64,000 nucleotides of DNA from Octopus vulgaris (lineage: Eukaryota). The first letter of the stretch is position 1, and every line of letters starts with the position of its first letter. Below, piece by piece: positions 1-64,000 of the stretch. The notes below the pieces were generated by a model. That model was not told the origin of the DNA and searched no databases. It was given only the letters and a program-made list of their open reading frames with translations. The stretch lies in NCBI GenBank assembly GCA_951406725.2, contig OX597818.1, forward strand, positions 25,172,001 through 25,236,000, written 5' to 3'. The translations under genes and the position numbers were made by a program.

Positions 1-149
1 TACATACATATATATACATACATACATATATATATACATACATACATATACATACATATAAACATATACATACATATAAACATATACATACATACATACA
101 TATATATACATACATACATATATATACATACATACATACATATATATAC

Positions 150-183
<34 letters not shown>

Positions 184-185
184 AC

Positions 186-258
<73 letters not shown>

Positions 259-259
259 C

Positions 260-338
<79 letters not shown>

Positions 339-349
339 CATATATATAC

Positions 350-382
<33 letters not shown>

Positions 383-387
383 CATAC

Positions 388-462
<75 letters not shown>

Positions 463-470
463 CATACATA
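1..470. repeat. Compound (TA)n/(TACA)n microsatellite
   Basis: Direct reading: TA, TACA and occasional TAAA units, with C-containing variants on the + strand. Confidence 0.97.
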
Positions 471-2254
471 TGATTTGATTTGATTTGATTTTGATTTTTC
501 CAGTTTCAGCTAATGAGCTGTGGCCATGCTGGGGCACCACCATTTGGTTTGCTACACGATTTTACCTCACGGATGCTTTTTAGCACACGCCATCTAATGC
601 ATGAGAGAGTTCAATGCAGCTGCCCTCATCTGCACCTCCTGCCGTGAAGTTGGTTCATCCGGGACACCTGACAGGAAGAGGTCCAGTCCTACTTTAAAGA
701 CATCCGCATCTACACCATGCAGGACCCTCAGGTTCTTTGGGAGGATATTGAAGAGCTGTGGGCCTCTGAAGCCCAGGCTATCACAATATCTTGTCCTACA
801 TCTTGATGGCAAATTTGGAGTCCTTGGTACTACACAGTGGCGCCCGGTTCTGGCATTTGTGTGACTCTCGATGCCAAAGTTTGGGACAAGTCCTTCCAGG
901 ATCTTCCAGATATATATTATGGCATATCTTTCTCGCCTACGCTCCAGGGAATGGAGCTTTAATCTCTTGAGTCTTTCCCAGTAGCTCATATGTTGCACAG
1001 AGGCTATCTTCTTCGTGTAGCTTCGTTGGATCGCCTCAAGTTCTGTGATCAACTTGACACTGGATGGTGACCATAGCTGAGAGCAATAGTCAAAATGGCT
1101 TAGGACAAGTGTCTTCCAGAGGACCATCATGGTTTCTTGTTCTCTTGTTCTAAGAATCCAGCCAGCCAGCCGTCTACATTTCATTGCCAGTTTAGCAACA
1201 TGTACATGAAAGGTCGCGTCATCACTCATGTGAATACCCAAGTCACGCACTGATTGCGCCTCTGGGATTGCAATCCCTCCGGGTCCAGTGTATTCATTGG
1301 GTATTGCATTCAGTTTTGCATACTGATAGTATAAAGCTTGAAACTTTTCAGCATTGAACTGCATGCTATTCTTTTCAGCCCACTTGTATATTTCGTCCAG
1401 CTCACATTGCAGGTGCTTAGTGTCTTCAGGGTTCTGTATTGCCTGTGAGACTTTTGCATCATCTGCATAACTTGTGATCGTGGCTCTCTGCGTGGCTGAG
1501 GGCATGTCCGAGAGGGCCATTATGAACAGTAGTGGTCCCAAAACAGTGCCCTGCGGAACACCGCTCACTATTTGCGTGTTAATGGAAGTGGCCCCATTGG
1601 CTGTTACCACCTGACTTCTATTCGTCAGAAAGTCATGAAGCCATTCTCCAAATTTTCCAACTATGCCAAGATCACGCAGTTTGTGACATATCATTCCATG
1701 ATCGACTTTATCAAAGGCCTTTGCGAAGTCGAGATATATGACTTCCACATTTGAGTGGTTGAGCAGTTGTTTCAGCACCCAGTCATAGTGCTGTAGGAGC
1801 TGAGTTAAGCAGCTTCTTCCTGGTCGGAAACCATGTTGGGTGTCAGGCAGCAAGTCATTTTCTTCAAGGAAGGTGATTAGTTTCCTGCTGACTATTCATT
1901 CCATGACCTTGCTGATGTGTGAGGTTAGGCAGATAGGTCTGTAGTTCTTGGCCTCTGCTCTGCTACCTCCTTTATGCATAGGGCTATTTTACCTTCCTTC
2001 AGTTTACTTGGAAGTTTGCCAGTTGCAAGGAAGCTCTGAAAGAGAGACCGCAGTGGCCTTGCTAGGACCCTCTTACATACTTTTAGAAGGATTGCTGGGA
2101 ATCCATCGGGGCCAGTAGCTGAGTTTGTTTCCATTTCATCTATAGCCTTTATTACATCGTCTTCCTTTATATTGATATAATCAATCATCGCTGCCTCTGA
2201 CCCCATATCTGCAGTGGTGAAGAAGTCAGTTGGATTGCTGATTTGGAAATGCCC
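471..2254 (-). mobile_element. 5'-truncated CR1/L2-group LINE, subfamily A (RT region plus 3' end), decayed
   Basis: ORF 594-1853 and the end of ORF 1925-5953 carry RT motifs [45 protein letters not shown] and the CR1-type C-terminus [13 protein letters not shown]. It has a frameshift near 1990, an in-frame stop near 1899 and a 9-nt deletion (ILRT-REQE). The tail is (AAATC)n at 471-497 and both flanks are TA repeat. Confidence 0.92.
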
Positions 2255-2587
2255 ATATATATATATATACATACATATATATATATACATACATATATAT
2301 ATACATACATATATATATATATACATACATATATACATACATATATATATATATACATACATATATATATATACATACATACATATACATACATACATAC
2401 ATATATATATATATACATACATATACATACATACATATATATATACATACATATACATACATACATATATATATACATACATATACATACATACATACAT
2501 ATATATATACATACATATATATATATATACATACATATATATATACATACATATATATATATATATACATATACATACATATATATA

Positions 2588-2619
<32 letters not shown>

Positions 2620-2785
2620 CATATACATACATATATATATACATACATACATATATATATACATACATACATATATATATACATACATACATATATATAT
2701 ATACATACATACATATATATATATATATACATATACATACATATATATATACATACATACATATATATATACATACATACATATA

Positions 2786-2819
<34 letters not shown>

Positions 2820-2994
2820 CATACATATATATATATATACATATACATACATATATATATATATACATACATACATATATATATACATACATACATATAT
2901 ACATACATACATATATACATACATATATACACATATACATACATATATATATACATACATATATATATACATACATATATACATACATACATAC

Positions 2995-3029
<35 letters not shown>

Positions 3030-3644
3030 CATACATACATACATATATATATATACATACATACATATATATATACATACATATATACATACATATATAT
3101 ATACATATATATATACATACATACATACATATATATATATATACATACATACATATATATATATACATACATACATATATATATATACATACATATATAT
3201 ATATACATACATACATATATACATACATACATATATATATACATACATACATACATATATACATACATATATATAAACATACATACATATATACATACAT
3301 ATATATAAACATACATACATAAATATATACATACATATATATACATACATACATATATATATACATACATATATACATACATACATACATATATATATAC
3401 ATACATATATACATACATACATACATATATATATACATACATATATATATACATACATATATATATACATACATATATATAAACATACATATATACATAC
3501 ATATATATAAACATACATATATACATACATACATATATACATACATACATATATATATACATACATATATACATACATATATATATACATACATATATAT
3601 ATACATACATATATATATACATACATATATATATACATACATAC

Positions 3645-3710
<66 letters not shown>

Positions 3711-3755
3711 ACATACATACATATACATACAAACATATATATACATACATATATA

Positions 3756-3787
<32 letters not shown>

Positions 3788-4701
3788 CATATATATACAA
3801 ACATATATATACATACATATATATACATAAATACATATATATACAAACATATATATACATAAATACATATATATATATATACATACATATATATATACAT
3901 ACATATATATATACATACATATACATACATATATATATACATACATACATATATATACATACATACATATATATACATACATACATATATATACATACAT
4001 ATATACATATACATACATATATATATATACATACATACATACATATATATATATACAAACATATATATATACAAACATATATATATACGTACATATATAT
4101 ATACATACATATATATATATACATACATACATATATATATACATACATACATATATATATACATACATACATAAATATATACATACATACATATATATAT
4201 ACATACATACATATATATATACATACATACATATATATACATATATATATATACATACATATATATATACATACATATATATATACATACATACATATAT
4301 ACATACATACATATACATACATATATATATACATACATACATATATACATACATACATATACATACATATATATATACATACATACATATATACATAAAT
4401 ATATATATAAACATACAAACATATATACATAAATATATATATATATATACATACATACATATATACATACATATATATACATACATACATATATACATAC
4501 ATATATATACATACATACATATATACATAAATATATATACATACATACATATATACATAAATATATATACATACATACATATATACATAAATATATATAC
4601 ATACATACATATATACATAAATATATATATATATACATACATACATATATACATACTTATATATATATACATATATAGATACATACATATATACATACTT
4701 A

Positions 4702-4733
<32 letters not shown>

Positions 4734-5080
4734 CATATATACATACATATATACATACATATATACATACATACATATATACATACATATATACATACAT
4801 ACATATATACATACATACATATATATATATATATACATACATATATATATATATACATACATACATATATATATATATATACATACATATATATATATAC
4901 ATACATATATATATATACATACATACATATATATATATACATACATACATATATATATATATACATACATACATATATATATATATACATACATACATAC
5001 ATATATATATATACATACATATATATATATATATACATACATATATATATATATATACATACATACATATATATATATAT

Positions 5081-5115
<35 letters not shown>

Positions 5116-5628
5116 CATACATACATATATATATATATACATACATACATATACATACATACATACATACATATATACATACATACATATATACATACAT
5201 ACATACATATATACATACATACATATATACATACATACATATATACATACATACATATATATATATACATACATACATAAATATATATATATATACATAC
5301 ATAAATATATATATATATACATACATAAATATATATATATATACATACATACATAAATATATATATATATACATACATAAATATATATATATATATACAT
5401 ACATACATAAATATATATATACATACATAATATATATATACATACATATATATATATATACATACATACATATATACATACATACATATATATATATATA
5501 TACATATATACATACATACATACATACATATATATATATATACATATATACATACATACATACATACATATATATATATACATATATACATACATAAATA
5601 CATACATATATACATACATACATACATA

Positions 5629-5669
<41 letters not shown>

Positions 5670-6053
5670 ATATACATACATACATATACATACATACATA
5701 TACATATATATACATACACATACATATATATGTACACATACATATACATATATATATATATACATACATATATATACACATACATATATATACACATACA
5801 TATATATACACATACATATATATACACATACATATATATACACATACATATATGTATATATATACATATACATACATACATATATACATACATATATGTA
5901 TATATATACATATACATACATACATATATACATACATACGTACATATATACATACATACTTACATATATACATACGTACATATATATATACACACACTTG
6001 TATACACACACACATACATACATACATACATATATACATACATATATATATAT
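2255..6053. repeat. Compound (TA)n/(TACA)n microsatellite, ~3.8 kb
   Basis: Direct reading; local blocks of TAAA/CAAA variants. Confidence 0.97.
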
Positions 6054-6190
6054 GCATCAAACTCTCATGCACCAAATGGCAGTTGCAAAAAACCATTCGT
6101 GAGGTAAAATCATGTAGCAACACCAAATGGCGGTGCCCCAGCATGGCCACAGCTCAAGAGCTGAAATTGGAAAACATAAACATAAACAAT
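6054..6190 (+). mobile_element. 3'-terminal ~135 bp of CR1/L2-group LINE (subfamily A-like)
   Basis: Homologous to the 3' ends at 471-600 and 31943-32070 (GGCGGTGCCCCAGCATGGCCACAGCTCAAGAGCTGAAA); tail (AAACAT)n; TA repeat on both sides. Confidence 0.88.
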
Positions 6191-6536
6191 ATATACATAC
6201 ATATAAATACGTACATATATGTATACATATATATACATAAATACATATATATATATATACATAAATATATATACTTATATATATATATACATACATATAT
6301 ATACTTATATATATATATACATACATATATACACATACATACATGTATCCACATGCATATATATACATACATATATATATATACATATAAATATATACAT
6401 ACATATATATGCATACATATATATACATATATACATACATATATATGCATACAAATATACATACATATATATACATATATATATACATACATATACATAC
6501 ATATATACATACATATACATACATATACATACATAC

Positions 6537-6567
<31 letters not shown>

Positions 6568-6761
6568 CATACACATATATATACATATATACATACACAT
6601 ATATATACATATATACATACACATATATATACATACATATGTATACATACATACATATATATATATATACATACATACATATATACATACATACATATAT
6701 ACATACATACATATATACATACATACATACATACATACACAGACATATATATATATACATA

Positions 6762-6821
<60 letters not shown>

Positions 6822-6963
6822 CACATATATACATACATACATATACATATATACATACATACATATATATACATACATATACATACATACAAATACATAC
6901 ATATATATACATACATATATACACATACATATATATATATATACATACATACAAATACATACA

Positions 6964-6999
<36 letters not shown>

Positions 7000-7009
7000 C
7001 ACATACATA

Positions 7010-7047
<38 letters not shown>

Positions 7048-7217
7048 CACATACATATATACACATACATATATATATATACATACATACATATATACAC
7101 ATATATATATATACATACATATATACACATACATATATATATATATACATACATATATATATACTTACATATATATATACTTACATATATATATACTTAC
7201 ATATATACATATACATA

Positions 7218-7257
<40 letters not shown>

Positions 7258-7391
7258 CATACATATATATATACATACATATATATATACATACATATAT
7301 ATATACATATATATATACATACATATATATATACATATATATATACATACATATATACATACATACATATATACATACATATATACATACA

Positions 7392-7441
<50 letters not shown>

Positions 7442-8065
7442 CACATACATATATACACATACATATATACACATACATATATACACATACATATATACAC
7501 ATACATATATACACATACATATATACACATACATATATATATACATATATATACATACATATATATATACATATATATACATATATATACATACATATAT
7601 ACACATACATATATACACATACATATATATATACATATATATACATACATATATATATACATATATATACATACATATATATATACATATATATACATAC
7701 ATATATATATACATATATATACATACATATATATATACATATATACACATACATATATACATACATATATATACACACATATATATACATACATATATAC
7801 ACATACATATATATATACATACATATATACATACATATAGATATATATACATACATATATATATACATACATAAATACATACATACATAAATACATACAT
7901 ACATAAATACATACATATACATACATATATATATATACATAGATATATATATACATACGTATATATATATATACATACATATATACATACATACATATAT
8001 ACATAGATATATATATATATACATACATATATACATAGATATATATATACATACATATATACATA
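6191..8065. repeat. Compound (TA)n/(TACA)n/(TACACA) microsatellite
   Basis: Direct reading. Confidence 0.96.
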
Positions 8066-8149
8066 GCCTGTCTTTGTATGAAACAATTGTACTAAAAAAC
8101 TAATCCATTCTTGTTGCTTTATTCTCGTATATACATAGATATATATATA

Positions 8150-8684
8150 CAGAAGCTACACAAAGAAAATCGTCTCAATGCAAAATATCAGCTACTGGGA
8201 AAGACTGAAGGTATTAAACCTCTTCTCCCTAGAGCGGAGGCGGGAGAGATATGCGGTGATATACATCTGGAAAATCCTGGAGGGTCTCGTCCCAAACTTT
8301 GGCAATCAAATTTACCCCAACCGCAGAACGGGGTGCCGCTGCGTGGTGCCAAGGATTCCAACATCACCATCAAAATACAGGTCCAGATACTGCAACAGCT
8401 TGGGTTTCAGAGGACCACAGCTCTTTAACATCCTCCCTAAATGCCTGAGAGACTTACATGGTGTGGATGTGGGTCTCTTTAAAACTAAACTGGATCTCTT
8501 CTTGTTGGGAGTCCCAGATGAACCTACCGCACGACAGGAGACGCGGATGCGGGCAGCAGCATCGAACTCCCTTGTTGATCAAGTGCCACGTATCAGAGGT
8601 GGATTCACAAATTAGTGTAGCTCATTCAGCGGTGGTGCCCCAGCATGGCCGCGGCCTACGGGCTAAAACATTTTTAAGGATTTA
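8150..8684 (+). mobile_element. 5'-truncated CR1/L2-group LINE, subfamily C (ORF2 C-terminus plus 3' UTR)
   Basis: ORF 8178-8615: [20 protein letters not shown]...[14 protein letters not shown]...VPDEPT; 3' motif GGTGCCCCAGCATGGCCGCGGCCTACGGGCTAAAAC; short TA repeat on the left and long TA repeat on the right. Confidence 0.9.
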
Positions 8685-8905
8685 TAGATATATATACATA
8701 CATATATATATATATACATAGATATATACATACATACATACATATATATATACATACATACATATACATACATACAAACACATATATATACATACACACA
8801 TATACATACATATATATACATACAAACACATATATATACATACACACATATACATACATATATATACATACAAACACATATATATACATACACACACACA
8901 TATAT

Positions 8906-8952
<47 letters not shown>

Positions 8953-9085
8953 CATACATACATATATATACATATATATACATACATACATATATATACA
9001 TACATACATATATATATATACATACATACATATATATACATATATATACATACAAACATATATATACATACATACATATATATAC

Positions 9086-9151
<66 letters not shown>

Positions 9152-9213
9152 ACATACATATATATATATACATATATACATATACATACATATATATATA
9201 TACATATATACAT

Positions 9214-9264
<51 letters not shown>

Positions 9265-9362
9265 CATATATACATATATATATATACATATATACATATA
9301 TATATATACATACATACATATATATATATACATATATAATATATATATATATATACATATAT
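8685..9362. repeat. (TA)n/(TACA)n microsatellite
   Basis: Direct reading. Confidence 0.96.
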
Positions 9363-10924
9363 ACTCTTTTACTCTTTTACTCTTTTACTTGTTTCAGCCA
9401 TCCGGCTGAGGCTATGCTGGGGCACCGCCCTTGTTGCTACCCTCTCTAAGTCCAGTTTGCCGTGGCTGGCCACTGATCTAAGAGAGAGTTTGTAGCTGCT
9501 GCCCTTAGGTTACCTTTGTACCTTGCAGTGGGTTCATCTGGGATCCCGGAAAGCAGCTTGTCTAGATGTTTTTTGAAAATGTCCACATCCGCATCATGTA
9601 GATCTCTTAGTTTTCTTGGCAGTTTGTTGAACAGCTGAGGGCCCCTGAACCCCAGGCTATTACAGTATCTGCTCCTTACCCTGGATGTGGAAGACGGGAC
9701 CTTTGGCACCACACAGTGACGTCCTGTACGGGGATTGGAACAGCTCTCAATTCCAAAATTTGGTGCTAGTCCCTCCAGGATTTTCCATATGTATATCACT
9801 GCATATCTCTCTCGTCTTCGTTCCAAGGAGTACAAATTGAGTTCCCTAAGCCTCTCCCAATAGTTCTTTTCTTTCATGGTGGAAATCCTCTTGGTGAAAT
9901 GTCTTTGGATTGTCTCAAGCTCTGTGGTTAGTTTGACACTATGCGGTGACCACAGTTGGGAGCAGTAGTCCAGGCGGCTTAGGACAAATGTCCTCCATAG
10001 TGTCAACATGGTCTCGCAGTCTCTTGTCCGGAATGTCCTCAGGATCCAGCCAGTGAGTCGTCTGCACATTGTCGCCACCTTCGCGATGTGTGAAGAAAAA
10101 GATGCATCGTCACTCATGTCTATCCCCAGGTCCCGTATTGATTTCGATACTGGGATTTCGATCCCTCCTGGACCAGTATAGTTGTGTTGTAATGTATATG
10201 TGTTTACAGCTTGATATTGTAAGGCTTGAAATTTACCAGCATTAAATTGCATGTTGTTGTCTTCAGCCCATTTGTATATGGCATCCAGATCTTGTTGTAA
10301 AAGGTCAGCATCAGCTGGGTTTTTGATTGCCTATGCTACCTTTGTGTCATCAGCATAGCTAGTGAGGGATGTTGTTTGTGCTACCAAGGGCATGTCAGAG
10401 AGCGCCACCAAAAACAGCAAGGGTCCCAAGGTTGTGCCCTGTGGCACCCCGCTTGCTATTGGTGTCTTTCCCGAGAGGGCTCCATTGGCTGCAACCATCT
10501 GGCTTCTGTCCTTCAGGAAGTCATGTATCCACTCACCTACTTTTCCTGTTATGCCGAGTCTAAGTAATTTGTGACATATCACTCCGTGGTCGACTTCGTC
10601 AAAGGCCTTCGCAAAGTCGAGATATACCACATCCACCTGTGAGCGATCCAGTAGTTGTTTCAGTACCCAGTCGTAGTGTTGTAACAGCTGCGTAAGGCAG
10701 CTTCTTCCTGGGCGAAAGCCATTCTGTGTGTCAGTAAGACGGTTAGTTTCTTCGAGGAACATGATCAGTTTTTTTCTGATGATTCGTTCCATGACCTTAC
10801 TTATGTGTGACGTCAGGGAGACTGGCCTGTAGTTATTGGCCTCTGCTCTACTCCCGCCTTTGTGGATAGGGCATATGGTGCCTTCTTTTAGCGCCCTGGG
10901 CAGTTTACCGTTAGCCAAGGAACC
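9363..10924 (-). mobile_element. 5'-truncated CR1/L2-group LINE, subfamily B
   Basis: ORFs 10331-10918 and 9446-10252 are one RT frame broken by a TAG at 10331 ([36 protein letters not shown]). Tail (GAGTAAAA)n follows CAGCCGGATGGCTGAAACAA. Confidence 0.92.
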
Positions 10925-10998
10925 ATATATATATTATATACATACATACATATATATATACACATATATACATATATATATATATACATACATACATA

Positions 10999-11030
<32 letters not shown>

Positions 11031-11969
11031 CATACATATACATACATACATATATATACATACATACATACACATACATACATACATATATATACATACA
11101 TACATATATATACATACATACATACACATACATACATATATATACATACATACATATATATATATACATACATACATATATTTATATACATACATACATA
11201 TATTTATATACATACATACATATATACATACATACATATATATATATACATACATACATATATATATATACATACATACATATATATATACATACATACA
11301 TACATATATATACATACATACATACATATATATACATACATACATACATATATATACATACATACATACATATATATACATACATACATATATATACATA
11401 CATACATACATATATATACATACATACATATATATACATACATACATACATATATATACATACATACATATATATACATACATACATACATATATATACA
11501 TACATACATATATATATATATACATATATATATATACATACATACATATATATATATACATACATACATATATATACATACATACATATATATACATACA
11601 TACATATATATACATACATACATACATACATATACATACATACATACATACATATACATATATACATACATACATACATATACATATATACATACATACA
11701 TATATATATATACATACATACATATATATACATACATACATATATATACATACATACATATATATATATACATACATATATATATATACATACATACATA
11801 TATATATATACATACATACGTATATATACATACATACATACGTATATATACATACATATATATATACATACATATATATATATACATACATACATACATA
11901 TATATACATACATACGTATATATACATACATACATACGTATATATACATACATATATATATATACATAC

Positions 11970-12003
<34 letters not shown>

Positions 12004-12082
12004 ACATACATACATATACATACATATATATATATACATACATATATATATATACATACATACATATATATATATACATACA

Positions 12083-12123
<41 letters not shown>

Positions 12124-12257
12124 ACATACATATATATATATATATACATACATACGTATATATACATACATACGTATATATATATATACATACATACATA
12201 TATATACATACATACGTATATATATATATACATACATACATATATATATATATATAC

Positions 12258-12305
<48 letters not shown>

Positions 12306-12347
12306 ACATACATACGTATATATATATACATACATATATATATATAC

Positions 12348-12404
<57 letters not shown>

Positions 12405-12439
12405 CGTATATATATATACATACATATATATATATATAC

Positions 12440-12472
<33 letters not shown>

Positions 12473-12678
12473 CATACATACATACATATATATATACATA
12501 CATACATACATATACATACATACATATATATACATACATACATATATATACATACATACATATATATACATACATACATACATATATATACATACATACA
12601 TACATATATATACATACATACATATATATACATACATACATATATATATATACATACATATATATATATACATACATA

Positions 12679-12719
<41 letters not shown>

Positions 12720-13026
12720 ACATACATACATATATATATACATACATACGTATATATACATACATACATACGTATATATACATACATATATATATATATA
12801 TACATACATACATATATATATATACATACATATATATATATATATACATACATACATATATATATATACATACATACATATATATATATACATACATACA
12901 TATATATATATACATACATACATATATATACATACATACATATATATATATACATACATACATATATATATATACGTACATACATATATATACGTACATA
13001 CATATATATACATACATACATATATA

Positions 13027-13094
<68 letters not shown>

Positions 13095-13823
13095 CATACA
13101 TATATATATATACATACATACATATATATATATACATACATACATATACATATATACATACATACATATACATATATATATATACATATATACATATATA
13201 TATATATACATATATACATATATATATATATATACATATATACATATATATATACATATATATATATACATACATATATATATATACATACATATATATA
13301 TATACATATATACATACATATACATATATACATATACATACATATATATACATATATATACATATACATATATATACATATACATATATATACATATACA
13401 TATATATACATATACATATATATACATATACATATACATATATATACATATATATACATATACATATATATACATATACATATATATACATATATATACA
13501 TATATATACATATACATATATATACATATACATATATATACATATATATACATATACATACATATATATACATATATATACATATATACACATATATACA
13601 CATATATACACATATATACATATATATACATATATATACATATACATACATATATATACATATACATATATATACATATATATACATATACATATATATA
13701 CATATACATATATATACATATATATACATATACATATATATACATATATATACATATACATATATATACATATATATACATATACATACATATACATATA
13801 TATACATATATATACATATATAT
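10925..13823. repeat. Compound (TA)n/(TACA)n/(TATACA)n microsatellite, ~2.9 kb
   Basis: Direct reading; TACG variants concentrated at ~11.8-13.0 kb. Confidence 0.97.
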
Positions 13824-16800
13824 CTTGCAAACAACTTGCACATGCAAGTGCTACCAGTTAAAAGCTCCGTATATCGGAAGCTAGCAAGTGTATGGGGTCA
13901 TCAGGAGAGAATGCGCGCCGTTTCGGGGCCTACCTCTCGACGGCATCAATGCGCACCGGCCCCCTCACTGATATGAGGCCCCGCTTGCTAGATCAGCTGG
14001 TTATGATGAACTCAATATACTTCTAGCCATCGCTCATCGTCACTTTTTAACCAAATCCAGTGGCTAGCCTTCTCCACTGTAGATTGGATATCAGTCATGG
14101 TGGTATTGACTTTACGATGAGTTAGGCCTAACGATAACAACAGTCGTCTCACGCTGTGTCCTACAAACCCTCTACATCCGACTTCGATAGGAAAATGTTC
14201 CGCTTTCCAGCCTGCGTCTTCATATTCCTCGAGGAGGTTTTCATAACGGTTTAATTTTCGAGCTCGAGCGGCGTCCATATTATCTTCGTGAGGAACCGTT
14301 AGCTCGACTATATTTAAAACTTTCTTTCTTTCACACCACATCAAAATATCTGGTTTTTTCGAAACTGGGATGGGAAAGAAAACCTGGCACCCAGGTAAAT
14401 CTGCAGTTACCTCCCAATAGTCGTTCCACTTTTCATTTTTCTCAGGAAGTTTCTTGGTCTTCTTCTTGAAACGGATCTGCTGACCTGGTCGCACGAAGGT
14501 AATGAACTCTCTTGATGGTACTTTTAACGATTTTTCCTCAGTGTTGTTGAGATGAATTTGATTCTTTATAGCATTGAAGATAACCTTAAGGACCAAGTTG
14601 TGCCTCCATGTGTACCTGTTCAATGCTAACGAACAGTTGGAAAGAATATGTTTTAGTGTACCGACTTTTCCACATTTGCAGACGTCATTCTCTAAGACGT
14701 TCCATCTTACTAGATTCGTAGGTGATGGCAAAACATCATAAGATGAACGAATCAGGAAACTCAGCCGAGATGTTGTCCACTTCCACATCTCATCCCAACT
14801 TATCTTCCTCTCAACAACATGTTCTTCCCATCTCGTCATCTGACCTTGATGAACACATCGGATCAAATGAAGCTCTCTTCTCTCTGCTTCTCTTGTTTTG
14901 ACGCTGTTGCTAACAACAGATCTGCGTTCACACGGCATCATGCTTGCAAACGGTCTGAACTGATCCGCGCCAAAACCAAATCCTTTCCGATGGTTCTGCG
15001 TTGCTCCCACCATATCTCTGTGTGTAAGAGAAGACAAGATGTTGTCAGTTTCTGCTTCTGCTTTCCACTTCCTGGCTGTTTTCACCTCTGGTGGGTTACG
15101 CCTGATTTCCATATCCTTCGATTCTCTCAGCATCATGACCGTCCGTATCTTCCCCAACTTATATATTTCGACTATTGATGCTATTGGTAACTGCAACGAA
15201 CCTCTTTTACGATAAAGAGCTGAGCTGTTCAACATACGAGGTAGACCTAGCCACTTTCTAATGAACACATTACATTTTTGTTCGATCTTTTCAACTCGTG
15301 ACAATGCTACCTCGTATATTAAAAGTGGCCACGCAAGTCGCGGGTACAGGCCGAACTGCAAGCACCAAATTTTATATTTACCTGGTAACTTCGAAACATC
15401 AATCGCTGATAACCCAGCCTCGGCCTGTTTCATAATTTCAATCCCACGACTTCTATCTGACAATGTTCCAGCGTATACTCGTCCCAAGCTCTTGACGGGC
15501 TCTTCCTTGACTGTTGGAATGCTTTCTTCCGATATTCGAAATTTAAATTCTTTCTGCACTCCCTTAACAAATGTCAGACTACGCGACTTTTTTGCTCTAA
15601 ATCGCATCCTTGACCACCTTACACGTTCGTCTAATCTCAAAAGGGCATTCTGCATGATTTGTTTATCTGTAGCTAGAAGTGTCACGTCATCCATGAAGGC
15701 TTTCTTAGGCGATTGTACATGGGCGATTTGTTCCGAAAAATCTACACCTTTCAAAATCAACTCCATGACTAAGATAAACCACGTGACAGATATTGTACAG
15801 CCAGCAGCAATGCCAACCTCCAATCGGTGCCAATTTGTTGTAAAACTTCCAGTTGTAAACCTCATTTCGAAACTTTCATAGTACATCCTCATTATTTTGA
15901 TCACTTTGTCAGGAATGTGGAAGTGGTCCATGGCTGTTATTAGTAATTTGTGTGGCACTGAACCATACGCGTTAGCTAGGTCGAGCCATACCACGTTCAG
16001 ACTTTTCTTGTTCTGTTTGGCATCCTGAATCGCTTTCCAAATCAAAAAACAGTGTTCAACGCATCCAGGGATCCCGGGGATTCCGGCCTTTTGAACAGAT
16101 TCATCAACATATCCGTTACTCTGTAAATATGTCACTGTTCTCCTCGACAGAATTCCCATAAAGATCTTGCCTTCCACATTCAATAAGGATATCGGCCTAA
16201 ACTGTTTTATGGTCTTTGCATTGGCCTCTTTCGGCAGGTATATACCTTCTGCCTTACACCAATCCTCTACTATAGTCTCCTCGCGCCACAGTTGTCGGAT
16301 TAGGACGAAGAGCTTCTTTCGCAGACGATTGCAGTATTTGTAGACTTTATATGAGACGCCATCACCTCCTGGGGCACTCTTCGCTCTAGCTTTTCTTACG
16401 AAGTCATTCACCTCTCTCTCCCTGATGTCCCCAATCTGGAATTCGATATCAGGTCCTGAGAGATGATTTAGCCCATGTAGAGATGGCAGCGGCTGATTAC
16501 GGTGCGGATCGCTGTAGGTTTCCTTGATATGAGCATCCAATTCTTCTTTAGTGCACGATAAAGTACCACTCTTCGGCTCAGTGAACAGCTTCTTAGTAAA
16601 CCCGTACGGGTCCTTCAGAAACTGCCCTCGAGTCCTTTTACTTTCTTTTCGACGCTCATATCGGCGAATATGTCGTTGCACATAACGACATTTCCTCTTC
16701 AAATCGTTATACAGCAACGCAAGGCCAGGTTTCTCATCTAGTGCAGCACATCTCCATCTCTTTCTTAAGTCGGACTTTTCCTTCCTCAACTGCTGCATTT

Positions 16801-17138
16801 TTCTGATCCTCCTGCTTGGTCCACACTTTCCTTTCTCTAGTCGGATATTCTCTTTTATTCCAAATAAATCTCTTGCTACATCGTATATTGAGCTTGATAA
16901 TTTTCCCAGTTTTTCCACTGTAGAGCCTGTCATTTTATAAAGAGTCCGACAAACCTTGTTTTCAAACTCTTTATATTTCACTTTCTCATTAGCAGCAGGC
17001 CACAAAACCCTCGGTTTCCTCTGAGTATTATCCGATGCACCGGTTTCATGACTTGTAGTTTCTTCACGTGAAGAGTTCTGTGCTGTAGCATTTATCGATC
17101 CGCTGTGGTTTGAGTCCGGGGATGATTTGCCACGTGAC
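13824..17138 (-). mobile_element. HERO-like (R2-group) non-LTR retrotransposon with RT, CCHC finger and RLE; 5'-truncated; no poly(A)
   Basis: Uninterrupted frame 17135 to 14012: [99 protein letters not shown] ~190-nt 3' UTR runs directly into TA repeat. Confidence 0.88.
14012..17135 (-). CDS. RT/RLE polyprotein of the HERO-like element (N-terminally truncated, ~1040 aa open)
   Basis: Non-repeat part of ORF 14012-19618, with no stops; the upstream poly-YI portion is microsatellite read-through. Confidence 0.8.
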
Positions 17139-26830
<9,692 letters not shown>

Positions 26831-26831
26831 T

Positions 26832-41319: not shown

Positions 41320-42252
41320 TTTGCAGTAGCACTGCTCCAACGCAGGCTGTTGTCAGTGCTCTGCCCTTAACACTATCTCTTTCTTGATAGAGGGCGTAAT
41401 GATACTAAGTTTCGAAACGTTTATTTGTCTGTATGTTCCCCTGTTGGGAATTTTTGAAAGAAAATATTTATATTTTTATTTAGGGTATTATGTATTTTTT
41501 TGGTTTTTTAAACATAAAAAATGCGTATATCTATTACATTAATTGTAACAGTATAAAACAAAATAGTTATAAGTTATCCGTACATTTGCTAAATCTTTAG
41601 TCACAAACTATATCCCACATTCAACGAATTTACGCTCTAATTTTCCAGCATTATATCACATTCTACTTACTAATCATATCTTTATGTTATGATTTACATA
41701 AAAGGCCTTATAAAATATGTTAAACTTTCTAATAATCAAAGCAAACGTTTATTTCCCGTGACCTTTGCAAGCCCTACCTGACGCGTGAGATAGTTGTTGC
41801 TGTTCAGTTTAAACATAGATATATTATCTCTAACTGTATATTTAAATATTTTCCCCCTAAAGATTAAAGGTCAGCAATTCATACTTACAATAAAACCCTA
41901 AATAAAAATTAGTTAAGTTAATCATATCTACTTCTTTCTCCACAACGTGAAAAATAATTTGAAAGTACATTCAGATATTACTCAAAGCTCTATAGAATTG
42001 GGTTGTTTATTAATATCCTGCTTCTTTCAAACAATTGCTAAGCAGGTTCAGAAATGAAAGATTTTAGTGCAGTTGATTAGGTCAACACTGAAAAGAATAT
42101 ACAACAAAGTATGAAATATTATTTGAATCTGGAACATTGAAAGTTGTCTTTTATCTCGTAGTGATTGCTATTGGGTTAATGGGCAACTCTGTCTAACGTC
42201 TTATTGATTTGATCAGCTGCTCCTTTGGGGAATAACTTTCTAAGTACAAAAC

Positions 42253-42403
42253 CAGCACTGGGCAAACTGCAACCTGCGGTACTATCTGAATAGTTCAGCT
42301 AACGAAAACTTACCTAGATTTTTTTTTTTCTAGTTGTGCGGCTTGTCTGATGATAAACCGTGTTTTATGAGGTCCTCTTCTTGATAAAGGTTGATCATGC
42401 CTG
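42253..42403. mobile_element. Degenerate hAT-like MITE
   Basis: TIR-like ends CAGCACTGGGCAAACT / AGGTTGATCATGCCTG with imperfect 8-bp flanking duplication TACAAAAC/TACTAAAT. Confidence 0.5.
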
Positions 42404-43409
42404 TACTAAATGTTTTACCTTGGTAGAACCTATGATTTTTCATACTTTGTTTTTGATATATAATCTATTGGAGAACCCTGTCATTTGTGTGTTATTTTAA
42501 TGAAATTTCATTTCTAATTAGTTACTGGTGATTTCTTGAAGAAAGGGCTTAGGATCTTAAAATACAACATAATTTATACCAGAATTTGAAATCTTCCTTT
42601 GTCCATTACAGAATTGTTATATAAGTTTCTAATACACAATGTTTTGAATACAGAAATTTTAATAGACTAGAATATATCCTAGATATCTAGGATAAAATTA
42701 CAGATGTGATAAGTTTGACTTATTGAATTTTAATGACACTTTTCCCTTGGTAAATCAAAAATTACTGCCATAGTGTCTAACATATTCCAATCAATAATTA
42801 CTATTGAAGTTTTGTACCATTTTTACCATGTACAGATGAATATAAAGTTTTTATTGGACTTGCATCTATTAGTCTGAAGTACATGACTCAGTTCTAAATT
42901 ATTGTTAGAAATTTTTTATTTTAGGAATTTCAGTTTTTCAGTTATTTAAAAATTTGAATGTTCTTACCTTTCAATTTTCTTGTAAAATGATGTAGGCAAA
43001 TATTTACAAAATTGCAAGAATGATATGCATGTTATTTTGAATTTCAGCTTGTGCAGTTTATTTTAAAATTGCATACAAAGCATTGTAATATTCAAAAAGT
43101 TGACATATGTATGTTAATTTTTAGAGCAAAGGTTTTCTAATCAAATAGATGTCATAAGAGGTTCCTAGATGGTTTTTGCAGTTTTCATATTCTGTCATTA
43201 GTTTGGCATTGTACCTCTTAACTCTCTCTTAGTTCACTTTTCTGAAAATTTTATAGGAAACACAATCCACAAGGATACTGTAAAGTTGCCACCAAATCCT
43301 TATATAGCTGAGGAATATACAATGAAAATTCACTCCTGCATACTCTCTCCAAGAAAACCAGGAACTAGTTTCAAAAGCCAAATCTTCATTCAGTCTTCTA
43401 TAGCAGAAT

Positions 43410-43767
43410 CAGTCTTCATAGCAGAATCACTACCAGAACTAGAAAAGAAATTTCGGGTGTGGAAGCTAGGTTTAGAATCAAAAGGTCTTAGAGCAAAGAC
43501 CAAAGTTTTAGTAAGTAAGAAGGTGAACTCATCACACACCCCTGCTCGATCTGTAGAAAAGGTGTAGGAAGAAACTCCATAAGATGTACCCAGTGTAAGC
43601 TATGGACGCACAAGAGGTGCAGCAACATCAAAGGAAAATTAACTGAGAAGATAGCTTTCTTGTGTGGCAGATGCACAGGAGCAATAGACACCACAGATAC
43701 TCAGAAAACAGATTCCATCACACTCCAGTGGGAGAAACTAGAAGTAGTTGATAGCTTCCGCTACCTA
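43410..43767 (+). mobile_element. Internal RTE fragment including the PHD finger
   Basis: IAESLPELEKKFRVWK...CTQCKLWTHKRC...CGRC...EVVDSFRYL; homologous to 35335-35710. Confidence 0.85.
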
Positions 43768-43769
43768 CC

Positions 43770-45510
43770 TACTTACTCTATTTCCCACTCCTGGCTGCTG
43801 GCAAAAGTGCCTGTTACCTCAATTACTGCCATTAAGACTGAGGCAGCAATTCTTACACTTGGAACTTAGAGTGGAATGATTTTCTTCCATGTTATAAATA
43901 TTTCAAAGGTAATATTCCAAGGAGATAAGTCTTTCTGTACTTCTGTTCATTTTGTCATTAAATCCATTGTCATTCCTGCAACAAAAATTAAATGGCTACA
44001 TACTAGGGTCTACAACTCCTAGAGATATTAATGTTACCTATAATTTTTTTATGGATGACCTTAAGATTTATGCTAAAAATATTAACAATATCATAAAACT
44101 TGCTGGAATTAATTACATCTTCAGCTGATATAGGAATGGAATTGGGCCAAAAGAAATGTTCATATTTGATTGTTGAGTGTGGAATATCAATGCTCAAACC
44201 CAAAACCTGTGCATCAATGCTCTCACTATCTCTCCTGTCGCACACAAACAATTCTACAAGTACCTAAGCATTGATGAAAATGCATCCTATGACGTTACTG
44301 TGAATAAAGATAGAGTAACCTGAGAATATTATGCCAGACTTAGAAAAATATGGCAGTTGGAACTCTTCTCTTACAACAAGACAATATCCTCCAATGCATT
44401 TGCAGTACCAGTGCTGATTCCAACATTTGAGATACTTCACTGGTCTGTAGAAAAAATCCACTCCATGGACATTAAAATCTACGTGATTCTAACATCAAGT
44501 GGAAATCTCCACAGAAATAGTGATATTGACAGGCACTACTTAAGAATAGGCGAAGGAGGTAGAGGCTCCTATATCAGCTGAAGATGTAATTAATTCTAGC
44601 AAGTTTTATGATATTGTTAATATTTTTAGCATAAATCTTAAGGTCATCCATAAAAAAATTATAGGTAACATTAATATCTCTAGCAGTTGTAGACCCTAGT
44701 ATGTAGCCATTTAATTTTTGTTGCAAGAATGACAATGGATTTAATGACAAAATGAACAGAAGATCAGTGCAGATAGCCTTCAAATGTATAGTCTCGCTCA
44801 GACAGCATTTCCTGAACAACAACAGCAAAATTAAATACATTAACTTAGTGCTGAAAAATGAAGACAATAATGTCATACATATTGGCAGCGAGCTCTTCAG
44901 GAAACATTCTCTTCCTGATGACCTTTCATACAATCCCAAAACGGTTGAACTATTAAACCTCAAAGATCTGGATATGAAATGTACCAAAAGATGACTATGC
45001 ATGGGTTGTTTCTTGAAGACTGGAAGAAGATAATAATATCAACATGAAGTGCAGCCTCTCTTGGACTTGTGACCACTACATCACATCACACTTTAAAGGC
45101 TATGCATTCACAATCTAAGAACAGGAGATTGCTTCAAAATACTGGATAAACTAAAAAGACACTGATATCCTTGAAGCTGTAAGATGCAACTAAAAATGTA
45201 GATTATGTCATATTTCTGTGGATGACATCACACATGATTAGCAGCTGCCTAAAAATGTCACCAAGGTACCACCTCCCTATGTTGCACAATGTTGTCATAA
45301 AAACAATATACAATGCCATTCAGAAAAAAGACTGTCCTGGAATAAATAAAGAGAATCCCCCTGTTACTAAGTATATACACAAACATCAGCACAAAGAATA
45401 CTGGTGGAATATTATCAAAACATCTGTCAAGTGTAAACACAAGAAGCCAGATATTGTTGTTTCGGACAGGCAAGAAAAAGTATGTATTGTCACAGAGGTA
45501 TGCCCATTGT
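43770..45510 (+). mobile_element. Decayed R4/Dong-like RLE non-LTR retrotransposon
   Basis: Broken-frame motifs IFQGD, LFILSLNPLSF, FFMDDLKIYAK, YKYL, NAFAVPVL, GGRG, CRLC..HMISSC, EYWWN, KPDIVV. Confidence 0.75.
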
Positions 45511-46074
45511 TAATGGGGTACATTGAATGGCACTGCTCCCTCATTATACAATGGTGCACCCTCAGTTTCCAAGATACAGTTTACAAAAATCTTTCTGCAA
45601 TATGTCTCTTGAACTCCTGACTGACTTTTCTTCTTAAACCAGAATGAAAAATAATTTTAAAACAATAAACCAGATGAACCAATGAGACTGGTCAAAAATT
45701 ACCCAGGGAAATAATAAAATAGAGGAAGAAGTGATATTGAATGGAAAAAAAAAGGAAAGCAAAACGAAAAACATCAATGACAACACCCACACACACACAA
45801 ACAAGCATATATATTTTTTCATTCTCTTACAATTTATCAATACTGCTTCTGATCCCATCTACACAATCACCTCTTCTTCATCTCTGATATTTAAAACAAT
45901 TCTGAAAGAATGGTCGTAAAAGGTCAAAAATGATTAAGTTGCTTGTTTATGAGGGGGAGGAGTAGTATGAAGTGGAGGAGGAGGAAAAGGACGGCAGGAG
46001 GGGGCTTTAAAAAAATTGAAATTTTGGAAAACTGTTTTTATTGGTTTTTAATCAATCATTAAAACACAATTTTT

Positions 46075-46855
46075 TTTTCATTATCATAGTTTTAAAATAC
46101 TGACAGTCTGAATCAGCCATATGTTTCTGCTAATAATTCCAAAATGATTTTTGAAATTCAAAATCCAAATTCAGAAAGTTTTAAAAATTTGCATTTGCAC
46201 ATAGCCTGTTATTGATTCTGGATCAAAGCACAGCATGTAACTGTTCAGAACTTTTCTTGGTTTTTTGGTATTTTCAGAAAATTTTCTTTGTGAATTTATG
46301 TTCTACAAACTATCTCATAAGATTACGATTAAAATTTTTTCATCGCCACCCCATAAATCTTTGCAAATGCTTAAATTAGACTTAACCCATATCGATTACA
46401 TAGGTATTGGAGAGCCTAAGATTGCTGGGATATATCCATAGTGGTTTTAAAAGCATATGTGAAACATCATTTTGATAGTACACTTTTCTGTTGTTAAATA
46501 TGATTTTTCCTACTCACATGCACACACAAACACACACACAAACTCACTTGGTGCAGAATTTATTTAAATTCAAGCAATGGACTACCGTTAAGCTAAACAA
46601 ACCCCATGTGTTGCTTCTGCATACTCGTTCCATGAAATGTGTTTATGGGGAGAAAAATACTGTAAAACATCAACACATGTCAGAGTGACAGAGAAATGAG
46701 GAAGGTATCAGATGGTCGTGGGATGTACTAGAAACACCAGCTAAATCTCCTAAATCACACACATTTTCATCTGAAAATTATTTGGAAATTATAAACAGAA
46801 ACAAATGGCAGATTCAGACTGTCTATATTTCAAAGCTATGATTTAAAAAAAAAAA
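46075..46855. repeat. Degenerate ~80-bp inverted repeat pair (possible old MITE)
   Basis: CAGTCTGAATCAGCCATATGTTTCTG (~46104) versus CAGAAACAAATGGCAGATTCAGACTG (~46796), with similar flanks. Confidence 0.5.
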
Positions 46856-47214
46856 TTTTTTTAACCCAAATTTTAGGATTTAGAAGAGGAAGGGATGAAT
46901 TAATTAATTTTTTTTTTTTGCATAATCATACAAGATATAGTGTGTAGAACACAAATTTGGAAAAATTTTCTGAAAATACCAAAAAGTTTTGATTGGTTAA
47001 ATAGTGTGTTTCAATCAGAACTCTTCCAATTGACAAAATTGCCAAAAACTTTAAAGTCATACACTTATTTTGAAACTCCACAAATTAGGGCCCACGAAGA
47101 ATATTCTGAAGCACCCCCAGGAACCAAAGTCTGGCAACAGGCCTACATAGGGGTCAGCTGACTTACTGATGTGGATATCTCTTTCAAAATCAAAGAGAAA
47201 AAGAATGATTATAG

Positions 47215-47386
47215 ACAATGGCTTTTAAACCTGATTTTCTCCCCTCCATACACATGCAAGCATGTATCTGACTCATACACTGTTCGCTTTCCAGACATTT
47301 GTACATTACTGCATATACTTTATATGCACTTTTGATACGTTGTGGTGCACCTGAGCACTGTATACAATAATTTCATTATTATTATA
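47215..47386 (+). mobile_element. 3' end of an old CR1-like family with (ATT)n tail
   Basis: GGTGCACCTGAGCACTGTATACAATAA..TTATTATT, shared with 51375-51420 and (minus) 53195-53225. Confidence 0.65.
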
Positions 47387-47629
47387 AACCTCCAGCTACT
47401 ATATCCAAACTATAAGTTTACATTTATACTAATAATACTTAGTGCACTTGGTTTTGTGAGTAAATGCCTAAGTAACAATCTGTGTAAGCTAAGGTTTTCA
47501 GAAAAAGAAATCAACCAATTAACACACACTTTACAAATATAATCTATAAGTGGAACAGTAAAAATATGCAAGACTTTCCTCAAGTTTACAATGTGACATT
47601 GTTTTTGTGCCTTAGCATCACTCAGTAAG

Positions 47630-47957
47630 ACAATCGTCAGTTGTTGCTCTCCAGCTATGTATTTAAGGTTGTATACGGCTATGGTGCATCCACATTTAGA
47701 GGTCGCATCATCAGTCTAGAACCCTTATCTTGCTCAGAATATCAATTTCCTGGAAACGGTTCAGAAATATGCAACCATATGAATACCCACCCTCAGGGAA
47801 CTACCATACTCTAAACATGTTGCTTTCTTGGGCATGGACACATTAAAGCTCCAACATCAGGCAACTGACTTGGTAACACCCACAAGGTTATCCACCATCT
47901 TTCCAACAACAATCTTGGGCACATTTTTGAATTCCATGTCTAACACTCATGAACATG
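47630..47957 (+). mobile_element. Old CR1-like ORF2 fragment (left part, split by an RTE insertion)
   Basis: Degenerate MVHPHLE...NPYL..LETVQKYAT..LPYS..LGMDTLKL..DLV. Confidence 0.65.
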
Positions 47958-47958
47958 T

Positions 47959-50900
47959 ATCATCATCATCATTTAACGTCTGCTTTCCATGCTGGCATGG
48001 GTTGGACAATTTGACTGAGGACTGGCAAGCCAGAAGGCTGCACCAGGCTCCAATCTGATCTGGCAAAGTTTCTACAGCTGGATGCCCTTCCTAATGCCTA
48101 CCACTCCGAGAGTGTAGTGGGTGCTTTTACATGCCACTGGCATGAGGGCCAGTCAGGTGGTACTGGCAATGACCACACTCAAAAGGTGATTTTTATTTGC
48201 CACCTACACAGGAGCCAGTTCAGTGGCACTAGCAGTGACCACTCTCAAATGTTGTTTTTCTTGTGCCACTGGAACATGTGTCGGTAAGGTGACACTGGCA
48301 ATGATCATGCTCAAATGGTGCTTTTTACGTGCTACCGACATGGGAGCCAGTCATTGGCTCTGGCAACAATCACGCTTGGATGGTGCTTTTAACGTTCTAC
48401 TGTCTTTGGCCACGTCAGTGATTTTGATTTCACTTGTCTCAACAGGTCTTCACAATCAAAGTTTATTGTCCAATGAATGAAGGGTACTCATAAGTGGGCT
48501 GGTTATAAACCACAGTTATAGGCCATGGGTTATGGTCTCACTTGGCTTGTCGGGTCTTCTCAAGCACAGCATATCTCCAAAGGTCTCAGTCACTAGTCAT
48601 TGCCTCGGTGAGGCCCAATGTTTGAAGGTCATGCTTCACCACCTCATCCCAGGTCTTCCTGGGTCTATCTCTTCCACAGGTTCCCTCAACAGATAGGGTG
48701 TGACATTTTTTCATACAGCTGTCCTCATCCATTTGCAACACATGACCATACAGGCACACCACATCTGATGTTTCTTAAGTCCAACTTTTCTCTCAGGGCA
48801 CTTACACTCTGTTGTGTATGCACACTGACATTATACATCCAGTGGAGCATACTGGCTTCATTCCTTCCAAGCTTATGCATGTCCTCATCAGTCATGGTCT
48901 ATGTTGCACTGCCATGTAGCATGGCTGTTGATACACATGCGTCATACAGTCTACCTTTTACTCTGAGTGAGAGGCCCTTTTCACCAGCAGAGGTAGGAGC
49001 TCTCTGAACTTATTCTAGCAGCTACGATTTCAGAGTATCTACCCCTACTAGCTACTTGGTTACCTAGGTAATGGAAGCTATCAACTACTTCTAGTTTTTC
49101 TCCCTGGAATGTGGCAGAAGCTGTTCTTTGCATATTTTCAGTGTTTATTGCACCTGAGCATTTGCCACATACAAAAACTATCTTCCCAGTTAGCCTTCCT
49201 TTCATATTGCTGCACCTCTTATGTGTCCAAAACTTACACCGGGTACATCCTATGGAGTTTCTATCTACACCTTTTCTACAGATTGAGCAGGGCCATCCAC
49301 CTGAAGGGATTTGTGGTTTGTCTGCCTTCCTACTTATTAAGACTTTGGTTTTAGCTAGGTTGACTCTAAGGTCCTTCCATTCTAATCTTTGCTTCCACAT
49401 CTGAAACTTCTCCTCTAGTTCTGATAGCGACTCAGCAGTTAGAGCAAGGTCATCAGCATATAGAGGCTCCCAGGAGCATCCTGTCTTGAATTCCTCTGTT
49501 ATTGCCTGGAGAACTATGATGAATAAGAGGGCGCTGAAGACTGCATCCGTGGTGGACGCCTACCCCTATCTGGAATTCTTCACTGTACTTGTTGCCAACC
49601 TTCACCTTACTGACAGCATCTCTGTAAATGGCTTACACAGCTCTCACTAACCACTCATCTATCCCTAGTTTCCTCATTGACCACCAGATAAGGGATCGGG
49701 GGACTCTGTCGAAGGCTTTCTCCACGTCAATGAAAGCCAGGTACAGAGGTTTATCTTTGGTTAGGTATTTCTCCTGCAGCTGTCTTACCAGAAATATAGC
49801 ACACCCAAACTGCATCTCATCTAAACTGACTCTCTCCCTAATTAGTTGGGCTATGACCTTCATTACCTGATCTACCTCCTTGATACCTTTGTAGCAGTTG
49901 ATTATGGTGCTGCTACACTAGTGATTGGGTATGACTCCTTCATGTATCACCTGAGTGACTAAACAGGTGACTAAGCTATAGCTGACAACGCCAGATATTT
50001 TGAGCACCTCTGCGATGATTTCTGATGGGCCGGTGGCTTTCCCTGTCTTCATACCCATTATTGCTTTATCTGCCAAGGTACTGTCAATTCGGATAGCTGG
50101 TCCCTCTGTTGGGTCAGAATTCAGCAGACTCTCTTTCTCTCATTCATTCTCTTTATTTAGCAACCTTTCATAGTGGCGTCTCCAAACCTCTCTCTTTGCA
50201 GCCTCATTTAATGCAAATGAATCATCATCCATGCGGACACATTTCTCTCCTATGACATCACGATTCTCTCTCACACACTGTCTTGCTACTCAAAATACCT
50301 CAAGTCTTTGGTCCTCATGACACAGAACATTGGCAAATTTTTTCTTATCTGTTTTCCCTCTGGCTAAATAAATGTGTCTCCTCGCTTTCCTTCTGATACA
50401 GTTCCCTGCTACCACCATTCTTCCAGTCCTTCCAAGCCCGTTTCTTTTCCCTAATGGCCCTATCAACTACATTGATCCCCCACCACGTTACCTTGAGTTG
50501 AGAGGGGACTTTGCACCATCCACAAATCTGGTCAGTGACCCTCAGCAGGTTGTCCTGTAGAAACCCCCAGTTGTCTTCCACATCATGTGATGCTATATCC
50601 CTCTTTATTTCGTCAAAAGCTTTGAGCAATACGTCTCTAAATCTCTGTCCATTTGCAGGATCTTTAAGCTTCCAGACCCTTCTCCATGCTAGTTGTCTTC
50701 TGGGCATCCATTTAGCCCTGATCCTGAAGTCACTAACTACCAGTCTATGTTGTGGGGTACATTCTTCACCTGGGAAGGTTTTGGCATTTATAAGCAGCTA
50801 TCTTTCCCTTTTTCTGGTGAGGATGTAGTCAATTTGGCTAGTGTGTCTACCAAATTGGTAGGTGACTAGGTAACTGGCAGGTTTCTTGAAGTTAGTATTG

Positions 50901-51118
50901 CAAACCATAAGATCATTTGCATCGCATAACTCCAGCAGCCTGGTTCCCTCCTCATTGCGGGAACCAAAACCATAGCCTCCATGTACGCCCTGGAAGCCCT
51001 CTGCATGTTGTCCAACATGTCCATTGAAGCCACCAGCCACAAAGAGAAGGTCCCTGTCTTTCATCAACAATGTATTCAGCAAGAGGGAGTCATAAAATTA
51101 GTCTTTCTGTCCATCAGG
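47959..51118 (-). mobile_element. Decayed 5'-truncated RTE LINE (partial APE, RT, PHD, 3' UTR)
   Basis: ORF pieces GGFNGHVG, SQIDYIL, AFIDVEKAFDRVPR and WPCSICRK..CTRC..HKRC..CGKC; tail (GAT)n at 47959-47972. Confidence 0.9.
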
Positions 51119-51420
51119 TTGCCCACAGCGCCCATGACTTTTGGAAACCTTTTTTCATGCTCAGAATTGCTGAAGCATGGAATAAACTACTTCCATCAGT
51201 TGTTAGCTGCCAGAACACTACATCCTTCAAAACTTCAATGCTTCCAGACATTTGCCAACAGTACACCTGGTGTCCACCCTACTCACTTTCCTAACAACTC
51301 ATTCACTGTTCATTTGTTGTGCATTATTCTATGTACTGTTCATGCACTTTTAGCTACTTGCTTCTGATGAGTTGTAGCGCACCTGAGCACTGTATACAAT
51401 AAGTTTATTATTGTTGTTAT
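51119..51420 (+). mobile_element. Old CR1-like 3' end (right part)
   Basis: HDFWKPFFMLRIAEAWNKL..SVVS...SFK followed by GCACCTGAGCACTGTATACAATAA tail. Confidence 0.7.
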
Positions 51421-52677
51421 AATTGTGTGTTTGTGCATGCACACACAAGCATACGCGCACGCACGCACACACACACACACATGTATAACAACTTTGGGCA
51501 AATATGTAAGCTACACTAAAATTCTTACACTTCGAACTTATTTGTTATTTGAAAAATACAGTTAACCTACAAATACAACATTCAGTTTGCTTCCTAATTA
51601 TGTTGTTTGCTTAAAGTAAGAAGGGAAAATTCAATTCTCAAAAAAATTTTTTTCTCTCAGTTTATAGAAAATTTTGAGTGTAATGTAAGTAGATTAAAAT
51701 CTAAGTTCTCCTAGTTTCAGTAAATCATTTGGAAGATATACTCTTATAAATATTCTTGTATACTTTAACCCAAAGGCGGATTATTTTGTCCAGCTCAGCG
51801 ATTTCACCTATGTTTATTCGCCGGTTTTACCGTACTCTTAATGTGTATAAATATAAATATAAATCGAGCTAGTAATCAAGATCATATTTATTTGCAGCTT
51901 GGACAGGTCTATTGAAAGGTAAGCATCGTGATTCCATGCAGAGCTCTATAACAGTGTGCAATTAGTTTAATACATTTTATTCTGTTACTTCTCCAAAGTA
52001 TGAATACTGACTTTGAAAGATAGCGATGTCTTGAACAAGGGAAGTAAATCTTATTATATTTAAATTATGTCCCTTCCGCTAATATTCTTCGAATTGAAGC
52101 TATTTGATTATTATTAGAATTACGTTAACTGAAATATAAAAAGCAGGACTTAACTACATGGGTCATGACATCAAACGTTTAAAACAACATGATGTCGTTC
52201 TCCTGAACAGGATAACGACTCTGCTTTCCTCATCCTGCCTGACTAATTAGATTTTCTATTTCTGACTCACAAAATTAATGGCATGAGCACCTATCTGGAC
52301 AAAACAACAGATCCAATACATCTAAATATACAATTTAAAAAAAAATAAGTAATAAAAATAATCTTTCCTATTAGTATGTAACTGAAAACAGTATAACTGA
52401 AAAAAAAACAAAAAAAAACTATGGAACATTTTATAGATTCTATCCACATTATTTCATTAGCAATTTGTTTATATAAATTGAAAAAATTTTAATAGATAGA
52501 TAACTGATTTAAAACGTCAATATACTTATTTTAAAAAATTGCAAACATAATTTTTCTACACTTGAAAGAAAACTCATTAAAGTTGGCATAGAAATATCTA
52601 TGTAAATAAGCTCTAAGGAGAAAATTTAAAATCAAAATGACAGGTCTACTGATCACTTGATTCTCTGCAAAATTCTT

Positions 52678-52910
52678 CATTGTCATTGTCATCATCATTT
52701 AAAATGCAATTTTTGAAGCTTACATGGGTCACACGGAGTATATTTCAGCTGATTTTCTACAGATAAATTCTTTTCTTGACACCAACCCTCAAATGTTTCC
52801 AAGCAAGGTTATACTTCCTCATGCCCAGACATGTTCTGAAAAATATTTGAAATGAATGACACTGCCAGCATTACAGTGACACTCATTTACAATTATCACA
52901 TGATGTCAAG
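52678..52910 (-). mobile_element. Old RTE-tailed SINE-like fragment
   Basis: (ATC)n then TTTAA..CATGGGTC and TTTCTACAG..CTT..CACCAACC, resembling a degenerate RTE terminus. Confidence 0.4.
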
Positions 52911-53194
52911 ACAAGGAGCACAAATTTATATACACCCAAATGCACATCTGACCGTCTGTCTATCTATTTACCTGTCTACCTATCTATCTATATCAATTGA
53001 AGTGTACACTATCATATGTCCATTACAGCCAATCTTACCTATCAGTTTTGTGCCAAGGTTTCAACAGATTGTTGGGAAACAGTCTGATTATGTAACCCTG
53101 TGCTCTTCAGAGGTAGCTGTTATGGAATGAAGTATGATGACTGATGATGATGATATTTATCATCATCATCATTTAATGTTTATTTTTCATTGAG

Positions 53195-53660
53195 CTTATT
53201 ATATATAGTGCTCAGGTGCACTACTTCTCATTAGAAAATGTTAAAACAGAGAACAAAACAGAAAGCAGACTTATAAATCAAGCAAAGAAAGACAGCAATG
53301 ATGTATGTGCACAGCATATAGAATAAAACACAGAAAGATAGAAAAGAGAACATTAAGAGTGTTATAAGATGTGCGTATAGACATCAGGAATAGGGTTGGT
53401 GTATTCAAGGAAGCATGGAATTCTTGAAGGATGCAGTATTGTGACTGTTAATAACTGATGTGAGCAGTTTATTCCATGCTTCTACAATTCTAAGTGTAAA
53501 AAGTATGTTTCCGAATGTTATGGGTACTGTGCAGTTTTTTTAGATTTTTCATAAGTATGTTTACAAGTGGTAGAGGTATTGAATTCAAAAAGGTTACCAA
53601 AGTTGTTCTTCAAAAGCTAGTGAATGATCTTGTTGGTTTCTACCCAGCCAGCTGCTAGTG
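53195..53660 (-). mobile_element. Old CR1-like 3' fragment
   Basis: Reverse-complement similarity to 51119-51420 (AGTGCTCAGGTGCAC; GTTTATTCCATGCTTC). Confidence 0.65.
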
Positions 53661-53809
53661 TGAAGAACAGCAAAAAAATGTTAAAACTTGAAAACTAGAG
53701 TGAAAAACTCTAAAGAATGACATGAAGGAAACTAAAACACTAGTTGCAGAAATTTTAAAGCTTATAAACCTCTTGTCTTGTTAAAAAAAAACACAATTTT
53801 CTTTTTTAC

Positions 53810-54880
53810 TCAAGGCAGAAGGCCAAAAAAAGATGTATCCATCTCCTACTTCTTCAGGCTGATCATCACCTTCTATACAAATCTCTGAAAGTGCAGCTAT
53901 ATTAATGTTATAGTGGTTCAGCTTGCGAGCAACAAGTGCAGTGCATCCAGATTTTATAAAAAAAAAAGTTTCTTTGTTTTTCGAGCGCAGGGTGTATATA
54001 CGTCAGTCATGCTGAACTGACCAGATATAGAAAGACAGGCAATTTTAGTTCACCTTTTCTAGAACCTCCCCAGCCTCTAGGTGAGCAGTGTCCTCTCCAA
54101 ATGGAGCTGCTCAGACATCCTTGCACCAACTGAATCCTATCACTGTCTTGGGCGACAAGATGACTTTATATCTAGCATGGGCCACCTACATGCAGGTCGC
54201 TGATTACATGCTTCCAACCTGTCGGGTTTGTATGCTTCGCCACCTTCCCATCGCCATAGGACTTCTGAATAAAAATAAAATAAATATATACTAAAAATAA
54301 AGATACATATATCCTGAAAATAAAATAAATATATATAAAGAAAGAAAACAAGCAGCATATATCGAGCAGAGGTTGGCAATGCCTGTGCAGAGTTTTAAGT
54401 CCAATAAGGCTTGCACAACATCTCATAGACCCTCTCCACTCTATTGACATTGTCCAGGGACAAGATGTCTGGTGCCGTTATGAGTCACAGGCCATGATCT
54501 CTAGCACAAACCAAAGATCCCCAAAATGTCCAATGCCACTCCCTGTATATCTGATTTTGTATCAGAGTGACCTTCTCCTATAGACATGCTTCAGCAGAAG
54601 CTGAGGAGTACCTCACTACCAGTGGTCTTCTGGCATGCTAGATACCATCCCAGAATTTCTACATATCCGTGCTATTGAGAAATAGCCATTGAGCCTGCAC
54701 TAGATTCATCCAACCTTTCACAGGTCTTGTTTTTAATCCTGCTGGGTTTCTAGCAACCCTCCTCACCAGGGTAGCCTGGTGGGAGTGCCGGTTTAGTTGC
54801 CAGCAACCCAACCATGCAACAGGTTGTACTGGACTCCATGTTACCAGTAGCACTTATGAGAACCTCATAAGTGACCTGAC
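53810..54880 (-). mobile_element. 5' UTR and APE N-terminus of a second RTE-clade family, decayed
   Basis: Minus translation of ~53820-53950 gives TALVARKLNHYNINIAALSE...EEVGDGYIFFW (RTE/BovB-like endonuclease start). The more GC-rich, structured upstream segment to 54880 is assigned as the leader by inference. Confidence 0.6.
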
Positions 54881-55180
54881 ATACATACATACATGTATGC
54901 ACACAGACATATACATGTAAACATACATGCACACAGACACATACATACATACATTCCAATGAAGGAGGCTTGGATCTAGGTTAGAAACTGGTTCTTTATT
55001 GGCAAGAAATCTTGAATTAAATTGAATGATGACATACATACATACAAACACACATACACACATACATGCATGCATACATACATAATGCACATAGGCACAT
55101 ACATGCATGCATACATACATACATACATACATACATACATACATACATACATACATACATACATACATACATACATACAT
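54879..55180. repeat. (CATA)n microsatellite with an ~80-bp island at 54954-55032
   Basis: Direct reading. Confidence 0.9.
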
Positions 55181-55182
55181 GC

Positions 55183-56135
55183 ACATAAGATTGGAAGGCA
55201 GCTCCTTGAGAAACACTGTCTGATAATCTAGAATACATGCCCAAAGTCACATGACTCTACCACAATGTATCATCAGATGAAAGGATGAGCCTATATCAGC
55301 AGAAGACTATGCATGGATATGTCAGTATGAAGCTCTGTTATGATAGCATCAGATCATCAAAGCAGTTTATCATGGACCAATATCCTGATTACTACCTCCC
55401 ACTTTGAAGGGTATGCATTTGCAATCCAGGAACAGGAAATATCAATCAAGTACCTGATGCACAAAAAGGATAGAGATGCAGGAAAAGCCATAACATGTGA
55501 CAACTGATGCAGACTTTGTGAAGTTAACACTGAATATATCACCCACATCATAAGCAGTTGTCCAAAAATGTCATCATGGTATTATCAACTGATGAATCAT
55601 GATGTAGCTAGGACACTCTATAACAAAAGCCATCAGATGGACAAAGAAATAAGAACCCACCATACGGTAGAAGCCATAGCCACTCATAATAAAAAGGAAT
55701 ACTGGTGGAATGTACCAGTGAAGACCTCTATAAAATGATAAAATGTAAGTACAACAGACCTGATATAATGGTTTGGGATAAAGAAGAGAAACTGCACAGT
55801 TGTGGAAATTAGCTGCCCAGTGGATGTTAATATAAAGCTGAAGATCAGTGAAAAAGAGAACACCTATGTTGAACTATTGAGAAATCTGCAGTTACTCTAT
55901 CCAGATTACAAGTTCGGGTTTGCACCTGTAATTATTGGGACCTCGGGATAAGTAATACACTGCCTAAATACCAATCTTGAGAAATTAGGCTTCTCAAAAC
56001 CAGGAAGGAGAAAGCTAATTCAAAGACTACAGATCCAATCCATCACTGGAACTGTAAAAATCTGTAAACCTTTCCAGAAGCTTCTCATTTCAATATATAT
56101 GAGCATGTCTAGATATGCAACTATATGCATGAGAA
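55183..56135 (+). mobile_element. 3' part of R4/Dong-like element (CCHC finger plus RLE) flanked by (CATA)n
   Basis: HFEGYAFAIQEQEI, CRLCE..ITHIISSC, EYWWNVPVKT, RPDIMVWD, VEISCPVD..K..EKENTY, PVIIG; homologous to 45080-45510. Confidence 0.8.
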
Positions 56136-56265
56136 TACATACAACATACATACATACATACATACATACATACATACATACATACATACATACATACATA
56201 CATACATACATACATACATACATACATACAAACAAACATACATACAAACAAACAAACAAACAAAC
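56136..56265. repeat. (CATA)n/(CAAA)n microsatellite
   Basis: Direct reading. Confidence 0.95.
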
Positions 56266-57869
56266 ATAATCTGTTGGTTAATTGTCCAATAGTCAAAAAT
56301 AGCACACTCTAAAGGAGAAATTGAGTGATTATATTTTTATATTTTTGTGCAGTATATCCCTGGTTATAGCATATAGTTGGTCAAAATGTTACCAACTGTT
56401 TAATGCCCACTATCACACATGGCAATATTGATGACTCTTCAGACATGTTGGCTGGAAGTGTATGGCCTCTTTTACGCTGGAGGTAAATATGTAGTTCTGA
56501 TTTGCTCAGTGATGATAAAAAGTGGAATAAAGAAAAGACGGAACATTATAATATTTCACAGGAAGGTAAGAATTGCTTCCCTTTGGATTATGTCAAGTGT
56601 GTGCGTGTGTGTGGGGCAACTGTGTGTGTGTTTTCCATTTTCTAGTCTGAAAAAAGGGATCACCACATGGCCAAAACAAATTTTATTTCATGGAGGCTGC
56701 AGTGATATGCTCAAAAATATTCATTAGGCATAATAAGTTGAGGATCTTGTTCAGCAGCAAACCTAATATCAAATAAAGTGAGTGAATGCTCTAAAGCTTC
56801 ACACAGAGATAGGATGCTCATTCAAGGTTAGCAGTGAATGATCAATGAGACACAGAAGCTGTGGTCTACAAAGCAGAAGTACTGTTGTCCAACAACAACA
56901 ACAACAACAACAATCCTTCCTTTGTGTGTTTATCTTGATTTGCACCTGCTCAATGAGACAGGACATTAGCAATAGGATTGTTTTCCACAGCATGCAGAGC
57001 TCCATCCAACCTGGGTGGACTTATCAAATTCCTGGACACTGACCCAGATATTTCTGTGTCCCCATGCATATATCATGATTGTTGACTGAGGGCAATGATG
57101 ATGATAAAAGAAAAAATTATATATATTTTTCAAACATTCAAAATGACACCTGAAAATAGACAAACTTTTAAAAATAGATAAGCTTTCATTTATCATCATG
57201 TTACAAACACCAGCTATTCTCACATTATTACAGTGGCTTCTTGTTTTGTAAACAAATAAACTGTGCCACCTTTTCACTTGAGCCTAATCATCCTTTCATT
57301 ATATCTTTTACATCTCATGAGACTCCATTTATCCAGACGTTCCTGCCCATGTTTTCTTTAAAAACATAGATCTGTAGAAATTCCAACGTAACTTCAACCT
57401 CTGTAGTATACTTAAGTAAAAGGGAGAGTATCTCACACATGTAACAATACATACAGTTGCTGAGGAGAAAAATATTGATTGGTTACCACTAGGAAAGGTA
57501 TCCAAAAGTAAAACTTATATACTAACAATTTCAGTATTAAATCAATAGATTTCCTAATCTGATGTTTAATGAAAAATTGTCACTTAATTCATATTGTCAT
57601 CCTTTATATATTCTGATTCAATAGTTATGCTGATATGATATCAGATCCATAAGAGTAAGAAAGTTTGACATCTTAAAAACCCAGAAAAATATGTAAATTA
57701 GAAATTGTTTTGCTATCATCAATACAATTTCTATTTACATTCTTTTAAATATTTTGGCAAGCTACCAAGAAATACTTGACAGATTTTTGTTATCTAGATG
57801 ATGAGGAGGTTAATGTTCCAAAAGAATAGATACCAGATTAAGAATGGCATGGGAAAAGTTAAGAGAGTT

Positions 57870-58360
57870 GTTATCTTTGGTGACAACAAAAGATTTATTT
57901 CTCAGAGTGAAGGGCAGATTTTATGATACACTTGTGTACAATCTGCAATGTTGCATGGTAGTGAGACATACACCTTGAATGCAGGAGATTTTTGAAGACT
58001 GGAAAGAGATGAGGTGATCATGCTCTGCTGGATGTGTAATATTGCTGTACATGAATGATGGAATGCAGATGAGTAGAGAGAAGAACTGGGTGTAAGAGAA
58101 AATTGGTGCTGTATGCAACAGAGAAGTTTACGTTGATACAAACTTGTGATGTGAATGGAGAGTATCAGTTGAATAAAAAAAAAAGGCTGAGTGCTTCAAA
58201 TGGATGGAACCATCTGAAAGTTCAAGGAAGGCATGGTACAAAGAGATCAAGGAAGATATGGTACAGAGTGGTAAAGACTAATCCCAGAAAACTGAACCTC
58301 ATGAAATACGTGACTTGTGGCAAAGAGTCTAACTGATGCAAGCATGGGAAAGCGGATGTA
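57870..58360 (+). mobile_element. Highly decayed RTE 3' fragment
   Basis: Similar to 61965-62400 (CTCAGAGTGAAGGGCAGA, GCATGGTAGTGAGACA, GCTGGATGTGTAAT) and ends in GCATGGGAAAGCGGATGTAAAA. Confidence 0.65.
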
Positions 58361-58984
58361 AAAATTATAATGGTAACTGTGATGGAGATTAAGATGTATG
58401 TCATCAACATTTGACTCTCCTGATTGTTATGTTCATAATATACCATTTAATCCCTCTCTTCATTACTTCCTCTCCTATCTTCCTGTACTCTTTCTATCAT
58501 ATCTTCTTACCACTCTTTCATACCCTTCAGGTCAGTCATGCTGTTTTATTCAATCTCATTACCAACAATCATTAACTGTCTATCCCTCTCTTTCCTCTTT
58601 CTCTCCCCTCTTGTATCTCACACTCTTACTCTTCCACTCTGGTTCTCTTCTATTATTCTCCCTTCTCACTCTAGTTCTTACTCTTTCATCACTTTCTCTT
58701 CTATCATCCGCTTGGTCAAGTTGCTTCTATCCAATCTACTTACTAACAACCATCAAGTAGGTAACCAACACCCACTCTCTTTTCAATCCCTCTCTTGCTC
58801 CTTTTTACTCTGGTTCTCTTCATTTATTCTTCTATCATCTTCTCACTCTGGCTCTCTTCTGAGCCTCTCATGTGTTAAAGAATGGAATGAATGTATAGCG
58901 ATAACACTGGGAAGAGGTTTTGTTAGGGATGAGACACTACTCTAGTGCTGATGAAGAAATGAACATAGAAAATGTAGGGTACAG

Positions 58985-59202
58985 AGTGTGTGTAAATGTA
59001 TGTATATTTGTCTGTGCTTGTCACCCACCACCACTTGACAAGTGTTCATTTGTTATGTCCCTGTAACTGAGTGGTTCATCAAAAAAGACTGATAGAAAAA
59101 GTATCAGGATTTAAAGAAATAAGTACTATGGTTGATTTGTTCAACTAAAATTCTCCAAGGCAATGCTCCAGTATAATGACTGAAACAAGCAAAAAAAATA
59201 AA
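58985..59202 (+). mobile_element. Degenerate 3' half of the tRNA-derived SINE
   Basis: Similar to the reverse complement of 39582-39760; ends GGCAATGCTCCAG..ATGACTGAAACAAG. Confidence 0.65.
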
Positions 59203-59679
59203 TGATAATAGATGGAGAAGCAGATATAAAATTATATTACTGCCATCTTCTGCTTCTTCTGGTTGTTCAGTGTACAATTGTAAACTGAATGCATTCAACT
59301 TTGTTGGTGAAGCTAACCATTAAGTAGTACCTACAAATCCCAAAGGAATAAAATTAAGCATAAAGCTAGGGACAGAGTAGGTCTAGCAAACACCATTTGT
59401 TATAAAAATTGCTGTATTGTTTTGTTTGTGACATATCCTTGCAAACTGGACTCCTAAAATGAAAGAATTATTTTAGGCTTTTTTTTTATCATTTCTTGTT
59501 TGTTCATTCTCTTTGTTCATACTCTCCATACTGTAGCATCTATAATGAAAATTAAGAATCTAAGCATAATCCTTGCTCATAACTCAATGACATTTGCATA
59601 AAAATGATTTTAAAAGAAAAAGAAAAGTATAATGTAGTAATAAAAAAAAAACAACTTAATATCAGAATAAGTGGAAAGC

Positions 59680-62600
59680 TGACTAAGGTAATCGAGGTAG
59701 TCAGAGTATGTGACAGAATACTGAAGATTAGATTAGTGCTCCATCATAGTTTAGCAACTATTATATTGGCCTATGCCCCTCAGCCAGGGCTACCCGATGG
59801 ACAGAAAGACCGTTTCTATGACACCCTACTGCAGACCACCTCATTGACGAACGACAAGGACCTTCTCTTTGTGGTTGGTGACTTCAATGGGCATGTTGGA
59901 TGAGATGCTGGGGGGCTTCCATGGCGTACATGGAGGCTACGGTTATGGTTCCCGCAACGAGGAGGGAACCAGGCTGCTGGAGTTCTGTGATGCGAATAGT
60001 CTTATGGTTTGCAACACTAACTTCAGGAAACCGACAAGCCACTTGGTCACCTACCGATCGGGCCAGCATACTAGCCAAATTAACTACATCCTTGCCAGAA
60101 AAAGGGAAAGATGGCTGCTTATAAATGCCAAAACCTTCCCAGGTGAAGAATGTACCCCACAACATAGACTGGTAGTTAGTGACTTTAGGACCAGGACTAA
60201 GAGGATGACTAGAAGACGACTAACATGGGGAAGAAGGGTCTGGAAGCTTAAAGACTCTGCAAATAGACAGAGATTTAGAGACATGTTACTTGAAGCCTTC
60301 GACGAAATAGAAGGTGGTATAGCTACACATGGGGTAGAAGATAACTGGACGCTTCTAAGGGACAACCTGCTGAAAGCCACTGACCAGATCTGCGGCTGGT
60401 GCAAAGTCCCCCCAAGACCCAAAATAACGTGGTGGTGGAACAATATTGTTGACAGGGCTATTAGACAAAAGAAACAGGCTTGGAAAGACTGGAAGAACGG
60501 TGGTAGCAGGGAAGTGTATCAGGGAAGCTTGGAGGCAGGTGTATATAGCCAGAGGGGAAGCAGATAAGAAAAAATTTGCCAATGTTCTGCGCCGTGAGGA
60601 TGAAAGACTTGAGATATTTCGTATTGCTAGACAGTGTGTGAGAGAGAATTGTGACGTGGTAGGAGAGAAATGTGTTCGCAAGGATGACGGGTCACTTGCG
60701 CTAAATGAGGATGCAAAGAGAGAGGTTTGGAGATGCCACTATGAAAGGTTGCTGAATGAGGAAAATGAATGGGATAAAGAGAGTCTGCCGAATATCGACC
60801 CAACAGAGGGACCAGCAATCCGAGTTGACAGTTCCTTAGTAGTTAAGGCAATTAAAAGCATGAAAACAGGGAAAGCCCCTGGCCCATCAGGAATTACAGC
60901 AGAGATGCTCAAAATATCTGGTAGTGTTGGCTATAGCCTAGTCACCCGTATAGTTAACCAGGTGATACACGAAGGAGTTATACCCAATGATTGGGGTAGC
61001 AGCATAATAGTCAACTGCTACAAAGGTAAAGGTGACGCTCTAGATACAAATAACTACAGGGGTATCAAGCTGCTGGATCAGGTAATGATCTAATTAGAGA
61101 GAGGGTTAGCTTAGATGAGATGCAGTTTGGGTTCGTGCCAGGAAAAAGTACTACTGATGCTATATTCCTGGTAAGACAGCTGCAGGAGAAATACCTAGCC
61201 AAAGACAAGCCCCTGTACCTGGCTTTTGTTGATATGGAAAAAGCCTTCGACAGGGTTCCCAGATCCCTTATCTGGTGGTCAATGAGGAAACTAGGGATAG
61301 ATGAATGGTTAGTGAGAGCTGTGCGAGCCATGTACAGAGACGCTGCTAGTAAGGTGAGGGTTGGCAACGAGTACAGTGAAGAATTCCGGGTAGAGGTTGG
61401 GGTCCACCAAGGTTCAGTCCTCAGTCCCCTCCTATTTATCATAGTCCTCCAGGCAATAATGGAGGAATTCAAGACAGGATGCCCCTGGGAGCTCCTCTAT
61501 GCTGATGACCTTGCTCTAATTGCTGAGTCTCTATCAGAACTGGAGGAGAAGTTTCAGGTGTGGAAGCAAGGTTTAGAATTGAAGGGCCTTAGAATCAACC
61601 TAGCCAAAACCAAAGTCTTAATAAGTAGGAAGGTAGACCAATCACAAATGCCTTCAAGTAGATGGCTCTGCTTGATCTGTAAAAAAGGCGTAGGTAGAAA
61701 CTCTATAAGGTGCACCAAGTGCAAATATGGACACATAAGAGGTGTAGTAATATCAAAGGAAGACTAACTAGGAAAATAGTTTTTATCTGTGGCAGATGCT
61801 CAGGAGCAATAAACTCTGAAAATATGCAGAGACCAACTTCTACCACGTTCCAGGGAGAAAAACTAGAAGTAGTTGATAGCTTCCGTTACCTAGGTGACCA
61901 AGTCAGTAGCGGTGGTGGGTGTGCTGAAAGTGTAACTGCTAAGGTAAGAATAGCCTGGGCAAAGTTTAGAGAGCTCTTACCCCTGCTGGTGACAAAAGGC
62001 CTCTCGCTCAGAGTAAAAGGCAGACTGTATGATGCATGTGTACGTACAGCCATGCTACATGGTAGTGAAACATGGGCTATGACTGCTGAGGATTTGCGTA
62101 AACTCGCAAGAAATGAAGCCAGTATGCTCCGCTGGATGTGTAATGTCAGTGTTCATAATCGACAGAGTGTAAGTACCTTGAGAGAAAAGTTGGACCTAAG
62201 AAGCATCAGCTGTGGTGTGCAAGAGAGAGGTTTGCGCTGGTATGGTCATGTGATGAGAATGGCTGAAGATAGTTGTGCACGAAAGTGCCACACCCTAGCA
62301 GTTGAGGGAACCTGTGGAAGAGATAGACCCAGGAAAACATGGGACGAGGTGGTGAAGCACGACCTTCGAACTTTAGGTCTCACCAAAGAAATGACTAGAG
62401 ACCGAGACCTATGGAAGTATGCTGTGCGTGAGAAGACCCGGAAAGACCAGTGAGAACATGACCTGTGGCCTACATACCTTTCCTTCTTGGAACATCAATG
62501 GAAATTGCAGCTGTGGTTAAGCAAACCATCCAATTGTGGCCGTTGCCAGCGTCACCCCGACTGGCCTCCATGCCGGTGGCACATAAAAGCACCATCCGTT

Positions 62601-62880
62601 CAAGTCCGTTGCCAGCCTCGCCTGGCCCCCGTGCCGGTGGCACGTAAAAGCACCATCTGTTCATGGCCGTTTGCCAGCTCCGTCTGGCACCTGTGCGGGT
62701 GGCACGTAAAAAGCACCCACTACACTCGTGGAGTGGTTGGCGTTAGGAAGGGCATCCAGCCGTAGAAACACTGCCAGATCGGACTGGGCCTGATGCAGCC
62801 TTTTGGCTTCACAGACCCCAGTTGAACCGTCTAACCCATGCTAGCATGGAAAACGGATGCTAAATGATGATGATGATGAT
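59680..62880 (+). mobile_element. Long RTE-clade LINE (partial APE, RT, PHD, 3' UTR array, (GAT)n), frameshifted
   Basis: AYAPQ, GDFNGHVG, SQINYIL, GKAPGPSGI, NYRGIKLL, FVDMEKAFDRVPR, VGVHQGSVLSP, LYADDL, FRYLG and RWYGHV are spread over ORFs from 59604 to 62453. Confidence 0.93.
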
Positions 62881-64000
62881 CTACAGAAAACATTGCTTTT
62901 ACATATTAAGTTTCTCTATATTACATTTACAAATGAAACAAGTTCTCTTTGTGCAATGGCTCCTTTGAAAGCATTACAATTCAGCCAAGATATATTCTCT
63001 GCTATTGATACAGAAAAGTGTTCCTATTGATATAGGAATAAAAGAGAAGCTTTGGCAGTAGGGAAGCAGAAGGAATGTACAAGTTACAGAACAGATTTGT
63101 TAGCAAGGTAACAGAAGGAACAATATAATTTTCAGTTGACAATAACTTGAAAAACATTTAATAAAATAACTATGAGTTTTAGATGTTTCTTAAACAATAC
63201 GGGAAATTTTGTAAGCATAATTTGAAATTCTTTTTCTTTCTTTATGAAGTAACAGCAAGATAAAAAATAAATAATTTTTAACAAAAAGTTACGTCACATA
63301 CCACAAAGAAAATTAGTTCATGCATAAGAATATATATTTAGTTTTGTTTTAAAATATTCTTGGTGGGCTAAACTGTTGGAAATATATCTAGGTCAGACAA
63401 AGAACCACAATTTTAAACCAAGTCTTATTCAAGACCATATAGGCATAAAACATTGTAGATGTTTGGAATTAATTACAAGTGGTATATATTTGACAGCTAT
63501 AGACAACAAAATTACGATTGTAATTTTTTGATTACCTGTATACTCTCTGTATTAAAAATGATACGGATGGATCTGAAAAATGAATTAGGAACTGACCTCT
63601 TTTCAACAGTACTTACCATTTTGATACTTGACAATCCCTCCTATTGGGACAGTGTGTGATTATGAAATATAGTAGTATACATTAAGTAGTATTGTACAAT
63701 TTATATTAGTAAGTGCATAATGTTACATAAATGAATTAAAGTAAAATTTGAAACACTCGTTAATATAGAATTGAGGGAAATAAATAATAATTTAGCATTT
63801 ATGTAAAAATTAAGATATTTACTTTGAAATATTTATTTCATAGAAGATATTAACTGTCCAATCTCTTTTTTGTTTGTTTGTTTGTTTGTTTTTTAGTGAT
63901 TTCATTTTTATTTTATTTTGAATGGAGATTACTGATTTTGTATTTTTTAAAAAGACTCTGCAGACAGGAATCCTTAGACTTCAACAGCTACAGCATAAAT

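What the first reader, a model, noticed from the sequence alone, without database searches (positions are those of the whole stretch)
13824..17138. Young HERO-like RLE retrotransposon inserted precisely in (TA)n: candidate TA-specific integrating system
Seen: about 1040 uninterrupted codons with RT (FMDD), CCHC finger, RHN and PD..E..K nuclease motifs. The 3' end TTGCAAG joins (AT)n directly with no poly(A), and the 5' junction is also TA repeat. Known: RLE-bearing elements (R2, R4/Dong, NeSL) are often sequence-specific, while HERO elements mostly are not reported as such. Inference: a recently active family with (TA)n specificity; its N-terminal DNA-binding region is missing here through truncation. 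This is the best candidate in the window for an undescribed system.
Basis: partly seen in the sequence, partly recalled or inferred. Interest (0 to 1): 0.8.

Follow-up and report, generated by a model that had tools for sequence, protein, structure and literature searches.

The report
HERO retrotransposon with split hammerhead ribozyme
This is a young, 5'-shortened copy of a known kind of jumping gene (HERO) whose claimed preference for TA repeats is unproven, but its tail carries a conserved RNA fold that likely cuts itself like a hammerhead ribozyme wired in an arrangement we did not find described, which would change how these elements are thought to copy themselves.

Summary
The element is real: 13824-17138 (minus strand), 1041 open codons, RT, CCHC finger and RLE motifs, TA arrays at both ends, no poly(A). 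It is a HERO-type retrotransposon truncated just past its N-terminal zinc finger. TA specificity is not shown: the neighbourhood is 88% TA array, seven unrelated LINE fragments sit in it the same way, and the second copy (26832-30147) is a mirror duplicate, not an independent insertion. Microsatellite-specific HERO families are already in print.

The unexpected result is in the 3' UTR (13991-13881). It holds the hammerhead catalytic core in a pseudoknotted order, found after the ORF in 24 of 35 testable loci and in 0 of 3500 shuffles, with strong covariation. Unlike the six described permutations, stem II does not follow CUGANGA; it is supplied from upstream through a predicted four-way junction. 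Two related elements begin at +1/+2 of the predicted cut, and 10 of 18 loci appear head-to-tail. Self-cleavage is predicted, not tested. Rfam and four paper searches gave no description.

The parts
13824..17138 (-). HERO-type RLE non-LTR retrotransposon, 5'-truncated copy A
   Evidence: Boundaries from sequence and from the match to copy B; homologues; by-eye match to HERO references
14012..17137 (-). Single ORF, 1041 codons, open to the 5' junction; N-terminal zinc finger and start codon missing
   Evidence: predicted model (pLDDT 84) matches R2 proteins over about 900-1100 columns, E down to 1.6e-31
15491..16225 (-). Reverse transcriptase domain (residues 305-549; FMDD at 15697-15686)
   Evidence: Pfam PF00078 E 7.2e-19
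14633..14680 (-). CCHC zinc knuckle (C820, C822, H830, C835)
14255..14605 (-). Restriction-like endonuclease motifs RHN and PD..E..K
   Evidence: Conserved columns; motif-level alignment to R2, weak on its own
13824..14011 (-). 3' UTR, ending in two short hairpins (13878-13866, 13849-13834), no poly(A)
13881..13991 (-). Predicted hammerhead-like ribozyme with split core. Helix A 13991-13979 with 13897-13881; hairpin B 13978-13963; stem II 13963-13958 with 13930-13925; stem III 13944-13941 with 13920-13917; stem I 13938-13934 with 13909-13905; GAAA 13924-13921; CUGAUGA 13904-13898
13938..13939 (-). Predicted self-cleavage site (after GUC), 115 nt before the 3' end
   Evidence: Inferred by analogy with the hammerhead core; not tested
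10925..13823 (.). TA/TACA array on the 3' side of the element
17139..19643 (.). TA/TACA array on the 5' side of the element
26832..30147 (+). Copy B: 99.7% identical, same ends, three coding indels, next to an N gap; part of a mirror block, probably a fold-back assembly duplicate
19644..19964 (-). CR1-like 3' fragment, mirrored at 24645-24937; second anchor of the mirror block

Best explanation
This is a young, 5'-truncated HERO-type RLE retrotransposon lying in a large TA array, and its 3' UTR folds into a conserved pseudoknotted RNA with the hammerhead core that likely cuts the element's own transcript 115 nt before the 3' end and would thereby define a unit-length, self-clamped template. 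Shown: the ORF and motifs, the conserved core nucleotides, covariation of stems I-III, and stem II being supplied from upstream rather than after CUGANGA. Predicted from folding: helix A and hairpin B fill the gap between A9 and G10.1 as a four-way junction. Inferred steps: (1) transcription through a tandem or terminally repeated locus; (2) cleavage at each ribozyme copy gives an RNA running from +1 to the next cut, whose two ends stay paired through helix A and stems I-III as a nicked or ligated circle; (3) the RLE nicks target DNA and the RT starts internally about 90-140 nt after the cut, copies to +1, crosses the nick and continues through the ORF; (4) early stops give 5'-truncated copies like this one, a full pass gives a copy starting at +1 with a short terminal direct repeat, and further passes give head-to-tail arrays. 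Odds: HERO-type 0.95, conserved structured RNA 0.97, self-cleavage 0.75, the nick-crossing route 0.45.
For: Motif within 400 nt after the ORF in 24 of 35 eligible loci (window copy included), in 0 of 3500 shuffled tails and 0 times on the minus strand of 312,170 bases. The 37 motif-bearing C-termini compared form 32 clusters at 90% and 26 at 60% identity, median 41%. On a sequence-only MAFFT alignment of 28 motifs, 93.2% of cells pair, 12 of 14 pairs show compensatory change, 0 of 500 shuffles reach this and slid controls give 34-44%. Stem II was not required by the search, yet 87.9% of its cells pair and G10.1-C11.1 holds in 27 of 28. A stem II directly after CUGANGA is at chance, 38.4% against 40.1%. 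With those positions left free, the 25 best-scoring of 32 rows have U16.1 25/25, A15.1 25/25, U4 25/25, C3 24/25, position 17 never G, and never G after A9. Helix A has 6 or more pairs in 26 of 28. L048 starts at +1/+2 of the predicted cut after unrelated flank; contig L022 starts at +2 and has a +2..+91 terminal repeat. 10 of 18 loci with at least 1 kb after the ORF show a second HERO ORF head-to-tail. R2-type RT copying across non-continuous templates is known from a cited title only (reference list).
Against: No cleavage assay. Eckert et al. state that known hammerheads have no more than 1-2 nt between CUGAnGA and its stems (PMC10085705), so this break could disable catalysis. The 28 aligned motifs were chosen by a descriptor that required stems I and III, so those two are partly selected. 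11 of 35 eligible loci missed the strict search: four carry mismatched or degenerate versions (L005, L022, L026, L051), four carry it elsewhere in the locus (L013, L014, L055, L080), three gave nothing (L010, L037, L057). L051 has two core changes. The window UTR's minimum-energy fold is unremarkable (z -0.77) and differs from the ribozyme fold in the core; my helix A script mis-anchored the window copy (18 of 50 shuffles as good). Only 2 of about 8 locatable 5' starts fall at the cut; the others lie at -85, -26, -22, +97 and similar contig breaks, and one of the two is a contig end. Apparent tandems may be assemblers joining terminal repeats. In a Penelope-like element, ribozyme cleavage was not needed for insertion in vitro (PMC11167929, passages).
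Confidence: 0.6

Rival explanations
1. One reading: the family is a (TA)n-specific integrator whose endonuclease picks TA arrays. This can be true alongside the ribozyme.
For: TA array abuts both ends with no poly(A). Some HERO families are microsatellite-specific (PMC4640811). No HERO copy lies in the TA-free 24 kb of the window.
Against: One independent insertion only; copy B is a mirror duplicate. Local background is 88% TA array and seven other LINE fragments are TA-flanked, including an RTE-like family whose other four window copies have non-TA flanks. Among related elements from other organisms, 2 of 28 have any simple repeat 60-260 nt after the cut and the longest TA run is 8 nt. Of the rows shown, three 5'-side loose ends in run X1 and one 480-base extension in X14 are non-TA, though these may be older subfamilies. 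By eye the RT is closer to HERO-1_BF and HEROTn (HEROTn reported non-specific) than to the leech HERO-1_HR.
Confidence: 0.25
2. The ribozyme cuts, but only to free the 5' end of a downstream unit from a read-through or tandem transcript, as the HDV-like ribozyme does for R2; reverse transcription starts at an ordinary run-off 3' end with the last ribozyme copy uncut.
For: 5' ends at +1/+2 in L048 and L022 fit this equally well. 5'-processing ribozymes are established for R2 and L1Tc (PMC6765202, passages).
Against: It needs the identical 3' copy to stay uncut. It does not by itself explain precise poly(A)-free 3' ends at +89 to +139 in three related families or frequent head-to-tail joins.
Confidence: 0.3
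3. The RNA is a non-catalytic, or protein-dependent, 3' UTR structure for binding the ORF protein, descended from or convergent with a hammerhead.
For: The core is broken where no described hammerhead is broken. A cut inside the template could hinder reverse transcription. One relative has two core substitutions (L051).
Against: The NUH rule and the whole core are kept across proteins of about 41% median identity while stems vary freely, and two 5' ends map to the predicted scissile bond.
Confidence: 0.2

Closest known systems
HERO clade non-LTR retrotransposons (HERO-1_BF, HEROTn; Repbase names as printed in PMC7650587)
   Same: Single ORF with RT, CCHC finger and PD-(D/E)xK-type endonuclease. 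37 of 59 residues identical to HERO-1_BF over one RT stretch, counted by eye against the paper's supplementary alignment.
   Different: This copy lacks the N-terminal finger and 5' UTR. No ribozyme was found reported for HERO in my searches. Target preference unresolved.
Type-SGC non-circularly permuted hammerhead ribozymes (Eckert et al. 2023, PMC10085705)
   Same: Order cleavage-site block, GAAA block, CUGAnGA block; a short linker (3 nt in the window copy) from stem I to stem II; two pseudoknots.
   Different: In type SGC stem II follows CUGAnGA directly; here it does not and comes from upstream, with helix A and hairpin B between A9 and G10.1. Type SGC was reported from metatranscriptomes and no retrotransposon link appears in the parts and supplement searched.
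Penelope-like elements with hammerheads in pseudo-LTRs (PMC11167929; PMC6765202)
   Same: Tandem or partial-tandem layout, terminal repeat carrying a hammerhead, proposed circular templates, internal start of reverse transcription shown in vitro for PAc.
   Different: Penelope-like elements have GIY-YIG nucleases, a telomerase-like RT and minimal type I hammerheads; this element has an R2-like RT and RLE fold and a larger pseudoknotted motif.
R2 and L1Tc elements with 5' HDV-like ribozymes (PMC6765202)
   Same: Non-LTR element using a self-cleaving RNA to define its transcript end; R2 has the same protein fold.
   Different: Different ribozyme class, at the 5' end only. Here the motif is in the 3' UTR of every copy that has its 3' end.
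Microsatellite-specific RLE families (leech HERO, Togen on (TG)n, Dong)
   Same: RLE element joined directly to a simple repeat.
   Different: Those rest on many aligned junctions (Togen supplement); here there is one junction in a TA-saturated region.

Membership tests
HERO clade | Single ORF with RT followed by CCHC finger and restriction-like endonuclease | tested here: met
HERO clade | RT far closer to HERO references than to R2, R4 or NeSL | tested here: met
   37 of 59 identical to HERO-1_BF by eye over one stretch; 16-17% to R2 proteins in structure alignments; R4 and NeSL rows visibly more distant
HERO clade | Placement inside the clade in an RT tree with Repbase references | not testable with these tools
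   Reference sequences were visible only as paper text; no tree with them was built
HERO clade | N-terminal zinc finger in full-length copies | tested here: inconclusive
   This copy ends about 35 residues short of where close homologues carry it; no full-length copy of this family was recovered
Sequence-specific (microsatellite-targeting) RLE family | Most independent copies share the same target at the 3' junction | tested here: inconclusive
   One independent junction; read-laying masked the ends; no genome held; no metagenome match to the 3' end
Hammerhead ribozyme class | Core CUGANGA, GAAA, U16.1-A15.1 and H17 | tested here: met
   (positions left free); for the window copy
Hammerhead ribozyme class | Stems I, II and III with covariation, G10.1-C11.1 at the base of stem II | tested here: met
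Hammerhead ribozyme class | Site-specific self-cleavage after H17 | not testable with these tools
   Only indirect: two 5' ends at +1/+2
Six described hammerhead permutations, type SGC included | CUGAnGA directly continuous with a strand of stem II | tested here: not met
   38.4% paired against 40.1% shuffled; terminal pair in 1 of 28. Not filed as type SGC; it may work like one
Six described hammerhead permutations, type SGC included | Block order S, G, C with a short stem I to stem II linker | tested here: met
Penelope-like elements | GIY-YIG endonuclease and telomerase-like RT | tested here: not met
   Pfam gives RVT_1 only; best folds are R2 proteins

The most novel reading that the evidence does not exclude
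HERO retrotransposons, clade-wide, carry an undescribed hammerhead topology in which the catalytic core is opened between A9 and G10.1 and closed by a four-way junction. It cuts and clamps the element RNA into a nicked or covalent circle that an R2-like enzyme copies from an internal start, so an RLE LINE replicates by a Penelope-like or rolling-circle route that yields terminal repeats and tandem arrays.
Probability: 0.4. Interest if true: 0.85.

Novelty: new variant of a known kind. Interest (0 to 1): 0.7.

Why it matters
If the RNA cleaves, it overturns the working assumption that the CUGAnGA block of a hammerhead cannot be interrupted, and adds a permutation that standard models miss (no Rfam match on eight loci). 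It would also give the HERO clade a defined RNA-processing step and a testable reason for its poly(A)-free ends, terminal repeats and tandem copies. A roughly 110-nt in vitro transcript tests the central claim directly. The TA-targeting idea would add one more microsatellite target to a clade already known to have such families.

Tried and rejected
Copy B as a second TA-targeted insertion: rejected. It shares both ends with copy A, a CR1-like fragment is mirrored in the same block and shares two diagnostic bases, the array's strand polarity flips near 22,400, sequence between looks noisy, and it ends at an N gap. A real inverted duplication is not excluded; either way it is not independent. 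Target-site duplication: the 14-bp match is at chance level. Own genome: not held. Exact 3'-end pattern in metagenomes: 0 matches. Sequencing runs: no RNA holder listed; read-laying skipped both junctions, and summed depth is not a copy number. Related loci in viral contigs: one distant hit only. Rfam: only low-complexity microRNA-type hits on the TA array and 0 hits on eight related loci. Canonical type-SGC stem II: rejected. Motif outside HERO: 0 of 120 viral loci matching the core pattern fit the descriptor, 2 look like ordinary type II; 2 of 7 genome-collection HERO-like loci do fit. Earlier findings of this scan: nothing by sequence or place. One energy evaluation (helix set A+B+D+III) was mis-indexed and is not used. 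Weinberg et al. 2015, cited for hammerheads with additional helices, could not be read, so overlap with those variants is open. The host was not determined.

Full report
Observation. The element spans 13824-17138 on the minus strand. Its frame is open for 1041 codons from the 5' junction to a stop at 14014-14012. It has an RT domain (Pfam RVT_1, E 7.2e-19), a CCHC finger, RHN and PD..E..K motifs at columns conserved across 41 aligned proteins. A model built on that alignment (mean pLDDT 84) matches R2 retrotransposon proteins best, at 16-17% identity. Both ends abut impure TA/TACA arrays and there is no poly(A).

Family and truncation. The protein search returned 366 relatives among 7997 scored candidates, the best at 60-67% identity and nearly all unnamed; the named ones were from Aplysia, Branchiostoma and a fish. 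Against the RT alignment in the supplement of PMC7650587 (passages seen), one 59-residue stretch has 37 identities to HERO-1_BF by my count by eye, and the R4, NeSL and leech HERO rows look more distant. No tree with references was built. Of 88 homologues aligning near our first residue, 45 match a C2H2-type finger pattern upstream; in the closest ones it starts about 35 residues before our first residue. Laying four runs showed summed depth about 100-fold higher at the 3' end than at the 5' end in the two large DNA runs, and contigs with no differences from the window copy. That fits a repeated, 5'-truncated, partly young family, though the tool warns that depth is not copy number.

The second copy. 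A 99.7% identical inverted copy lies at 26832-30147 with the same ends and three coding indels. It belongs to a mirror block: a CR1-like fragment at 19644-19964 is mirrored at 24645-24937 and shares two diagnostic bases with it that a third copy lacks, the TACAT/ATGTA polarity of the array flips near 22,400, and an N gap follows. The intervening sequence looks noisy. A fold-back assembly artefact is my inference; in any case it is not an independent insertion.

TA specificity. Outside LINE fragments, 88% of bases 1-36,800 are TA array, against 0% of 40,301-64,000. Six CR1-like fragments and one RTE-like fragment in the first region have TA on both sides, while four RTE-like relatives in the second region do not. 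The 14-bp flank duplication is matched by 3485 of 20000 random breakpoints. Junctions of other family members could not be read: no genome is held, the 3'-end pattern had no metagenome match, and the read tool skipped the repeat-adjacent ends. Of the loose ends shown there (1060 more were not shown), several on the 5' side are non-TA. In relatives from other organisms, 2 of 28 have a simple repeat after the 3' UTR motif and none has a TA run over 8 nt. Kojima and Jurka 2015 say some HERO families target microsatellites (PMC4640811, passages); Mukha et al. 2013 list HEROTn, HEROFr and HERODr as non-specific (PMC3636483, passages). Specificity is possible but unshown, about 0.25.

A hammerhead-like RNA in the 3' UTR. 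Eighty related loci were fetched from metagenomes, the best 80 of 326 confirmed. Their post-ORF sequence repeatedly showed GAAAC followed by CUGANGA. A descriptor for the order cleavage site, GAAA, CUGANGA with stems I and III found the motif within 400 nt of the ORF end in 24 of 35 loci that reach the C-terminus and have at least 250 nt of tail, the window copy included. It found none in 3500 shuffled tails (2-mer block shuffles) and none on the minus strand of 312,170 bases. Of the 11 misses, four have mismatched or degenerate versions, four have it elsewhere in the locus and three gave nothing. The carriers are diverse: 37 C-termini form 26 clusters at 60% identity. On a sequence-only alignment of 28 distinct motifs, 93.2% of cells pair, 12 of 14 pairs change on both sides, and 0 of 500 shuffles reach the score. 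Stems I and III were required by the search, so stem II is the independent test: 87.9% paired, G10.1-C11.1 in 27 of 28. With core positions left free, the 25 best of 32 rows keep U16.1 and A15.1 in all cases, never have G at position 17, and never have G after A9. The numbering and the NUH rule are from my own knowledge of hammerheads, consistent with the figure legends read.

What is unusual. Eckert et al. 2023 (PMC10085705; parts 2-6 of 8 read and the supplement searched) define six block orders and validate type SGC, which has our block order. They assume CUGAnGA runs straight into stem II and report no known insertion over 1-2 nt there. Here that pairing is at chance. The partner strand of stem II lies about 20 nt upstream of the cut site. 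The strand after A9 pairs further upstream (helix A, 6 or more pairs in 26 of 28; better than shuffles in 24 of 28), and in correctly anchored rows a hairpin sits between helix A and G10.1. That reads as a type-SGC-like core reopened between A9 and G10.1 and closed by a four-way junction. All these helices are complementary in the window copy. The plain minimum-energy fold of the window UTR contains helix A but not the core arrangement and is not unusually stable (z -0.77). Rfam has no match. The descriptor fits 0 of 120 viral loci matching the core pattern and 2 of 7 HERO-like loci from the genome collection.

Link to replication. L048 carries only the post-cut half upstream of its 5' UTR, starting at +1/+2 after unrelated flank (the covariance model matches positions 64-143 only). 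Contig L022 begins at +2 and repeats +2..+91 at its other end. These are 2 of about 8 locatable starts; the rest are contig breaks inside a neighbouring unit or at +97. Three related families end without poly(A) at +89 to +139, and the window copy at +115. Ten of 18 loci with at least 1 kb of tail show a second HERO ORF 587-1186 nt on, though assemblers can create such joins from terminal repeats. The mechanism I commit to is cleavage into unit-length RNA whose ends stay paired, internal priming, and copying across the nick. It parallels Penelope-like elements (PMC11167929 and PMC6765202, passages). Against it, cleavage was dispensable for insertion of one Penelope-like element in vitro, and all steps after the structure are inferred.

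Novelty. Searches of the held library: hammerhead + Hero + non-LTR retrotransposon + ribozyme gave 0 papers; R2-Hero + ribozyme gave 0; Hero + hammerhead + retrotransposon gave 4 that look unrelated from the listing; hammerhead variants with additional stems gave 2, one being Eckert et al.. The library lacks most subscription papers, Repbase Reports and patents, and Weinberg et al. 2015, cited for hammerheads with extra helices, could not be read. Verdict: a new variant of known kinds, a HERO element with a predicted new hammerhead topology; interest 0.7.

Noticed in passing
window 471-2254, 6054-6175, 8066-8683, 9364-10924, 19644-19964, 31943-33508: Six CR1-like LINE fragments of several subfamilies (70-98% alike), some with short-repeat tails, all flanked by TA arrays on both sides, and none in the TA-free part of the window; they are as good candidates for TA association as the HERO copy.
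   Followed up: partly
window 35201-36388 and 48981-49559: RTE-like ORFs carry a PHD-finger-like Cys/His insert just after the RT catalytic motif (Pfam PHD E 2e-5 and 1e-4). The label RTE-like is from recall.
   Followed up: no
window about 13817-30154: A roughly 16-kb mirror block centred near 22,400 with noisy sequence and an N gap: probably a fold-back assembly artefact.
   Followed up: partly
window 13824-14250: Summed contig depth falls several-fold at about 14140-14250, with long loose ends there; this may mark a short non-autonomous derivative that keeps the ribozyme-like 3' end.
   Followed up: no
L019, L020, L028, L035, L049, L053, L065, L078, about 50-130 nt after the core motif: HERO 5' UTRs share short repeated purine-rich motifs across distant families; possibly an internal promoter or protein-binding site.
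   Followed up: no
L038 3420-7275: Two HERO units head-to-tail whose ribozyme-like motifs differ in sequence, suggesting a mixed tandem of two subfamilies.
   Followed up: no
window 13959: Copy A has one G fewer than copy B at the hairpin B and stem II boundary; both forms occur in the laid contigs.
   Followed up: partly
window 43940-44135 and 44567-44762; 46068-46151 and 46774-46857: Inverted repeat pairs (98% and 82%), possibly ends of non-autonomous DNA transposons.
   Followed up: no
window 37645-37806 and 62555-62717: A 61-bp tandem unit in the 3' region of the RTE-like family.
   Followed up: no
L082-L088: HERO-like sequences inside bacterial genome records, most likely animal-host contamination.
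   Followed up: no
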